From contig CAVRCI010000004.1 in NCBI GenBank assembly GCA_963719495.1, positions 192,001 to 256,000 on the forward strand: a DNA stretch of 64,000 bases, given 5' to 3'. Below the pieces are notes generated by a model. That model saw nothing but the letters and a program-made list of their open reading frames with translations. It searched no databases and was not told the origin of the DNA. Each line of letters starts with the position of its first letter. The first letter of the stretch is position 1. Source of the DNA: an uncultured Verrucomicrobiae bacterium (GTDB taxonomy: Bacteria > Verrucomicrobiota > Verrucomicrobiia > Chthoniobacterales > JAATET01). The position numbers and the translations under genes were made by a program. Shown piece after piece: positions 1 to 64,000 of the stretch.

Positions 1-132
1 TTCGAGGCGTTCATGGCGCCGCAGCGGGAGTTGTTTCGGAAGTTGGCGATTCCGCACGAGGTGATCCGAACGGACGCGGAGCCTTACGCGGCGATGGCCC
101 GGTTCCTGGCGGCGCGGGGGCGGTTGCGATGA
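1..132 (+). CDS. C-terminal fragment of probable DUF58-family protein (5' truncated by window)
   Basis: Frame 1 is open from base 1 (FEAFMAPQRELFRKLAIPHEVIRTDAEPYAAMARFLAARGRLR*). Its stop overlaps the next start (ATGA). The position before a BatA-domain gene is typical of DUF58. Confidence 0.6.
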   Translation, partial: FEAFMAPQRELFRKLAIPHEVIRTDAEPYAAMARFLAARGRLR

Positions 133-2195
133 TGTTTCTGGTGCCGTTGGGGTTGCTGGGGTTGGTGGGCGTGGCGGCTCCGCTGTGGCTGCATTTGCGG
201 CGGCGGCATCGAACGAACGTGCGGTCGTTCGCGGCGTTGCGGTTTCTGGACGATCAGCCGGCTCCGCGGGACATGCCGTTGAGGGTGCGGGAGTGGCCTT
301 TGTTTTTGCTTCGTTTGCTGGCGCTCGTTCTGGCGGTTTTGGCGTTGGCGGGGTTGATGTTCAATCGGTCGGCGGCGGCGGAAGGTGAAACGGAGGTGAG
401 GATTTATCTGCTGGATAATACGTTGAGTCACCGGGTGGACGGGGCGTTCGAGCGGGCGCGGCGGGAGGTGGCCCGGGAGGTGCGGTCGGCTCCGTCGGGG
501 GCGCAGGTGGGGGTGATCGAGATCGCGGCGCGGTGCCGGGTGGTGGCGGAGTTGGGGGGGGATCGGGCGGAGGGGGCGGCGGCGGTCGAGGCGCTGGAGC
601 CGACGCATCAGCGGGGGAGTTATCTGGAGGCGTTTCGGTTGGCGGCGGGGATGCTGGACCGGTCGTTGGGGGAGCGGCGGCGGATCCTGGTCTCCGGAGA
701 CCGGCAGCGAAATCAGTGGGAGGAGAATCTGAGCGTGCCGCCGTTTTTGGAGAACGTGGAGGTGGTGATGGCGGAGGCGGCGGGGCGGAACGGGGCGGGG
801 AATCTTTACACGGCGACGACGCGGGTGGGGCGGAAGCTGACGCGGGAGGCGGCGGTGACGGAGCTGACGCTGGATCTCGGCGCGCAGGAGGCGAACGGGC
901 GGGCGGAGATCGTGGTGCGGTCGGGGGAGCGGGAGGTGGTGCGTCAGGATCTGGCGCTGGATGCGGGGAATCTGACGGTGCGGGCGAATTGGAAGGATGA
1001 TTCGAAGGGGTGGGTGCGGGGGGAGGTGGAACTGAAGGGCGAGCCGGACGCGCTGCGGGAGGATGATCGGAGCTACTTCGCGGTGCCGCCGCTGGAGCCG
1101 GGGCGGATCGGGCTGATCGCGCGGTCGCCCTACCTGCGGGCGAGCCTGGATCCGGAGATCTCGGCGGGGGTGTGGGACGTGACGCGGTTGACGCCGGACG
1201 AGATTCGGGCGGAGGCGGGCGCGGATGCGCCGGGGTTCGACGCGGTGGTGGTGGAGAGCGATTATTTGCAGTCGGCGGAGGTGCGCGGGGTGGTGCTCAA
1301 GCATTTGAACAACGGGCGGGGGGTGGTGCTTTTCGTTTCGCGGACGACGCCGCTGGTGGAGGGATTTTTGCGGACGCTGGGGTTTTCGGGCGGGGAAGTG
1401 GTCGACTTCGCGGCGGAGGGGTCGGCGTTTCGGTATGCGGCGTTTTCGCATCCGGCGCTGTCGGCTTACTCGCGCCAGGATTTTGGGGATTTGCTGGCGG
1501 TGCGGGTGAGGAAGTATCTGGCGTTGGCGGCGGAGGAGGCGGACGGAATCCTGTTTGCGGGGGACGGGGTGCCGGTGGCGTTCGAGACGCGCGGGACGAA
1601 GGGGCGGATGCTGGTCTTTGGCTTTGGAGCGGACGCGGAGTGGACGAATTGGGTGCTGCGGCCCGACTTTTTGCCGTTTCTGGATGGGTGTCTGACGCAC
1701 GTGCGGGCGGCTCCGGAATTGCAGACTTCGGTGGAGCCGGGGGAGGTGCTTTATCGGGTGATGGAGCGCGGGGCGGGGGTGGAGTTTGCGCTGGCCGACG
1801 ATGGGGGGCGGGAGGCGACGCGGGCGGTGGCGGATGAGGCGGGGCGGCTGCGGATCGTGGCTCCGGACGCGCCGGGGATCTACGAGTTGCGGCGGTCCGG
1901 GGGGGCCGGGGGGGCTGGGGTTCAGCATGGGGCGAAAGGTCCGGAAGAGAAGACGAGTCTGGTGAGCGTGAGTCCGGATTCGGCGGAGTCGGTGCTGGAT
2001 TACATCGAGGGCACGCCCGCGGCGGTGGCGGCCTGGACTTTGCAGGCGAAGGACGCGCCGGTGGTGGCTCCGGCGCGGGCGGTAACAGCGGTGGCGGGGC
2101 GGGAGGAGACGTTGTGGTGGTGGTTGCTTTTGGGCGGGGCGGGGCTTCTACTCGCGGAGATGATCTGGACGAACCGGCGGGGGGAAACGGCGTGA
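129..2195 (+). CDS. BatA (N-terminal double-TM) and VWA-like domain membrane protein
   Basis: N-terminus P-L-W-L-H-L..RR..F-A-A-L-R-F-L..LLRLLAL of BatA type; degenerate MIDAS (LLDNTLS); C-terminal TM (LWWWLLLGG..LLAEMIW). Confidence 0.8.
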   Translation: MMFLVPLGLLGLVGVAAPLWLHLRRRHRTNVRSFAALRFLDDQPAPRDMPLRVREWPLFLLRLLALVLAVLALAGLMFNRSAAAEGETEVRIYLLDNTLSHRVDGAFERARREVAREVRSAPSGAQVGVIEIAARCRVVAELGGDRAEGAAAVEALEPTHQRGSYLEAFRLAAGMLDRSLGERRRILVSGDRQRNQWEENLSVPPFLENVEVVMAEAAGRNGAGNLYTATTRVGRKLTREAAVTELTLDLGAQEANGRAEIVVRSGEREVVRQDLALDAGNLTVRANWKDDSKGWVRGEVELKGEPDALREDDRSYFAVPPLEPGRIGLIARSPYLRASLDPEISAGVWDVTRLTPDEIRAEAGADAPGFDAVVVESDYLQSAEVRGVVLKHLNNGRGVVLFVSRTTPLVEGFLRTLGFSGGEVVDFAAEGSAFRYAAFSHPALSAYSRQDFGDLLAVRVRKYLALAAEEADGILFAGDGVPVAFETRGTKGRMLVFGFGADAEWTNWVLRPDFLPFLDGCLTHVRAAPELQTSVEPGEVLYRVMERGAGVEFALADDGGREATRAVADEAGRLRIVAPDAPGIYELRRSGGAGGAGVQHGAKGPEEKTSLVSVSPDSAESVLDYIEGTPAAVAAWTLQAKDAPVVAPARAVTAVAGREETLWWWLLLGGAGLLLAEMIWTNRRGETA

Positions 2196-2307
2196 GGGGG
2201 ATACCCATTCGAACCTTGGATGGACGCGGATGGCCACGGATTGGGTTGGGGGTTTTGCCGGGTCTTGGGTGGGGTCTCTTGACGTCGACCACTACGGGGG
2301 GATTGGT

Positions 2308-4821
2308 TTGAATCCGGAGGTCGAGCGGGTTTTCCGGGGGACGCTGGCTCGGTGGCGTTGGCTTTTGTTTGTCCGGTGGATTGGGTGGACGGTTTTGGGG
2401 GCTTGCTTGGGGGTGGTTGGGTTGGGGGCGATGGCGCTTCTCGGGGGGGTAACGGACGTCGGGGTGGCGGCTCTGGGGGTGGCGGCGGTGGTGCTTTTTG
2501 TGGGGATTGCTCTGGTGATCGGGGGGATTCGGGCGGCTTCGGCGGCTCGGGAGGAGGCTTGGCTGGCGGAGAGGATCGAGGGGGCGGCTCCGGCGCTGCT
2601 GGATCGATTGAACACGCTGGCGGATCTGGAGCGCCGGGGGTCGGGGCGGGAGTGGGTGCCGGCGATCGGGGAGCAGGCGGCGGGGGAACTCGCGCGGGCC
2701 GGCCGCATCCGGGCGGTGTCGGCGGAGCCGACGTGGATGGTGGTGGTGGCGGCTTCGATCGCACTGGCGGGAACCGTTTTTTTTCTGACGGAGACGCGGC
2801 CTTGGGACGAGCTCGGTCGGGAATCGGTGGCGGTGGTCGGGGCGGCGGAGGATGCGTTCGAGCTGGACCTGCCGGACGATACTTCCTCGCAAATGCGGGC
2901 GGCGTGGGGGGAGGTGCGGATCACCGAGCCGGGTGGGGATCTCAAACTGACGAAGGTCGACGTGCTGCCGATCACGGTCGAGGCGGCTTCGAACGAGGCT
3001 TTGCGGCGGGCTTCCTGGACGACGGCGGTGAATGGAGGGGCGGCGCGGGACCGGGTGCTGCCGGAGCCGCGGGAGCCGAATTACGCGGTTTACGAGCCGT
3101 TGCTGTATCTGGATGAGTTGGCGGTGGATGATTGGGACGTGGTGAGCTACTCGGCGTCGGCGCTGGCGGGGGAGGCGACGCGGTATTCGTCGGAGATTTT
3201 CTTCGTGGAAATCCGCCCGTTTCGCGAGGAGCTCATCAAGCTCGAGGGTGGCGGCGGTGGCGGCGCGGCGATGGCTTGTTTGAAGAAATTGAGCCGGTTG
3301 ATCGAGAAGCAGACCGACATCCTGCGCGGGACTCACCGGCAGGAGGGGCGTCCGGCGGAGACGTCGGAAGAGCGGGAGCAGGATCAGGCCAAATTGGTCG
3401 GGGCGCAGGGCGAGACGCGCGACGCGACGGCGCATCTCTACGGCGAGGTGGCGGAGATCGAGCACGAGGACATCGCGACGGTGTTGGATCAGTTGGCGCA
3501 AGCGAGGGACACGATGGATGGGGCGGTGGGGGCGCTGGAGACGTCGGACAACGGGTCGGCTTTGGCCGCGGAGCAACTGGCTTTGCAACAGCTCGTCGAG
3601 TCGCGGAAGGATTATTTGAAGGCGCTCGCGAATGGGGCTGGGGGAGGGAGTGGCGGGGCCGAGGAGTCGCAGCCGGTGGCGGGGATGGATCTGGACGGGA
3701 GGATTGCGGACATGGCGGAATTCCGCGACGCGCGGGCGGCGGCGATGACGGCGGTGCGGGAGGCGCGCGAGGCGCAGGAAGCGCTGGCGGAGGAGGCTGC
3801 CGCCACGGACAAGGCGGATCTGCCGGGGCTGGAATTGGAACAGAAGCGGATCGCGGCGACGCTCGAGGCGATGCGCGAGCGGGCGCCGGAGCCGTTCCAG
3901 GCGGCGGAGGCCGCGGCGGGGCAGGCGACGTCGGCGATGGGCGTGGCGGCCGATTCGCTGGCGGGCGGCGACCGGCAGGCCGCGGGGGACGCACGGGCGG
4001 CGGCGGAGAAATTGGCCGAGCTCGAAGCGGCCCTGGCGAGGCAGGACGCGCTGGAGGCGATGGCGGACGTCTACCGAATGAAGGCCGTGCTGGACGCGCA
4101 GGCGGAGCGCTTGGCGGAGTCGGGCGGGGATGCGACCGAGGCGGAGCGGAACGAGGAATTGGCGCAAGCGGGCGACCGGATCGAGCGGGCGAAGGCGGTG
4201 ATGGAGGAGACGCTCGAAGACACGGGCGCGGGGGAATTGTTCGGGCCGGGGCTGGGGAGATCGCTCGCCGGTGAGCCGGGCGAGCGATTGGACGCGGCGG
4301 CGAAAAAATTACAGGAAGGCGGCGGCGAGGGCGCGACCGAGGCGATGGCGGCTTTGGAGGAGATCGCGACGTCGTTCGAGGCGAGTCAGCCGGGATCGTT
4401 GCGCGGGGCGGGGGCGGACCGGCTGGCCGGACCGGGTGAAGTGAGCGACGCGGCGAGGATCCTGGGCGCACTGGCGAAGCGAATGGCGGAGCGGCGCGAG
4501 TTGAGCGACGAGGATCTGCGGCGGCAATTGGAGGAGGCTAGGCTGGCGCTCGTGGACGCGAGGGAGACGGCGGCGGTGCCGAAATTGGCGGCGCTCGCGG
4601 CGGATCTCGAAGCGATGTCGGGCGACGTGGACCTGGAGATCGACGAGGTGGCGCTGCGCAAGTTGGTGGACCGTCTGGAGTCGTATCGGCTGGAGATGGC
4701 GGACCTCGAACGGGAGATGCCGGTGGACCCGGCGTTGTTGAAATTCGACCCGGCGGAGGCTCCCGAGGAGTTTCGCGACCGGGTGCGGCGGTATTTCGAG
4801 AAATTGTCGGAGGGGGCGTGA
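2308..4821 (+). CDS. Large membrane-anchored coiled-coil protein (DUF4175-like)
   Basis: Three N-terminal TM helices, an Ig-like segment, a long Ala/Glu/Gln helical region and the C-terminal PEEFRDRVRRYFEKL motif. Start uncertain (TTG 2308 vs ATG 2230). Confidence 0.7.
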   Translation: MNPEVERVFRGTLARWRWLLFVRWIGWTVLGACLGVVGLGAMALLGGVTDVGVAALGVAAVVLFVGIALVIGGIRAASAAREEAWLAERIEGAAPALLDRLNTLADLERRGSGREWVPAIGEQAAGELARAGRIRAVSAEPTWMVVVAASIALAGTVFFLTETRPWDELGRESVAVVGAAEDAFELDLPDDTSSQMRAAWGEVRITEPGGDLKLTKVDVLPITVEAASNEALRRASWTTAVNGGAARDRVLPEPREPNYAVYEPLLYLDELAVDDWDVVSYSASALAGEATRYSSEIFFVEIRPFREELIKLEGGGGGGAAMACLKKLSRLIEKQTDILRGTHRQEGRPAETSEEREQDQAKLVGAQGETRDATAHLYGEVAEIEHEDIATVLDQLAQARDTMDGAVGALETSDNGSALAAEQLALQQLVESRKDYLKALANGAGGGSGGAEESQPVAGMDLDGRIADMAEFRDARAAAMTAVREAREAQEALAEEAAATDKADLPGLELEQKRIAATLEAMRERAPEPFQAAEAAAGQATSAMGVAADSLAGGDRQAAGDARAAAEKLAELEAALARQDALEAMADVYRMKAVLDAQAERLAESGGDATEAERNEELAQAGDRIERAKAVMEETLEDTGAGELFGPGLGRSLAGEPGERLDAAAKKLQEGGGEGATEAMAALEEIATSFEASQPGSLRGAGADRLAGPGEVSDAARILGALAKRMAERRELSDEDLRRQLEEARLALVDARETAAVPKLAALAADLEAMSGDVDLEIDEVALRKLVDRLESYRLEMADLEREMPVDPALLKFDPAEAPEEFRDRVRRYFEKLSEGA

Positions 4822-4855
4822 GGCTGGTCTTGGTTGGGTGGGTGGTGATTGGCGG

Positions 4856-7132
4856 ATGATGGGGGGGCGGGTGATTTTCGAGACTCCGTGGGTTGGGTTG
4901 GCGGTCGGCTTGATTGGGCTGGGGCTCGTTGTCTGGGGGTCGGCTGGATTGGCGCGGCGGGGGTTGCGGCGTGGGCGCGTGGGCGTGTTGGCTGGATTGC
5001 GGGCGGTGGCGGTGCTGGTGATCGCGGGGTTGCTGGCGCGCCCGGTGATCGTGGTGCCGCGGCCGGACGAAGCCGCGCGGCGGGACGTCGTGTTGCTCGT
5101 GGACCGGAGCGCGAGTATGGCGCTGGCGGACACCGAGTCGGGCGCGCGGCTGGCGGACGCGCTCGTGTTTGCGCGGGACGTGGTGGGGCCGGCGGTGCAG
5201 CGGGCGGGCTTCCGGGTGCGGCCGATGGTCTTCGACTCGACGGCGGAAGGGGTGGACGCGGCGGAGTTGGCGGTTGCCAAAGCGGAGGGGGTTGGCACGG
5301 ATCTGGGGGTCGCTTTTTCCGCGGCCTTGGCGGCGACGGCCCGGGAGCCGGCGGCGATCGTGGTGCTGACCGATGGCGCGGCGAACGAGATCGAGTCGAA
5401 TGGAGCGGCGGTCGCGGCGTTGCTGGCGACGCGCACGCCCGTGATCGCCGTGGGCGTGGGGTCGGACCGGGGCGTCGAGACCCTGGATCTCGCGGGCTTG
5501 GACGCGCCGGAGGCCGTGCCGCCGAACGCGACCTTCCGGATCGGCGCGAGGTTGGAGGCGAATCTCGCCGGGCCGCTGGGCGCGTTTGATTTGATCCTGC
5601 TGCGGGATGGGAAATTTCACGATCGCCGCAGGGTCGGTGGGGTGACGGGATCGCGGTATTGGTCGGAGAGTTTCGAACTGAGCGAGGCGGAGGAAGGTCG
5701 GCACGAGTATCGGGTGCGGATCGAGACGCCGGCGGCGGAGCGGGGGATCGTGCTGATCGAGAGCGAGGCCAAGGTCGCGGTGCGCGTGAGCCGCGAACGC
5801 GAATTGCGGGTGCTCTACATGCAGGGGGCGCTGACTTGGGATTTCAAATTCATCGGACTCGCGCTGCGGGGCGATCCGACGGTGCGGGTGACGGGCTTGA
5901 GCCGGACGAGCGAGCGGTCGGTCTTCCGACAAAACCTCGAGGAGCCGGGCGAGTTGCTGGACGGATTTCCCGACGACGTTGCGGACTTGGCGGCGTTTTC
6001 GGTCGTCGTGCTGTCGAGCTTGAGACCGTCGGAGCTGACGCCCGCGCAGCAGGAGGCGATCGCGTCGTTCTGCGCCGATTACGGCGGTGGAGTCTTGCTG
6101 ATCGGTGGACGGAATACTTTCGACGCGTCGTGGCGTGGGAGCCGTTTGGAACAAATGCTGCCCGTGCGTTTCGAGGACGACCGGGGGGTGCGCGGACTGG
6201 ATCCACCTTTTCAAATGCGGCTCACGGCGGAGGCGTTGGCGGACCCGGTTTTCGAGATCGGCGAGGCCGGGGAGACGGCGGACGCGTGGCGGAAGTTGCC
6301 GCCGTTCGACGATTACGGGCGGGTGGTCGAGGCGAAGGCCGGAGCGACCGTGTGGGCGGTGCATTCCGAAGACGTGGGGCCGGATGGCCAACCGCGCGTG
6401 CTGATGGCCGAGCAGCCCTACGGGTCGGGCACGGCGGTGGTGATCGCGCTTCAGAATCTCTGGAAATGGCGGCTGGCGAAGGATGCGGATCAGGGTCATT
6501 TCGATCGATTCTGGCAGCAACTCGTCCGGCGGCTGGCGGAGGCGGGACGGCAGGCGGTGCGGATCGAAGTGGCGGACCAGGAGCTGGGTCCGGGGCGGGA
6601 AATTCGATTGATTCTCAACCGTCGGGAGGCGGCCGACGACGCGGTGGCGGAGACGGAAACGGATGAGCAAGGGCCCCGGGCGGCGGAGGTCCTGCGCTTT
6701 CGGGTCACCACGGACCTTGGCGACACGGTCGCAAGCGAAAACATCGAGTTGGGGGGCGGGCAGCGGGCGGAGGTCGGGTTCACGCCGGATAAGGCGGGGA
6801 TTTACACCATCGACGTGATCGGTGAAGGCGACGTGGCGCTTGCAACGAGGACGCTGGAGATTCGCGAGCCGAACGTCGAAATGGCTCGCCCGGGGCGGGA
6901 CATGGAGACGCTGCGGCAGTGGTCGGCGATGAGCGCGGGGACGGCGTGGACGGTGGAGGAAGCGCGGGGACAAGTGGATGAGTTCGCGGCGGGCTTGAAG
7001 GAGCGGATCGAGGAGGCGAGTCGCACGCGGCTTCAACGCGAGCCCCTGGGGCCGGGTTTGTGGGCGATGGCGCTGGTGGTGCTGCCGCTGGGGGCGGGGT
7101 GGGTGCTGAGAAAGCGCTGGATGTTGCGGTGA
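4856..7132 (+). CDS. VWA plus glutamine-amidotransferase-like domain membrane protein
   Basis: Intact MIDAS (VDRSASM...TDLG...LTDG), GGGVLLIGG..F GATase-like motif, YGSG..V..W.WR motif, N- and C-terminal TMs. Confidence 0.8.
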   Translation: MMGGRVIFETPWVGLAVGLIGLGLVVWGSAGLARRGLRRGRVGVLAGLRAVAVLVIAGLLARPVIVVPRPDEAARRDVVLLVDRSASMALADTESGARLADALVFARDVVGPAVQRAGFRVRPMVFDSTAEGVDAAELAVAKAEGVGTDLGVAFSAALAATAREPAAIVVLTDGAANEIESNGAAVAALLATRTPVIAVGVGSDRGVETLDLAGLDAPEAVPPNATFRIGARLEANLAGPLGAFDLILLRDGKFHDRRRVGGVTGSRYWSESFELSEAEEGRHEYRVRIETPAAERGIVLIESEAKVAVRVSRERELRVLYMQGALTWDFKFIGLALRGDPTVRVTGLSRTSERSVFRQNLEEPGELLDGFPDDVADLAAFSVVVLSSLRPSELTPAQQEAIASFCADYGGGVLLIGGRNTFDASWRGSRLEQMLPVRFEDDRGVRGLDPPFQMRLTAEALADPVFEIGEAGETADAWRKLPPFDDYGRVVEAKAGATVWAVHSEDVGPDGQPRVLMAEQPYGSGTAVVIALQNLWKWRLAKDADQGHFDRFWQQLVRRLAEAGRQAVRIEVADQELGPGREIRLILNRREAADDAVAETETDEQGPRAAEVLRFRVTTDLGDTVASENIELGGGQRAEVGFTPDKAGIYTIDVIGEGDVALATRTLEIREPNVEMARPGRDMETLRQWSAMSAGTAWTVEEARGQVDEFAAGLKERIEEASRTRLQREPLGPGLWAMALVVLPLGAGWVLRKRWMLR

Positions 7133-7281
7133 TGCGGGGGGCGATTTCGCGTCGAGACCGTTTGGCTCGCTGGCGCCTTGTCGATCGCCGAGGAGGGATG
7201 CCGCGGCTCGCACGTCGGGAGGCGTGCGTTCCCCCGCTGAATCTCTTGGTCTCGGTGGGGTGGTTGTGGGAGAGTCCTCGG

Positions 7282-7941
7282 GTGGGACGGATCTTTTGGT
7301 TGTGGATTTGGATGGGGCTGGCCGGCGTCGTGGTGGCGGGGCCGTCGGACGACGCGAGCACGTTCTTCGTGGGGCGGTTGGCTTTCGGATCGAACAAGGG
7401 GTCGGACTGCGGCGATATTGGGGACGATCTGGTGAAACTGGTAGCACGGGCTTCGACGATCCAAGTGCGCGAGAAGCGGCTGCTCAACGTGTCGGACGAG
7501 GCGCTCTTCGAGACACCGTTCGTGTTCATGAACGGACACGACGATTTCGTTTTGTCGGAGGCCGAGCTCGAGAATTTGCGGCGTTACCTGACCAATGGCG
7601 GGTTCGCTTTTTCCTCCGGTTGCTGCACGAATCCGGCCTTTCCGGCGGCGTGGCGGCGGGAATTCAGCCGGGTCTTTCCGGGCGAGAAGGTGCGGCGGAT
7701 TCCTTACGACGACCTGATTTACCGGTCGTTCTATAAGCTGGATCGGCTGACCTCGGTCGAAAAGGGCGAGATCTGGCTGGAGGGGCTCTACCGTGAAGAT
7801 GAACTCGTCGCGGTGATGGGGGAGGACGGTCTGTGTTGCTCCTTCGCGATGGACGGGAGCTGCAACAAGGGCCACGGAGTGCCGCCGGACGAGGCGAAGA
7901 AAATCGCGCTCAACATCTGCGTCTACGCGCTGACGCATTGA
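7282..7941 (+). CDS. DUF4159 domain secreted protein
   Basis: PFVFMNGHDDFVLSEAELENLRRYLTNGGF and the C-terminal NICVYALTH motif. Start uncertain. Confidence 0.8.
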   Translation: MGRIFWLWIWMGLAGVVVAGPSDDASTFFVGRLAFGSNKGSDCGDIGDDLVKLVARASTIQVREKRLLNVSDEALFETPFVFMNGHDDFVLSEAELENLRRYLTNGGFAFSSGCCTNPAFPAAWRREFSRVFPGEKVRRIPYDDLIYRSFYKLDRLTSVEKGEIWLEGLYREDELVAVMGEDGLCCSFAMDGSCNKGHGVPPDEAKKIALNICVYALTH

Positions 7942-7990
7942 TCCGCTCGAAGCGGCGGAGTCAACGAGCGTTTGGGAATCTCGAGAATTC

Positions 7991-9117
7991 CTAATCAGCT
8001 GGTGGGCGGGCGGCTTCGTTGATGAGGCTCTGCCAAGCTGGGAAGCGGGAGGTCCCGGGGCCTCGGAGGTGATCGACGACGGACTGAAGATTGGGGTCGA
8101 GGAAGGTGGCCAATTCCATGAGCGGCAGGGCATGGGAGGGTTCGTAGAGACGGCCGGGGCGGCATTCTTCGAGTCCGGCGGCGGCGCGTTCGCGGTCGAG
8201 GGGCACCTGCGTGTTCACCCATTCGGCGTGAGTCCTCCGGCCCATGGCGTAGGGGACGAGGTAGTCGACGGAGCGCTGGATCGATGAGCCTTCCGGTGAT
8301 TCCCAGCGGTAAAATTCCTCGCCGGATTCACCGGACTCGCTGGCGAGCTGGACGATCGGCTCGAGTCCGCTGGCGCGATACGTGAGCGAGTCCCGCAACT
8401 CCAGGTCACGACTGCTGCCGTCGGCCCCCAGACGTCCCGCGACTTAGCGGCGCACGCCGGTGGTGACGGCGGCGTTCCAAGCCGGTTTGTCGAGGATGCG
8501 GGAGAAGACCGCGAGTAGCCGGACGTGTTTGGTGTAGCGGTTTGTGAAGCTGTCGGCATCATTCACTGATCGAAAGTGAAGAGCACCGAGCCGGGTGATC
8601 CAGTCGTCGATCCGGCGGCGGGTGGCATCTGCGAAGCTCGGGCGGAGGTGGAAGTAAGCGACAAAAACTGGCGTGAGCTTGTTCTCGTTTACGTCTTTGC
8701 CGTCGGGGTCGTAGATTTCGGCCCAGGCGGTGACGAGGCGGCGCAGTGCGGGACCGCTTTGGGATCCTCGGAAATTTGCCAGTAGCGGGTCAGCGCGGCA
8801 ACGTCGTCCATTTGCTCGAGCCGTCGGACGGAGGCGATGCGGCGGGGGTCGGTGTTGATGAGGCCTTCGTAATCGATGGTCGCGACGGGCGTGGGCTCGA
8901 CACCGAGGCGGGCGCCGCCGTCTTCTTGGGTCTCCGCGGCGATGTCCTTCGGGGCTGGATCAGTGCGGGCGATGGTCCGCAGCCTTTCGAGCTGTGCTGG
9001 GGCTAACGGGATGACGGGGCGGATATCGAATTCGCCCATTCCGTGACCAGCCGGGAGTGAAGCGATGAATTTGACTGCCATAGCCACCGCGAGCGCGATT
9101 GAAGTGAGACGACGCAT
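7991..9117 (-). pseudogene. Alginate-lyase-family secreted protein pseudogene
   Basis: Signal-peptide ORF from 9117 shifts frame near 8750 into ALRRLVTAWAEIYDPDGKDVNENKL..., hits an in-frame TAA at 8444-8446, then continues DGSSRDLELRDSLTY...SIQRSVDYLVPYAMG to the stop at 7991. Confidence 0.7.
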
Positions 9118-9244
9118 GCGGGTCAGGAAAACACGAGGCCACGCTGATCGCAGTCGGAGGCTTCCGACCGACGGGAGCCGCGTGGCCAACCTCTCTCGAT
9201 CAGCGCTTGGAAGTGGGGCCTGCCCGGGAGAGAATTGGAGTGCT

Positions 9245-9562
9245 TTGAAACTTCTGTTTGTCTGTGCGCGCAACCAGCGACGAAGTCCGACGGCCGCGGC
9301 GATTTACCAGAATGATCCGAGGTTCGACGTTCGGTCGGGTGGCGTGGCTGAGCGCAGTCGGCGCCGCGTCTCGGTGGGTGATCTCTCGTGGGCGGACCTC
9401 GTGCTGGTGATGGAGCGGAAGCACCTCCGGAGATTGGAAGTGCTTCATCCGGACTCCGATTTCGACGTTCGGATTCTCGACATCCCGGACGAGTTTGAAT
9501 TCATGGACGCCGATCTGATCGATCTGCTCCGCGACGCGGTAGACCGAGTTCTAATCCGCTAA
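9245..9562 (+). CDS. Low-molecular-weight protein-tyrosine-phosphatase-like protein
   Basis: LFVCARNQRRSPTA P-loop (CX5R), WADLVLVME and LDIPDEFEFMD motifs; TTG start. Confidence 0.85.
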   Translation: MKLLFVCARNQRRSPTAAAIYQNDPRFDVRSGGVAERSRRRVSVGDLSWADLVLVMERKHLRRLEVLHPDSDFDVRILDIPDEFEFMDADLIDLLRDAVDRVLIR

Positions 9563-9901
9563 CTTGATCCGATTGAAGAGGGCCTGCTTCGACTGTCCCC
9601 GGGAGGGCAAGGAAACGCGTTTTGATGGATGGTTATTTTCGTGAAAGAGCAGTTTGAGGCGTGGGGTCGATCCCAAGGTCGAAGTGAAGACGCCTGGGGG
9701 CAACAAAGTGGTGTGGTAGAGAGCACCCGGGGAGTGAACTTGCAGGCTATCCGGCAGTTCGGGGCCGACAAAAACGCGGAAATTTCCCAATATGAATGAC
9801 CAACCCCTCAACGGAAAAAGGAGACGTTGCGCCCGCGGATTTGTCAGAAATGATCGACTGCCCCCTTTCGCTCACGCAACTCCCCGAGCTAACATCCCGA
9901 C

Positions 9902-10969
9902 GTGGAAAAGAATTTGGTATTAAATCGTCCCGAACCTCTAGATTTGAGGACTCAAGTCGTTCCGTTTACGAAGAGAAAGGGGGCGCAGACCGCCGTTGAT
10001 GATCTCATCGAGGGGCGTCGTGTTCTAATCCAAGACTTTTACAGCAGCGGACTCCTTGTCCTCAGCCAGCTTAGGAAGTCTGTCAATCATCACTATTCCG
10101 CTGAATCCTATCGGGGGCAGAGGGAAAATCGAGCTGCATTCCGAGAACTCTCAAACAGAATTCTGCTCCACGTGAAGGATAGTCAGTTGCTGGCCAGAAA
10201 AGCGCCCAAAATCGGATGGCTTAGTGAACTGTATCCTGACGTGAAAGAATTCTTTATTCCTCTTCCTCAGGTCCAAGGTCTGAACAGTTCCTGGCAATGG
10301 TTTCAAAAAGGAATTTCGATACCAACTCTCAAGGATAAGGTGTTTCCATATTACGGGACTTACTTCCCAACGCGTTTTGAGCATCTCCAGCTGCTCGAAG
10401 ACTGGCTTGAAAGCTACGCGGGTAGCAAGGAAATCGCGATCGACGTCGGAGTCGGTAGCGGGGTGATCACCCATCAGGTCCTCAACCACGGCTTCGAAAA
10501 GGTCCGTGCCACCGATATCAATCCAAATGCGATTTACGGCATGCAACAATCGCTGAAAGGAAAATGCCTCACGTCAAGAGTCGAGCTGGCCCTCGGAGAT
10601 TTATTTGCCAACTCCGAGCTTCAGGCGGATTTGATCGTGTTCAATCCTCCGTGGCTTCCGTTAGAGGAGGGCAATAAAGGCATCGATCAAGCGATGTATT
10701 ACGAGCCAGACATGTTTCCCCGATTTTTTGCAGAGGCGCCCAAGCACCTGAAACCGGGTGGCTGTCTCGTGCTATTGTTTTCAAACCTTGCTCAAATCAC
10801 TCGCCAGTCGAAAGCCAATCCAATCAACGAAGAAATCAAGCACGGCGGCCGCTTTCTCAAAGAGAACCTCGTGAGATCAAAAGTCCGGACTGGTTCAAAC
10901 AAAACCCGAAGGAATCAAAGCTGGCGTGGGGACGAGCTCGTGGAGTTATGGGTCTTGAAGCCCGCTTAG
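9902..10969 (+). CDS. Class I SAM-dependent methyltransferase (HemK/RsmC-like, NPPW)
   Basis: Motif I IDVGVGSG and motif IV VFNPPW; visibly AT-richer than flanking genes. Confidence 0.85.
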   Translation: MEKNLVLNRPEPLDLRTQVVPFTKRKGAQTAVDDLIEGRRVLIQDFYSSGLLVLSQLRKSVNHHYSAESYRGQRENRAAFRELSNRILLHVKDSQLLARKAPKIGWLSELYPDVKEFFIPLPQVQGLNSSWQWFQKGISIPTLKDKVFPYYGTYFPTRFEHLQLLEDWLESYAGSKEIAIDVGVGSGVITHQVLNHGFEKVRATDINPNAIYGMQQSLKGKCLTSRVELALGDLFANSELQADLIVFNPPWLPLEEGNKGIDQAMYYEPDMFPRFFAEAPKHLKPGGCLVLLFSNLAQITRQSKANPINEEIKHGGRFLKENLVRSKVRTGSNKTRRNQSWRGDELVELWVLKPA

Positions 10970-11409
10970 TTTTCACTGGGATTTACCAATAGAAAATAGA
11001 CTCGGTCCATTGCAGAAGAGGATCAAGCGCGCCAATGCGGAGATTGAAACCATTCGACTGCAGTCCGAATCTCTGGTGGGTCAAATCTCGCATTGAATGA
11101 GGAAGCCGAGATGTAGGGGATGAACGGTGTTTAAACGGGTTACTCGAAAAAGTCTGTCCGTGCTAATTGACGCATTCCCGCGGCGGATCGGGAATTCGGT
11201 TTGGGCTCGATTGGGGAGTTTGCGGGTGCCCGGCATGATGCGATGGCGATCGGAAGAAGACGGGCGTCGCTTGTTCTGAAAGAGGGACGCGCCGTTGAAG
11301 CGTCCCTCTCCGTCGCTTCCATTTCTATGAGCGGTGGGATGTGAATCGCTGCCAAACGGCTAGGACAGATTTATCGGCGGACGGCAACCAGTGCGCTTGG
11401 TGGTGGTTG

Positions 11410-11593
11410 CTAACCCTACTTCGCGGACTGGAGGGGTTGAAAGGTTGCGGACCCGCTATTTTGCAGGACCGAGGTCGAAAGGTCGGCACTACAGGCGCTT
11501 TCGGAGCCCTCCCCCTTGTATTTATGCGGGTTCGACGCCTTCAAGGTGCCGAAAATAGCTGTTTTGGGCCTCCAGTCCGCGAAGTGGGGCTAG
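11410..11593. mobile_element. Small MITE-like element with 25-bp imperfect TIRs, TA-flanked
   Basis: Left end CTAACCCTACTTCGCGGACTGGAGG (11410-11434) vs reverse complement of right end CTAGCCCCACTTCGCGGACTGGAGG (11569-11593), 23/25 identical; no convincing ORF inside. Confidence 0.65.
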
Positions 11594-11890
11594 ATGGTTG
11601 TTTTTTGCCGCGACCGATTTTCGTTCGCGTCGGCTTTTGGGGCGGGCGGCATATCGTTTGATTGGGAGCGGCTCGCTGGCGCATCGCCGGGTGCGCGGCT
11701 CCGGGACGGTGCCGCTCGCACGCCGGGAGGCGTGCGTTCCCCCGGAGGTGGTTTTTGGTGCCGGTTGGGGGTTGTTTGGGGTGGTTGATCGTTGGACGCC
11801 GAGGGGACCGGGCAGAATGCGCGGTCCAACCGGCAGGGATGCCTGTTCTCCCCTTGCGGAGCGGCGGTTGGGGTTCTACGTTTTTCGGCC

Positions 11891-12112
11891 ATGCCCACTT
11901 ACGTTTATGAGACGACCGACTCGAAGGCGGTTCGGCGTTTCGAGATCAAGCAGTCGATGCGGGAGGATGCGCTGCGGTTCGATCCGGATTCGGGGCGGCC
12001 GGTGCGGCGGGTGATTTCGGGTGGCTACGGCTACCTCGAGAAGGGGAGGAAGACGGAGGCTGGGGCGGCGACCGGTGGGAGTTGCGCGTCGGGTGGGTGT
12101 GGGTGTTGCTGA
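11891..12112 (+). CDS. FmdB-family zinc-ribbon-like regulatory protein (Cys-less core)
   Basis: MPTYVYE...FEIKQSM.EDAL..DP.SG.PVRRVISGG pattern; Cys-rich tail CASGGCGCC. Confidence 0.8.
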   Translation: MPTYVYETTDSKAVRRFEIKQSMREDALRFDPDSGRPVRRVISGGYGYLEKGRKTEAGAATGGSCASGGCGCC

Positions 12113-12170
12113 GGCGGGGGAGGTTTTGCTGGCTCCTGCTCGTGATCGGAGACTAAATCCTGAGAATCCA

Positions 12171-12198
12171 GAGATCTTTCACTTCGTTCAAGATGACA
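12171..12198. repeat. REP-like unit GAGATC(T/C)TTCACTTCGTTCA(A/G)GATGACA, copy 1
   Basis: Near-identical to 42999-43026; both copies are intergenic. Confidence 0.65.
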
Positions 12199-12249
12199 GT
12201 CGGGGAGTGACAGTTGGGGAGGGGCGGACGCCCGGCGCGAAGTTCGAAC

Positions 12250-13467
12250 ATGACCAGTAATCGCTCCCGGTTGGGGATCATCTTTTTCACCATCTTTATC
12301 GACATGGTGGGGTTCGGCATCGTGATTCCGGTGCTGCCGCGTTACGCGGAGCATTTTGGCGCTACGGCGATTCAGAATGGTTTGCTGGTGGCGTCGTATT
12401 CGTTCGCGCAATTCTTCGCGGCGCCGGTGCTGGGCATGATCTCGGACCGGGTGGGGCGGAAGCCCGTGCTGTTCGTGAGCATTCTGGGGACATCGCTCGG
12501 GTTTCTGCTCATGGGGTTGGCGGGGGCGTTGTGGATGTTGTTCGTGGCGCGGCTGGTGGACGGGATCGCGGGGGGGAATATCGGAACGGCGCAGGCTTAC
12601 GTGGCGGACATCACGACGCCGGAGAAACGGGCGAAGGCGATGGGTCTCATCGGGGCGGCGTTCGGGCTCGGGTTCGTTTTCGGGCCGGCGATCGGGGGTT
12701 GGCTGAGCGCGGCGTATGGCTACGCGAGTCCGATGTATTTCGCGGCGGGATTGGCGCTGCTCAATGCGTTGCTGGTGCTGGCGATCCTGCCGGAGAGTCT
12801 GCCGAAGGAGAAACGGGGGGCGCGGAAGCGGGAGTCGATTTTTGCCGTGTTCGATCACGCGGATCGGCGGGTGTATTCGCTGGTGACGGCGACGTATTTT
12901 TTCCTGATCACGGGGTTTTCGATGATGACTTTCGTCTTCGCGTTGTTCCTTTGGCACAAGTTCGGGATGGACGAGCTGCACACGGGAAACATTCTCGGGA
13001 TGGTGGGCATCATCGGCGTGATCATTCAGGGTGGGCTGATCGGGCGGCTGGTGAAGCGGTTTGGTGAGGCGCGGCTGACGACTTTTGGGTCTTCGGTGCT
13101 GTGCGCGAGTCTGTTCGCGTTGCCGTTTGCGACGGGGTTGGGGACGTTGTTGGTTTTCAGCGCGGGCATCGCGGTGGGGAACAGTCTGCTCATGCCGGCG
13201 CTCACGAGCATCGCGTCGCGGAGCGTGGACGCGGAGTGGCAGGGCCGGGGGTTGGGGTTGGTGCAATCGGCGGGGAGCGCGGCGCGGTGGGTGGGGCCGG
13301 CGATCGCGGGGTTGTTGCTGAGTCTGGACGTGGGGCGAGGGAAGGAATTCTACGCGCAGACGCCGCTGTGGACCGGCGCGGCGCTGGTCGGGGTGGGCAT
13401 TTTTCTCACGCTGGCGCTGCCGCGGCGGATGGCTGCCGATGCCGTCGGTGGCGAGGCGGCGGCGTAG
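12250..13467 (+). CDS. MFS transporter, TetA/DHA1-like
   Basis: IDMVGFGIVIPVLP, motif A GMISDRVGRKPVL, motif C GFVFGPAIGG; 12 predicted TMs. Confidence 0.9.
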   Translation: MTSNRSRLGIIFFTIFIDMVGFGIVIPVLPRYAEHFGATAIQNGLLVASYSFAQFFAAPVLGMISDRVGRKPVLFVSILGTSLGFLLMGLAGALWMLFVARLVDGIAGGNIGTAQAYVADITTPEKRAKAMGLIGAAFGLGFVFGPAIGGWLSAAYGYASPMYFAAGLALLNALLVLAILPESLPKEKRGARKRESIFAVFDHADRRVYSLVTATYFFLITGFSMMTFVFALFLWHKFGMDELHTGNILGMVGIIGVIIQGGLIGRLVKRFGEARLTTFGSSVLCASLFALPFATGLGTLLVFSAGIAVGNSLLMPALTSIASRSVDAEWQGRGLGLVQSAGSAARWVGPAIAGLLLSLDVGRGKEFYAQTPLWTGAALVGVGIFLTLALPRRMAADAVGGEAAA

Positions 13468-13576
13468 GGGCAACGCTTTCCAATTTCCGGGCTTGGTCAT
13501 GAGCGGATCGCCGCGGGCCGGGTGGAAGTTGGATTTTGAGATTGCCGGAGTTGCATGAAAAATCGATAAGGGTTGC

Positions 13577-14854
13577 ATGAGAGGTAACTTCTGTTGGGCG
13601 GTGGTATTGTTGGTCGGGTCGATTGGCTGGGGGCGGACGCAGGAGTTTCCAGTGACAAATTTGCAGCCCTACCTTGTGATCAATCAGGTGATCGTGACCG
13701 ATGGCAGCCGAGCCGGGGAGATCGTTGGTTTCGCGGGTGATTTTGCGCCATCGGGAAGTTTGATCGCGGACGGGAGCGTGCTGGCGATCGCGGACAATTC
13801 GGCGCTGTTCAACGCGATCGGGGCGACCTACGGCGGCGACGGCGTAACGACGTTTGCGCTGCCGGATCTGCGGGGCCGCGCGATCACGGGGGCCGGGACC
13901 GGCGCGGACGGGGTCGTCCGGCAGCTCGGGTCGGCATTTGGGTCAGCGACCTATACGGTGGGGACGGGAAATCTCCCGGTCTCGCAGGGTGGCTCGGCGG
14001 CGCCAATCGCCAACGCGAGTCCGACGCTTGCCCTCACCAACGGAATTTACCGGACGGGGTTCTTCCCCATCCAGGGAAGCGGAGGGGGCGGCGCGCCGAA
14101 CCCGACCATCGGGCAGATCGTGACGACGGCTCGCGCGGATCTGCCGTCGGGTGCGCTGTCGACCGATGGGTCGCTGCTCCCGGTGGCTGGGAACGAAACG
14201 TTCTCCGCCGTCTTGGGCACGGCGTTCGGCGGTGACGGCGTGACGGATTTTGCCATCCCGGACCTACGCGGGGGCTCCGTGCTGGGCGCGGTCGGAGGGG
14301 GCGCGGTGGGAACCACGCTCGGGTCGGGGGAGATTGTCCTCACGTTGGAAAATTTGCCGCCGGGCCGGGGCGGGAGCGGCGTGCCGGTCAGTAACGTCGC
14401 GCCGGGCTTGAACCTTTTTTACGGCATCGCGGTGGGCGGACTCTACCCAACGCGCGATGGGGCATCGCTCTTCGAGGGCGACGATGCGATTCTCGGTCAG
14501 ATTTCGTTGTTTGCGGGCCAATACGTGCCGCGCGGATTCGTGGTGGCCGACGGGGCAAGTCTGCTGATCCAGGAGAAAACCGCGCTCTATTCGGTGATTC
14601 AGGGGATTTACGGCGGCGACGACGTGACCGAATTCAACGTGCCGAATCTCGCGAACCGGCAGGCGGTGGGCACGGGGATGCCGGACATTGGACTGCTCGG
14701 CGAATCGTTCGGAGAGAGCGTCGTGGAACTGATGGACATTCAAGTGCCGGTCGCGCCCGTGCCGGAACCCGGGGCGTTCGGCTGGCTGGTGGTCGCGGCT
14801 CTCGGGGCGGTGGTCGGGGCCCGCCGGGCGGCGTCGCGGCGGCGGGCGGGCTGA
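13577..14854 (+). CDS. Secreted triple phage-tail-collar (MdpB-like) protein with PEP-CTERM anchor
   Basis: Signal peptide; three collar motifs (IGATYGGDGVTTFALPDLRGR, LGTAFGGDGVTDFAIPDLRG, IQGIYGGDDVTEFNVPNLANR); C-terminal VPEP-TM-RRAASRRR. Confidence 0.85.
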   Translation: MRGNFCWAVVLLVGSIGWGRTQEFPVTNLQPYLVINQVIVTDGSRAGEIVGFAGDFAPSGSLIADGSVLAIADNSALFNAIGATYGGDGVTTFALPDLRGRAITGAGTGADGVVRQLGSAFGSATYTVGTGNLPVSQGGSAAPIANASPTLALTNGIYRTGFFPIQGSGGGGAPNPTIGQIVTTARADLPSGALSTDGSLLPVAGNETFSAVLGTAFGGDGVTDFAIPDLRGGSVLGAVGGGAVGTTLGSGEIVLTLENLPPGRGGSGVPVSNVAPGLNLFYGIAVGGLYPTRDGASLFEGDDAILGQISLFAGQYVPRGFVVADGASLLIQEKTALYSVIQGIYGGDDVTEFNVPNLANRQAVGTGMPDIGLLGESFGESVVELMDIQVPVAPVPEPGAFGWLVVAALGAVVGARRAASRRRAG

Positions 14855-15316
14855 GGGTGAGATTGAAAGTGCGTCCGAGGCTGAGCCCAAAGGTGCGAGT
14901 GAGATTGGGATCAACGAGCCAGCCCGCGTCGAGCCGCGGGTAAAGCCACCTCGGAAGAGCCCGGGCCTTACTGCTGGCGAGCCGGAGCTTGCCCGTCGGA
15001 AGGCCGCGGATCCGCGGGTGCCCGGACGGGGAGTGGCGAGCGAGCGAACGAACGAACGAACGATTGAACGAACGAACGAATGATTGAATGAATGAATCCG
15101 CTCCCGATAAAACGTAACGGCCGTTACGTTTTATCGGTCGACTCCGCGGGAATTTGGGGGGGCGTCTGGATGAGGCGGGAGACCCGATGCTGCGAGGCCT
15201 TGGACCGTGGCGATCTCCCACGGACTCGTCGCCAGCCTCCTGGCGTCCCCCCAGTCAGACGTTATTGGCGTTCACGAGATTCTTCTTCCGATCAGGACGC
15301 GCTTTCAATCACACCC
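14855..15316 (+). mobile_element. Non-autonomous transposable element (MITE), copy 1, 462 bp
   Basis: TIRs GGGTGAGATTGAAAGTGCGTCC / GGACGCGCTTTCAATCACACCC; exact 9-bp TSD GCGGGCTGA (14846-14854, 15317-15325); second copy inverted at 38356-38948. Confidence 0.9.
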
Positions 15317-15398
15317 GCGGGCTGAGATCCCGCGCTTTTCGGCGCTTTTCGGATTGCTTCGGGATTGGCGCGCTCTAGGGTCTGCCGGGCTGTTCGTC

Positions 15399-16355
15399 AT
15401 GTATCATTCCAGGCCCGAGATCAAGATATTCACCGGAAGTGCGCACCGGGAGCTTGCGCAGAATATCTGCGACTATCTCGGGGTGCCCTTGGGTGACGCG
15501 ACGGTTACGTCGTTTCCCGACGGCGAGACGTTCGTCAAAATCAACGAGAACATCCGCGGGCGTGACATCTTCATCGTCCAGCCGACGTGTCCGCCGACGA
15601 ATCAGAACTTGATGGAACTGTTGATCCTCGTGGATGCGGCGAGGCGCGCGAGTGCGGAGCGGATCACGGCCGTGCTGCCGTTCTTCGGCTACGCTCGGCA
15701 GGATCGGAAGGACCAACCGCGAGTGCCGATCACGGCGAAGTTGGTGGCGAATCTGCTCGTTGCGGCGGGCGTGAACCGCGTGCTGACGATGGATTTGCAC
15801 GCGCAGCAGCTCCAGGGATTTTTCGACATCCCGGTGGATCACCTGCACGCGCTGCCGGTGCTGGAGAGGTATCTTTCCGGGAAGAACTTCACGAACCTCG
15901 CGGTCGTGTCGCCGGACGTCGGTGGCGTGAAGATGGGTGCGGCTTACGCGCAGGCGCTCGGTGCTTCGCTGGCAATCGTTGTGAAGCGGCGGGTTTCGGC
16001 GACCGAGACCGAGGCTCTGCACGTGATCGGCGACGTCGAGGGGAAGACGATTCTCATCGTCGACGATCTCACCGAGACGGCCGGGACGATCACCGGGGCG
16101 GCGCGGATTTTGCGCGAGCGGGGAGCCGGCGAGATTTATGCTGGCATTTCCCACGCCGTGTTGACAGAACTGGCCGTTGAGCGATTGAAAGGCTCCGAAA
16201 TCAAGGAGCTGATCACGACTGACAGCACTCCGGTCCACCCGGGGGCGGGAGGTCGCGTGAAGGTGCTGTCCGTCTCGGAACTTCTGGGCGAGGGCATCAG
16301 CCGGATTCACAACGATGAGTCGGTGACCTCGCTCTTCAAGCTCAAGAATAAGTAA
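15399..16355 (+). CDS. prs: Ribose-phosphate pyrophosphokinase
   Basis: FPDGETFVKINENIRG, FFGYARQDRK, VVSPDVGG and IVDDLTETAGT motifs. Confidence 0.97.
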   Translation: MYHSRPEIKIFTGSAHRELAQNICDYLGVPLGDATVTSFPDGETFVKINENIRGRDIFIVQPTCPPTNQNLMELLILVDAARRASAERITAVLPFFGYARQDRKDQPRVPITAKLVANLLVAAGVNRVLTMDLHAQQLQGFFDIPVDHLHALPVLERYLSGKNFTNLAVVSPDVGGVKMGAAYAQALGASLAIVVKRRVSATETEALHVIGDVEGKTILIVDDLTETAGTITGAARILRERGAGEIYAGISHAVLTELAVERLKGSEIKELITTDSTPVHPGAGGRVKVLSVSELLGEGISRIHNDESVTSLFKLKNK

Positions 16356-16372
16356 TCCCATCCTCTGATATC

Positions 16373-17065
16373 ATGTCCAAGCAAGTGAAACTGAACGCGG
16401 TCCCCCGCGCCGAATCCGGCCGCAACGCCGTCAAGAAAGTCCGCGCCCGCGGTGGAATTCCCGCGATCCTCTACGGAGGCGGAGCGACGCCGGCCAATCT
16501 CGAAGTCGATCGGAAGTCCGTCGAGCGGCTCCTCGCCCACGCGTCCAGCGAGCACGTCCTCGTGGACCTCGAGATCGGCGGCGACGATGCCCGGAATCAG
16601 CTCACGATCATTCAGGAAGTGCAGCATCACCCGGTGCGGCGTGAGATTTTGCACCTCGATCTCCTGGCCGTTTCCCGAACCGAGAAGATCACGTCCGAAG
16701 TGCCGATCGAGCCACAGGGCGACGCGGTTGGCGTGAAGCAGGGTGGCGGTGTCCTGCAGCAGCTCACCCAGGCGTTGAACGTCGAGTGTTTCCCACAGGA
16801 TTTGCCGGACGTCATCCACTACGACGTGACGGAACTCGCGATTGGCGTGCCGGTGCACGTGAGTGACCTCAAACTCCCGGAGAACGTCGTGGCGATGGCC
16901 GAGCCGGACCAGACGATTTTCCTCATCGCCGAGCCGAAGATCGCGGAGGAAGACGAAGGGAGCGCCACGACGGCCCCCGAGCTCGTCGGCGCGAAGAAGG
17001 CCGAAGACGCCGAAGGCGAAGCCGAATCCGAGGGCGAAGCCAAGTCCGAGGACGCGGAAGCCTAA
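16373..17065 (+). CDS. rplY: 50S ribosomal protein L25 / general stress protein Ctc
   Basis: IPAILYG, EVQHHPV, GVKQGGGVL motifs; acidic tail; prs-rplY-pth synteny. Confidence 0.95.
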   Translation: MSKQVKLNAVPRAESGRNAVKKVRARGGIPAILYGGGATPANLEVDRKSVERLLAHASSEHVLVDLEIGGDDARNQLTIIQEVQHHPVRREILHLDLLAVSRTEKITSEVPIEPQGDAVGVKQGGGVLQQLTQALNVECFPQDLPDVIHYDVTELAIGVPVHVSDLKLPENVVAMAEPDQTIFLIAEPKIAEEDEGSATTAPELVGAKKAEDAEGEAESEGEAKSEDAEA

Positions 17066-17086
17066 GCTTCCGAGTCCGGGTGTCCG

Positions 17087-17692
17087 ATGGATCCGCCCCC
17101 CACGCCGACGAGCGGCGGCATGTCGTGTCGGCTCGTCGCGGGTCTGGGCAATCCCGGACGGCGCTACGAGGGGACGCGGCACAACGTCGGATTCCTCGTT
17201 GCGGACGAACTGGCCCGACGGGCCGGATCGACCTTCCAACACGAATCCAAATGGACCGCCGACACCGCCCCCGGGCCGAACGATGCGCTGCTCATGAAAC
17301 CGCGAACGTTCATGAACCTGAGCGGGGAATCGGTCGGTGGATACTCGCGATTCTTCAAATTGGAGCCGGCCCAGACGCTGGTCGTGATCGACGACGTGGC
17401 GTTGCCGCTCGGCAAATTGCGATTGCGCAAATCGGGGAGTCCCGGTGGCCACAACGGATTGGAGTCCGTGCTCGAGCACCTCGGGACTCCCGAGGTGCCG
17501 CGTCTGCGCGTGGGAATCGGCGGATCGGATGCGACGGCTTTGCACGGACACGTGCTCGGGAAATTTACGGCCGCCGAGCGGGCGGACGTCGACGAAGCGA
17601 TCGTGCGGGCGGCTGATGCCGTGACGTGCATTTGCGAACGCGGATTCGAAGCCGCGATGAATCTTTACAATCGAGAACCCATCACCAACTGA
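17087..17692 (+). CDS. pth: Peptidyl-tRNA hydrolase
   Basis: GLGNPG..Y..TRHNVGF, KP.TFMNLSG, GGHNGL motifs. Start may be 17120. Confidence 0.96.
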   Translation: MDPPPTPTSGGMSCRLVAGLGNPGRRYEGTRHNVGFLVADELARRAGSTFQHESKWTADTAPGPNDALLMKPRTFMNLSGESVGGYSRFFKLEPAQTLVVIDDVALPLGKLRLRKSGSPGGHNGLESVLEHLGTPEVPRLRVGIGGSDATALHGHVLGKFTAAERADVDEAIVRAADAVTCICERGFEAAMNLYNREPITN

Positions 17693-17701
17693 CCTAATAC
17701 C

Positions 17702-18007
17702 ATGAAAAAACAATACGAAGCCCTGTTCGCGCTCGACACGCGCGGCAAAGAAGAAAGCGCCAAGGAAATCATCGAACGCATCGAGAAGGATCTCGCCGCG
17801 GGCGGAGCGAGCGTCGAGCAGACGCAGCGTCTGGAAAAGCGCGAGCTCGCCTACGAGCACAATCATCTCAAGCAAGCTTATTACGTGAACTTCGTGATCG
17901 AAACCGAGCCGTCGAACATCGTGAAACTGAAAGAAAAGTTTAAGCTCGACGCCGACGTGATGCTCCAGAACTACTTGGTGGTCCCGGCGGCCAAGGCGGC
18001 TGCGTAA
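17702..18007 (+). CDS. rpsF: 30S ribosomal protein S6
   Basis: YEALF...KRELAYE...YYVNF pattern; directly upstream of ssb. Confidence 0.88.
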   Translation: MKKQYEALFALDTRGKEESAKEIIERIEKDLAAGGASVEQTQRLEKRELAYEHNHLKQAYYVNFVIETEPSNIVKLKEKFKLDADVMLQNYLVVPAAKAAA

Positions 18008-18048
18008 TTCGCCTCACGCGCGACCACCTCAACCCACCTTCCAGCACC

Positions 18049-18549
18049 ATGGCCAGCGTCAACAAAGTTATTCTCATCGGCAACCTCACGCGCGATCCCG
18101 AGGTGAAATACACTCCCAAGGGTATGGCGGTGGCCGAAGTCGCGATCGCAGTGAACCGAAGTTACACGGTTGACGGCGACAAGCGCGAGGAGGTGACTTA
18201 TGTCGACTGCGAGCTTTGGGGCAAGACGGCTGAATTGGCGGGTCAGTATCTGTCGAAGGGCCGCCCGGTCTACTTCGAAGGGCGTCTCAAAATGGACACC
18301 TGGGACGATAAGACGACCGGAGCGAAGCGCAGCAAAATGCGCGTGGTCGTCGAGACGATGCAGTTTCTCGGGAGTCGGAACGACGGTGGCGGGGGATCCG
18401 GGGGTGGTGGAGGCGGTGGCGGTGGCGGTGGCGGTGGCGGGGGCCGCAGTTACGACGACGGTCCGGCGGCGGCGCCGCCGCGTCAGCAGGCCGCGCGGCC
18501 CGCGCCCAGCCGACCCGAGCCGGAAGAAGAGGACGAGATCCCGTTTTGA
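18049..18549 (+). CDS. ssb: Single-stranded DNA-binding protein
   Basis: NKVILIGNLTRDPE, poly-Gly linker, C-terminal DEIPF. Confidence 0.97.
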   Translation: MASVNKVILIGNLTRDPEVKYTPKGMAVAEVAIAVNRSYTVDGDKREEVTYVDCELWGKTAELAGQYLSKGRPVYFEGRLKMDTWDDKTTGAKRSKMRVVVETMQFLGSRNDGGGGSGGGGGGGGGGGGGGGRSYDDGPAAAPPRQQAARPAPSRPEPEEEDEIPF

Positions 18550-18746
18550 TTTGGTGGGAGTGCGGGGGGATTAGCGGGGAAGGGAAGCGGGGAGGAAACG
18601 TGGAGCGGGGACATCCTGTCCGCTTATCTGACTTCGTGAGGGCGGGACGCCCTCACCCCCGTTTGTTAGCCGCGGCGGGAAGAAGTGTCCGCCTTCCGGC
18701 GGATTCGGTTGGTGATTGGCTGGAAGCCAATTCCACTCGTTGATTC

Positions 18747-19730
18747 CTAATTGATTGGTAGTGGGATCGGGACGGCTCGGCGGATGATGGCGTCGCCGGT
18801 GGTGAGCTGGATGGCGTAGAAGATGAGGAGGGGGAGGAGGATGGCTCCGAGGTCGAGGTCGGTGCCGAGGAAAATGGCGTTGGCGAGGGGGATGCCGGCG
18901 GCGAGGGTTTTCTGGGTTGCGCAGACGAAGGCGCTGACGGTGTCGTCGGGGGCGAAACCCTGGCGGCGGACGGCGATGGCGGCGGCGACGATCTGGACGG
19001 CGAAGAGGGCGAGGCAAAGCACAGCGACGGTGGCGAAAGTGGTCAGCCCGAGCCGACCCCAGAGGCCTTCGCGGACGCTGTTGGCGAAGGCGACGTAGAT
19101 GACGATCAGGATGAGGACGCTGTTGAAGTTGTTGAGTTTGTTTTTGTGGCGGGCGATGCCGTCGCGGATCGGGTTGCGGAGGAGTTGGCCGAGGAGGATG
19201 GGGGGGAGAACGGCGGAGGCGGTGTTGACGAGGGCGGTGCCAACGTCGATCCCGGGGCCGGAGCTGGATGGCGCGAGCAGACCGACGATGAGGGGTGTGA
19301 GCACGACGCCGGAGAGATTGGCGACGGTGGCGTTGAAGATGGCGGGTGCGAGGCTGCCGCCGGCGCGGAGTGAATAGACGATGGAGGTCGAGATCGTACA
19401 GGGGAGCGCGCCGAGGAGGATGAAGCCGCTGATGAGCGACGGGGTCAGGAATCCTCGGGTGGGAAGGAGGATGCCAAAGACGAGGATCGGGGTGACGACG
19501 AAGAGGAAGAGGTGAACGAAGAGGTGGACGCGCCACTTGGCGAAGCCGCCGAGGATGGTCTCGGTCGGAAGGAGGAGGCCGTTGATGAAGAAGATGACGA
19601 AGACGGCGGCGGTGGTCGCAGACTTCGGGTGGAACGGTCCGGTCGGGTCGCTGGGCGAGGGGAAGGCGGCGGCGAGCGCGATCGCGGTGAGGATGCCGAG
19701 GACAAACCAATTGGAGCGGAGGAAGGTCAT
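18747..19730 (-). CDS. Bile acid:sodium symporter family (SBF-like) transporter
   Basis: ALPCTISTS...AGG....AIFNAT..NL.GV.LTP and CATQKTLAAGIP motifs. Confidence 0.9.
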   Translation of the reverse strand: MTFLRSNWFVLGILTAIALAAAFPSPSDPTGPFHPKSATTAAVFVIFFINGLLLPTETILGGFAKWRVHLFVHLFLFVVTPILVFGILLPTRGFLTPSLISGFILLGALPCTISTSIVYSLRAGGSLAPAIFNATVANLSGVVLTPLIVGLLAPSSSGPGIDVGTALVNTASAVLPPILLGQLLRNPIRDGIARHKNKLNNFNSVLILIVIYVAFANSVREGLWGRLGLTTFATVAVLCLALFAVQIVAAAIAVRRQGFAPDDTVSAFVCATQKTLAAGIPLANAIFLGTDLDLGAILLPLLIFYAIQLTTGDAIIRRAVPIPLPIN

Positions 19731-19752
19731 GGCAGAATATGATGATGGGATT

Positions 19753-19828
19753 TCTCACGCGAAGCCGCGAAGGCGCGAAGGATTCCGTATTCAAGAGATC
19801 CCTTCGCGGCTTCGCGGCTTCGCGTGAG
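19753..19828. repeat. Inverted repeat built from 9-mer direct repeats (REP-like)
   Basis: CTCACGCGAAGCCGCGAAGGCGCGAAGG ... CCTTCGCGGCTTCGCGGCTTCGCGTGAG. Confidence 0.7.
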
Positions 19829-20071
19829 AAGATGGATTTTTCTCGATGCTGATGTCACGAGCGGTGTGGACTCACGGCTTTTCCAGGCTCCGCTTCAGTC
19901 ATTCCGAATTCTTGGCGTTCCTGGCGTTCCTGGCGCGAGAAGAATCATTGCGCGGGGGCGTTGCGGAGTGCGGGTGGCGATGGTAATTTTTGCCTTGGTC
20001 AGTGCGGATTCGCCGCGTTTTCTATCCGGCCCGGCACCTGGCCGGTTTTCCATTCGTAAAGTCCATCGCTC

Positions 20072-23000
20072 ATGAATCACGCCCTTCCCAATTCCGACCT
20101 CGTCCGCCGCTCGCTCTACTCGGCGGAAAACGAACACGACGCCTGTGGCGTTGGAATGATCGCCCAGGTCGGCGGGGAACGGTCGAACCGGATTCTCAAG
20201 ATCGGCCTGCGGTCGATCTGCAGTCTGATGCACCGCGGGGCGCTCGATGCCGACGCGAAGACGGGTGACGGAGCGGGCGTGGTGACGCAGATCCCCTACA
20301 AGATCTTTGCGCCGGAAGTCGCGCGGATGGGCCACAAGCTTTTCAAGGACTCCGACCTGGGCGTCGGCGTGCTTTTCCTGCCGCACGATAACGCCTACGC
20401 GCAGGCGCGGGCTAAGGCGATCACCCAGGAGGTGATCGAGCGGCGCGGGATGTTTTTTTTTGGTTGGCGCGACGTGCCGATCAATTTGCGCGTCCTCGGG
20501 GACAAGGCGCAGATGACGATGCCGCGGATTGAGCACGCGCTCATTGGCAAGCCGTGGGAGATGGCGGACGAGGATTACGAGAAGCGGCTGTTCCTGGCTC
20601 GGAACGAAATCGAGGACGGGGCGGCGGCGGCGGGGATTCAGAATTTCTACATCCCGTCGTTCTCGCACCGGACGATCGTTTACAAGGGACTGCTCGTCTC
20701 CTCGTCGCTCGAGAAATTCTACCCCGATCTGGCGAACGCCGATTACGAGACGGCGCTGGTGGTTTATCATCAGCGTTACAGCACGAACACGTTCCCGACG
20801 TGGCCGCTCGCGCAGCCGTTCCGAATGATGGCGCACAACGGCGAGATCAACACCGTGCGGGGGAACCGAAACTGGACGCACGCCCGCGAGGCGGAGTTGC
20901 AGGCGGATTTCTGGGGCGAGGACATCGATCTGCTCAAGCCGATCATTCAGCCCGGCGGCTCGGATTCCGCGAGCCTCGACAACGTCGCCGAGGTGGTGGC
21001 GATGTCGGGTCGCAGTCCGCTGCACACGATGACGATGCTCGTGCCGCCGGCTTGGCGGACGGACCGGAAGATGCCGGACGACCTGCGGGCGTTTTACGAG
21101 TATCACCGCTGCATCTGCGAGCCGTGGGACGGGCCGGCGGCGCTCGTGTTCACCGACGGAACGACGGTGGGGGCCTGCCTCGATCGGAATGGTTTGCGGC
21201 CCGCGCGCTACAAATTGACCAAGGACGGAATCTTCACGCTCGGCTCCGAAGTTGGCGTCGACGGCTTGGCGGCGGTGGACGTGATCGAGAAAGGACGGCT
21301 CGCGCCCGGCGAAATGATCGCCATCGACACGGGTGAGGGGAAATTGCTCCACGACTCCGAGATCAAGGCAAAGCTCGCGGCGGGTCAGCCGTATGCGAGT
21401 TGGCTGGCGGAGAACCTCGTTCGCGTGCCGAAGGCGGTGGCCGACGAGATCAAGCCCGCGACCGACGAGGTCGACGTGATGACGCTCACGCAGCGGCAGG
21501 TTGCGTTTGGGTATTCCAGCGAAGAGGTCGACATGATTCTCAAGCCGATGCTCAAAACCGGAGCGGAAGCGGTCGGTTCGATGGGCGACGACACGCCGCT
21601 GGCGGTGCTTTCGTTGCGACCGCGGCTGATCTACACGTATTTCCGGCAGTTGTTCGCGCAGGTGACGAATCCGCCGATCGACCCGATTCGCGAGAAGCTC
21701 GTGATGTCGTTGCACACCGTTCTCGGCTGGCGGCGGAATCTTCTGAGCGAGACGCCCGAGCATTGCGAGCAGGTGATGATCGACACCCCGATCCTCCTCG
21801 ATTCGGAGTTGGAGAAATTGAAGTCCTTGCCCGCGCCGCATTCGTCGGCCACGGTCTCGACGCTATGGGCCGTTGCGGATGGACCGGGCGGATTGCGCAC
21901 GGCGGTCGAGCGGATTCGGAAAGACGCGGAAAAAGCGGTGGTCGATGGCGCCCGGATTTTGGTGCTGTCGGATCGGGGTGTCGACCACGAGCACGTGGCC
22001 GTGCCGGCGCTCATGGCGATGGGTGCGGTGCACCACCATCTGCGGAAGGTCGGCAAGCGGATGCGCGCGAGCGTGATCGTCGAGACGGGTGAGGCGCGAG
22101 ACGTGCATCAAGTTGCCTGCCTCGTCGGATACGGCGCGAGCTGCGTGAATCCCTACCTCGCTCTGGAGACCGTCCGTGAGCTGGTCGACGACGGGAAGGT
22201 CGAAGGCGACTACGCCGCTTGCGCGATGAACTATCGGACGGCGCTCGAAAACGGCTTGCTCAAGATCATGTCGAAAATGGGCATTTCCATCGTGAGCAGC
22301 TACCGCGGTGCGCAGGTCTTCGAGGCGATCGGGATCGGGGATGCTCTGATCGCCGAGTGTTTCAAAGGGACCTCTTCGCAGGTGGCGGGAGTTGGGTTCG
22401 ACGAAATCGCGCGGGAATCGCTCGTGCGCCACGAGATGGCCTACGGGAACGCCGTGCCGCTCGAAGCGGGCAAGCTCGATGATCCCGGTTACTACCGGTT
22501 CCGCCGTGGCGGCGAGACGCACGCCTACACTCCGCCGGTGATCCAGAATTTCCACACCTACGTCGGCATCAAGGGCCAGGACAAGGCCGGGAAGCTCGAG
22601 GATTACGAAAAATACGTCGCCGCGTTGGTGGCGTCGCGACCGAGTGCGTTCCGGAATTTGCTCGAAATGCTGCCGCTGCCTTCGGGGCCGGTCCCGCTCG
22701 ACGAGGTCGAGCCCATCGAGGAAATTCGTCGCCGCTTCACGACGGCCGGGATGTCGCTCGGAGCATTGAGCCCCGAGGCGCACGAGACGCTGGCGATTGC
22801 GATGAATCGCATCGGCGGCAAGTCGAACAGCGGCGAGGGCGGTGAAGATCCGGCCCGCTTCAAGCGGCGGGAGAACGGCGACTGGGCCAACAGCGCGATC
22901 AAGCAGGTGGCCTCGGGTCGTTTCGGCGTGTCGGCCGCTTACCTGGCCACCGCGAAGGAGATCGAGATCAAGATGGCGCAGGGCGCGAAGCCGGGTGAGG

Positions 23001-24661
23001 GCGGGCAGCTGCCGGGTCACAAGGTGACGGCCTACATCGCGAAGCTGCGGCATTCCGTCGAAGGCGTGACGCTCATTTCGCCGCCGCCGCACCACGACAT
23101 CTACTCGATCGAGGATCTGGCGCAGTTGATCTACGATCTCAAGCAGGTGAATCCGCGGGCGAGGATCTGCGTGAAATTGGTCGCCGAAGCCGGCGTCGGC
23201 ACGATCGCGGCGGGCGTCGCGAAGGCGCACGCCGACATCATTCTGGTGAGCGGTCACGACGGCGGCACGGGCGCGTCGCCGCTGAGTTCGATCAAGAACG
23301 CGGGCGGCCCGTGGGAGCTGGGCGTCGCCGAGACGCACCAGGTCCTCATGCTCAACGGACTGCGCAACCGCGTCACGCTGCGCACTGACGGCGGCATGAA
23401 GAGCGGCGAGGACATCATTTACGCGACGCTGCTCGGCGCGGAGGAATACAACTTCGGCACGGCGGCGATGATCGCGATGGGCTGCGTTTACGTGCGCAAG
23501 TGCCACCTCAACACCTGCCCGGTCGGCGTTGCGACGCTCAATCCGGATCTGCGCGCAAAATTCAAGGGCAAGCCAGAGAACGTCGTCCAATTTTTCAACG
23601 GCGTGGCCGAGGAAGTGCGCACGCTCATGGCTGGGCTGGGCTTCCGGACCATCGACGAAATGATCGGGCGGGTCGAGTGCCTGCGTCAGCGTCACGTCGA
23701 GGATCATCCCAAGGCGAACACGCTCGATCTATCCCGTTTGATCACGGACGTGTCCGGCGGCGATCCCGGCGCGGTGCGCCACGCGACGCGTGACCGGAAC
23801 GACGGGCCGGAGGATCGGACGCTCGACCAGATCGTGCTCCAGGATGCGCGCGATGCGATCAACGACGGCCTGCCCGTCAAGTTGACTTACAAGGTGCGGA
23901 ACACGAACCGCTCCATCGGCACGCAGCTCTCGGGCGAGATCGGCTACCAATACGGAGCCGAGGGGCTGCCGGAGGGAACGATCGAATTGAATCTGAGCGG
24001 GAGCGCCGGGCAGAGCTTCGGCGCGTTCCTGGCGCCGGGCGTGCGTTTGATCCTGACGGGGGAGGCGAACGATTACGTCGGCAAACTCATGAGCGGCGGC
24101 GAGATCATCATCAAACCTTGGGCGGGCGCGGGCTTCGTCGCGGCGGAGAACAGCATCATCGGAAACACGGTGATGTATGGCGCTTCGGCGGGAGTGCTCT
24201 TCGCCAACGGTCGGGCGGGCGAGCGGTTCGCCGTCCGGAACAGCGGTGGAACGGCGGTCGTCGAAGGACTCGGCGACCACGGTTGCGAATACATGACGAA
24301 TGGCACGATCGTCGTGCTCGGCGGGACCGGGAAAAACTTCGGTGCCGGTATGACGGGCGGTCAGGCTTACGTCCTGGACGCGAGCGAGGACTTTCCGGAG
24401 AACCTCAACCATCAGTTGGTCGAGGCGAAGCGTTTGGCGGATCCCGAGGATGTGGTGGCGCTCAAGGAGCTCGTTTACAAACATCTGGAGCGGACCGAGA
24501 GCGCGATCGCGAAGGAGGTGCTCGACGATTGGGATACGTTCCAAGGGCGGTTCTGGAAGGTTTCGCCGAAGGTGCCGGACGCGCCGAAGATCGAGGTGCC
24601 GAAGGATCCGAAGGCCGAGGAAAAGGTGACGATCTCGGAGACGATCGCGGCGGCGCGGTGA
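20072..24661 (+). CDS. gltB: Glutamate synthase large subunit
   Basis: DACGVG (Cys1), HQRYSTNTFP, AQGAKPGEGGQLPG, 3Fe-4S motif CVYVRKCHLNTCPVG, GERFAVRNSG. Confidence 0.98.
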   Translation: MNHALPNSDLVRRSLYSAENEHDACGVGMIAQVGGERSNRILKIGLRSICSLMHRGALDADAKTGDGAGVVTQIPYKIFAPEVARMGHKLFKDSDLGVGVLFLPHDNAYAQARAKAITQEVIERRGMFFFGWRDVPINLRVLGDKAQMTMPRIEHALIGKPWEMADEDYEKRLFLARNEIEDGAAAAGIQNFYIPSFSHRTIVYKGLLVSSSLEKFYPDLANADYETALVVYHQRYSTNTFPTWPLAQPFRMMAHNGEINTVRGNRNWTHAREAELQADFWGEDIDLLKPIIQPGGSDSASLDNVAEVVAMSGRSPLHTMTMLVPPAWRTDRKMPDDLRAFYEYHRCICEPWDGPAALVFTDGTTVGACLDRNGLRPARYKLTKDGIFTLGSEVGVDGLAAVDVIEKGRLAPGEMIAIDTGEGKLLHDSEIKAKLAAGQPYASWLAENLVRVPKAVADEIKPATDEVDVMTLTQRQVAFGYSSEEVDMILKPMLKTGAEAVGSMGDDTPLAVLSLRPRLIYTYFRQLFAQVTNPPIDPIREKLVMSLHTVLGWRRNLLSETPEHCEQVMIDTPILLDSELEKLKSLPAPHSSATVSTLWAVADGPGGLRTAVERIRKDAEKAVVDGARILVLSDRGVDHEHVAVPALMAMGAVHHHLRKVGKRMRASVIVETGEARDVHQVACLVGYGASCVNPYLALETVRELVDDGKVEGDYAACAMNYRTALENGLLKIMSKMGISIVSSYRGAQVFEAIGIGDALIAECFKGTSSQVAGVGFDEIARESLVRHEMAYGNAVPLEAGKLDDPGYYRFRRGGETHAYTPPVIQNFHTYVGIKGQDKAGKLEDYEKYVAALVASRPSAFRNLLEMLPLPSGPVPLDEVEPIEEIRRRFTTAGMSLGALSPEAHETLAIAMNRIGGKSNSGEGGEDPARFKRRENGDWANSAIKQVASGRFGVSAAYLATAKEIEIKMAQGAKPGEGGQLPGHKVTAYIAKLRHSVEGVTLISPPPHHDIYSIEDLAQLIYDLKQVNPRARICVKLVAEAGVGTIAAGVAKAHADIILVSGHDGGTGASPLSSIKNAGGPWELGVAETHQVLMLNGLRNRVTLRTDGGMKSGEDIIYATLLGAEEYNFGTAAMIAMGCVYVRKCHLNTCPVGVATLNPDLRAKFKGKPENVVQFFNGVAEEVRTLMAGLGFRTIDEMIGRVECLRQRHVEDHPKANTLDLSRLITDVSGGDPGAVRHATRDRNDGPEDRTLDQIVLQDARDAINDGLPVKLTYKVRNTNRSIGTQLSGEIGYQYGAEGLPEGTIELNLSGSAGQSFGAFLAPGVRLILTGEANDYVGKLMSGGEIIIKPWAGAGFVAAENSIIGNTVMYGASAGVLFANGRAGERFAVRNSGGTAVVEGLGDHGCEYMTNGTIVVLGGTGKNFGAGMTGGQAYVLDASEDFPENLNHQLVEAKRLADPEDVVALKELVYKHLERTESAIAKEVLDDWDTFQGRFWKVSPKVPDAPKIEVPKDPKAEEKVTISETIAAAR

Positions 24662-24689
24662 GGGTTTGACGCTTCGCGTTCGGGTTGGT

Positions 24690-24800
24690 GCGGCGACTGG
24701 AAATCGCAGTTCCTTGACGTGCGGCTCTCTCGCTTCGCTCGATTTGCCGGGTGATGCGGCGGGACGCCGCATCTCGCACGCGGGACGCGTGCGCTCCCCG
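24690..24800. repeat. Composite REP-like hairpin element
   Basis: GGCTCTCTCGCTTCGCTCGATTTGCCGGGT plus two hairpins, nearly identical to 41257-41336; related CTCGCACG..GGGA.GCGTGCG.TCCCC units at 7207-7236 and 11715-11744. Confidence 0.75.
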
Positions 24801-24847
24801 ATCTTGCGGATTGGCAACCTTTCCGGGCTTTGGTTTCGTTGTTTGGT

Positions 24848-25579
24848 GTGGTGAGGAATGTTGTTGAAACGAGCGCGCGGCCCCGGGGGGCGGCGGTGAT
24901 GCATCAGCGGTGGCGGCGGCTCCTGTTTCTTCACTGGGAGGTGGACGCGGAGGCGGTGCGGGCTTCGTTGCCACACGGGCTGGAGGTCGATCTCTTCGAC
25001 GGGAAGGCTTACGTGGGGATCGTGCCGTTTTTCATGCGGGACGTGCGGCCGCGGTTTTGTCCGCCGGTATATTGGCTTTCGGACTTCCTCGAGTTGAACG
25101 TGCGGACTTACGTTCGGGACCGGGAGGGGCGGCCGGGGGTGTGGTTTTATTCGCTGGATTGCACGCAGCCGGTGGCGGTGTGGGCGGCGCGGACGTTTTT
25201 CAAGCTGCCGTATTTCCGCGCTCGGATGCGGGCGCAGGTGGGGCCGGAGAGTGCGTTCGTTTATTACGATTGCAAGCGGCGGGGGGAGAAAGCGACGTCG
25301 CACTACGAGTATCGGGCGAGTGGGGAGGCGGTGCGGGCGACGGCGGGCTCGTTGGACGAGTTTCTGGTGGAACGGTATCGGCTGTTCGCCTACCGGGGCC
25401 GGCGGTTGTATTCGGGGCGGGTGTGGCACCATCCCTACGAGATCGCCCGGGCGGATGTGTTGCAGTGGAGCGCGCTGCCGCTGGAGCAGGCGGGATTCGA
25501 TTCCGGGATGATGCCGCCGGATCACGCGGTGGTGTCGGCGGGCGTGGACGTCGAAGTTTTTCCTCTCAGGAAAAATTAG
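24848..25579 (+). CDS. YqjF / DUF2071 family protein
   Basis: MHQRWRRLLFLHW, FLELNVRTYV, GVWFYSLD, FLVERYRLF motifs. Start uncertain. Confidence 0.9.
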   Translation: MVRNVVETSARPRGAAVMHQRWRRLLFLHWEVDAEAVRASLPHGLEVDLFDGKAYVGIVPFFMRDVRPRFCPPVYWLSDFLELNVRTYVRDREGRPGVWFYSLDCTQPVAVWAARTFFKLPYFRARMRAQVGPESAFVYYDCKRRGEKATSHYEYRASGEAVRATAGSLDEFLVERYRLFAYRGRRLYSGRVWHHPYEIARADVLQWSALPLEQAGFDSGMMPPDHAVVSAGVDVEVFPLRKN

Positions 25580-25700
25580 AAATTTGGAATGAGAAATTAG
25601 AAATGGAGTGCGGCCCGTGGGGCCGTTGTGATCGATTGGAGTTCGGCCTTTGGCCGGTGGCCATTTTTCATTCCGCATTTCCAATTTCCATTTTTCCTTT

Positions 25701-27212
25701 TTGAAGACGCACTTGGTTTTTGCCGTGTTGACGGTGGCTTTGCTGGCATTCGTGATCAGCCGGACGGGCTCGGCTCCGCTCACGTTCGACGACGTGATCG
25801 CGCAGGCGCGGCGGCTGAGCTTGGAATCGTATGAGCGGAGGCCGGACGTGGCGTCCGAGGCGCTGCGAGCGGCGGATTACGACGCGGTGCGAAAAATCAA
25901 ATTCCGCGGCGAGCGAATGGTCTGGCGGGATCGGGGGTTGCCGTTTCAACTGGGATTCTTTCCGACGGCGGGATTGCACGCGCAACCGGTGACGGTTTTT
26001 TCGGCGAACCGCGAGGGGGCGAAGTGGCTGCGACCGGAGGGATCGGATTTCGAATTCATCGACAACGAGGTGCCGGTCGAAGATCAGGCGAAGGTCGATT
26101 ACGCGGGCGTGCGCGTGCTGTATCCGATCAATCAAGGGGACAAGCTGGACGAGGTGGTGACGTTTCTCGGTGCGAGCTACTTCCGGGCGATAGCGAAGGA
26201 TCAGGTCTGGGGCATCTCGGCGCGGGGGATCGCGGTCGATCCGGGGGGCGATGGCGCGGAGGAATTCCCGGATTTTACGACGTTCTGGTTCGCGGAGCCT
26301 TCGGCGGGGGCGGGAGATTTGCAATTTTACGCGCTGCTCGACGGACCGAGCCTCACGGGGGCGTATGAATTTCGCGTGCGACCGGGGGCGGAGACGAAGA
26401 TCGACGTGCGGGTCGTGCTCTTCGCCCGGGAGGAAATCGAGACTCTCGGGATCGCGCCGCTGACGAGCATGTATTGGTATGGAGAGAACACGAGCAACAC
26501 GTTTGGGAATTTCCGACCGGAGATTCACGATTCCGATGGTCTGCAGATCGAGGCGGCTGATGGCGAGTGGCTCTGGCGGCCGCTCGCGTGGTCGCAGCAG
26601 TCGCAATGGAACGTCTTCGAGCTCGACGAAACGCCGCGCGGCTTCGGGCTCTTTCAGCGCGATCGGGAGTTCGAGCACTACCAGGATCTCGAGGCGAATT
26701 ACCACAAGCGGCCGAGCGTCTGGGTTCAGCCGAACAGCGAGTGGGGTGCGGGCGAGGTGAAATTGCTTCAGCTGGCGACGGGCGACGAGTTCATGGATAA
26801 CATCGTGGCCTTCTGGGAATCGGCGACGCCGATGGGGGCTGGCGAGCGGCGGGAATACGAATACACGCTGGTCTTCTTCACGGAGAACGCGGGGTTGCCG
26901 CCGCTGGGGCGGAATTTGGCGACCCGGATCGATTACCAGGATCAGAAATATTATCGGCAAATGGTGCTGGATTTCGGCGGGGGTGAATTGGGCGGGCTCG
27001 AGGCGGACGCGGCGGTGAAGCCCGAGGTGTGGGTGAGCGACAACGGGCGGATGACCAACGTCTCGATTCAGAAAAACGAGAACGACGGGACGTGGCGCGT
27101 GGGGTTGGTCCCGGCGACGGCGCAGGAGGATCAGTCGGTCGAAATGCGCTGCACGCTGACGTTGGACGGGCGGCCGGTGAGTGAAACGTGGACTTACACG
27201 TGGGTGCCGTGA
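25701..27212 (+). CDS. opgG: Osmoregulated periplasmic glucan biosynthesis protein G
   Basis: FLGASYFRA, GISARGIA, EEFPDF, APLTSMYWYG, RPEIHDSDGL, DNIVAFW, SETWTY motifs (OpgG/OpgD family). Confidence 0.92.
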   Translation: MKTHLVFAVLTVALLAFVISRTGSAPLTFDDVIAQARRLSLESYERRPDVASEALRAADYDAVRKIKFRGERMVWRDRGLPFQLGFFPTAGLHAQPVTVFSANREGAKWLRPEGSDFEFIDNEVPVEDQAKVDYAGVRVLYPINQGDKLDEVVTFLGASYFRAIAKDQVWGISARGIAVDPGGDGAEEFPDFTTFWFAEPSAGAGDLQFYALLDGPSLTGAYEFRVRPGAETKIDVRVVLFAREEIETLGIAPLTSMYWYGENTSNTFGNFRPEIHDSDGLQIEAADGEWLWRPLAWSQQSQWNVFELDETPRGFGLFQRDREFEHYQDLEANYHKRPSVWVQPNSEWGAGEVKLLQLATGDEFMDNIVAFWESATPMGAGERREYEYTLVFFTENAGLPPLGRNLATRIDYQDQKYYRQMVLDFGGGELGGLEADAAVKPEVWVSDNGRMTNVSIQKNENDGTWRVGLVPATAQEDQSVEMRCTLTLDGRPVSETWTYTWVP

Positions 27213-27230
27213 GCGGCGGGGCGCGGGATT

Positions 27231-27268
27231 GGTGAATGGTGAATGGTGAATGGTGAATGGTGAATGGT
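27231..27268. repeat. Heptamer tandem repeat (GGTGAAT)x5
   Basis: Five perfect GGTGAAT units between opgG and the next gene. Confidence 0.9.
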
Positions 27269-27280
27269 GGAGATGCGGTG

Positions 27281-27829
27281 ATGAATGCGGAGTTTGAATT
27301 GAGGGATTGGAACGCGGCTTGTGTGCGGTTGGAGGATTTTTTGCGGGCGCATCGAATCGAGGATCGGTCGCGGCACGTCGAGCTGGTGGCGGAGTTGCTG
27401 GCCGAGGCGCGGGGTGGGGCGGGGGCTGACGGGAACGCGACCGAGCGGGTGATGGCGGTGGCGCACGGGCGGGTCGAGCGTTGGTTCGCGGGATTGGTCG
27501 ATGGGGGGGATGGGGGGGATGGGGGGGATGGCGACCGCGGGCGGGCGGCGTATTATTCAACCGGAATTTATCGGCGCTGGCCGTCGGCGTTCCTGCGGGA
27601 GGATGTGCCGCCGGAGATGCGGGAGGCGGTGCGGACCGCTTCGGTGCAGGCCGGGCCGGATCTGGAGTTCAGCAGTCTGATTCGGAAAGAGGTCGATTAT
27701 GGACCGATGGAGGGTTTGGCGCGCGAGACGTGGGCGACGTTTTCCTGGGGTCACGTGCTGCGGGCGTTCGTGATCTGGGCGGTGATCTTCGCGGCGGTTT
27801 ACGGATTTTACCTGGGGTTCCTGGCGTGA
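27281..27829 (+). CDS. Hypothetical membrane protein between opgG and opgH
   Basis: Host-like codon usage, C-terminal TM, GTGA overlap with the opgH start. Confidence 0.75.
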   Translation: MNAEFELRDWNAACVRLEDFLRAHRIEDRSRHVELVAELLAEARGGAGADGNATERVMAVAHGRVERWFAGLVDGGDGGDGGDGDRGRAAYYSTGIYRRWPSAFLREDVPPEMREAVRTASVQAGPDLEFSSLIRKEVDYGPMEGLARETWATFSWGHVLRAFVIWAVIFAAVYGFYLGFLA

Positions 27830-29943
27830 GGGCGTTTCAACGAACGGCGGATTTGCCGCGGGAGGCGGCTTCGTTTCGGCAGGCGATTTTTCTGGCGACG
27901 GGGGTGGGGATCACGTTTGCGGGGACTTGGTTGCTGGTGGAGACCTTTCTCGAGGAGGGGATGAGTGGGACGGAGTGGGCGCTGCTGGGACTGTTCGTCG
28001 TGCTGTTTGGCCAGCTGGCGTTTGGGTTCACCATCGCCTTTTGGGGATTCGTCGTGCGGGTGGCGGGCGGTGATTCCTTCGAGGTGATGCGGACGCTGCC
28101 GGAGGACGCGGGCGGGGTGGAGCCGGCGTCGACGGCGGTGGTGATGCCGGTGTTCAACGAGGAGCCGGGGCGGGTTTTCCGGGCGGTGGAGAAGATGTTC
28201 GAGTCCGTGGAGGCGACGGGGCGCGGGGCGGCTTTCGATTTTTTTGTGCTGAGCGATTCGAACAATCCGGACAACTGGATCCAGGAGGAATGCGCGTGGG
28301 TGGATTTGTGCACGCGGCTGTCGGCGTGGGGGCGGGTGTTTTACCGGAAGCGGCGGGTGTCGCTGCACGGGAAAAGCGGGAACGTCGCGGACTTCTGCCG
28401 ACGCTGGGGCCGGCGCTACCGCTACGTCATCATCCTCGACGCGGACAGCGTGATGGAGGGGGAGACGCTGCTGCGGCTGGCCTCGGTGATGGACGCGAAT
28501 CCGCGGGTCGGGATCGTGCAGACGCAGCCGGCGATCGTGCGGGGGACTTCGCTGCTGCAGCGGCTGATCCAGTTTTCGACCCGGTCGGTCGGGCCGCTCT
28601 TCGCGGCGGGATCGAATTTCTGGCACCTCGGCGGATCGAGCTACTGGGGGCACAACGCGATCATTCGGCTGCAGCCTTTCATGGAGCATTGCGTGCTGCC
28701 GGAGCTACCGGGGCGGAGCGCGAAGGAGCGACACATTCTGAGTCACGACACGGTCGAGGCGGCGCTCATGCAGCAGGCGGGTTACGAAGTGTGGTTCGCC
28801 TACCGGGAGGGTGGGTCGTTCGAGGAGGGGCCGCCGAATCTGACGGAGAGCTTCCAGCGGGACCGGCGGTGGTGTCAGGGGAACCTCCAACACTTTTGGT
28901 TTTTGGTGGCGCCGGGGACGCCGTTCACCAGCCGGGTTCACATTTTCTTTGGATTGATGGCTTATCTGTCCGCGCCGTTGCTGGTGGTCTTCGTGGCGCT
29001 GAGCGCGGTGGATTATTATTGGAAAACGCAGTTCGCGACGTTCTCGGCGAAGGCGGGTGAGGTCGGCTGGGAGGCGGCGGGGCCGGCGGGGGCGTTGCTG
29101 CTCGCGGGCACGTTGGTGCTTTTGTTTCTACCGAAAGTTTTGGGGACGGCTTGGCTGCTAGGGGACGCGAAGCGGTTTGGTGGTGGGATTGGGGTTGTGC
29201 TGAGCGGGGTGATCGAGACGGCGTTCTCGGTGCTGCTGGCTCCGATCTACCTGTATTTCTACAGCAAGTTCGTGTTGCTGACGGTGCTGGGCCTGCGGGT
29301 GGATTGGAAAACTCAGAAGCGGACCGGATCGGCTTTGGCGCTCGGGAGCGCGGTGCGGGACTACGCCGAGCCGACGATCCTCGGCGTGGCGATGACCATT
29401 CTTGCGGCGATCTGGACGCCGGGGTTGGTGCCTTGGCTGTCGCCGATTTTGTTTGGGTGGGTTTTCGCGATCCCGCTGGCGCTGCTGACGAGCTCGGATC
29501 GGGTTGGGGGTTGGTTGCGGGAGCGCGGGTTGCTGTTGATCCCGGAGGAACGGGACGTTCCGGGAATTCTGAAGGGGCTCGACGAGCGGCCGCCAGCGTT
29601 GGATCGGCCGGGGGCGTTGGAAAACGTTTCGCGTTTCGGTTTGCTGCAGGTGGTCGTGGCCCCGCCCATCAACGCGATCCACGTCTCGATGTTGCGCCGC
29701 TCGAAGGTGGTGGCGCGCCACAGGGAGAAGCAGATGGCGCGATTGCGGGTGAGGCTGCTGACCGAGGGGCCCGACGCTCTGGAGCGTCGGGAGCTGATGG
29801 CGCTCTTGTGGGACCCGGCGGCGATTTCGGAGATTCATCGCGAGGTCTGGCGGATGCCGGAAGAGCGGCTGCATCCCTGGTGGAAATACGCGATGCATCA
29901 CTACAACGAGGCTTCGGCGTCGTTGGCGCGGCGGGTGGGGTAA
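27826..29943 (+). CDS. opgH: Glucans biosynthesis glucosyltransferase H
   Basis: VMPVFNEEP, KSGNVADFCRRWG, LDADS, YWGHNAIIR, LSHDTVEAA, RDRRWCQGNLQH motifs. Confidence 0.95.
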   Translation: MRAFQRTADLPREAASFRQAIFLATGVGITFAGTWLLVETFLEEGMSGTEWALLGLFVVLFGQLAFGFTIAFWGFVVRVAGGDSFEVMRTLPEDAGGVEPASTAVVMPVFNEEPGRVFRAVEKMFESVEATGRGAAFDFFVLSDSNNPDNWIQEECAWVDLCTRLSAWGRVFYRKRRVSLHGKSGNVADFCRRWGRRYRYVIILDADSVMEGETLLRLASVMDANPRVGIVQTQPAIVRGTSLLQRLIQFSTRSVGPLFAAGSNFWHLGGSSYWGHNAIIRLQPFMEHCVLPELPGRSAKERHILSHDTVEAALMQQAGYEVWFAYREGGSFEEGPPNLTESFQRDRRWCQGNLQHFWFLVAPGTPFTSRVHIFFGLMAYLSAPLLVVFVALSAVDYYWKTQFATFSAKAGEVGWEAAGPAGALLLAGTLVLLFLPKVLGTAWLLGDAKRFGGGIGVVLSGVIETAFSVLLAPIYLYFYSKFVLLTVLGLRVDWKTQKRTGSALALGSAVRDYAEPTILGVAMTILAAIWTPGLVPWLSPILFGWVFAIPLALLTSSDRVGGWLRERGLLLIPEERDVPGILKGLDERPPALDRPGALENVSRFGLLQVVVAPPINAIHVSMLRRSKVVARHREKQMARLRVRLLTEGPDALERRELMALLWDPAAISEIHREVWRMPEERLHPWWKYAMHHYNEASASLARRVG

Positions 29944-29960
29944 GCGGAACTGGGGGGATG

Positions 29961-30173
29961 CGGATGGGGAAGGGCTGCCCGCCAGGGCGCGGGCTCCGGG
30001 GGATGGGCTTCGCCTTTTCAAAGGACGCGCTTCGCGCGGTGCCGGTCGAACTTCGTTCTCATCCCTCGGATGGGGAGGGATTGCCCGCCAAGGCGCGGGC
30101 TCCGGGGGATGGGCTTCGCCTTATATCTCGAGCGCGCTTCGCGCAACGCCGGTCGAACTCCGTTCTCATCCCT
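29961..30173 (-). repeat. Two tRNA-linked tandem repeats (106 and 107 bp)
   Basis: Units 29961-30066 and 30067-30173; on the minus strand each ends in a copy of the tRNA-Ser 3' end. Confidence 0.9.
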
Positions 30174-30258
30174 CGGATGGGGAGGGATTCGAACCCTCGG
30201 TGAGTTGCCCCACACACGCTTTCCAAGCGAGCGCATTCGACCACTCTGCCACCCATCC
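30174..30258 (-). tRNA. tRNA-Ser (GGA)
   Basis: GGATGGG-TG-GCAGAGTGGTCGAATGC-G-CTCGC-TT-GGA-AA-GCGTG, long variable arm, GAGGG-TTCGAAT-CCCTC-CCCATCC-G; CCA not encoded; one U-U mismatch in the anticodon stem. Confidence 0.95.
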
Positions 30259-30392
30259 ATTGGAGGAAAGACGGAAAGTAGGAGGTGGGGCGGCGGAATG
30301 CAATCCCGTTGATTCTGAACACCCGTTTTCTCGGAATAATTCATTGCGCGCTGGGGCGAACCGATGCACTTGTATAAGCAGAGCTAATATCT

Positions 30393-32174
30393 ATGAGCAC
30401 TGCCACTGCCGATCCCCATTCCGCAACCGCCCACGAGGCGCACGATCACAAGAAGCCGAATTGGTTTTTCCACTACATCTGGTCCTACGATCACAAAATG
30501 ATCGGTCTGCAGTATCTGTGGACGGCGCTTTTCTTCCTTCTGGTGGGCGGTGGACTCGCGATGGGTGTTCGCTACCAACTCGGTTTCCCGGGCGCGAAGA
30601 TTCCGATCATCGGCGATTTCCTGCCGGCTACGTTGGCCATCGAGGGCGCGATTGTCCCGGGTGGGTACAACATGTTGGTGACGATGCACGCGACGGTGAT
30701 GGTGTTTCTCGTCGTGATGCCGCTGCTCATTGGCGCCTTTGGTAACTACCTGATTCCGTTGAAGATCGGGGCGGGGGACATGGCATTTCCGCTGCTGAAC
30801 GAGCTGAGCTACTGGCTCTACGTCGCGTCCGGCATCATCCTGATGGCTGCATTCTTCGTTCCGGGTGGTGGGCCATCCTCGGGATGGACGTCCTACGCAC
30901 CGTTGAGTACGGTCGAGGCATACAATCAGACGCGGATCGGGCAAAGCCTGTGGGCGATCGGTATTTTCATCAACGGCTTGTCGTCCATCGCGGGAGCGTC
31001 GAACTACATCACGACGATTGTGAACATGCGGGCACCGGGCATGGGAATGTTCCGGTTACCGCTGTCGGTCTGGTCTCTGTTCATCACGGCGATCCTGCTG
31101 ATCCTGGCTGTGCCGATTCTGTCGGCTGCGGGTGCGATGCTGTTCTTCGACCTGAACTACAACACGAATTTCTTCGTTCCGGTGCGCGATGGCGTGCTCA
31201 CGGGCGGTCAGCCGTTGCTCTGGCAGCATCTCTTCTGGTTCTTCGGGCACCCGGAGGTTTACATCATGATCCTGCCCGCAATGGGCCTCGTGTCGGAAAT
31301 CATCCCGGTCTTCTCGCGAAAGCCGATCTTTGGTTACAAGGCGATGGTTTACGCGATGGGAGCGATCGGATTCCTCGGTTTCATCGTGTGGGGTCACCAC
31401 ATGTTCGTGAGCGGCATGAACCTCACGCTGAGCGCCGTCTTCTCGATTTCGACGATGGTCATCGCGGTGCCGTCGGCGATCAAGACGTTCAACTGGCTGG
31501 GGACGGTCTGGAAAGGTTCGATCGAATTTACGACACCGATGTGTTTCGCGCTGGCGTTCGTTTCGATGTTCGTGATCGGCGGATTGAGCGGAATCTTCAT
31601 GGCCTCGACGCCGGTGGATCTGTTCGTTCACCACACCTATTTCATCGTCGCGCACATCCACTACGTGCTCTTCGGCGGGAGTATCTTCGCGATTTTCGCT
31701 TCGATTTACTTCTATTTCCCGAAGATGTTCGGGCGAATGTACGACGAAAAGCTCGGCATGATCCACTTCGTGCTGACGTTCATTTTTTTCAACCTGACCT
31801 TCTTCCCGATGCACAACCTCGGGCTCGGTGGAATGATGCGGCGCATCGCGGATCCGACGGTCTACGAGCATCTGCGCCAGCTACAGCCGCTGAATCAGCT
31901 CTGCACGATCGGGGCGTTTGGCCTCGGGCTGACGCTCATCCCGTTCTTCTGGAACGTCATTGTGAGCCTGCGGAGTGGTGCGAAAGCTCCGAACAATCCG
32001 TGGAACGCCAACACGTTGGAATGGACGGTGCCATCGCCTCCGGGACACGGCAATTTCCCGGTGACGCCGACGGTTTACAATGGTCCCTACGAATACAGCG
32101 TGCCCGGTATGGAAAGGGACTTCCTGCCGCAGAACGAGGTGGCTCCGGCTGATGCGCGCCTGGAGGCGCACTGA
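30393..32174 (+). CDS. ctaD: Cytochrome c oxidase subunit I (A1-type)
   Basis: DHKMIG, WFFGHPEVY, VWGHHMF, VAHIHY, GMMRRI motifs. Confidence 0.96.
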   Translation: MSTATADPHSATAHEAHDHKKPNWFFHYIWSYDHKMIGLQYLWTALFFLLVGGGLAMGVRYQLGFPGAKIPIIGDFLPATLAIEGAIVPGGYNMLVTMHATVMVFLVVMPLLIGAFGNYLIPLKIGAGDMAFPLLNELSYWLYVASGIILMAAFFVPGGGPSSGWTSYAPLSTVEAYNQTRIGQSLWAIGIFINGLSSIAGASNYITTIVNMRAPGMGMFRLPLSVWSLFITAILLILAVPILSAAGAMLFFDLNYNTNFFVPVRDGVLTGGQPLLWQHLFWFFGHPEVYIMILPAMGLVSEIIPVFSRKPIFGYKAMVYAMGAIGFLGFIVWGHHMFVSGMNLTLSAVFSISTMVIAVPSAIKTFNWLGTVWKGSIEFTTPMCFALAFVSMFVIGGLSGIFMASTPVDLFVHHTYFIVAHIHYVLFGGSIFAIFASIYFYFPKMFGRMYDEKLGMIHFVLTFIFFNLTFFPMHNLGLGGMMRRIADPTVYEHLRQLQPLNQLCTIGAFGLGLTLIPFFWNVIVSLRSGAKAPNNPWNANTLEWTVPSPPGHGNFPVTPTVYNGPYEYSVPGMERDFLPQNEVAPADARLEAH

Positions 32175-32182
32175 GGGGCTCC

Positions 32183-33250
32183 TTGAACGTGAACGCGGAG
32201 CATCGCGGTATCGGGTGGGGTCGGTTGGGACTGCATTTCTTTGCGATCCTGACAACTCTGGCGACGTTCGTGTTGCTGGCGAGTGGGGGACTCGTGACCT
32301 CGCACGGGGTCGGGATGGCGGTGCCGGACTGGCCGACCTCGTTCGGATACAACATGTTCGCGCTGCCGTGGGACCGCTGGGTCGGCGGGGTCTTCTACGA
32401 GCATTTCCACCGGGTTTTGGCGAGTGTGATCGGCGTTCTCACCGTAGGTCTGGCGGTTTGGACCTTTCTGCTCGATCGGCGGGGTTGGGTTCGGAATCTC
32501 GCGATCATTGCGGTGGTGGTTGTGGTGGTGCAGGGGATTCTCGGTGGCTGGCGGGTGCTGGCGGTTCGGAACGAGATCGGAATTTTTCACGGCATGCTGG
32601 CGCAGGCCTTTTTCGTCCTGCTTGGAGTGATCGCGGTGGTGACGAGTCCGAGCTGGCTGCGCGGTCGGTGGGCACCGGGCGCGAGGGTCGGGGCGCTCCG
32701 GTGGGTGGCTCTCGGATTGACGGTCACCGTCTTCGTGCAGCTCGGGGTGGCCGCGACAATGCGCCACGCGCACGCGGGGTTGTCGATCCCGGATTTTCCA
32801 CTCGCCTACGGTCAGGTGATCCCGGACACGAGTCCGGCGGCGGTGGCGGCGATCAACGAAGCCCGCTACGCGGCGACCGAGATGCCGACCACGGCAGGGC
32901 TCATCTGGCTGCAGATGGCGCATCGGGGGATGGCGGTTTTGATCGCAGCGGGAGTTGGGCTGCTGGCTTGGATGGCTTTTCGTTCGGCGCAGGCAACGGT
33001 CGCGGTGCGGTGGTGGGGTGTCGTCTTGGTCGGAATGATCGTCGGGCAGATCGTGCTGGGTGCTTACACGATCTGGACGGACAAGGCGGCGGATGTCGCG
33101 ACGGCGCACATGGCGCTCGGGGCTCTGACCCTTTTCGTTTGCGGATTGCTGACGTTTCGTTTGTTCGCCATGGAGCGCGAACGACGTCTTCCTGAGGTCC
33201 CGACATCGTTCGAACCCGCTCGGTCCGAGCCGGTGGAGGTGGCGGCGTGA
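32183..33250 (+). CDS. ctaA: Heme A synthase (COX15/CtaA family)
   Basis: GMAVPDWP, EHFHR, QGILGG.RV, FHG.LAQ, HR and AH motifs. Confidence 0.88.
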   Translation: MNVNAEHRGIGWGRLGLHFFAILTTLATFVLLASGGLVTSHGVGMAVPDWPTSFGYNMFALPWDRWVGGVFYEHFHRVLASVIGVLTVGLAVWTFLLDRRGWVRNLAIIAVVVVVVQGILGGWRVLAVRNEIGIFHGMLAQAFFVLLGVIAVVTSPSWLRGRWAPGARVGALRWVALGLTVTVFVQLGVAATMRHAHAGLSIPDFPLAYGQVIPDTSPAAVAAINEARYAATEMPTTAGLIWLQMAHRGMAVLIAAGVGLLAWMAFRSAQATVAVRWWGVVLVGMIVGQIVLGAYTIWTDKAADVATAHMALGALTLFVCGLLTFRLFAMERERRLPEVPTSFEPARSEPVEVAA

Positions 33251-34230
33251 GGGATCGCCGGGCTCCCGTGCTGGAATCCGCCGGACTGAACGGGGGAACC
33301 TCCGTCGATGCGGACGGGAAATTTCACTCCACGAGTCCTGACGGAATCGATTCCAACGACCAGAAGGCGAGCCTGCTTTCGGACCTCTGCGAGCTCGTGA
33401 AGGTGCGGTTGTCGCTGCTCGTGCTGGGCACGACCTTCGTGGGTTATCTGCTGGGGTTGGGGGCGGCACCGGTCAATCTGCTGCTGATGGCGGCGACTTT
33501 GATCGGGACGGCTTTGAGTGCCTGCGGCGCTTCGGCTTTGAATCAGTGGTGGGAGCGCGAGCATGACGCCGGGATGGAGCGGACCCGCGACCGCCCGTTG
33601 CCGGCGGGTCGGATGCACGCGAACGACGCGCTGATGCTGGGGGTGTTCTCGTGCGCGGTCGGCGTGGTCTGCGTGGGCGTGCTCGTGAACTGGCTGACGG
33701 CGGTGCTGGCGGTGCTGACGATTGTGACTTACGTGGTGGTCTACACGCCGATGAAGCGGGTGACGGATCTCAACACTTTGGTCGGAGCGGTGCCCGGCGC
33801 ACTGCCTCCGCTGATCGGCTGGACGGCGGCGACGGGTCAGGCCGGGCTCGGGGGCTGGGTCCTCTTTGGGATTTTGTGGTTCTGGCAGATGCCGCACTTC
33901 CTGGCGATCGCCTGGATGTACAAGGACGAATACGCGGGGGCGGGTTACGTGATGCTGACGGGCAAGGACGCCGATGGGTTCGCGACTTCGCGGCAGAGCG
34001 TCCTTTATGCGGGTTGTCTGCTGGTGATCAGTCTGCTGCCGGGGGTGATCGGTTTGAACACGGTGGTGTATTTTTTCGGAGCGTTTGTTTTGGGGATTGG
34101 GTTCGTGGCGCTGGCCGTGAATTTCCTGCGATTGCGGACGCGGACGGCGGCTCGGACGTTGTTTTTCGGTTCGATCATTTATCTGCCATTGCTGCTCGGG
34201 TTGCTGATCGCGACGCGGGCGGGGGGATGA
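33247..34230 (+). CDS. ctaB: Protoheme IX farnesyltransferase (heme O synthase)
   Basis: N..WERE.D..MERTRDRPLP.G, YTPMKR, GALPPLIGW, WQMPHF motifs. Confidence 0.95.
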   Translation: MRDRRAPVLESAGLNGGTSVDADGKFHSTSPDGIDSNDQKASLLSDLCELVKVRLSLLVLGTTFVGYLLGLGAAPVNLLLMAATLIGTALSACGASALNQWWEREHDAGMERTRDRPLPAGRMHANDALMLGVFSCAVGVVCVGVLVNWLTAVLAVLTIVTYVVVYTPMKRVTDLNTLVGAVPGALPPLIGWTAATGQAGLGGWVLFGILWFWQMPHFLAIAWMYKDEYAGAGYVMLTGKDADGFATSRQSVLYAGCLLVISLLPGVIGLNTVVYFFGAFVLGIGFVALAVNFLRLRTRTAARTLFFGSIIYLPLLLGLLIATRAGG

Positions 34231-34233
34231 GGA

Positions 34234-34356
34234 ATGAAGCGGGGATTGCGACAACGAAACTGGATCCTGATCCTGCTCGTTTGGGTGGCCGCGGTGGTTT
34301 TGTTGATGGCCGTGATTCTGTGGAAGTTGTACGCCGCCGGCCCGGTGATTCCTTGA
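34234..34356 (+). CDS. Small single-TM protein (40 aa), not in ORF track
   Basis: MKRGLRQRNWILILLVWVAAVVLLMAVILWKLYAAGPVIP*; preceded by GAGGA; fills the gap between ctaB and ctaE. Confidence 0.6.
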   Translation: MKRGLRQRNWILILLVWVAAVVLLMAVILWKLYAAGPVIP

Positions 34357-34396
34357 CGACGCCCGGATTTTTTCAGCTTATTACCAACTCGAATTC

Positions 34397-35050
34397 ATGA
34401 GCACTGCCGCACTGACCCACGACCACGCCGAACCCGAGGGAGCTTCTCCCGCCACCTCCAAGATGGGCATGGTCATCTTCCTGATCTCGGAAGCGATGCT
34501 CTTCGCTGGATTGATCGCGGCCTACATCGTGTTGCGCGGGCCGGCGAGTGTCTGGCCGCCGGAAGGTGCGCCGGACATCGGTCTGGTATTCCCTCCGAAC
34601 CTTTTGAACTGGGTGATGATCGTGAACTCGGTCATCCTGATCTCGAGTAGTTTCGCGTTGCACTTTTCCGAGGTGCAGATCGCCAAACACGGGAAGTCGG
34701 GTCTGCCGATGTTGGCGCTGACGATTCTATTGGGTTCGATCTTCCTAAGTGTTCAGGCGTGGGAGTGGATGCACCTCAAACACGAAGGCATGTGGTTCCC
34801 CGGCTTTGGTGAGGGCGAACACGCCGGGCAGCTGTTTGGCATCTATGGAACGACGTTTTTCGTGACGACGGGCTTTCACGGTCTGCACGTGTTTGTCGGT
34901 CTGCTGCTGTTGGTGTGGTGCTTTCTCAAGCAGCTCTTCACGCGGTGCTACACCCGGGAGCGGCACATTTCGTTGAACAACGTGAGTCTCTACTGGCACT
35001 TCGTGGACGTGGTCTGGATCGTGGTTTACTTCGCGCTCTACGTCGTTTGA
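34397..35050 (+). CDS. ctaE: Cytochrome c oxidase subunit III
   Basis: GMVIFLISEAMLF, TTGFHGLHV, YWHFVDVVW motifs. Confidence 0.93.
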   Translation: MSTAALTHDHAEPEGASPATSKMGMVIFLISEAMLFAGLIAAYIVLRGPASVWPPEGAPDIGLVFPPNLLNWVMIVNSVILISSSFALHFSEVQIAKHGKSGLPMLALTILLGSIFLSVQAWEWMHLKHEGMWFPGFGEGEHAGQLFGIYGTTFFVTTGFHGLHVFVGLLLLVWCFLKQLFTRCYTRERHISLNNVSLYWHFVDVVWIVVYFALYVV

Positions 35051-35063
35051 TCGGTTGGACGAA

Positions 35064-35708
35064 ATGACGGATTCACCGCGCCGGATCCCGCGGCTGGGCT
35101 GGGCGATCGCCTTCGTGGTGGCCGTGACGTTGATTGGAGTGACGTGGGTGCAGCTCAAGCAGACGACTCCAGCTTCGGAGGATCTGGAGGTGCTGGCGAC
35201 CGTCCCGGAGTTTTCGTTCACCGACCAGACCGGCTGGGCTTTTGGGTCGAAGGATTTGGAGGGCGACGTCTGGGTGGTGGACTTCATTTTCACGCGATGC
35301 GGCGGCCCGTGCCCGGTGATGACGAGTCGGATGGGGGAATTGCAATCGGCGCTCGAGCCGGTGATCCGCAAGACGGGCGGCGGAGTGCGCCTGGTCAGTG
35401 TGACGGTCGATCCCGAGCACGACACGCCGGAGGTGCTGCGCGCCTACGCGGACAAATACGGGGCGGACCCGGAGCTTTGGAAATTTCTGACGGGTGACCC
35501 GGCGGCGGTGACCGAGTTTGTGCGGAAGGGAATGCTGCAGCCGCTGGCGAAGGGGAGCGACGAGTTGCCGATTCACTCGCAGAGGTTTTTGGTGGTGGAT
35601 GCCGAGGGTCGAATTCGGAGTTACCACGACCTGAACGACGGCGAATTGATCCCCCAGCTTCTCATGGACATCGGCGGACTCATGCGCGAGCGTAACGGAT
35701 CGAGATGA
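35064..35708 (+). CDS. SCO1/SenC copper chaperone
   Basis: FIFTRCGGPCP (CxxxC), VTVDPEHDTP, IHS..F.VVD motifs. Confidence 0.93.
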   Translation: MTDSPRRIPRLGWAIAFVVAVTLIGVTWVQLKQTTPASEDLEVLATVPEFSFTDQTGWAFGSKDLEGDVWVVDFIFTRCGGPCPVMTSRMGELQSALEPVIRKTGGGVRLVSVTVDPEHDTPEVLRAYADKYGADPELWKFLTGDPAAVTEFVRKGMLQPLAKGSDELPIHSQRFLVVDAEGRIRSYHDLNDGELIPQLLMDIGGLMRERNGSR

Positions 35709-35998
35709 CGATGCAGCGGATAACAATGAAGATGGGACGCGGGATCAAAGTGGTGCTGGCCACGATGGTTTTGGCTGGTTCCGCTTGGTTTGGCGCGGTG
35801 CCGGCGGCGGCTTGTCCGGGGTGCCAGACGCAGGGGCAGGTGGTCGAATTGGACGAGCCCCAAACGGTGTCGGCGAGCATGGCGCTGTCGTGGAGCGTGT
35901 TGTTCTTGTTGATCGTGCTGGCCGGGGTGGGGGGATTTCTGGGGGTCTACATCAAGAAGACAGTGGCCCGGGTGGACCTGGAGAATGCGCGCCGGTGA
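35705..35998 (+). CDS. Small membrane protein with signal peptide and CxxC
   Basis: AAA-CPGC after a signal peptide, C-terminal TM; overlaps both neighbours by 4 bp. Confidence 0.7.
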   Translation: MTMQRITMKMGRGIKVVLATMVLAGSAWFGAVPAAACPGCQTQGQVVELDEPQTVSASMALSWSVLFLLIVLAGVGGFLGVYIKKTVARVDLENARR

Positions 35999-36405
35999 CG
36001 GCGGAAACCCGGTCAGGCCTGGAGCACCCCGGGGTGCTCGACGCTTGCGCGTTCGACGAGCGGAGTGGTCGAGCGGTCCTCGCGATGTTCGCGACGGAGC
36101 CTTGGGGGAATCAGCGAATGGCGTTGCTCGTGCAGGAGAAGCTGAACGCCTACGCGTCGTTCGTGCTCGATGGGGAGATGGCCGAGCAGATGCCGGAATT
36201 GGTGAGGAAACCCATGTGCATCCAGTTGCGGACGGTGCACGAGCCAGACGAGCGGGTGCTGGGATTCCTGCAGATGGTGCGGGAGCAGCTGGCCTTTCAG
36301 GACATCGAGTTCGAGACGGTTCTCATCGGCGAGGGCGAAGCTCCGGCGGAGGGAGTCTGTGGTTGCGGCACCGGGGGTGGTTGCTGCGGTGGTGGTGGTG
36401 GCTGA
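35995..36405 (+). CDS. Hypothetical protein (DUF6572-like) with Cys/Gly-rich tail
   Basis: VLD...L...W....LVQEKLNAY.SF.LDGEM pattern; tail VCGCGTGGGCC. Confidence 0.7.
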   Translation: MTAETRSGLEHPGVLDACAFDERSGRAVLAMFATEPWGNQRMALLVQEKLNAYASFVLDGEMAEQMPELVRKPMCIQLRTVHEPDERVLGFLQMVREQLAFQDIEFETVLIGEGEAPAEGVCGCGTGGGCCGGGGG

Positions 36406-36811
36406 TCGGTCGCCGAGCTGCCATTTCCTGCCGGCGGGGCAGATCGTCGCGAGCGAGCGATCGCGGGGAGGGTCGGATGATCGGAAGTCCTGGTTCGGAC
36501 GCGCTTCCGATCATCGCTCGAGACCGGCTTGCGTGGCAGTTGGCAGGCGTTTCCAAGACGCTGTAAATAAATCCAAGTGGGGTGGTAGCGTGCGTTCTCC
36601 GCACTGCTCGTCGGGCGGAAGTGCCGGTTTTCTATCAGTTCGCAGATGCCTCCCCGAAGGTAGGATTTGCAGTAATTGGTCGCCGGGTCGGCAGCATTGA
36701 GTTCGAGTCGTATCGTAGCCTCTGAAATTCAGCATGAAAGATGCGAAAATTCCCAATTCATAACAACTTATGCGTCAACTTTGTTTTCCGAAATATTGAC
36801 GGCGCGCAGTA

Positions 36812-36875
36812 TAACGGGACCGAGTAACCCCAGCCAGCGAAGCGGCTAAGGGTTGGCTGCAGCGCCTTGTTGGGC
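36812..36875 (-). other. attC site, 5' part (R'' GCCCAAC, L'' GCTGCAGC)
   Basis: Minus strand right after the toxin stop: GCCCAAC-AAGGC-GCTGCAGC-CAACCCTTAGCCG...; truncated at CCCGTTA. Confidence 0.8.
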
Positions 36876-36876
36876 C

Positions 36877-37140
36877 TCATTTGTAGTGCGTCCACATGCG
36901 TAGAACTTTCACAATCTTCTGTTCGCCGATCACTTGGTAAACCAGTCGATGTTGAATGTTGATACGTCTGGAATATGCTCCTGCGAGATCACCAACAAGT
37001 AGTTCAAACGGGGGCGGGGATCTGAATGGATCTTCCGAAAGAATCTCTATTAGATCTTCCGCCTTTGAGCGATGTTGGGATCGGCTGAGTTTCTTGGCAT
37101 CCTTCTGAGCTTGTTTCGTGTAAACGAGGGTAAAGGTCAC
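36877..37140 (-). CDS. yoeB: Txe/YoeB family toxin
   Basis: YTKQAQKDAKKL, L.GDLAGAYSRRINIQHRLVYQV, RMWTHY; GTGA overlap with the antitoxin. Confidence 0.93.
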   Translation of the reverse strand: MTFTLVYTKQAQKDAKKLSRSQHRSKAEDLIEILSEDPFRSPPPFELLVGDLAGAYSRRINIQHRLVYQVIGEQKIVKVLRMWTHYK

Positions 37141-37379
37141 CACGAGAGAGCTGTGCTGCACTCTTCAATGGGGGTCGCGAGACCTTCGATAATGGAGTCC
37201 CGCATTCCCTTCATTGAGGTAAGATAAAAGGTTTCTTCAATTGCGCGCCAGTCGACTTCCGAAATGAGAACCGCGTTACCGCGCTTCCCCGTGATCTGGA
37301 TCGGTTCGTGGGACGATGCGACGTCATCCAATAATTGGTAGATTTTCGTGCGCGCTTCCGTGGCTGTTATCGTCTGCAT
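37137..37379 (-). CDS. yefM: Phd/YefM family antitoxin
   Basis: ITATEAR.KIYQLLDDV..SHEPIQITGKRGNAVLISE.DWRAIEET. Confidence 0.93.
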   Translation of the reverse strand: MQTITATEARTKIYQLLDDVASSHEPIQITGKRGNAVLISEVDWRAIEETFYLTSMKGMRDSIIEGLATPIEECSTALSW

Positions 37380-37425
37380 GCCGAAACGTGCGCTAAAGCG
37401 TGCGGTGATGGCAACTTCGTAGTGG

Positions 37426-37516
37426 GCTCAACGTCAAGCTCAGCCACCCTGAGCGGACGACCGAGCCAACCCCTAGGTGAGCTGCAAGTAACGGGACCGA
37501 GCAACCCCAGCCAGCG
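37426..37516 (-). other. attC site, 3' part (L' GCTGAGC, R' GTTGAGC)
   Basis: Minus strand ...CCGCTCAGGGTG-GCTGAGC-TTGAC-GTTGAGC upstream of yefM; complementary to the 5' part at 36812-36875. Confidence 0.8.
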
Positions 37517-38355
37517 CAAGAATTTGACGGTGAATTGGGAGAGGTTCAGGGCGGCAGCGCGCAGGGAGGGAAAAGCGCGACCGGCGGCGGCGGCAAGGGC
37601 GATTCGGGAGTCGATGCGCTGGTGGCGGCGTTGCGGTTCGGCGATGAGACCGGAAGGGAGGGTCGTTTGGTTGGTTTGAAGGAACTTTGGTGACCGCGGT
37701 CGGGTTTGGCGTTGCCGCTGATCGAGGTGCACGGGTTGCACTTGCCGAAAGTTGCCGGGTGGGATATCCAGTTGCCTGTGAGGAATCGATCGATGGCCGC
37801 AGTCTTGGTCTCGTTTGCGCTGGCGGGCGCGGCGGGTGCGTTCGGTCAGGTCGAATCGATCGTGGCTGGTAAGGAGCGCGGCGAGCGGGGTCTTCCCGCT
37901 TCGGCGGCGGGGCAATTCATTGATTCAGCTGAGGTGCGGGTCGCTGGGCATCGGGATCGGGGGGGCTCCGAGTGTCGTGGCGCTGTTTTTGGTGACCGCG
38001 GGAGGACTGTTGTTTCGATTTGGCGACCGTCTCGCGGAAGGGTTGAGCGGGTTGGTTGGGGGACCGAATTTCGATCAAGTCGGACGAAGGTGGAGTCGGC
38101 GGAGCGGGAGGAGAACCGGAGGTCGCCCGGCCAATCGGCGCTTCGACCGGGATCCGAAGTCTCCGTCGATGATGAGATCCCGTGCGATCATGACCGGTCC
38201 CCGCGCGGCGGGAGACGGGCCGCGAAGCGGTCGCGTCCGAGGTCCCGACCGACTCGGTGCGGCTGGTCCGGGCCGCGTCGGCCGTGGGGGTGCGACCCGG
38301 CTGCGGGGTCGCTCCGGGAGCTCCTCGCGGAAGCGCGGACCCGCATGGTAGGTGC

Positions 38356-38948
38356 GGGTGTGATCGAAAGCGCGTCCTGATCGGAAGAAGAATCTCGTGA
38401 ACGCCAACAACGTCTGACCGAGGGGACGGCAGGAGGCTGGTGACGAGTCCGTGGGAGATCGCCACGGTCCAAGGCCTCGCAGCATCGGGTCTCCCGCCTC
38501 ATCCAGACGCCCCCCCCCAATTCCCGCGGAGTCTACCGATAGAACGTAACGGCCGTTACGTTTTATCGGGAGCAGATTCAATCGTTCGTTCGTTCGTTCG
38601 TTCGTTCGTTCATTCGTTCGCTTGCCACTCCCCGTCCGGGGACCCCCGGATCCGCGGCGTTCCGACGGGCAAGCTCCGGCTCGCCAGCAGTAAGGCACGG
38701 GCTCTTCCGAGGACCTCGCCACCAAGCCATTACCTGTAAAATGTAACGGTCGTCAGATTTTACAGGTAATGGATTGGTGGGGCGCTCTGCCGCCAACTCC
38801 GAGGGTGCCCGGAGATTTGCTTCTCCGCGCGGGTGGTATCATGGCCACCCGAGGTGGCTTTACCCGCGGCTCGACGCGGGCTGGCTCGTTGATCCCAATC
38901 TCACTCGCACCTTTGGGCTCAGCCTTGGACGCACTTTTAATCACACCC
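38356..38948 (-). mobile_element. Non-autonomous transposable element (MITE), copy 2, 593 bp
   Basis: TIRs GGGTGTGATCGAAAGCGCGTCC / GGACGCACTTTTAATCACACCC; exact 9-bp TSD GGTAGGTGC (38347-38355, 38949-38957); colinear with 14855-15316 plus a 142-bp extra segment. Confidence 0.9.
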
Positions 38949-39034
38949 GGTAGGTGCCCGAAAGCGCCTTTGCCATTGCCCGGTTGGCCGTTTCCCGGTA
39001 GTCATTTGCGCGGCCCAGCGTCCCCAATACCCCT

Positions 39035-41119
39035 ATGAACCTAGCAGCATCTTTTCTCACCGCGTCCGCCATTCCGTTTTCGATCCTTTGTGGGCTGGGC
39101 GGTTTGGCCGTGGCGTTCTTCCTCATCAAATCCATCCTCGCGGCTCCGGCTGGGAACGAGAAGATGGCGCAGATCGCGAAGGCGGTGCAGGAGGGCGCGC
39201 AGGCTTACCTGAATCGGCAGATCATCACGATCAGCGCGATTGCGGCGGTCATCTTTGTTCTGCTGCTGATCCTCAAGGATTTTTCGACCGGTCTTGGTTT
39301 CGTGATCGGCGCGGCTTGCTCGCTGGCGGCTGGGTTCGTTGGGATGCGGATCGCGGTGCTGGCGAACGTGCGGACGGCGCAGGCGGCGACGGTCGGTCGG
39401 TTCGAAGCGCTGAAGGTGGCGTTCAACGGCGGGGCGGTGACGGGGTTGCTCGTGGTCGGGCTCGCGCTGTTGGCCGTGGGTGGATACTTCGCTCTGGCGA
39501 ACGCGGTGCTCGGGATGGGACCCGCGATCACGAGCTTGATCGGGCTGGCTTTGGGCTCGAGTTTGATTTCGGTCTTTGCGCGGCTCGGGGGCGGCATCTA
39601 CACGAAGGCGGCGGATGTCGGCGCGGATCTGGTGGGGAAGATCGAAAGTAATCTCGACGAGGATGATCCCCGGAATCCGGCGACGATCGCGGACAACGTG
39701 GGCGATAACGTCGGGGATTGCGCGGGCATGGCGGCGGACGTGTTCGAGACTTACGCGGTGAGTCTGATCGGCGCGATGCTGGTCGGGTTCCTGCTCATGC
39801 CGGATCTGGCGCACGAGGCGATCTCGTATCCGTTCCTGATCGGTGGCGTTTCGTTGATCGGGTCGGTGCTGGGCATTTTCTTCGTGAACAAATTCCGGGG
39901 TAATGCCTCGGTTTCCCTGATGACGTCCGTGGCGGTGAGCGCGGTGGTGTCGGCGGTGCTCTACATCCCGGTCACGTTCGGGCTTTTCCCGGCGGTGTTC
40001 ACGGTCGGCGGTGAGATCTACACGCGCGGCGGCCTCTACTGGTGCGCGATCATCGGGTTGGTGCTGACGGGTGCGATCGTTCTGATCACGAATTATTTCA
40101 CGTCCACGAAATACTATCCGGTGAAAAAAATCGCGCGCGCCTCGGAGACGGGTCACGCCACGAACATCATCGCCGGACTGGCGGTGGGGAATCACGCCAC
40201 GGCGGCGCCGGTCATTCTGATCGTCATCGCTATTCTGATGAGCTTCTCGTTCGGTGGGTTGTTCGGCGTCGCGGTCGCGGTGATGAGCATGTTGTCGCTG
40301 TCGGGGATCATCATTTCGCTCGATGCGTTTGGGCCGATCACGGACAACGCCGGTGGGATCGCGGTGATGAGCGAGATGGATCCGGAGGTTCGCGAAATCA
40401 CGGATGATCTCGACGCGGTCGGGAATACGATGAAGGCCGTGACCAAGGGCTACGCGATCGCGTCGGCCGGGTTGGCGGCGTTGGTTCTCTTCGGGTCCTA
40501 CGTTTACGAATTGCGGGCTCACCTCGCGGAGACCGCTCCGGCGATGTTGGACGGGCTGACGTTTTCGCTGATGGATCCCCGGGTGCTCACGGGATTGTTG
40601 ATCGGCGGTTTGCTGCCCTACGTGTTCTCGGCGTTCAGCATGGACGCGGTCGGCAAGACGGCGGGTGCGGTCGTGGTCGAGGTGCGGCGTCAGCTCGAGG
40701 CGAAGCCGGGGATTTTGCGGGGTGAGGAGTTGCCGGATTACGGACGGTGCGTGGCGATCGTGACGGGCGCGGCGCTGCGCGAGATGATCGTGCCGGCTTT
40801 GTTGCCAATCGTGGTGGTGGTGCTGGTCGCAGCGATTCCGGGTCTTGGGATGCTGGCGCTGGGTGGAATGCTCTTGGGCACGATTGTGACGGGGTTGTTT
40901 CAGGCGATTGCGATGACTTCGAGCGGCGGGGCCTGGGACAACGCCAAGAAATACATCGAAGAGGGAAATCTCGGTGGCAAGGGTTCGCCGGCGCACGCCG
41001 CGGCGGTGACTGGTGATACGGTGGGTGATCCCTACAAGGATACTTCCGGGCCGGCGATCAATCCGATGATCAAGGTCGTGAACATCGTGGCGATCTTGCT
41101 GATTCCGGTGTTTTTCTGA
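39035..41119 (+). CDS. hppA: Membrane H+-translocating pyrophosphatase, probably K+-independent
   Basis: [53 protein letters not shown] has Lys at the K+-dependence position. Confidence 0.95.
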
Positions 41120-41225
41120 TTCGCTGAACGACGGTTGCTTGGTCGTCCATTTTTGGTGGGGGGAGTGTCCGGCTGGGGCCGGATTGGGTTGGGTCGGCAG
41201 CCGGAGTGGAGCGGAGACGGGCGAA

Positions 41226-41362
41226 GCCAATTGCAAATCGCCGCTTCTCGAGATTTGGCTCTCTCGCTTCGCTCGATTTGCCGGGTTGCAGCGGCGGGAC
41301 GCCGCTGCTCGCACGCGGGGACGCGCGCGCTCCCCGGTTCGGCGGCTGGAAGCCGCGGCTCC
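41226..41362. repeat. Composite REP-like hairpin element
   Basis: Same module order as 24690-24800; lies between convergent genes. Confidence 0.75.
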
Positions 41363-41372
41363 TCGAATTGCT

Positions 41373-41738
41373 TTAGCCGAAGATGGATTTTTTGGGGTGG
41401 TTGATCAGGAGGGCCAGGAAGGTGAGGTCTTCGGGGCCGGGGTTGCGGATGGCGAGTTGGTGGTTTGGGGGGGCTTGGAGGGTGTCGTGGGGGGTGAGGG
41501 TGTGGCGGTTTTCGCCGTCGAGGACCTCGGCGGTGCCGGTGAGGATGATGAAGATTTCCTCGGTGTTGGGGTGGGACTTCGGGCCCCAGCTGGCTCCGGG
41601 GGGCAGGCGGTTGATGGCGAGTGGTCCCAGGGGCGAACGGTTTTCTCCGCGGGTGAGGTAGCGGGAGAAGGCTTCGCCGTGGCCGCCTCGGACGGCAGTG
41701 GCGGTGTGTTCGGGTCGGTCGGCGGCTCGGATGATCAT
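41373..41738 (-). CDS. Cupin domain protein
   Basis: LPPGAS.G.KSHPNTEEIFIIL.G...V.DG...L..HD....PP..QLAIRNPG motif. Confidence 0.85.
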   Translation of the reverse strand: MIIRAADRPEHTATAVRGGHGEAFSRYLTRGENRSPLGPLAINRLPPGASWGPKSHPNTEEIFIILTGTAEVLDGENRHTLTPHDTLQAPPNHQLAIRNPGPEDLTFLALLINHPKKSIFG

Positions 41739-42136
41739 TCGGTGATGAAGTCTTCCGGTGGGGCGACGGCGAGTCCTTGCGGCGTGATTTGCCACCGGAG
41801 ATCCATCGACTCGCAAAATTTATCGAGCGCGGTGAGGAAAGTATCGTTTTCGAACGTGATCGAGACGGCTTGTGGTCCCCCGGTGAGATACTTGGTGAAC
41901 AGGCTGGTCGTGATGGGAATATCGGCGATGCGGTGCAGGTGATAAAGCCAATCAACGATGGCGCCCGGGCGGGCGTCGACGTAGACGTGATCGGGGACGC
42001 GGATCGACGCGAGTGAGGGGATCAATCGCCCGTAGATTTCGCTCGATGAAGATGGCGGGACCTCGCGGGTGCCAGCGGCCAGCCCGCTGGCGGCGAGGCT
42101 GATAAGGACGAGGGAGGCGAGAGTGGCGACTTTCAT
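41735..42136 (-). CDS. Hypothetical secreted protein (STN-like C-terminus)
   Basis: Signal peptide MKVATLASLVLISLAAS; VSITFEN.TF..ALD.FC....LRWQI pattern; ATGA overlap with the cupin gene. Confidence 0.6.
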   Translation of the reverse strand: MKVATLASLVLISLAASGLAAGTREVPPSSSSEIYGRLIPSLASIRVPDHVYVDARPGAIVDWLYHLHRIADIPITTSLFTKYLTGGPQAVSITFENDTFLTALDKFCESMDLRWQITPQGLAVAPPEDFITE

Positions 42137-42165
42137 TTCTCTTCCCCAACTGATATCGCCTTCGG

Positions 42166-42888
42166 ATGAAGACGGCGAGGGAGTTGATTCGAGCGGCGGG
42201 GGAATTGCGGGACGCGGTGGATGGGATGACTTTTGCGGCGCCGGTGACGCACGTTTATAATCCGCTGCGTTACGCCTGGGATTCGCACCGGTCGTTTCTC
42301 GAACGGTTTGGGACGGGGCGGAGGCGGGTGGTTTTTCTGGGAATGAACCCGGGGCCGTTCGGGATGGCGCAGACGGGGGTGCCGTTTGGCGAGGTGGCGG
42401 CGGTGCGGGATTGGATGGGAATCGGCGGGGCGGTGGGCAAGCCGCCGGTGGAGCATCCGAAGCGGTTGGTCGAGGGTTTCGCATGCGGGAAGGCGGAGGT
42501 GAGCGGTCGGCGGCTGTGGGGAATGATGGCGGAGCGGTTTGGGACGGCGGACGAGTTTTTTAGGGAGCACTTCGTGGTGAACTATTGCCCGCTGGTCTTC
42601 ATGGAAGAGACCGGGCGGAACCGGACGCCGGACAAGTTGCCGGCTCCCGAGCGGGCGGCGTTGGGCGCGGCCTGTGATGCGCATCTGTCGACGGTGGTCG
42701 CGGCGTTGGAGCCGGAGTGGTGCGTGGGGGTGGGGGCCTACGCGACGGATTGTCTGCGGCGGGTGGTGCCGGAGGGGGCGCGGATCTCGACGGTCCTGCA
42801 TCCGAGTCCGGCTTCGCCGGCGGCGAACCGCGGATGGGCGGAGGCGGCGGCGCGGCAGATGGTGGAGGCGGGCGTTTGGGCGCGGTGA
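42166..42888 (+). CDS. SMUG1-type (family 3) uracil-DNA glycosylase
   Basis: GMNPGPFGMAQTGVPFG, EVSGRRLW, NYCPL.F, HPSPASP motifs. Confidence 0.93.
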   Translation: MKTARELIRAAGELRDAVDGMTFAAPVTHVYNPLRYAWDSHRSFLERFGTGRRRVVFLGMNPGPFGMAQTGVPFGEVAAVRDWMGIGGAVGKPPVEHPKRLVEGFACGKAEVSGRRLWGMMAERFGTADEFFREHFVVNYCPLVFMEETGRNRTPDKLPAPERAALGAACDAHLSTVVAALEPEWCVGVGAYATDCLRRVVPEGARISTVLHPSPASPAANRGWAEAAARQMVEAGVWAR

Positions 42889-42998
42889 TTGGCCGCGAAG
42901 AGGCGCAGAAGGCGCAAGAGGGACGGTGCCGAGTGTGGTGGTTTCAGATTTTTGCGACTTCCGCGTTTTTTTGAGGCTCGGGAATTTAGTGTAAGTCA

Positions 42999-43026
42999 GA
43001 GATCCTTCACTTCGTTCAGGATGACA
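42999..43026. repeat. REP-like unit GAGATCCTTCACTTCGTTCAGGATGACA, copy 2
   Basis: Near-identical to 12171-12198. Confidence 0.65.
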
Positions 43027-43047
43027 GGGGGGAATGGGGAACGCGTT

Positions 43048-43503
43048 TTAGGGGGCTAGGTTGAGTTGGGGGAGGGTTTCCGGACTCCAGGGGTTGATGG
43101 TGTAATCGGAGTGGCGGATCGTGGCGGCCCGGTCGTGGCAGAGCTGGAGGGCGGTGTTTACGTCGAAGCCGTGATGGTGCGGGACAAACGGGGTGAGGTT
43201 TTTGGCGGCCAGGTCGAAGAGGCGGGTGGCTGGTGGAAGGCGGCGGCCGTGGATGCGGTGGGTGGGGTGATTGTGTTGGTGGCGGAGGTGGACGAAGGCT
43301 CCGGCCAGCTGGATGAGGCCTTTGTAGTAGGTCCAGTCGCTGCCGGTCGTCGCCAGCCAGAGCTGCTCGAGGACGTCGTGGGCTTCGTAGTATTCGCCGC
43401 GATTGAAGCAGGTGAAGTAGCCGGCGTAGCAGGGGTGCCACTGGCCGGACGGCTGGGTGTCGAGGGAATCGACGAAGCTCTGGACGCGGTCGGATTTTTT
43501 CAT
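43048..43503 (-). CDS. DUF309 family protein
   Basis: FNRGEYYEAHDVLEQLW, YKGLIQLAGAFVH motifs. Confidence 0.9.
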   Translation of the reverse strand: MKKSDRVQSFVDSLDTQPSGQWHPCYAGYFTCFNRGEYYEAHDVLEQLWLATTGSDWTYYKGLIQLAGAFVHLRHQHNHPTHRIHGRRLPPATRLFDLAAKNLTPFVPHHHGFDVNTALQLCHDRAATIRHSDYTINPWSPETLPQLNLAP

Positions 43504-43628
43504 GGGCGAGTCGGGGATGGGCGGTGTTAAGTGATGGCGTTGCAGAAACCGCTTTTCTACTCGTGCCAAACGATCCGGGGGACCGCCAGTAGGGCGGCTG
43601 ATCCGGTCACCGGGGCCGATGCCTTCCG

Positions 43629-44921
43629 ATGAGCTGGAGCCACGCGGTATTGATTGGATGCGGGATCCTGCTGGGTGTGGGTTCGGCGGCGTTTTCGGCT
43701 TTCGAGACTTCGATCTTCTCGCTGAACGAGGAACGGCGCAAGAAACTGCGTTCGCGGGCTCCGAAGCGGGCCGACGCGCTCTCCGAGTTGCTGGACCGGC
43801 CGGACGAGGTGGTGAATTCCATGCTGTTGGCCAATACGGTGATGAATCTGCCGCTGATCGTGGTGATTCTCTTCCTGTTGGAAGATTTTCGGGTGGCGGG
43901 GGATGGGCTCGGTTGGACCCTGGTGTTGGTGATTTTTGGAGTGATCATCGTCTGCTGCGATTTGCTGCCGAAACTGATCGCGCTGGCGGCTCCGGTTCGC
44001 ACGGCGCGGATCGGGATTCCGCTGATTCAATCCGTGGTGCCCGTGTTGGCTCCGATCTGCGGGGGGCTGCAGAGATTTTGCGAGCGGATCGTCAAGGTGG
44101 TGGTGCCGCGGAGATTCGCTCCGATGCCGCATCTCACCGACGCCGAGCTGGAGACGCTCGTCGAGATTGGGCGTTCGGAGGGGACGATCGAGGAATCGGA
44201 GAGTCGCCTCATTGGTGAATTGATGAAGCTGGCCGAGGAGCCCGCGAAGCACTGCATGACGCCGCGGGTCGACGTGTTTTTTCTGCCCGACGATCTCACG
44301 AACGAGGAGGTGGCCGAGGCGGTGAGGCGAAAGCGCTACCGCCGGGTGCTGGTGCGGGGTGAGACGCCGGACGACGTGCTGGGGCTGCTGGACGTGAAGC
44401 AGTTCCTGCTCGAGCCGGACCGGCCCTACCTCGAGCAACTGGTCCCGCCGTCCTACGTGCCGGAGACGATCAATGCGCTCGAATTGCTGAAGTCGTTCCT
44501 GAATCGGCGGCAACATTTCGCGCTGCTGGTCGACGAATTCGGTGGCATCGAGGGGATCGTGACGCTGTCGGATTTCGTGGAGGAATTGCTCGGCGAGGAG
44601 GGGCCTGATTCCGGGACGGAACTCTACATCGAGTCGCTGGGCAACGACCGGATCGTGGCGGCGGGCAGTGCGCGAATGGACGATCTGCGGGAAATGCTCG
44701 GCTGGGAGGGTGAGGAGGCCGGGATCGATTCGATCGGTGGATTCGTGGTCGAGCATCTTGGGTTCCTGCCGCGGCCGGGGACGGTCCTGTCGGTCGACGG
44801 GCAACGGATCACGGTGCGACGGGCGACGCGGAAGCGGATCAAGGAAGTTCTCATCGAGCCGGCGCCCGAGACGGTGGCGGACGAGCTTCCGGAGACGCCG
44901 GACGAGGGGGGCGGATCGTGA
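43629..44921 (+). CDS. Hemolysin/CNNM family protein (DUF21-CBS-CorC)
   Basis: SAAFSAFETSIFSL, MTPRVDV, VDEFGGIEGIVT..D.VEELLGE, C-terminal CorC domain. Confidence 0.92.
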   Translation: MSWSHAVLIGCGILLGVGSAAFSAFETSIFSLNEERRKKLRSRAPKRADALSELLDRPDEVVNSMLLANTVMNLPLIVVILFLLEDFRVAGDGLGWTLVLVIFGVIIVCCDLLPKLIALAAPVRTARIGIPLIQSVVPVLAPICGGLQRFCERIVKVVVPRRFAPMPHLTDAELETLVEIGRSEGTIEESESRLIGELMKLAEEPAKHCMTPRVDVFFLPDDLTNEEVAEAVRRKRYRRVLVRGETPDDVLGLLDVKQFLLEPDRPYLEQLVPPSYVPETINALELLKSFLNRRQHFALLVDEFGGIEGIVTLSDFVEELLGEEGPDSGTELYIESLGNDRIVAAGSARMDDLREMLGWEGEEAGIDSIGGFVVEHLGFLPRPGTVLSVDGQRITVRRATRKRIKEVLIEPAPETVADELPETPDEGGGS

Positions 44922-45868
44922 TCTGGCTGGCCATCGCCGCCTGCCTCGCGATCTCGTTCACGTTCTCGGGAATCGAATCGGGTGTGCTGTCGGTCAACCG
45001 GGTTCGGCTCCGGCACTACGCGCTGCGTGGCGAGCAGGCGGCGCTGCAACTGGACGCGCTGCTGATGCGGATCGAGCGGCTGATGATCACGGTCGTGCTG
45101 GTGACGAATGCGACGAACGTGCTGGCGGTCGCGCTGCTTTATTCCGAGGTGACGCGTTGGCTGGGGGGCGGTGGGGCGGTGCTCGTCGTCGTGATCCTGC
45201 TGCCGGTGTTCGTGGTTTTACTGGAATTCCTACCCAAGGCGATTTTTCGACAATTTCCCTACCGGACGCTGGTGGTGTTCGCCCGGATTCTGACGGTCAC
45301 GCATTTCGGGTTGGGACCGCTGGTGAACGCGGGGGCGTGGGTGCTACGACCGGTCTTCCGGGCCGGTCGCGAGCCGCGGCGGCGGGGCTTGGTGGGGATC
45401 GAGGATCTCAAGCGGGTCGTTGCGGACAGCGCGGAGCGGGGGCAGATGACGGAGCAGGAGCGGAGCTTCATTCAGAATGTGATCGACTTCCGCGAGGCGA
45501 AGGTGCGGGACGTGATGCTGCGGATGGAGCAGAGCTCGGGCGTGAAGCCGGAGACGACGGTCGCCGAGGTGTTGGAGCTGGCTCGGGAGACGGAGGCGGA
45601 TCGCTTCCCGGTGGTCGAGGAGGACGGTGGGGTGTCGGGGGTGGTGCGGGTCTTCGATCTGCTGCGGGATGACGTGCGGACGGGGCGGGCGAAATCCTAC
45701 GCGCGGCGCCCGGTGACGGTGGCGGTCGACGAGCGGGCGATCGAGGCGCTGCGGAGGCTGCGGGCGGCGCGCATGCAGATGGGGGTGGTCGTGGGAGCGG
45801 ACGGGCGGCCGACGGGGACGGTGCGGACGGAGGCGCTGGTCAGGCGGCTGCTGGTCGGCCGAGGATAG
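44918..45868 (+). CDS. CNNM (DUF21)-CBS domain protein
   Basis: SFTFSGIESG.LSVNRVRL, EFLPKAIF, CBS pair; overlaps the upstream paralog. Confidence 0.9.
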   Translation: MIWLAIAACLAISFTFSGIESGVLSVNRVRLRHYALRGEQAALQLDALLMRIERLMITVVLVTNATNVLAVALLYSEVTRWLGGGGAVLVVVILLPVFVVLLEFLPKAIFRQFPYRTLVVFARILTVTHFGLGPLVNAGAWVLRPVFRAGREPRRRGLVGIEDLKRVVADSAERGQMTEQERSFIQNVIDFREAKVRDVMLRMEQSSGVKPETTVAEVLELARETEADRFPVVEEDGGVSGVVRVFDLLRDDVRTGRAKSYARRPVTVAVDERAIEALRRLRAARMQMGVVVGADGRPTGTVRTEALVRRLLVGRG

Positions 45869-45981
45869 AGCCAGGCGTGGAAGTGCGCTGGCGCGGGTTG
45901 CCGGGGAAGTGCGGGTTGCCTTCGGATTTTCTTGGTGACGTGTCTTGCGCGGGCGGGGCGGATGTCTTTTATTGGGCGGCT

Positions 45982-47133
45982 ATGTCGTCACCCGAAGCTG
46001 CTGCCGTTTATTCCCGCAAGAACCCGTTTCCCGCTCCGATGACCACGAATCGGAGCCTGACCCTGGAAGGTTCGGGGAAGGATACGCGGCATTTCGAGAT
46101 CTCGCTGGAGGGGTCGGGACTTTCCTACGAAGTGGGGGATTCGCTCGGCGTGTTTCCGAAGAACGATCCGGCGCTGGTCGATCAGATTCTGGAGCGGCTG
46201 GGATTCTCCGGAGACGAGCCGGTGCCGAATCCGGCCGGGGAAACGGTGCCGATCCGGCAGGCTCTGATCGAGAGCTACATCATCACCGCGCCGTCGAAGC
46301 AGCTGCTCACGGCGATCGCCGAGAAGGACTCGAGCGCGGTATTTCTGAAGGATCTGCTGGATCCGCTGGTGAAGACCGAACTGGACACCTGGCTCTGGGG
46401 CCGCGACGTGCTGGATGCGTTGCAGGAATTCACGGCGGCGCAGTTTACGCCGGAAGAATTCGTCAAGGTGCTTCGCAAGCTCCAGGCTCGGCTTTATTCG
46501 ATTGCGTCGTCGCAGAAGGTGGTGGGCGAGTCGGTGCATCTCACGGTCGCGCTGGTCCGCTACCACGCATTGAACCGGGATCGCACGGGCGTCGCGTCCG
46601 TCTATCTCGGCGAGCGCACGGCGGATCCGGAGCGGATTGCCGTTTTCGTTCACAACGCGAAGCACTTCCGCGTGCCGGAGGACCCGGCGACGGACATGAT
46701 CATGGTCGGACCGGGGACGGGGATCGCGCCGTTTCGCGCGATGCTGCAGGAGCGGAAGGCCTCGGGCGCTTCGGGGCGAAATTGGTTGTTCTTCGGGGAG
46801 CAGCGCTCGACGACGGATTTCCTGTATCGCGAGGAGTTCGAGGCCTACGAAGCCGACGGTTCGTTGCACCGCTTCGACACGGCGTTTTCGCGGGACCAGG
46901 ATTACAAGATCTACGTTCAGCATCGCATCCTCGAGCAGGCCGATGAATTGTTCGCCTGGCTGGAGGGCGGGGCTTCGTTTTACGTGTGCGGCGACGCGGC
47001 GCGGATGGCGAAGGACGTCGATACGGCGCTTCACGAAGTCGTCGAGCGGGCCGGTGGCAAGACGAAGGAAGAGGCGATCGAATACATCGACGCTCTGAAG
47101 AAGGCGAAACGCTACAAGAAGGATGTTTATTAG
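45982..47133 (+). CDS. cysJ: Sulfite reductase flavoprotein-like oxidoreductase (FAD/NADPH module only)
   Basis: YSRKNPF, RLYSIASS, GPGTGIAPFR, AFSRDQ..KIYVQ, YVCGDA..MAKDV, RYKKDVY; no flavodoxin domain. Confidence 0.85.
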   Translation: MSSPEAAAVYSRKNPFPAPMTTNRSLTLEGSGKDTRHFEISLEGSGLSYEVGDSLGVFPKNDPALVDQILERLGFSGDEPVPNPAGETVPIRQALIESYIITAPSKQLLTAIAEKDSSAVFLKDLLDPLVKTELDTWLWGRDVLDALQEFTAAQFTPEEFVKVLRKLQARLYSIASSQKVVGESVHLTVALVRYHALNRDRTGVASVYLGERTADPERIAVFVHNAKHFRVPEDPATDMIMVGPGTGIAPFRAMLQERKASGASGRNWLFFGEQRSTTDFLYREEFEAYEADGSLHRFDTAFSRDQDYKIYVQHRILEQADELFAWLEGGASFYVCGDAARMAKDVDTALHEVVERAGGKTKEEAIEYIDALKKAKRYKKDVY

Positions 47134-47190
47134 TCCGAAGGTCCCAAGGTCGAAGGTCGGAAGGTCGAAATCCTGAATTCGGAAGTCGTC

Positions 47191-48573
47191 TTGAAGAACG
47201 TTCATTTTCTGGGAGTTTGCGGGACCGCGATGGGCGCGGTGGCGGCCGCGATGCGCGACGCGGGCTACGTCGTGACCGGCCAGGACGCGGCGGTCTATCC
47301 GCCGATGTCGACCTTCCTCGCCGAGAAAGGGGTGGAAATCACGAGCGGTTTCGATCCGGCGGACATCCCGGAGACGACGGAAATCGTCGTGGTGGGCAAC
47401 GCGATGTCGCGGGGCAACGAGGCCGTCGAGGCGGTGCTCAATCGCAAGCTGCTTTACGTGTCGATGCCCGAGGCGCTCAAGCAATTTTTCCTGCGGGGAC
47501 GGCACAACATCGTCGTGACTGGAACGCACGGGAAAACGACAACGACGTCGATGCTGGCTTGGATTTTCGAGAGTGCGGGGCGTGAGCCGGGCTATCTCAT
47601 CGGCGGCATCCCGGCGAATCTGGGGCAGGGGGCCTGCCTGCGCGATTCGAAGTATTTCGTGATCGAGGGGGACGAATACGACACCGCGTTCTTCGACAAG
47701 CGCTCGAAGTTCGTCCATTACCTTCCGGAATTGGTGATCCTGAACAACATCGAGTTCGATCACGCCGACATCTTTCGCGATCTCGACGCGATCAAGACGA
47801 GCTTTCGCCATCTGCTCAACATCGTTCCCTCCGACGGAATGGTGCTCGTGAACGCGGACGACCCAAACTGCGTGGACGTCGCACGGACCAGTCCGGCTCC
47901 GATCGTCGAGGTCGGATTTTCGGAAAACGCCGGGAATCGAATCACAAACGTGACCCACGGATCGGAGGGCGTGTCGTTCGAGTTGTTCGGCGAGCGATTC
48001 GACCTGCCGATGCTGGGGGATTTCAACATCCGCAACGCCGCGATGGCGGCTTCGGCGGCCCATTTCTACGGAATCGGCGCGGCGGAGATCCGGACGGCGC
48101 TGGCGAGTTTTCGCGGCATCAAGCGGCGGCAGGAGGTGCGTGGTGACGTGGGTGGCGTCAAGGTGATCGACGATTTCGGCCACCACCCCACGGCGATTCG
48201 CGAGACGCTCGCCGGGCTGCGCAAGCGCTTCGATGGCGGGAAGCTGTGGGCGATTTTCGAGCCGAGATCGAACACCACGCGGCGGTCGGTGTTTCAGGAA
48301 ACGCTGCCGGCGGCTTTCGTGGATGCCGATGGAGTCTTCATCGCGCGGATCGCGCGGCTCGAGCAAATCGCCGCCGAGGACCGCCTGAATCCCGAGCGCG
48401 TCGTCGCCGACATCGGCGCTTCGGGGCGCCCGGCGTTCTACGAGCCGACCGCCGATGCCATCGTCGAGCGGGTGGTGCCGATGACCGGGGAGGGTGACGT
48501 GGTGGTCGTGTTCAGCAATGGTGGCTTCGACGGGATCCACGAGAAATTGCTCGCGGCGCTCGCGGCTCGCTGA
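47191..48573 (+). CDS. mpl: Murein peptide ligase
   Basis: GVCGTAMG, YPPMS, GTHGKTTT, IEGDEYDTAFFDKRSKF, DDFGHHPTAI, FEPRSNT. Confidence 0.95.
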   Translation: MKNVHFLGVCGTAMGAVAAAMRDAGYVVTGQDAAVYPPMSTFLAEKGVEITSGFDPADIPETTEIVVVGNAMSRGNEAVEAVLNRKLLYVSMPEALKQFFLRGRHNIVVTGTHGKTTTTSMLAWIFESAGREPGYLIGGIPANLGQGACLRDSKYFVIEGDEYDTAFFDKRSKFVHYLPELVILNNIEFDHADIFRDLDAIKTSFRHLLNIVPSDGMVLVNADDPNCVDVARTSPAPIVEVGFSENAGNRITNVTHGSEGVSFELFGERFDLPMLGDFNIRNAAMAASAAHFYGIGAAEIRTALASFRGIKRRQEVRGDVGGVKVIDDFGHHPTAIRETLAGLRKRFDGGKLWAIFEPRSNTTRRSVFQETLPAAFVDADGVFIARIARLEQIAAEDRLNPERVVADIGASGRPAFYEPTADAIVERVVPMTGEGDVVVVFSNGGFDGIHEKLLAALAAR

Positions 48574-48631
48574 CGGGCGAACCCTTTTTCCTCGCCAAGG
48601 TTGGCGGTTCTTCGGATCATCAGCGGTTCGC

Positions 48632-51822
<3,191 letters not shown>

Positions 51823-51840
51823 GTCTGCTACCCTGTCCGC

Positions 51841-52230
51841 ATGAGACCCGGAGCGGCCCGACCCGAATATCGCAAGCGGCGAGGAGGCGGCTTCCTCCAC
51901 ACGGTCAACAGGTTGTTTTTTGTCCTTTGCGCGGTGGGAGGGCTCATTCTGGTTGGCTTGCTGGCTTACCCGGAGCTGCGGCGGATCGACGAGATGGAGA
52001 AGACCGTCATCGACCTCGAAGCTGAACGGGACGCGCAGACGCTCCTCCTGGAAAAGCAGAAGCGCGAGGAAAAGTGGTTGAAAACCGAGCCGGCCTACGT
52101 GGAGCTTTTGGCCCGGGAGAAATTCGGAATGATGAAGGAAGGCGAGACCGTCTTTCGATTGGACGAGGAGGTGCCGCCGGTCCCGGTATTTCCCGGCGAA
52201 CGGCCATCATCCTCGGAATCAGCACCTTAG
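51841..52230 (+). CDS. ftsB: Septum formation initiator (FtsB/DivIC)
   Basis: TM, coiled coil, YVELLAREKFGMMKEGETVF; directly after eno. Confidence 0.85.
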   Translation: MRPGAARPEYRKRRGGGFLHTVNRLFFVLCAVGGLILVGLLAYPELRRIDEMEKTVIDLEAERDAQTLLLEKQKREEKWLKTEPAYVELLAREKFGMMKEGETVFRLDEEVPPVPVFPGERPSSSESAP

Positions 52231-52240
52231 AAACGATTTT

Positions 52241-53381
52241 ATGTCAGTATTGGAACTCTCCGCGATCAACACCTCCGAGCTAGCCGACCGAGTCGGCGAG
52301 CTGCGGAGGTATCTTTGACTTACCCGACCTCGTCAAACAGCACGAAGAAATCGAGGCGCGAATGACGGCGCCGGATTTCTGGGATCACAAGGAAAAGGCT
52401 CAGAGCGAGATGGAGCGCGTCTCGGCGCTGCGCGCCAAGATTGTTCCGTTTCGGGAGATCGAGTCGCGGCTCGAGGATTTGGAAGTGATGCGCGAGCTGG
52501 CGGCCGAGGAGACGGACGCCGCGCAGAAGGCCGCGGCCCTGGCCGACATGAAGCGGGACTACGACCGGCTCTCGGATGATTTGGCCAAGTTCGAACTGCG
52601 GCAGTTCCTGAGTGGCGAATTCGACAGCAATCCCGCGTTTCTCACGATCCACGCCGGCGCGGGCGGCACCGAGTCCTGTGATTGGGCTGACATGCTGCTG
52701 CGGATGTATCAGCGCTGGATGGAGCGCAACGGGGTGGCGAGCGAGGTGGTCGACATTCAGGAGGGTGACGAGGCTGGCATCAAGGGGGCCACTCTCCGCG
52801 TGACTGGAGAGTCGGCCTACGGATACCTTTCCTGCGAGCGGGGGGTGCATCGGCTGGTGCGGATCTCGCCCTTCGACTCCGCCAAGCGGCGTCACACGTC
52901 GTTTGCGAGCGTCGACGTGACTCCGGAGATCGAGGATGCCCCGATCGAAGTGGATGAGAAGGACCTCAAAATCGACACCTTTCGGAGCGGGGGCAAGGGG
53001 GGGCAGAACGTGAACAAGGTCGAGACGGCGGTGCGCTTCACCCACCTTCCGACCGGCTTGGTCGTGGCGTGTCAGGCGGAGCGAAGTCAGCTCAAGAACC
53101 GGAATCTTGCGATGAAGATTCTCAAGGCGAAGCTTTACCAGCTCGAGGCCGACAAGAAGCGGGCCGAAGCCGAGCGGGAATACGATCAAAAGGGCGAAAT
53201 CGGCTGGGGCAGCCAGATTCGTTCCTACGTCTTCCAGCCCTACCAGATGGTGAAGGACCTCCGGACCGGTGTGCAGACGAGCGACGTTCAGGGCGTGATG
53301 GACGGCGAGATCGATCCGTTCATCGAGGGCAAGCTCCGGGGGCTGACCTACCAGAAGGGCGCCTCGGACGACGACGAGTAG
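52241..53381 (+). CDS. prfB: Peptide chain release factor 2 (programmed +1 frameshift)
   Basis: ATG 52241, 25 codons to CTT TGA C (52313-52319) preceded by GGAGGT; the +1 frame carries SPF and GGQ. Confidence 0.97.
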
Positions 53382-53700
53382 GACGGGCGGTTTCTTGGTG
53401 GTTCGTCGCCTTCGTTGCGGGGAGCACCGGGCCAGGAGACGGTGACCGTTCGCGCCGGGGCGGGGCTGCGATCCCTCCGGGATCGCGCTCGGGTCGGGTC
53501 GGGAGCGGTAAGCCGGAGGTTTTCAACCTCCGGCTACCGTGGGTGAGATCCTTTCCGGATCGATGCGATGCGGAGGTCTCCGTGGGCATGCCGTGCGAGT
53601 TCGGGTTTGTTCCAAACGCCGAATGGGGTTCCCCGAAAAATTCGACAGGATTGACAGGATTGACAGGAGGATCAGAAATGGTTTCTGAAACCAACGCATC

Positions 53701-53847
53701 CTAGAGCATCTTCAACTTGATTGGACGATTCGATCCGGCAAGCGGGGGAAGGCGTCCGCCCTCCTGATCCAAACACGAGGACGAGCCGTCCTCGCCCCTT
53801 TTCGTCGCCTCTTGCTGAAGTCGCTAATTACTTTGAAAATGCTCTAG
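53701..53847. mobile_element. Small MITE-like element with CTAGAGCAT termini
   Basis: CTAGAGCATCTTCAACTTGATT vs reverse complement of right end CTAGAGCATTTTCAAAGTAATT (18/22 identical). Confidence 0.65.
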
Positions 53848-54299
53848 AAATCAGACGACTTCCGACGTTCGCGGCATCGGCTTTCAGCCGATCGCCAAGC
53901 GAAAATCGCCTGGAAGCCGATGGGCAGGGACTTTGGAATCCGTCTTGAATCAAGGTGGCGTTGGGATTGTCGGCAGCCGGGATGGTGTAATTTGCGGGCT
54001 CGATTTCACCCTCCGGGCCACGCTGGTTTCGAGCCGGATTCTTGTCGAATCGGCTTCGAGCGAGAGTTCGGGCGGTTCTGGCGAGGGATCACGGCTCGGC
54101 GGGAGCCTCGCCCTCCGGGTTTGGATGGGCTTCGCGTGCAGATTGATTCCGTGGGGGGCGGACTGCCAACTTTTGGCGTGAAGTGGATCGTTGCTGGGTG
54201 GTGAGATTCTGGTTGGATCGTGAACGGGGTCGGCCCGGATCCATCGCCGCGGCAGAGTCTGCTGGCGCGATCTGGATCGGTGGAGTATTGAGTTTTACC

Positions 54300-54902
54300 A
54301 TGAACGCGCTTCCGAACGTCGAAGATCATCGGTCACCGGATCACGCAATCGAACCATTGCTTTACCGGCGGTGGTCGCCGCGGGCGATGAGCGGTCAGCC
54401 GCTGACCGAGGAAGAGCTTCTCACCTGCTTCGAGGGGGGGCGGTGGGCTCCTTCGAGTTACAACGAGCAGGAGTGGCGGTTCCTCTACGCCCGGCGTGGG
54501 GAGGCGCAGTGGCACGAGTTCTTCGGTTTGCTGGCGGAACCGAACCGGCTCTGGTGCGACCGGGCGGGTGTGCTCGTCGTCGTGCTGGCGAAGAGGACCT
54601 TCACTCGCAACGGCAAGGCGAACGCGGTTCATCTCTTCGATGCCGGGGCGGCTTGGCACGGGATTGCGCTGCAGGCTTCGGCGATGGGGTTGGTGGCGCA
54701 CGGGATGTCGGGATTCGACTACGAGCGGGCGGCGGCGGAGTTGGGGGTGCCGGATGACTTCGCCGTGGCGGCGATGTTTGCGCTGGGGCATCCGGGCGAT
54801 CCGGCGGATCTGCCGGAGGATTACCGGGAGCTGGAGAAGCCGAGTGGTCGGCGGCCGGTGGTCGAGAGCATCTGCGAAGGGCGGTTTGCCTTTGGCGGGT
54901 GA
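54300..54902 (+). CDS. Nitroreductase family protein
   Basis: RRWSPRAM, RWAPSSYNEQ.WRF, FDAGAAW, AHGMSGFD. Confidence 0.93.
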   Translation: MNALPNVEDHRSPDHAIEPLLYRRWSPRAMSGQPLTEEELLTCFEGGRWAPSSYNEQEWRFLYARRGEAQWHEFFGLLAEPNRLWCDRAGVLVVVLAKRTFTRNGKANAVHLFDAGAAWHGIALQASAMGLVAHGMSGFDYERAAAELGVPDDFAVAAMFALGHPGDPADLPEDYRELEKPSGRRPVVESICEGRFAFGG

Positions 54903-55020
54903 TCCGGGTGGGTTTTGGGTTGGAGGACGCTTGGCCGGGATGCGGGGCGTGGGGGAGGAGGCTACGGAACCCGGCGGCGCGGCTTCCCTACCTTTTGGAC
55001 GAGGGGCGGGCTGCGCCCTT

Positions 55021-55788
55021 TTAGCGGATGATTCCTCTTTGGCTGTTGTCGATGAAGTCGAGGAGGGTGGTGAGTTCTTCGGGTGGGTTCTCGAAGGCTC
55101 TGAGGATCTCGACGCTTTGGCGGACGTTGGCGTTCGTGCGGTAGAGCTGCTTGTAGGCTTCGCGGAGGGCGCGGGTGGTCTCGGGCGGGAAGCCGCGGCG
55201 TTCCATGCCGACCTGGTTGATGCCGCGGACCTCGGCGGGGTTGCCGTCGGCGATCATGAAGGGGGGGACGTCCTGGACGATTTTCGTGCAGCCGCCGGTG
55301 ATGGAATGGCGCCCGATGCGGCAGAATTGGTGGACCCCGGAGAGGCCGCCGATGACAGCGTAATCCTCGACGATGACGTGGCCGGCGAGGGTGCCGTTGT
55401 TGGAGAAAATGACGTGGTCGCCGACGGTGCAGTCGTGGGCGACGTGGGAGTAGGCGAGAAAGTTGCCGTGGCTGCCGATGATTGTCTTCGAGCCGGGGGC
55501 GGTGCCGCGGTTGAGGGTGCAGAATTCGCGGAAGGAATTGTGGTCGCCGATCTCGAGGTGGGTCGGCTCCTCGCTGTATTTGAGGTCCTGGCTGCGCTGG
55601 CCGACGGAGCAGAACGGGAAGATGACGTTGTGCGCGCCGATGGTCGTTGGGCCGGCGATGCTGACGTGATTGTGAATCGTGCAGTTCGGGCCGATCCTGA
55701 CGTGCGGGCCGACGTGGGTGAAGGGGCCGATGGTGGTGGTTGGATCGACCTCGGCGGTTGGGTCGATGATGGCGGTTGGGTGGATCAC
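55021..55788 (-). CDS. lpxA: UDP-N-acetylglucosamine O-acyltransferase
   Basis: IHPTAIID, QDLKY, REFCTLNRGT, SHVAHDC, VHQFCRIG, QDVPPF; GTG start. Confidence 0.96.
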   Translation of the reverse strand: MIHPTAIIDPTAEVDPTTTIGPFTHVGPHVRIGPNCTIHNHVSIAGPTTIGAHNVIFPFCSVGQRSQDLKYSEEPTHLEIGDHNSFREFCTLNRGTAPGSKTIIGSHGNFLAYSHVAHDCTVGDHVIFSNNGTLAGHVIVEDYAVIGGLSGVHQFCRIGRHSITGGCTKIVQDVPPFMIADGNPAEVRGINQVGMERRGFPPETTRALREAYKQLYRTNANVRQSVEILRAFENPPEELTTLLDFIDNSQRGIIR

Positions 55789-55848
55789 TTCAGGGAGAAT
55801 GCGGAATTTGAAATGCTGAATGTGAAATGGTTTGAGGCTTCGCCTTTT

Positions 55849-55884
55849 GGTTGGTTCGGCGATTGCAAATCGCCGCTCCTTGAA
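55849..55884. repeat. REP-like hairpin GGTTGGTTCGGCGATT(G/A)CAAATCGCCGCTCCTTGAA
   Basis: 35/36 identical to 59311-59346; weaker copies near 24692 and 41226. Confidence 0.8.
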
Positions 55885-55889
55885 TCGTG

Positions 55890-57191
55890 CTATCGATCGA
55901 CGATGCCGAAGAGGAGGGTTCCGGAACTCACGACGGCTCCGTTTACCAGGCATTTGCAGTCGGCTTTGCCGAGGCGGCGTTTAGCGGTGGTGAGGTTGAC
56001 GTCGATGAAGAGGACGTCGCCGGGGATGACGGGCTTGCGGAATTTCACGTCGTCGGCGCTCATGAAGTAGCCGATTTTGCCTTCGTTTTCGGTGCGGCGC
56101 ATCATGACGATGCTGGCGACCTGGGCCATGGCCTCGACCTGAAGGACGCCGGGCATGACGGGGTGGCCGGGGAAGTGGCCCTGGAAATACGGTTCGTTGA
56201 TGGTGACGGATTTCGTGCCGACGGCGCGGAGTTCTTCGAGTTCGACGATGCGGTCGACCATGAGGAACGGGTAGCGGTGCGGGAGGATCGCCATGATCTG
56301 GTTGATGTCGAGGACGCCGCCGTGGGCGATGATGGGGCGGGCGGCGGGGGCGGTGAGTTCGCCGAATTTTTTGACCATCGCGCGGGCGAGGTCGGCGTTG
56401 GGTCCGTGGCCGGGTTTGACGGCGACGATGTGGCCCTGGAGGCGGCGTCCGGCGAGGGCGAGGTCGCCGATGATGTCGAGGATCTTGTGGCGGACGAATT
56501 CGTCGGGGTAGCGGAGCGGCTCCTTGCTGAGGACGGAGTCGCCGCGGGCGACGATGGCGTTTTCGAGGCTGCCGCCGCGGATGAGGCCTTTGTCCATGAG
56601 GGGCTTGACGTCCTCGTAGAAGACGAAGGTGCGGGCGGCGGCAATGTCGGTCTCGTAGATTTCGGGGGTGATTTCGGTGCTGAAATACTGGGTGAAGCGA
56701 CCGTCGGGGCCGACCTGGGTGCAGGAAATGCGGAATTTTTCGTCGGGGAGAATCGTGAGGATCGAGCCGTTCTTGGTTTCGACGTGAATGGGTTCCCGGG
56801 GGGCGAAGGTGTGGCGGGGGGCGTCCTGCTCGACGGTGCCGGCTTCCTTGATGAGACGGACGAATTCCCCGGCGCTGCCGTCGGCGATGGGCGGCTCGTT
56901 GGCGTCCATGTCGACGAGGCAGTTGTCGACTCCCATGCCGGCGAGGGCTGAGAGGACGTGCTCGACGGTGTGGATCTTCGCGTTGCCTTGAATGAGGGTC
57001 GTGGCGCGCTCGACGAATTTGACGTTGGCAACCTTGGCGTCGACGATTGGTTGGTCGGGCAGGTCGATGCGGCGGAATTTGTAGCCATGCCCGGCGGGGG
57101 CGGGCTGGAGGGTGAGGGTGACGTTCTCTCCGGTGTGGAGAGAGCCGCCGGTGAGGCTGGCTGGGGCGGCGAGAGTGCGTTGTTTTTCCAC
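55890..57191 (-). CDS. lpxC: Bifunctional LpxC / FabZ
   Basis: TVEHVLSAL, EPPIADGSA, ARTF, RHKILDIIGD, then LPHRYPFLMVDR and FQGHFPG.PVMPGVL. Confidence 0.96.
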   Translation of the reverse strand: MEKQRTLAAPASLTGGSLHTGENVTLTLQPAPAGHGYKFRRIDLPDQPIVDAKVANVKFVERATTLIQGNAKIHTVEHVLSALAGMGVDNCLVDMDANEPPIADGSAGEFVRLIKEAGTVEQDAPRHTFAPREPIHVETKNGSILTILPDEKFRISCTQVGPDGRFTQYFSTEITPEIYETDIAAARTFVFYEDVKPLMDKGLIRGGSLENAIVARGDSVLSKEPLRYPDEFVRHKILDIIGDLALAGRRLQGHIVAVKPGHGPNADLARAMVKKFGELTAPAARPIIAHGGVLDINQIMAILPHRYPFLMVDRIVELEELRAVGTKSVTINEPYFQGHFPGHPVMPGVLQVEAMAQVASIVMMRRTENEGKIGYFMSADDVKFRKPVIPGDVLFIDVNLTTAKRRLGKADCKCLVNGAVVSSGTLLFGIVDR

Positions 57192-57228
57192 GGAATCCTT
57201 GGGTTGGCGAACGGTCCCGACGGGACTT

Positions 57229-57741
57229 TTACCCTTCGGAAGCAGAGGATTCTTTGTGACCGAGGAGGATGAGGTCGAGATATTTCTGGTTGCCGGCTCG
57301 GAGGCGGTTGACCAGGGAGCGTCCGATGGCGGCGAGGAGGTGGATGGCGGCTCCGGGTTTCGTGCCGGCGAGGACGCCGAGGACCATGCGGCTGATGCGG
57401 AGCGTCCGGGTGGCTTCGAGGGCCACGACGGAAGCGGAACGCGGACCATCGTCGACGAGGGCGAGCTCGCCGAAGAAGTCGCCGTCGGTGAGCTCGGCCA
57501 GATCGACGTCGCGGTCCTGACCGGAGTATTGGACCTTCACGCGGCCGCTCACGAGGACATACATGCAGTGGCCGCACTCTTCGCCCTGCTGGACGATGGT
57601 CTCGCCGGCTTGGTAGTCGACGCTGTCGCTGAGGCTGAGGACGGCGCTGAGTTCGTCCTCCTTGAAGCCGGCGAAGAGCCGAAATTTCGAGAGAACCTGG
57701 CTTTCGCAGGAGAGTTGGCTGGGTGGATTGGAATCAGGCAT
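57229..57741 (-). CDS. Cyclic nucleotide-binding domain protein (no HTH)
   Basis: [29 protein letters not shown]. Confidence 0.9.
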
Positions 57742-58402
57742 GGACGATGCGGCCGTCGAGCAGCTCGATGCGGCGAGGGGCCAGGTTGGCGACCTCTTCG
57801 CTGTGGGTGACCATAACCATCGTGGCGAGGTTTTTGGAAGCGATCTTTGTGAGGGTGTCGAGGACGCGGTGGGCATTCGCGGTGTCGAGATTGCCCGTGG
57901 GTTCGTCGGCGAGGAGGAGGGTGGGACGGTGAACGAGGGCGCGGGCGATGGCGGCGCGTTGCATTTCGCCGCCGCTGAGCTGGTGGGGGAAATGACCGGA
58001 CCGGGGGGCGAGTCCGACGAGGTCGAGGAGGTCGGCGGCTCGGTCGCGCATCTCGGCCCGGGGCGCGCCTTGGAGGAGGAGGGGGAGCTCGACGTTCTCG
58101 GCGATGGTCATGGCCGGGAGAAGGTTGAAGAATTGGAAAATGATCCCGAGGTGGTGGCGGCGGTAGTGGGTGAGATCGGCTTCGGTGGCGCGGTGCAGGG
58201 CGACGTCCCCGACGGTGACCTCGCCGGAGTCGGGATGGTCGAGGCCGCCGAGGAGGTTGAGCAGGGTGCTCTTGCCGCAGCCGCTGGGACCGGTGACGGC
58301 GATGAATTCGCGGTCGGCGAGGGTGACGCTGATGTGGTCGAGCGCCCGGACCTCGGTGGTGCCGGTGCGGTAGGTTCGAGTGACCTCGGATAGCTTGACC
58401 AT
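57734..58402 (-). CDS. ABC transporter ATP-binding protein (LolD/MacB-like)
   Basis: [39 protein letters not shown]. Confidence 0.93.
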
Positions 58403-58548
58403 GATGTTTTTGACCGCGGAGAGCGCTGAGGATGCTAAGGATACGGGTGAGGTGAGGTTTGAACCGCAGATTTCGCTGATGGCGCGGATACACAAATGCT
58501 GGTGAAGTGATTTCCTATCCGCGTCATCCGCGTAATCTGCGGTGAGGA

Positions 58549-59286
58549 ATGGTTTTCGGGAAGTTTACGATTGTCGACGAGACGGAGGAACTGCTCGTGG
58601 TGGATAAAGAGGCGGGTGTGCTCATTCATCCGACGAAGCCGGGTGGGCCGCGAACGTTGTGGGACGACGCCCGGGATTTGCTGGCCTACGAGATCGCGAA
58701 CGGGGGGCAGGTCTCCATCATCAATCGGTTGGACCGGGAGACGAGTGGGTTGGTGTTGTTGGCGAAAAACTCGGCGGCGGCCCGGGAGGCGGCCATGGCG
58801 ATGGCGGCGGGATGGGTGCGGAAGGAGTATCTGGCGCTCGTTTTCGGGTGGCCGGATTGGGAGCGGGTGGTGGTGGACGCGCCTTTGCTGCGGGTCGGTG
58901 AGGTGGCGAAATCGCGGATTTATTTGAAGCGCGGGGTGCATCCGGATGGGGCGGAGGCTCGGACGGAGTTCGAGGTGGTCGAGCGGGCGGAGTGGCCGGG
59001 CGGGCGGCGGGTGACGCTGGTCCGGGCGCGGCCGATGACCGGGCGGACGCACCAGATTCGCGTGCATCTGGCGCACGCGGGATTCCCGGTGGTCGGGGAC
59101 AAGATCTACGGGCCGGACGAGGGGTGGTATCTCCGATTTATCGCGGGCGGCTGGACGCCGGAGATGGCGGTCGCGCTCTGGCTGCCACGGCACGCGCTGC
59201 ATTCGGCGGGGCTGGCGGTGACGTGGCGGGGGGAGGAGCGGCGGTGGGTGAGCGCGCGGGTGGGGGTGGGGGCGGACGGGTGGTGA
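58549..59286 (+). CDS. RluA-family pseudouridine synthase
   Basis: VDKEAG..IHP, NRLDRETSG, TGRTHQIRVHL, GDKIYG, RHALH. Confidence 0.93.
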   Translation: MVFGKFTIVDETEELLVVDKEAGVLIHPTKPGGPRTLWDDARDLLAYEIANGGQVSIINRLDRETSGLVLLAKNSAAAREAAMAMAAGWVRKEYLALVFGWPDWERVVVDAPLLRVGEVAKSRIYLKRGVHPDGAEARTEFEVVERAEWPGGRRVTLVRARPMTGRTHQIRVHLAHAGFPVVGDKIYGPDEGWYLRFIAGGWTPEMAVALWLPRHALHSAGLAVTWRGEERRWVSARVGVGADGW

Positions 59287-59310
59287 GGGGAAAATGAGCC
59301 TCTGGCTATG

Positions 59311-59346
59311 GGTTGGTTCGGCGATTACAAATCGCCGCTCCTTGAA
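59311..59346. repeat. REP-like hairpin (same family as 55849-55884)
   Basis: Near-identical 36-mer between convergent genes. Confidence 0.8.
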
Positions 59347-59353
59347 CCCCGGT

Positions 59354-59977
59354 CTACGGGCGTTTGCCGCGCCGTTCGTTGGCGATGCCTCTCGCGATGG
59401 CGTCGGCGATGCGCTGGCGACCGCGGCCACTTTGGGCGGCGGCGTTGTCGTTGGGACTGGAGAGGAAGGCGCATTCGACGAGGACGGATGGGCGGTTGTT
59501 CTTTCTCAGAACGTAGAACCCGCGCTCCTTCACGCCGCGGTTCTTGGTGTCGTAGGCCTTGAGGAGTTCCTTTTGGATGTTGGCCGCCAGGCGTTCCGAG
59601 CGGCTGGAGTAGTAGTAGGTCTCGATGCCTTGGGCCGAGCGGTAGGGCGCGTAGTTGTAGTGGACGCTCACGAAGATGGTGTTGCGCGTGGAATTCGAGA
59701 TCTTGGTGCGGCCGCTCAGGGAAATGAATTCGTCGGAGTCGCGGACCATGATGACCTTGAATCCGCGCCACCAGAGGGCGTTGCGCAGGCGTTTGGCGGT
59801 GTCGAGGGCGACGTCTTTCTCGTATTTGCCGCTGACCGGGCGGGCTCCGCGGTCGTGACCACCGTGCCCGGCGTCGACGATGACGGTGTCGAAATCCCCG
59901 GCGCCCTGGAGGCCGGCGCAGCCCGACAAAACCGCGGCTATCGGCGCGAAGGCGAGCATTGGTAAAAGGGATCTCAT
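59354..59977 (-). CDS. N-acetylmuramoyl-L-alanine amidase (Amidase_3), lipoprotein
   Basis: Lipobox [34 protein letters not shown]. Confidence 0.93.
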
Positions 59978-60075
59978 GGACGGACGGAATGCGATGGCCG
60001 GAGCGTAGTGGCGAGGTCGGTCAACGCAACTATTTTGGACTCGATTTCGACGGGTCGGGGGGCAGGGTGGGGTGG

Positions 60076-60861
60076 ATGCTTGGTAAACGTGTGATTCCGT
60101 GCCTGGACGTGACGGGTGGACGGGTCGTGAAGGGAACGAAATTTCTCGATCTGCGCGACGCCGGTGATCCGGTCGAATGTGCGAAGGCGTACGATGCGCA
60201 GGGCGCGGACGAGCTGGTTTTTTTGGACATCACGGCGTCGAGCGACGCGCGGGCGACGATGGTGGACGTGGTGGAGCGGACGGCGGAGGAGTGTTTCATG
60301 CCGCTGACCGTTGGGGGAGGAATCCGCGTGGTGGAGGACGTTCGGACGATGCTTTTGGCCGGAGCGGACAAGGTGAGCATGAACACGGCGGCCATCAACG
60401 ATCCTTCGTTCGTCGCGCGAGCGGCGGACTTGTTCGGGTCGCAGTGCATCGTGGTGGCGATCGACGCGAAGCGGAACGCGGACGGGTCGGGGTGGACGGT
60501 CTACACGCACGGGGGGCGGAACGCGACGGAGCTCGACGCGGTGGCGTGGGCGGCGGAGGTGGCGCGGCTTGGGGCGGGGGAAATTCTGCTGACCAGCATG
60601 GACAAGGACGGCACGGGCGGTGGTTACGACCTGGGACTCACGCGGGCGGTGAGCGAGGCGGTGGCGGTGCCGGTGATCGCGAGCGGCGGGGCGGGATCGA
60701 TCGATCACCTGGTGGAGGTGCTGGGAGAGGGGCAGGCCGACGCCGTGCTGGCGGCGACGATTTTTCACTTCGGGGAATTCACCGTCGGGGACGTAAAACG
60801 GGCGCTGGCCGGGCGGGGGATCGCGGTGCGGGCCACGGATCATCCTGAAAAGGAAGGTTAG
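60076..60861 (+). CDS. hisF: Imidazole glycerol phosphate synthase subunit HisF
   Basis: [48 protein letters not shown]. Confidence 0.97.
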
Positions 60862-61078
60862 ACAGGATTAACGGGATGATCGGGAACGACTGAGGAGGTA
60901 GGAATCGATCACCCGCTGAGTGAGCGCGGATGTTGTTCCAAGTCACTGAAATCCAATCCTTTCGATCTTGTAAATCCTGTCCATTCCCGGATTTAGGATC
61001 ATGGTGGATGAGAAATTCGCGCCACAGGTGGACGCGGATCGACCCGGATCGCGCGCCGCACACGCCAACGATTTTCAC

Positions 61079-62565
61079 TGTCGGGGCCTGTTCAAAAGTG
61101 AACGGAGACTGTTCAAAAGCGGAATGAGAGACTGTTCAAAAGTGGATTGGGGGTTTTGGGGCGTTGTATTGGGAGACGCGGGAAGCGCCTCGGAGGAGGC
61201 CGGAGCGTAGCGGAGGCTGACGGAGAGGCGCTTCCCGCGTGCGCGCCTGCTCCCCGGCCCCAGTGCCCCAAGGATACCAGCCGTTGGGGTGAAGCGTTTG
61301 TGGAACGCGCTGGCTTGCGCGCTCGCCTGGTCGATTATCCCGGATTGAAAAGAAGCAGATTACCCACCGTCTCCCGCCAGATTTTGTCCGTCGCACACTT
61401 GCAGATTTCAATGCAGGACTTCTCGATGCCAGCAATGCCGCAAGCCAGTTAGGCATCGGCAAAACCAGGCTCTATGAACTCCGCACGGCCTACCTCGCAA
61501 ATCGTAATTCCTACGCCCCGGCTGCCAGCGGGGGCGCTCGTCGCGCCGACTGGCCGCCCGAAGTTGAACGCTTTCTCCAAGAGTTTCTGCCGCTTCAGAA
61601 CCCACCCAATTACCAGTTAGTCGCCGACGAACTTGAGCGACTCTGCGGATTCGTTCGGGCGCGCTCGGTCGTCGAGACCCACGTCAAAGCGCGCTACGCC
61701 CATCTGGTGCCCTCGCCGACCCGCAAGCCTCGCGTTTATCGGCGCTTCCGTCGCGCTCGCATCGGCGAACTTTGGCAGCACGACAGTTCGATCCACCAAT
61801 GGTGGCCCGCCGCCGCTAAACAGACTTTACTGCTCACCGTCGACGACCATTCGGGCCTGAATCTAGCAGGTCGCTTCGTGGAATCCGATACCACTTGGAA
61901 CCATTTCGGACATTTCCGCGAATCCTTCGAGACCTGGGGCCTGCCGCAGATCGTTTACACTGATGGCCTCAGCCTCTTCGGGCCAAGTTCCAGCGGCGAT
62001 CACTGCGATCCTAAGAGTGAATTCCAACGCGCCCTCCGCGGACTCGGCGTCGCTCACTTAGTGGCACCGACCCCACAAGCTAAGGGTAAGATCGAGCGCC
62101 GTTTCGGGATTTTCCAGAGACGGCTCGTCACACTACTTGCCCATGCCAGCGCCAAAACTTGGCCCCAGGCCGACGAAATTCTTCAGATGGAGATTGCCAG
62201 GCAGAACCGTACCGTCAATCGCTCCACCGGCAAGGTCCCGCTCCATCTGTGGGAAGCGCAGTCGCTTGGCGACAGCGGGCGCATGCGCCCCATCCCGCCT
62301 TCCGCGCTCCTAGACTTACACCTCTCAATCCGCTGCTCCCGCCGGGTGAACAATGACCACACCATCGACTTCGATGGCTCCAACTACGAGATCTCCAACA
62401 CCCAGCGCAAGAGCGTCACCATCGTCCACCATCCCGGAAGCCGTTTCTGGGTCGTCGAACACCCTCCCAAAACCGTCTGGCCCCCCATTCTAGGCCACTT
62501 CAGCCTCTAAAATCGCTGTTCGCTTTTGAACAGGCGAGAATTCCGCTTTTGAACAGTCGCCGACA
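61079..62565 (+). mobile_element. Insertion sequence, IS1202-family-like, 1487 bp
   Basis: Ends TGTCGG...CCGACA; internal CTGTTCAAAAG three times at left and twice inverted at right; 16-bp TSD CGCCAACGATTTTCAC (61063-61078, 62566-62581). Confidence 0.9.
61344..62510 (+). CDS. DDE (rve-type) transposase; start non-canonical or frameshifted
   Basis: Frame open from 61293; HTH-like AASQLGIGKTRLYELR; ELWQHDSS / YTDG / KGKIERRF triad. Confidence 0.85.
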   Translation: MEKKQITHRLPPDFVRRTLADFNAGLLDASNAASQLGIGKTRLYELRTAYLANRNSYAPAASGGARRADWPPEVERFLQEFLPLQNPPNYQLVADELERLCGFVRARSVVETHVKARYAHLVPSPTRKPRVYRRFRRARIGELWQHDSSIHQWWPAAAKQTLLLTVDDHSGLNLAGRFVESDTTWNHFGHFRESFETWGLPQIVYTDGLSLFGPSSSGDHCDPKSEFQRALRGLGVAHLVAPTPQAKGKIERRFGIFQRRLVTLLAHASAKTWPQADEILQMEIARQNRTVNRSTGKVPLHLWEAQSLGDSGRMRPIPPSALLDLHLSIRCSRRVNNDHTIDFDGSNYEISNTQRKSVTIVHHPGSRFWVVEHPPKTVWPPILGHFSL

Positions 62566-62621
62566 CGCCAACGATTTTCACTTGCATTTTGCCGTAAGGA
62601 TGCGCATACACCATCGCACTC

Positions 62622-63089
62622 GTGTCCCAGATCAATCTCGATTTCAGTGCCGATGGCATTCTCACCCTGCTGCGCAGTCAGGGGCTCCGGGTCACTCGGA
62701 GTCGGAAGGGGATCATGCTGGCGCTTTTCTCGGCGAAACGCCCTCTTTCGCTGACCGAAATTCAGGAAAGCGCGCTCTCCGAAGGCGGAATGTTGCCGGA
62801 TTACGCGACGGTCTTTCGGATGATCACGCTGCTTGAAAACATGAAGCTCGTTCACAAGGTGAACTTGCAGCGCTCGTGCAGCTACTACGAATTGACCAAT
62901 CCGTCGCAGCACTACGACCACATCATTTGCACGGATTGCGGCAGCGTTCAGGCGCTGACGATCCCCTGTCCGGTGACCGACGTCGAGGCGTTGATCGAGA
63001 ACGAACTTCGCTTCACCGGCGTGCACCATTCGCTGGAATTCTTCGGTCGCTGCGCCGACTGTTCGGCGAAGACCGAAGCGGCGGCCTGA
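62622..63089 (+). CDS. Fur-family transcriptional regulator
   Basis: LRSQGLRVT.SR, ATVFR.I.LL, HYDHIICTDCG, EFFGRCADC. Confidence 0.92.
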   Translation: MSQINLDFSADGILTLLRSQGLRVTRSRKGIMLALFSAKRPLSLTEIQESALSEGGMLPDYATVFRMITLLENMKLVHKVNLQRSCSYYELTNPSQHYDHIICTDCGSVQALTIPCPVTDVEALIENELRFTGVHHSLEFFGRCADCSAKTEAAA

Positions 63090-63194
63090 TCCCGGGCTCG
63101 GTGGTTTTCTTTCGCTGGCTCGGCCGAGCCTTGCGGGATGCTGGGGCCGGGGTCGGCAGCTTGACCCACGGGGGGCGGATGGTATGGCTAGGGG

Positions 63195-64000
63195 ATGAGG
63201 CTGGCGTTGGCGGGGTGTTGTTTGGCTCTGGGGGGAATCGCCGGGGGCCTGGCGCTGCAGGCCGGGGAGATCGAGGATCTGGTCTTCAGTTCGCGCGTGG
63301 CCCGGGACGAGGGGATTCCCCAGGGGCGGGTGGCGGCTTTGAAAGCGGTGCTGTCGACCGATCTCGGCGTCGGGGATCGTCGGTCGGTCGCGGTGGAGCT
63401 GGCGCGTTGTTTATTGGAAGCCGACCGCGAGGAGGAGGCGGTCGAGCTGCTCGACGATGGCGAGTTGCTGGGTGGGACCGAGGTGAAATTCTGGCTGGCG
63501 CAATCGCTGGCGCAGACCCGGGAATTCGAGCGGGCGCTGGGACTCTACGCCGAGGTCGCGGCGGTCGAGGGGTATGCCCGGGTCGGTGAGGCCTCGCTCG
63601 GCAAGGCGCGAATGCTCGAGGCCACGGGTCGGCTGCCGGAGGCATTGATCGCGCTCGGGCAGGTGCCGAAGGAGAGTCGGGTGATCCATCCGGCTCGGCT
63701 GAGCGCGGCGGCGCTGCTGATCGACGCGGGCGGTCTCGCGCAGGCCTCGCTGGCGTTGGAAAGCATCCGCGATCCGAATCGGCGGGATGGTGAGGAGAAG
63801 GCGTATCTGCGGGCGCGAATCCAGTTGGGCGAGGGGAAATCGGACGAAGCGCTGGCTTCCTACGTGGCCCTCGAGCCGCGCAATCGGCGGCTTTCGGCGG
63901 GGGTCGCACTCGGGAAAGCCGAGGCTCGGTTGCGAATGGGGGACGTGGTCGCGGCCGAGCGGGGACTGGAGAGCTTCATTCGAGAGAATCCCCGGGGGCC
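63195..64000 (+). CDS. Secreted TPR-repeat protein (3' truncated by window)
   Basis: ATG 63195, MRLALAGCCLALGG signal peptide, TPR-like FWLAQSLAQ..EFERAL.LY repeats; open to the window end. Confidence 0.8.
   Translation, partial: MRLALAGCCLALGGIAGGLALQAGEIEDLVFSSRVARDEGIPQGRVAALKAVLSTDLGVGDRRSVAVELARCLLEADREEEAVELLDDGELLGGTEVKFWLAQSLAQTREFERALGLYAEVAAVEGYARVGEASLGKARMLEATGRLPEALIALGQVPKESRVIHPARLSAAALLIDAGGLAQASLALESIRDPNRRDGEEKAYLRARIQLGEGKSDEALASYVALEPRNRRLSAGVALGKAEARLRMGDVVAAERGLESFIRENPRG

Follow-up and report, generated by a model that had tools for sequence, protein, structure and literature searches.

The locus lies in a window of 64,000 nucleotides, the whole stretch of DNA that was analysed, from the genome of an uncultured Verrucomicrobiae bacterium (G000). 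It consists of a toxin-antitoxin (TA) gene pair, yefM-yoeB, enclosed by two incomplete copies of an integron attC site. Columns 1-64 of the site stand downstream of the genes and columns 37-127 upstream, with an overlap of 28 bp, and the outer ends of both parts abut remnants of insertion sequences (IS). The features are listed below by their positions in the window.

36598..36811, minus strand: remnant of an IS630 left end, comprising the terminal repeat and the beginning of the transposase gene; four intact copies in a related genome (G005) are 80-85% identical to it
36812..36813, minus strand: left end of the 28-bp repeat, formed by the TA target dinucleotide of IS630 (attC columns 63-64)
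36812..36839, plus strand: copy 1 of the 28-bp repeat, attC columns 37-64, with the private base common to both copies at 36814
36812..36875, minus strand: attC columns 1-64, the 5' part of the site with R'', L'' and some of the variable loop; rare bases at columns 27, 51 and 62
36877..37140, minus strand: yoeB (Txe/YoeB toxin), 87 aa from a GTG that overlaps the yefM stop
37137..37379, minus strand: yefM (Phd/YefM antitoxin), 80 aa, PF02604
37380..37425, minus strand: cassette leader, likely with its own promoter
37426..37516, minus strand: 3' part of attC, columns 37-127 (loop, L' and R'), with the IntI crossover point between 37432 and 37431
37489..37516, plus strand: copy 2 of the 28-bp repeat, with the private base common to both copies at 37491
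37509..37516, minus strand: right end of the repeat, an 8-bp microhomology of the IS4-like transposase gene with attC columns 37-44
37509..37675, minus strand: 3' part of the gene for an IS4-like transposase (RNase H-fold DDE), a remnant that matches a 479-aa ORF on contig C13 of G000 in two stretches, at 87% and 78% identity

An earlier note on this DNA had reported a 28-bp direct repeat with one mismatch, a 5' attC part downstream of the toxin with a 3' part upstream of the antitoxin, and a segment equal to one 677-bp unit plus 28 bp of redundancy; all of this was recovered. The repeats at 36812-36839 and 37489-37516 are spaced by 677 bp, which is also the unit length, and they differ at attC column 51. 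Their overlap falls in the variable terminal loop of the site, outside the L boxes (columns 13-21 and 108-115) and the stem bound by IntI. Short-read contigs of run X1, possibly the source sample, were identical to the assembly over 36233-36570, 37093-37326 and 37416-37635, including the private base, and the last of these bridges the right junction. No piece bridging the left junction was present among the short-read contigs listed, and runs X2 (small share) and X3 gave no support for the locus itself. An Rfam search of the window returned a single tRNA and nothing else.

The interval from the DUF6572 gene to the next gene measures 2.6 kb here. It is short (about 370 bp and 330 bp) and free of cassette and IS parts in the related genomes G001 and G004, and it holds 2.5 kb of unrelated DNA in G003; G002 is not syntenic at this interval within the 8 kb fetched. 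No attC sequence was found in the orthologous intervals of G001, G003 and G004. No empty site was found among them either, a result that is not decisive because these intervals have no base-level alignment to the one studied here. Several further features surround the segment. After the DUF6572 gene, 36476-36515 contains a 12-bp perfect inverted repeat with a 16-nt loop, and includes 17 bp resembling the end of a 594-bp dispersed element at 38355-38948. This element is MITE-like, bounded by terminal inverted repeats of 23 bp, with two hairpins in its interior and a TTCG microsatellite; G000 has 13 copies of at least 500 bp at 67-100% identity, with no clear ORF or target duplication. As a carrier bracketing the segment this repeat (taken as 595 bp) was rejected, its end motif not being at 36497 among matches with at most three mismatches. 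The 680 bp at 37676-38354 have no relative in the genome or among 17 genomes of the family, and the ORF at 37706-38380 has no Pfam match.

Both reading frames of the gene pair are open. YoeB matches PF06769 and scored 90.7 bits on TIGR02116 (cut-off 51.8), and YefM scored 62.1 bits on PF02604 (cut-off 29.8) and below the cut-off of the narrower YefM model NF008499. With an antitoxin gene overlapping the downstream toxin gene and both products above family cut-offs, the pair has the organization of a type II YefM-YoeB system. In an alignment, residues corresponding to the catalytic Glu, Arg, His and Tyr of E. coli YoeB are present. No other YoeB gene occurs in G000, and the TA pair is absent from its array. 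Related TA cassettes with about 70% DNA identity, flanked by full attC on both sides, reside in the arrays of G003 and G004; these were the best matches among 30 related genomes, where no donor cassette or closer relative was found. When metagenomes were scanned with the toxin, the best 80 of 572 stretches were 61-73% identical at the protein level. Values of pN were 0.16-0.18 against a saturated pS of 0.74-0.85, a contrast that spans deep divergence and is silent on recent selection; it is consistent with retention by addiction and is no proof of current function. The leader contains a -35-like hexamer at 37414-37409 that reads TTGCCA, and in the alignment four related cassettes have TTGACA or TTGACT. 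A consensus scan for promoters and terminators returned no site. There is no ribosome-binding site ahead of yefM, which suggests a leaderless message.

The attC parts belong to the family of the sedentary integron of the genus. The earlier note had found no intI, which is true of the window and not of the genome: the integron integrase gene, above the TIGR02249 cut-off, is on another contig (C2:176417). The genome search for intI and related attC that it had proposed yielded, with anchor searches, 212 full attC of the 127-bp family, 207 on C2 together with intI and 5 on contig C7; 120 of the 212 fall in the subfamily of the window's halves. Partly fetched arrays of the relatives contained 133 (G001), 102 (G002), 61 (G003), 321 (G004) and 135 (G005) full attC, and anchor counts for whole genomes were 148 (G001), 190 (G002), 64 (G003) and 157 (G005). 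IS elements interrupt array attC in G000, G001, G004 and G005. A second IntI-like gene of G000 (C1:371896-372837, L002; 248.7 bits, under the cut-off of 265) may represent an In0; no attC of the family is on contig C1.

By origin the unit is an integron cassette, its ORFs lying between an R' core (TTRRRY-like) and a complementary R'' within attC sequence of the family. R'' and R' are complementary with one mismatch, as in 107/925 array cassettes; 798/925 have none. We built an attC profile from the 120 array sites, on which members of the family scored 107.7-143.1 bits. When the two halves were joined in silico, the product scored 126-128 bits and formed 11/11 canonical R/L-box pairs. The well-paired 127-bp site described by the earlier note is thus borne out in score and box pairing, and "well paired" holds only in relative terms: the lowest-energy fold was not the recombinogenic hairpin, neither for the join nor for a typical family member. 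The recombinogenic hairpin of the join lay 5.0-7.3 kcal/mol above the lowest-energy fold (family median 3.1), and its fold probability was 6e-4 or 3e-5 (family median 3e-3). In their native context the halves form 3/11 pairs each, where a functional cassette has a complete attC forming R and L boxes. In silico neither half forms the IntI hairpin, and the cassette is on this prediction now immobile for IntI, as had been proposed.

The left end of the repeat coincides to the base with an IS630 terminus and its TA target. In G005 the intact copies of this element have a DDE_3 transposase (NF033545, 227.8 bits, cut-off 100) and terminal inverted repeats, TA stands on both sides of 4/4 copies, and their first bases match the sequence adjoining 36812. 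Only the left 215 bp or so are found here, with a 135-bp internal deletion near 36686-36692; the remainder of the element is lost, and a search of G000 yielded no IS630 right end. For the AT-rich left flank, an attI and a second attC were considered and rejected, since it is an IS630 end. Because the repeat ends at an IS630 target, the downstream attC would once have been longer, and 28 is not a mechanistic number. Two IS interruptions of this attC family in G004 are at about the same columns. They are two different IS inside array attC, at approximately columns 62-64 (L066 near 2511 and L068 near 2643); these sites match the IS630 site here, and this TA dinucleotide may be a favoured target. 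IS1111-attC elements target attC specifically (cited in the available part of bioRxiv 10.1101/2025.06.18.660453); unlike these, the IS630 element has no attC targeting, 0/4 of its G005 copies being in attC.

The right junction falls inside the ORF of a transposase gene, at the 8-bp word common to that gene and attC. Within the gene remnant, 192 bp are deleted where a 7-bp microhomology lies, near 37636-37642. We call it IS4-like because the best family of the C13 transposase (NF033592 IS4, 57.6 bits) is below its cut-off of 115. Since both IS remnants carry further internal deletions, the locus is undergoing decay by deletion. Most likely the two trimming events were independent and IS-related. 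The earlier note had read the ends as a non-canonical exit route from integrons; they are an IS630 TA target and an 8-bp microhomology to an IS4-like gene, and because each end of the repeat has an ordinary cause of its own, the 28 bp would be the leftover of a longer redundancy rather than the signature of such a route.

A near-identical 28-mer is by itself not beyond chance, as 43/212 G000 attC contain it within one mismatch. A single base is more informative. Both halves have T at column 62, which occurs in 2/120 subfamily attC of G000 and in 7/247 pooled over six genomes; C is retained at this position in the 49 array copies whose context is the same. The haplotype of the halves was found in 0/964 full attC, and over 201 whole genomes it occurred only in these two places. 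Metagenome contigs gave 0 matches to the pattern, in a search that may leave out near genomes. A rare base in these columns was common to 23/10002 random pairs from the same genome at a 3% threshold and to 59/10002 at 5%, and to 0/102 adjacent pairs. The likelihood ratio in favour of a common origin is about 70:1, a rough hand estimate that assumes about 3% independent decay per G/C site. The prior for a common origin is low, because exact tandem duplicates numbered 0/889 among adjacent cassette pairs (19 were tandem paralogues, the best scoring 0.91 of length) and neighbouring attC were no more alike than random pairs over 925 cassettes. The same comparison gave no more similar flanking attC around TA or other array cassettes, TA cassettes not being classed separately. 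Taken together, and pooling all routes, both halves probably derive from one attC.

The explanation that we favour, and to which we give about an even chance of being right, is a stranded yefM-yoeB cassette whose flanking attC copies came from one duplicated or homogenised site and were later cut by IS630 and by an IS4-like deletion. The DNA would once have had the order attC-cassette-attC, both flanks being one and the same attC. Such an arrangement could arise through a dimer made by IntI copy-and-paste, or through unequal crossover or conversion between two attC repeats. Judging from PMC13108822 and PMC11023631, recombination between flanking repeats around a non-redundant TA pair would be lethal where it yields the deletion product and tolerated where it yields the duplication product, and because of this we favour a dimer or crossover/conversion over copying of a circle. 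Copy-and-paste has a parallel in duplications linked to IntI, aadB-aadB arrays among them (Souque et al. 2021, PMC8024014); as described in the accessible text of that paper, it likewise leaves a cassette with identical attC sites before and after it. There it was demonstrated for resistance cassettes at attI under selection, whereas here it would be read from one shared base.

In the trimming that would have followed, IS630 joined the downstream attC at the TA in columns 63-64, and its remaining columns were lost together with most of the IS; at the other end, a deletion between two copies of the 8-mer would have brought the IS4-like gene up against column 37 of the upstream attC. Both junctions are present in the sequence, and the two events are what we infer from them. 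IntI would then be unable to excise the cassette, and the genes likely stayed intact through the toxicity of losing the sole yefM-yoeB copy. The changed -35-like hexamer and the deep divergence behind the pN/pS contrast count against this last point of retention. No trace of a first cassette copy survives at the locus. A dimer, crossover/conversion and copying of a circle over more than one turn give the same local sequence and are indistinguishable here.

Plain erosion is a possible but less probable competitor. An array piece with two different attC of the subfamily would have been cut by the same two IS-related events, the shared base having arisen twice or being common in an unsampled donor array. 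Two cuts in flanking attC always leave complementary halves, because an upstream cut keeps the 3' part and a downstream cut the 5' part. When random cuts were placed in real adjacent pairs (both attC of 127 bp), the overlap was at least 20 bp in 35% of trials, and at least 20 bp with at least 96% identity in 7.9% (79 G000 pairs) or 5.7% (181 pairs). Over the columns of the repeat, 28/67 neighbouring pairs of the subfamily show no more than one difference, different adjacent cassettes are the rule (889/889), and the halves bear other private G/C-to-A/T changes (columns 27, 51 and 125). Erosion, which the earlier note had named as its alternative, accounts in this way for both ends and not easily for the shared base: it requires the commonest haplotype (49/212) plus an independent change at the same base, against which the hand estimate given above weighs, and a combination seen nowhere else in the 201 genomes.

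Off-array pieces occur elsewhere in this genome and in congeners. The five-attC cluster on C7 of G000 (L036, about 2560-6470) apparently has a precise chromosomal G/TT site at its start. The first cassette of the cluster shares 99.7% identity with a member of the C2 array, and the last has no attC and abuts an IS. A three-attC fragment in G003 (C1, about 1001500-1004000; L154) has its start in the middle of a cassette, at a point that apparently lies within a chromosomal gene, and its other end about 12 bp into an attC; it is apparently a piece of array moved with ends not made by IntI. In G002 (C4:310788, L155) a lone attC 3' fragment is followed by a cassette-like stretch without an attC of its own. 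Redundancy was absent at these three loci. Off-array sites in G001, G002 and G005 were drawn among the matches listed, and others may exist.

The strongest surviving form of the earlier note's idea is that a cassette circle was copied for more than one turn by template switching or rolling replication and joined to the IS4-like remnant by microhomology, with IS630 trimming the far end. It would account for the private base of both halves and for a junction of circle type with no need for a first copy that was lost, and it suits a locus that is a mosaic of short pieces joined at microhomologies. We nevertheless hold it to be improbable, since it is locally indistinguishable from a trimmed dimer, no report of such a process for integron circles was found in the literature searched, and it is a single case next to three other off-array loci without redundancy. 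If true, it would constitute an integrase-independent route for cassettes out of and back into integrons. Coupled to it is the equally doubtful proposal of a dormant store in the split attC, in which the 28-bp repeats would recombine with each other and set free a circle of 677 bp; the attC of this circle would be complete, and the organism's own IntI could recapture it.

The literal form of that idea, one circle inserted by a single crossover inside the attC (through the 8-bp microhomology, a cryptic G/TT of the loop, or homologous recombination with a resident 28-mer), is very unlikely. The segment does equal one unit plus 28 bp, and the T at column 62 makes a GTT word. Opening a circle once gives no redundancy or a few crossover bases, however, and the overlap is in the loop and not in the attC stem, where the opening had been placed. 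Had the crossover been at the 8-mer, 8 bp would stand duplicated and the remainder of the IS4-like gene would follow downstream, where it is absent. Insertion by IntI at GTT would give R' junctions, which are not those observed, and a resident 28-mer would have to be an attC eroded by the same IS events, still with the rare base twice. The orthologous intervals in the three relatives are also free of attC sequence. A single-circle crossover, whether site-specific or of Campbell type, leaves a continuous target; it is contradicted by flanks that are two unrelated IS remnants. An artefact of assembling a 200-copy attC repeat could be suspected in a metagenome-type assembly with an unbridged left junction, and is hardly credible given the X1 contigs (X1 being perhaps the source sample), which match without difference through the private base and the right junction, and the 49 array copies that keep C.

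The favoured explanation, a duplicated site trimmed by two IS-related events, sets the locus near several known arrangements. SALINs, as defined in the available text of bioRxiv 10.1101/2022.09.11.507474, are isolated cassettes away from intI in an integron-bearing genome, and in this the locus resembles them; the same text expects a later loss of attC, termed "domestication". Downstream of a SALIN cassette stands a single full attC, and upstream a chromosomal G/WT junction, whereas here there is no full attC, the downstream one being cut at column 64, and 91 bp of attC stand upstream (columns 37-121 in place of a G/WT junction). A likeness to CALINs lies in two attC-derived sites without a nearby intI; CALINs comprise at least two attC and no neighbouring intI, and the sections available of Cury et al. 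2016 (PMC4889954) propose rearrangement by IS among their origins. The two partial sites scored 61.9 and 79.9 bits on our profile, and intI is on another contig. Unlike the sites of a CALIN, both are truncated and predicted to be unable to fold, making the locus an eroded remnant that is not mobilisable in trans as it is; measured against the accessible descriptions (PMC4889954; bioRxiv 10.1101/2025.06.18.660453) it is at best an eroded CALIN.

Closest in content are the TA cassettes of the sedentary integron of V. cholerae and their "cassette loss killing" (PMC13108822, PMC11023631). In the parts of these papers available, they are likewise type II TA systems with a leader of their own, bounded by attC and non-redundant, and non-duplicated TA cassettes are not lost. 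The pair described here differs in lying outside the array and in not being excisable by IntI, so that it cannot police excision, and its addiction is putative. No description of overlapping attC halves was found in the mainly open-access literature searched.

If the favoured explanation is correct, the locus would be a tidy example of cassette domestication, in which a TA cassette was frozen outside the integron by IS damage. Its appearance of one circle with terminal redundancy is to be expected from any two cuts in homogeneous attC repeats. The shared private base hints at a local duplication or conversion around a TA cassette, of a kind unseen in the arrays themselves.
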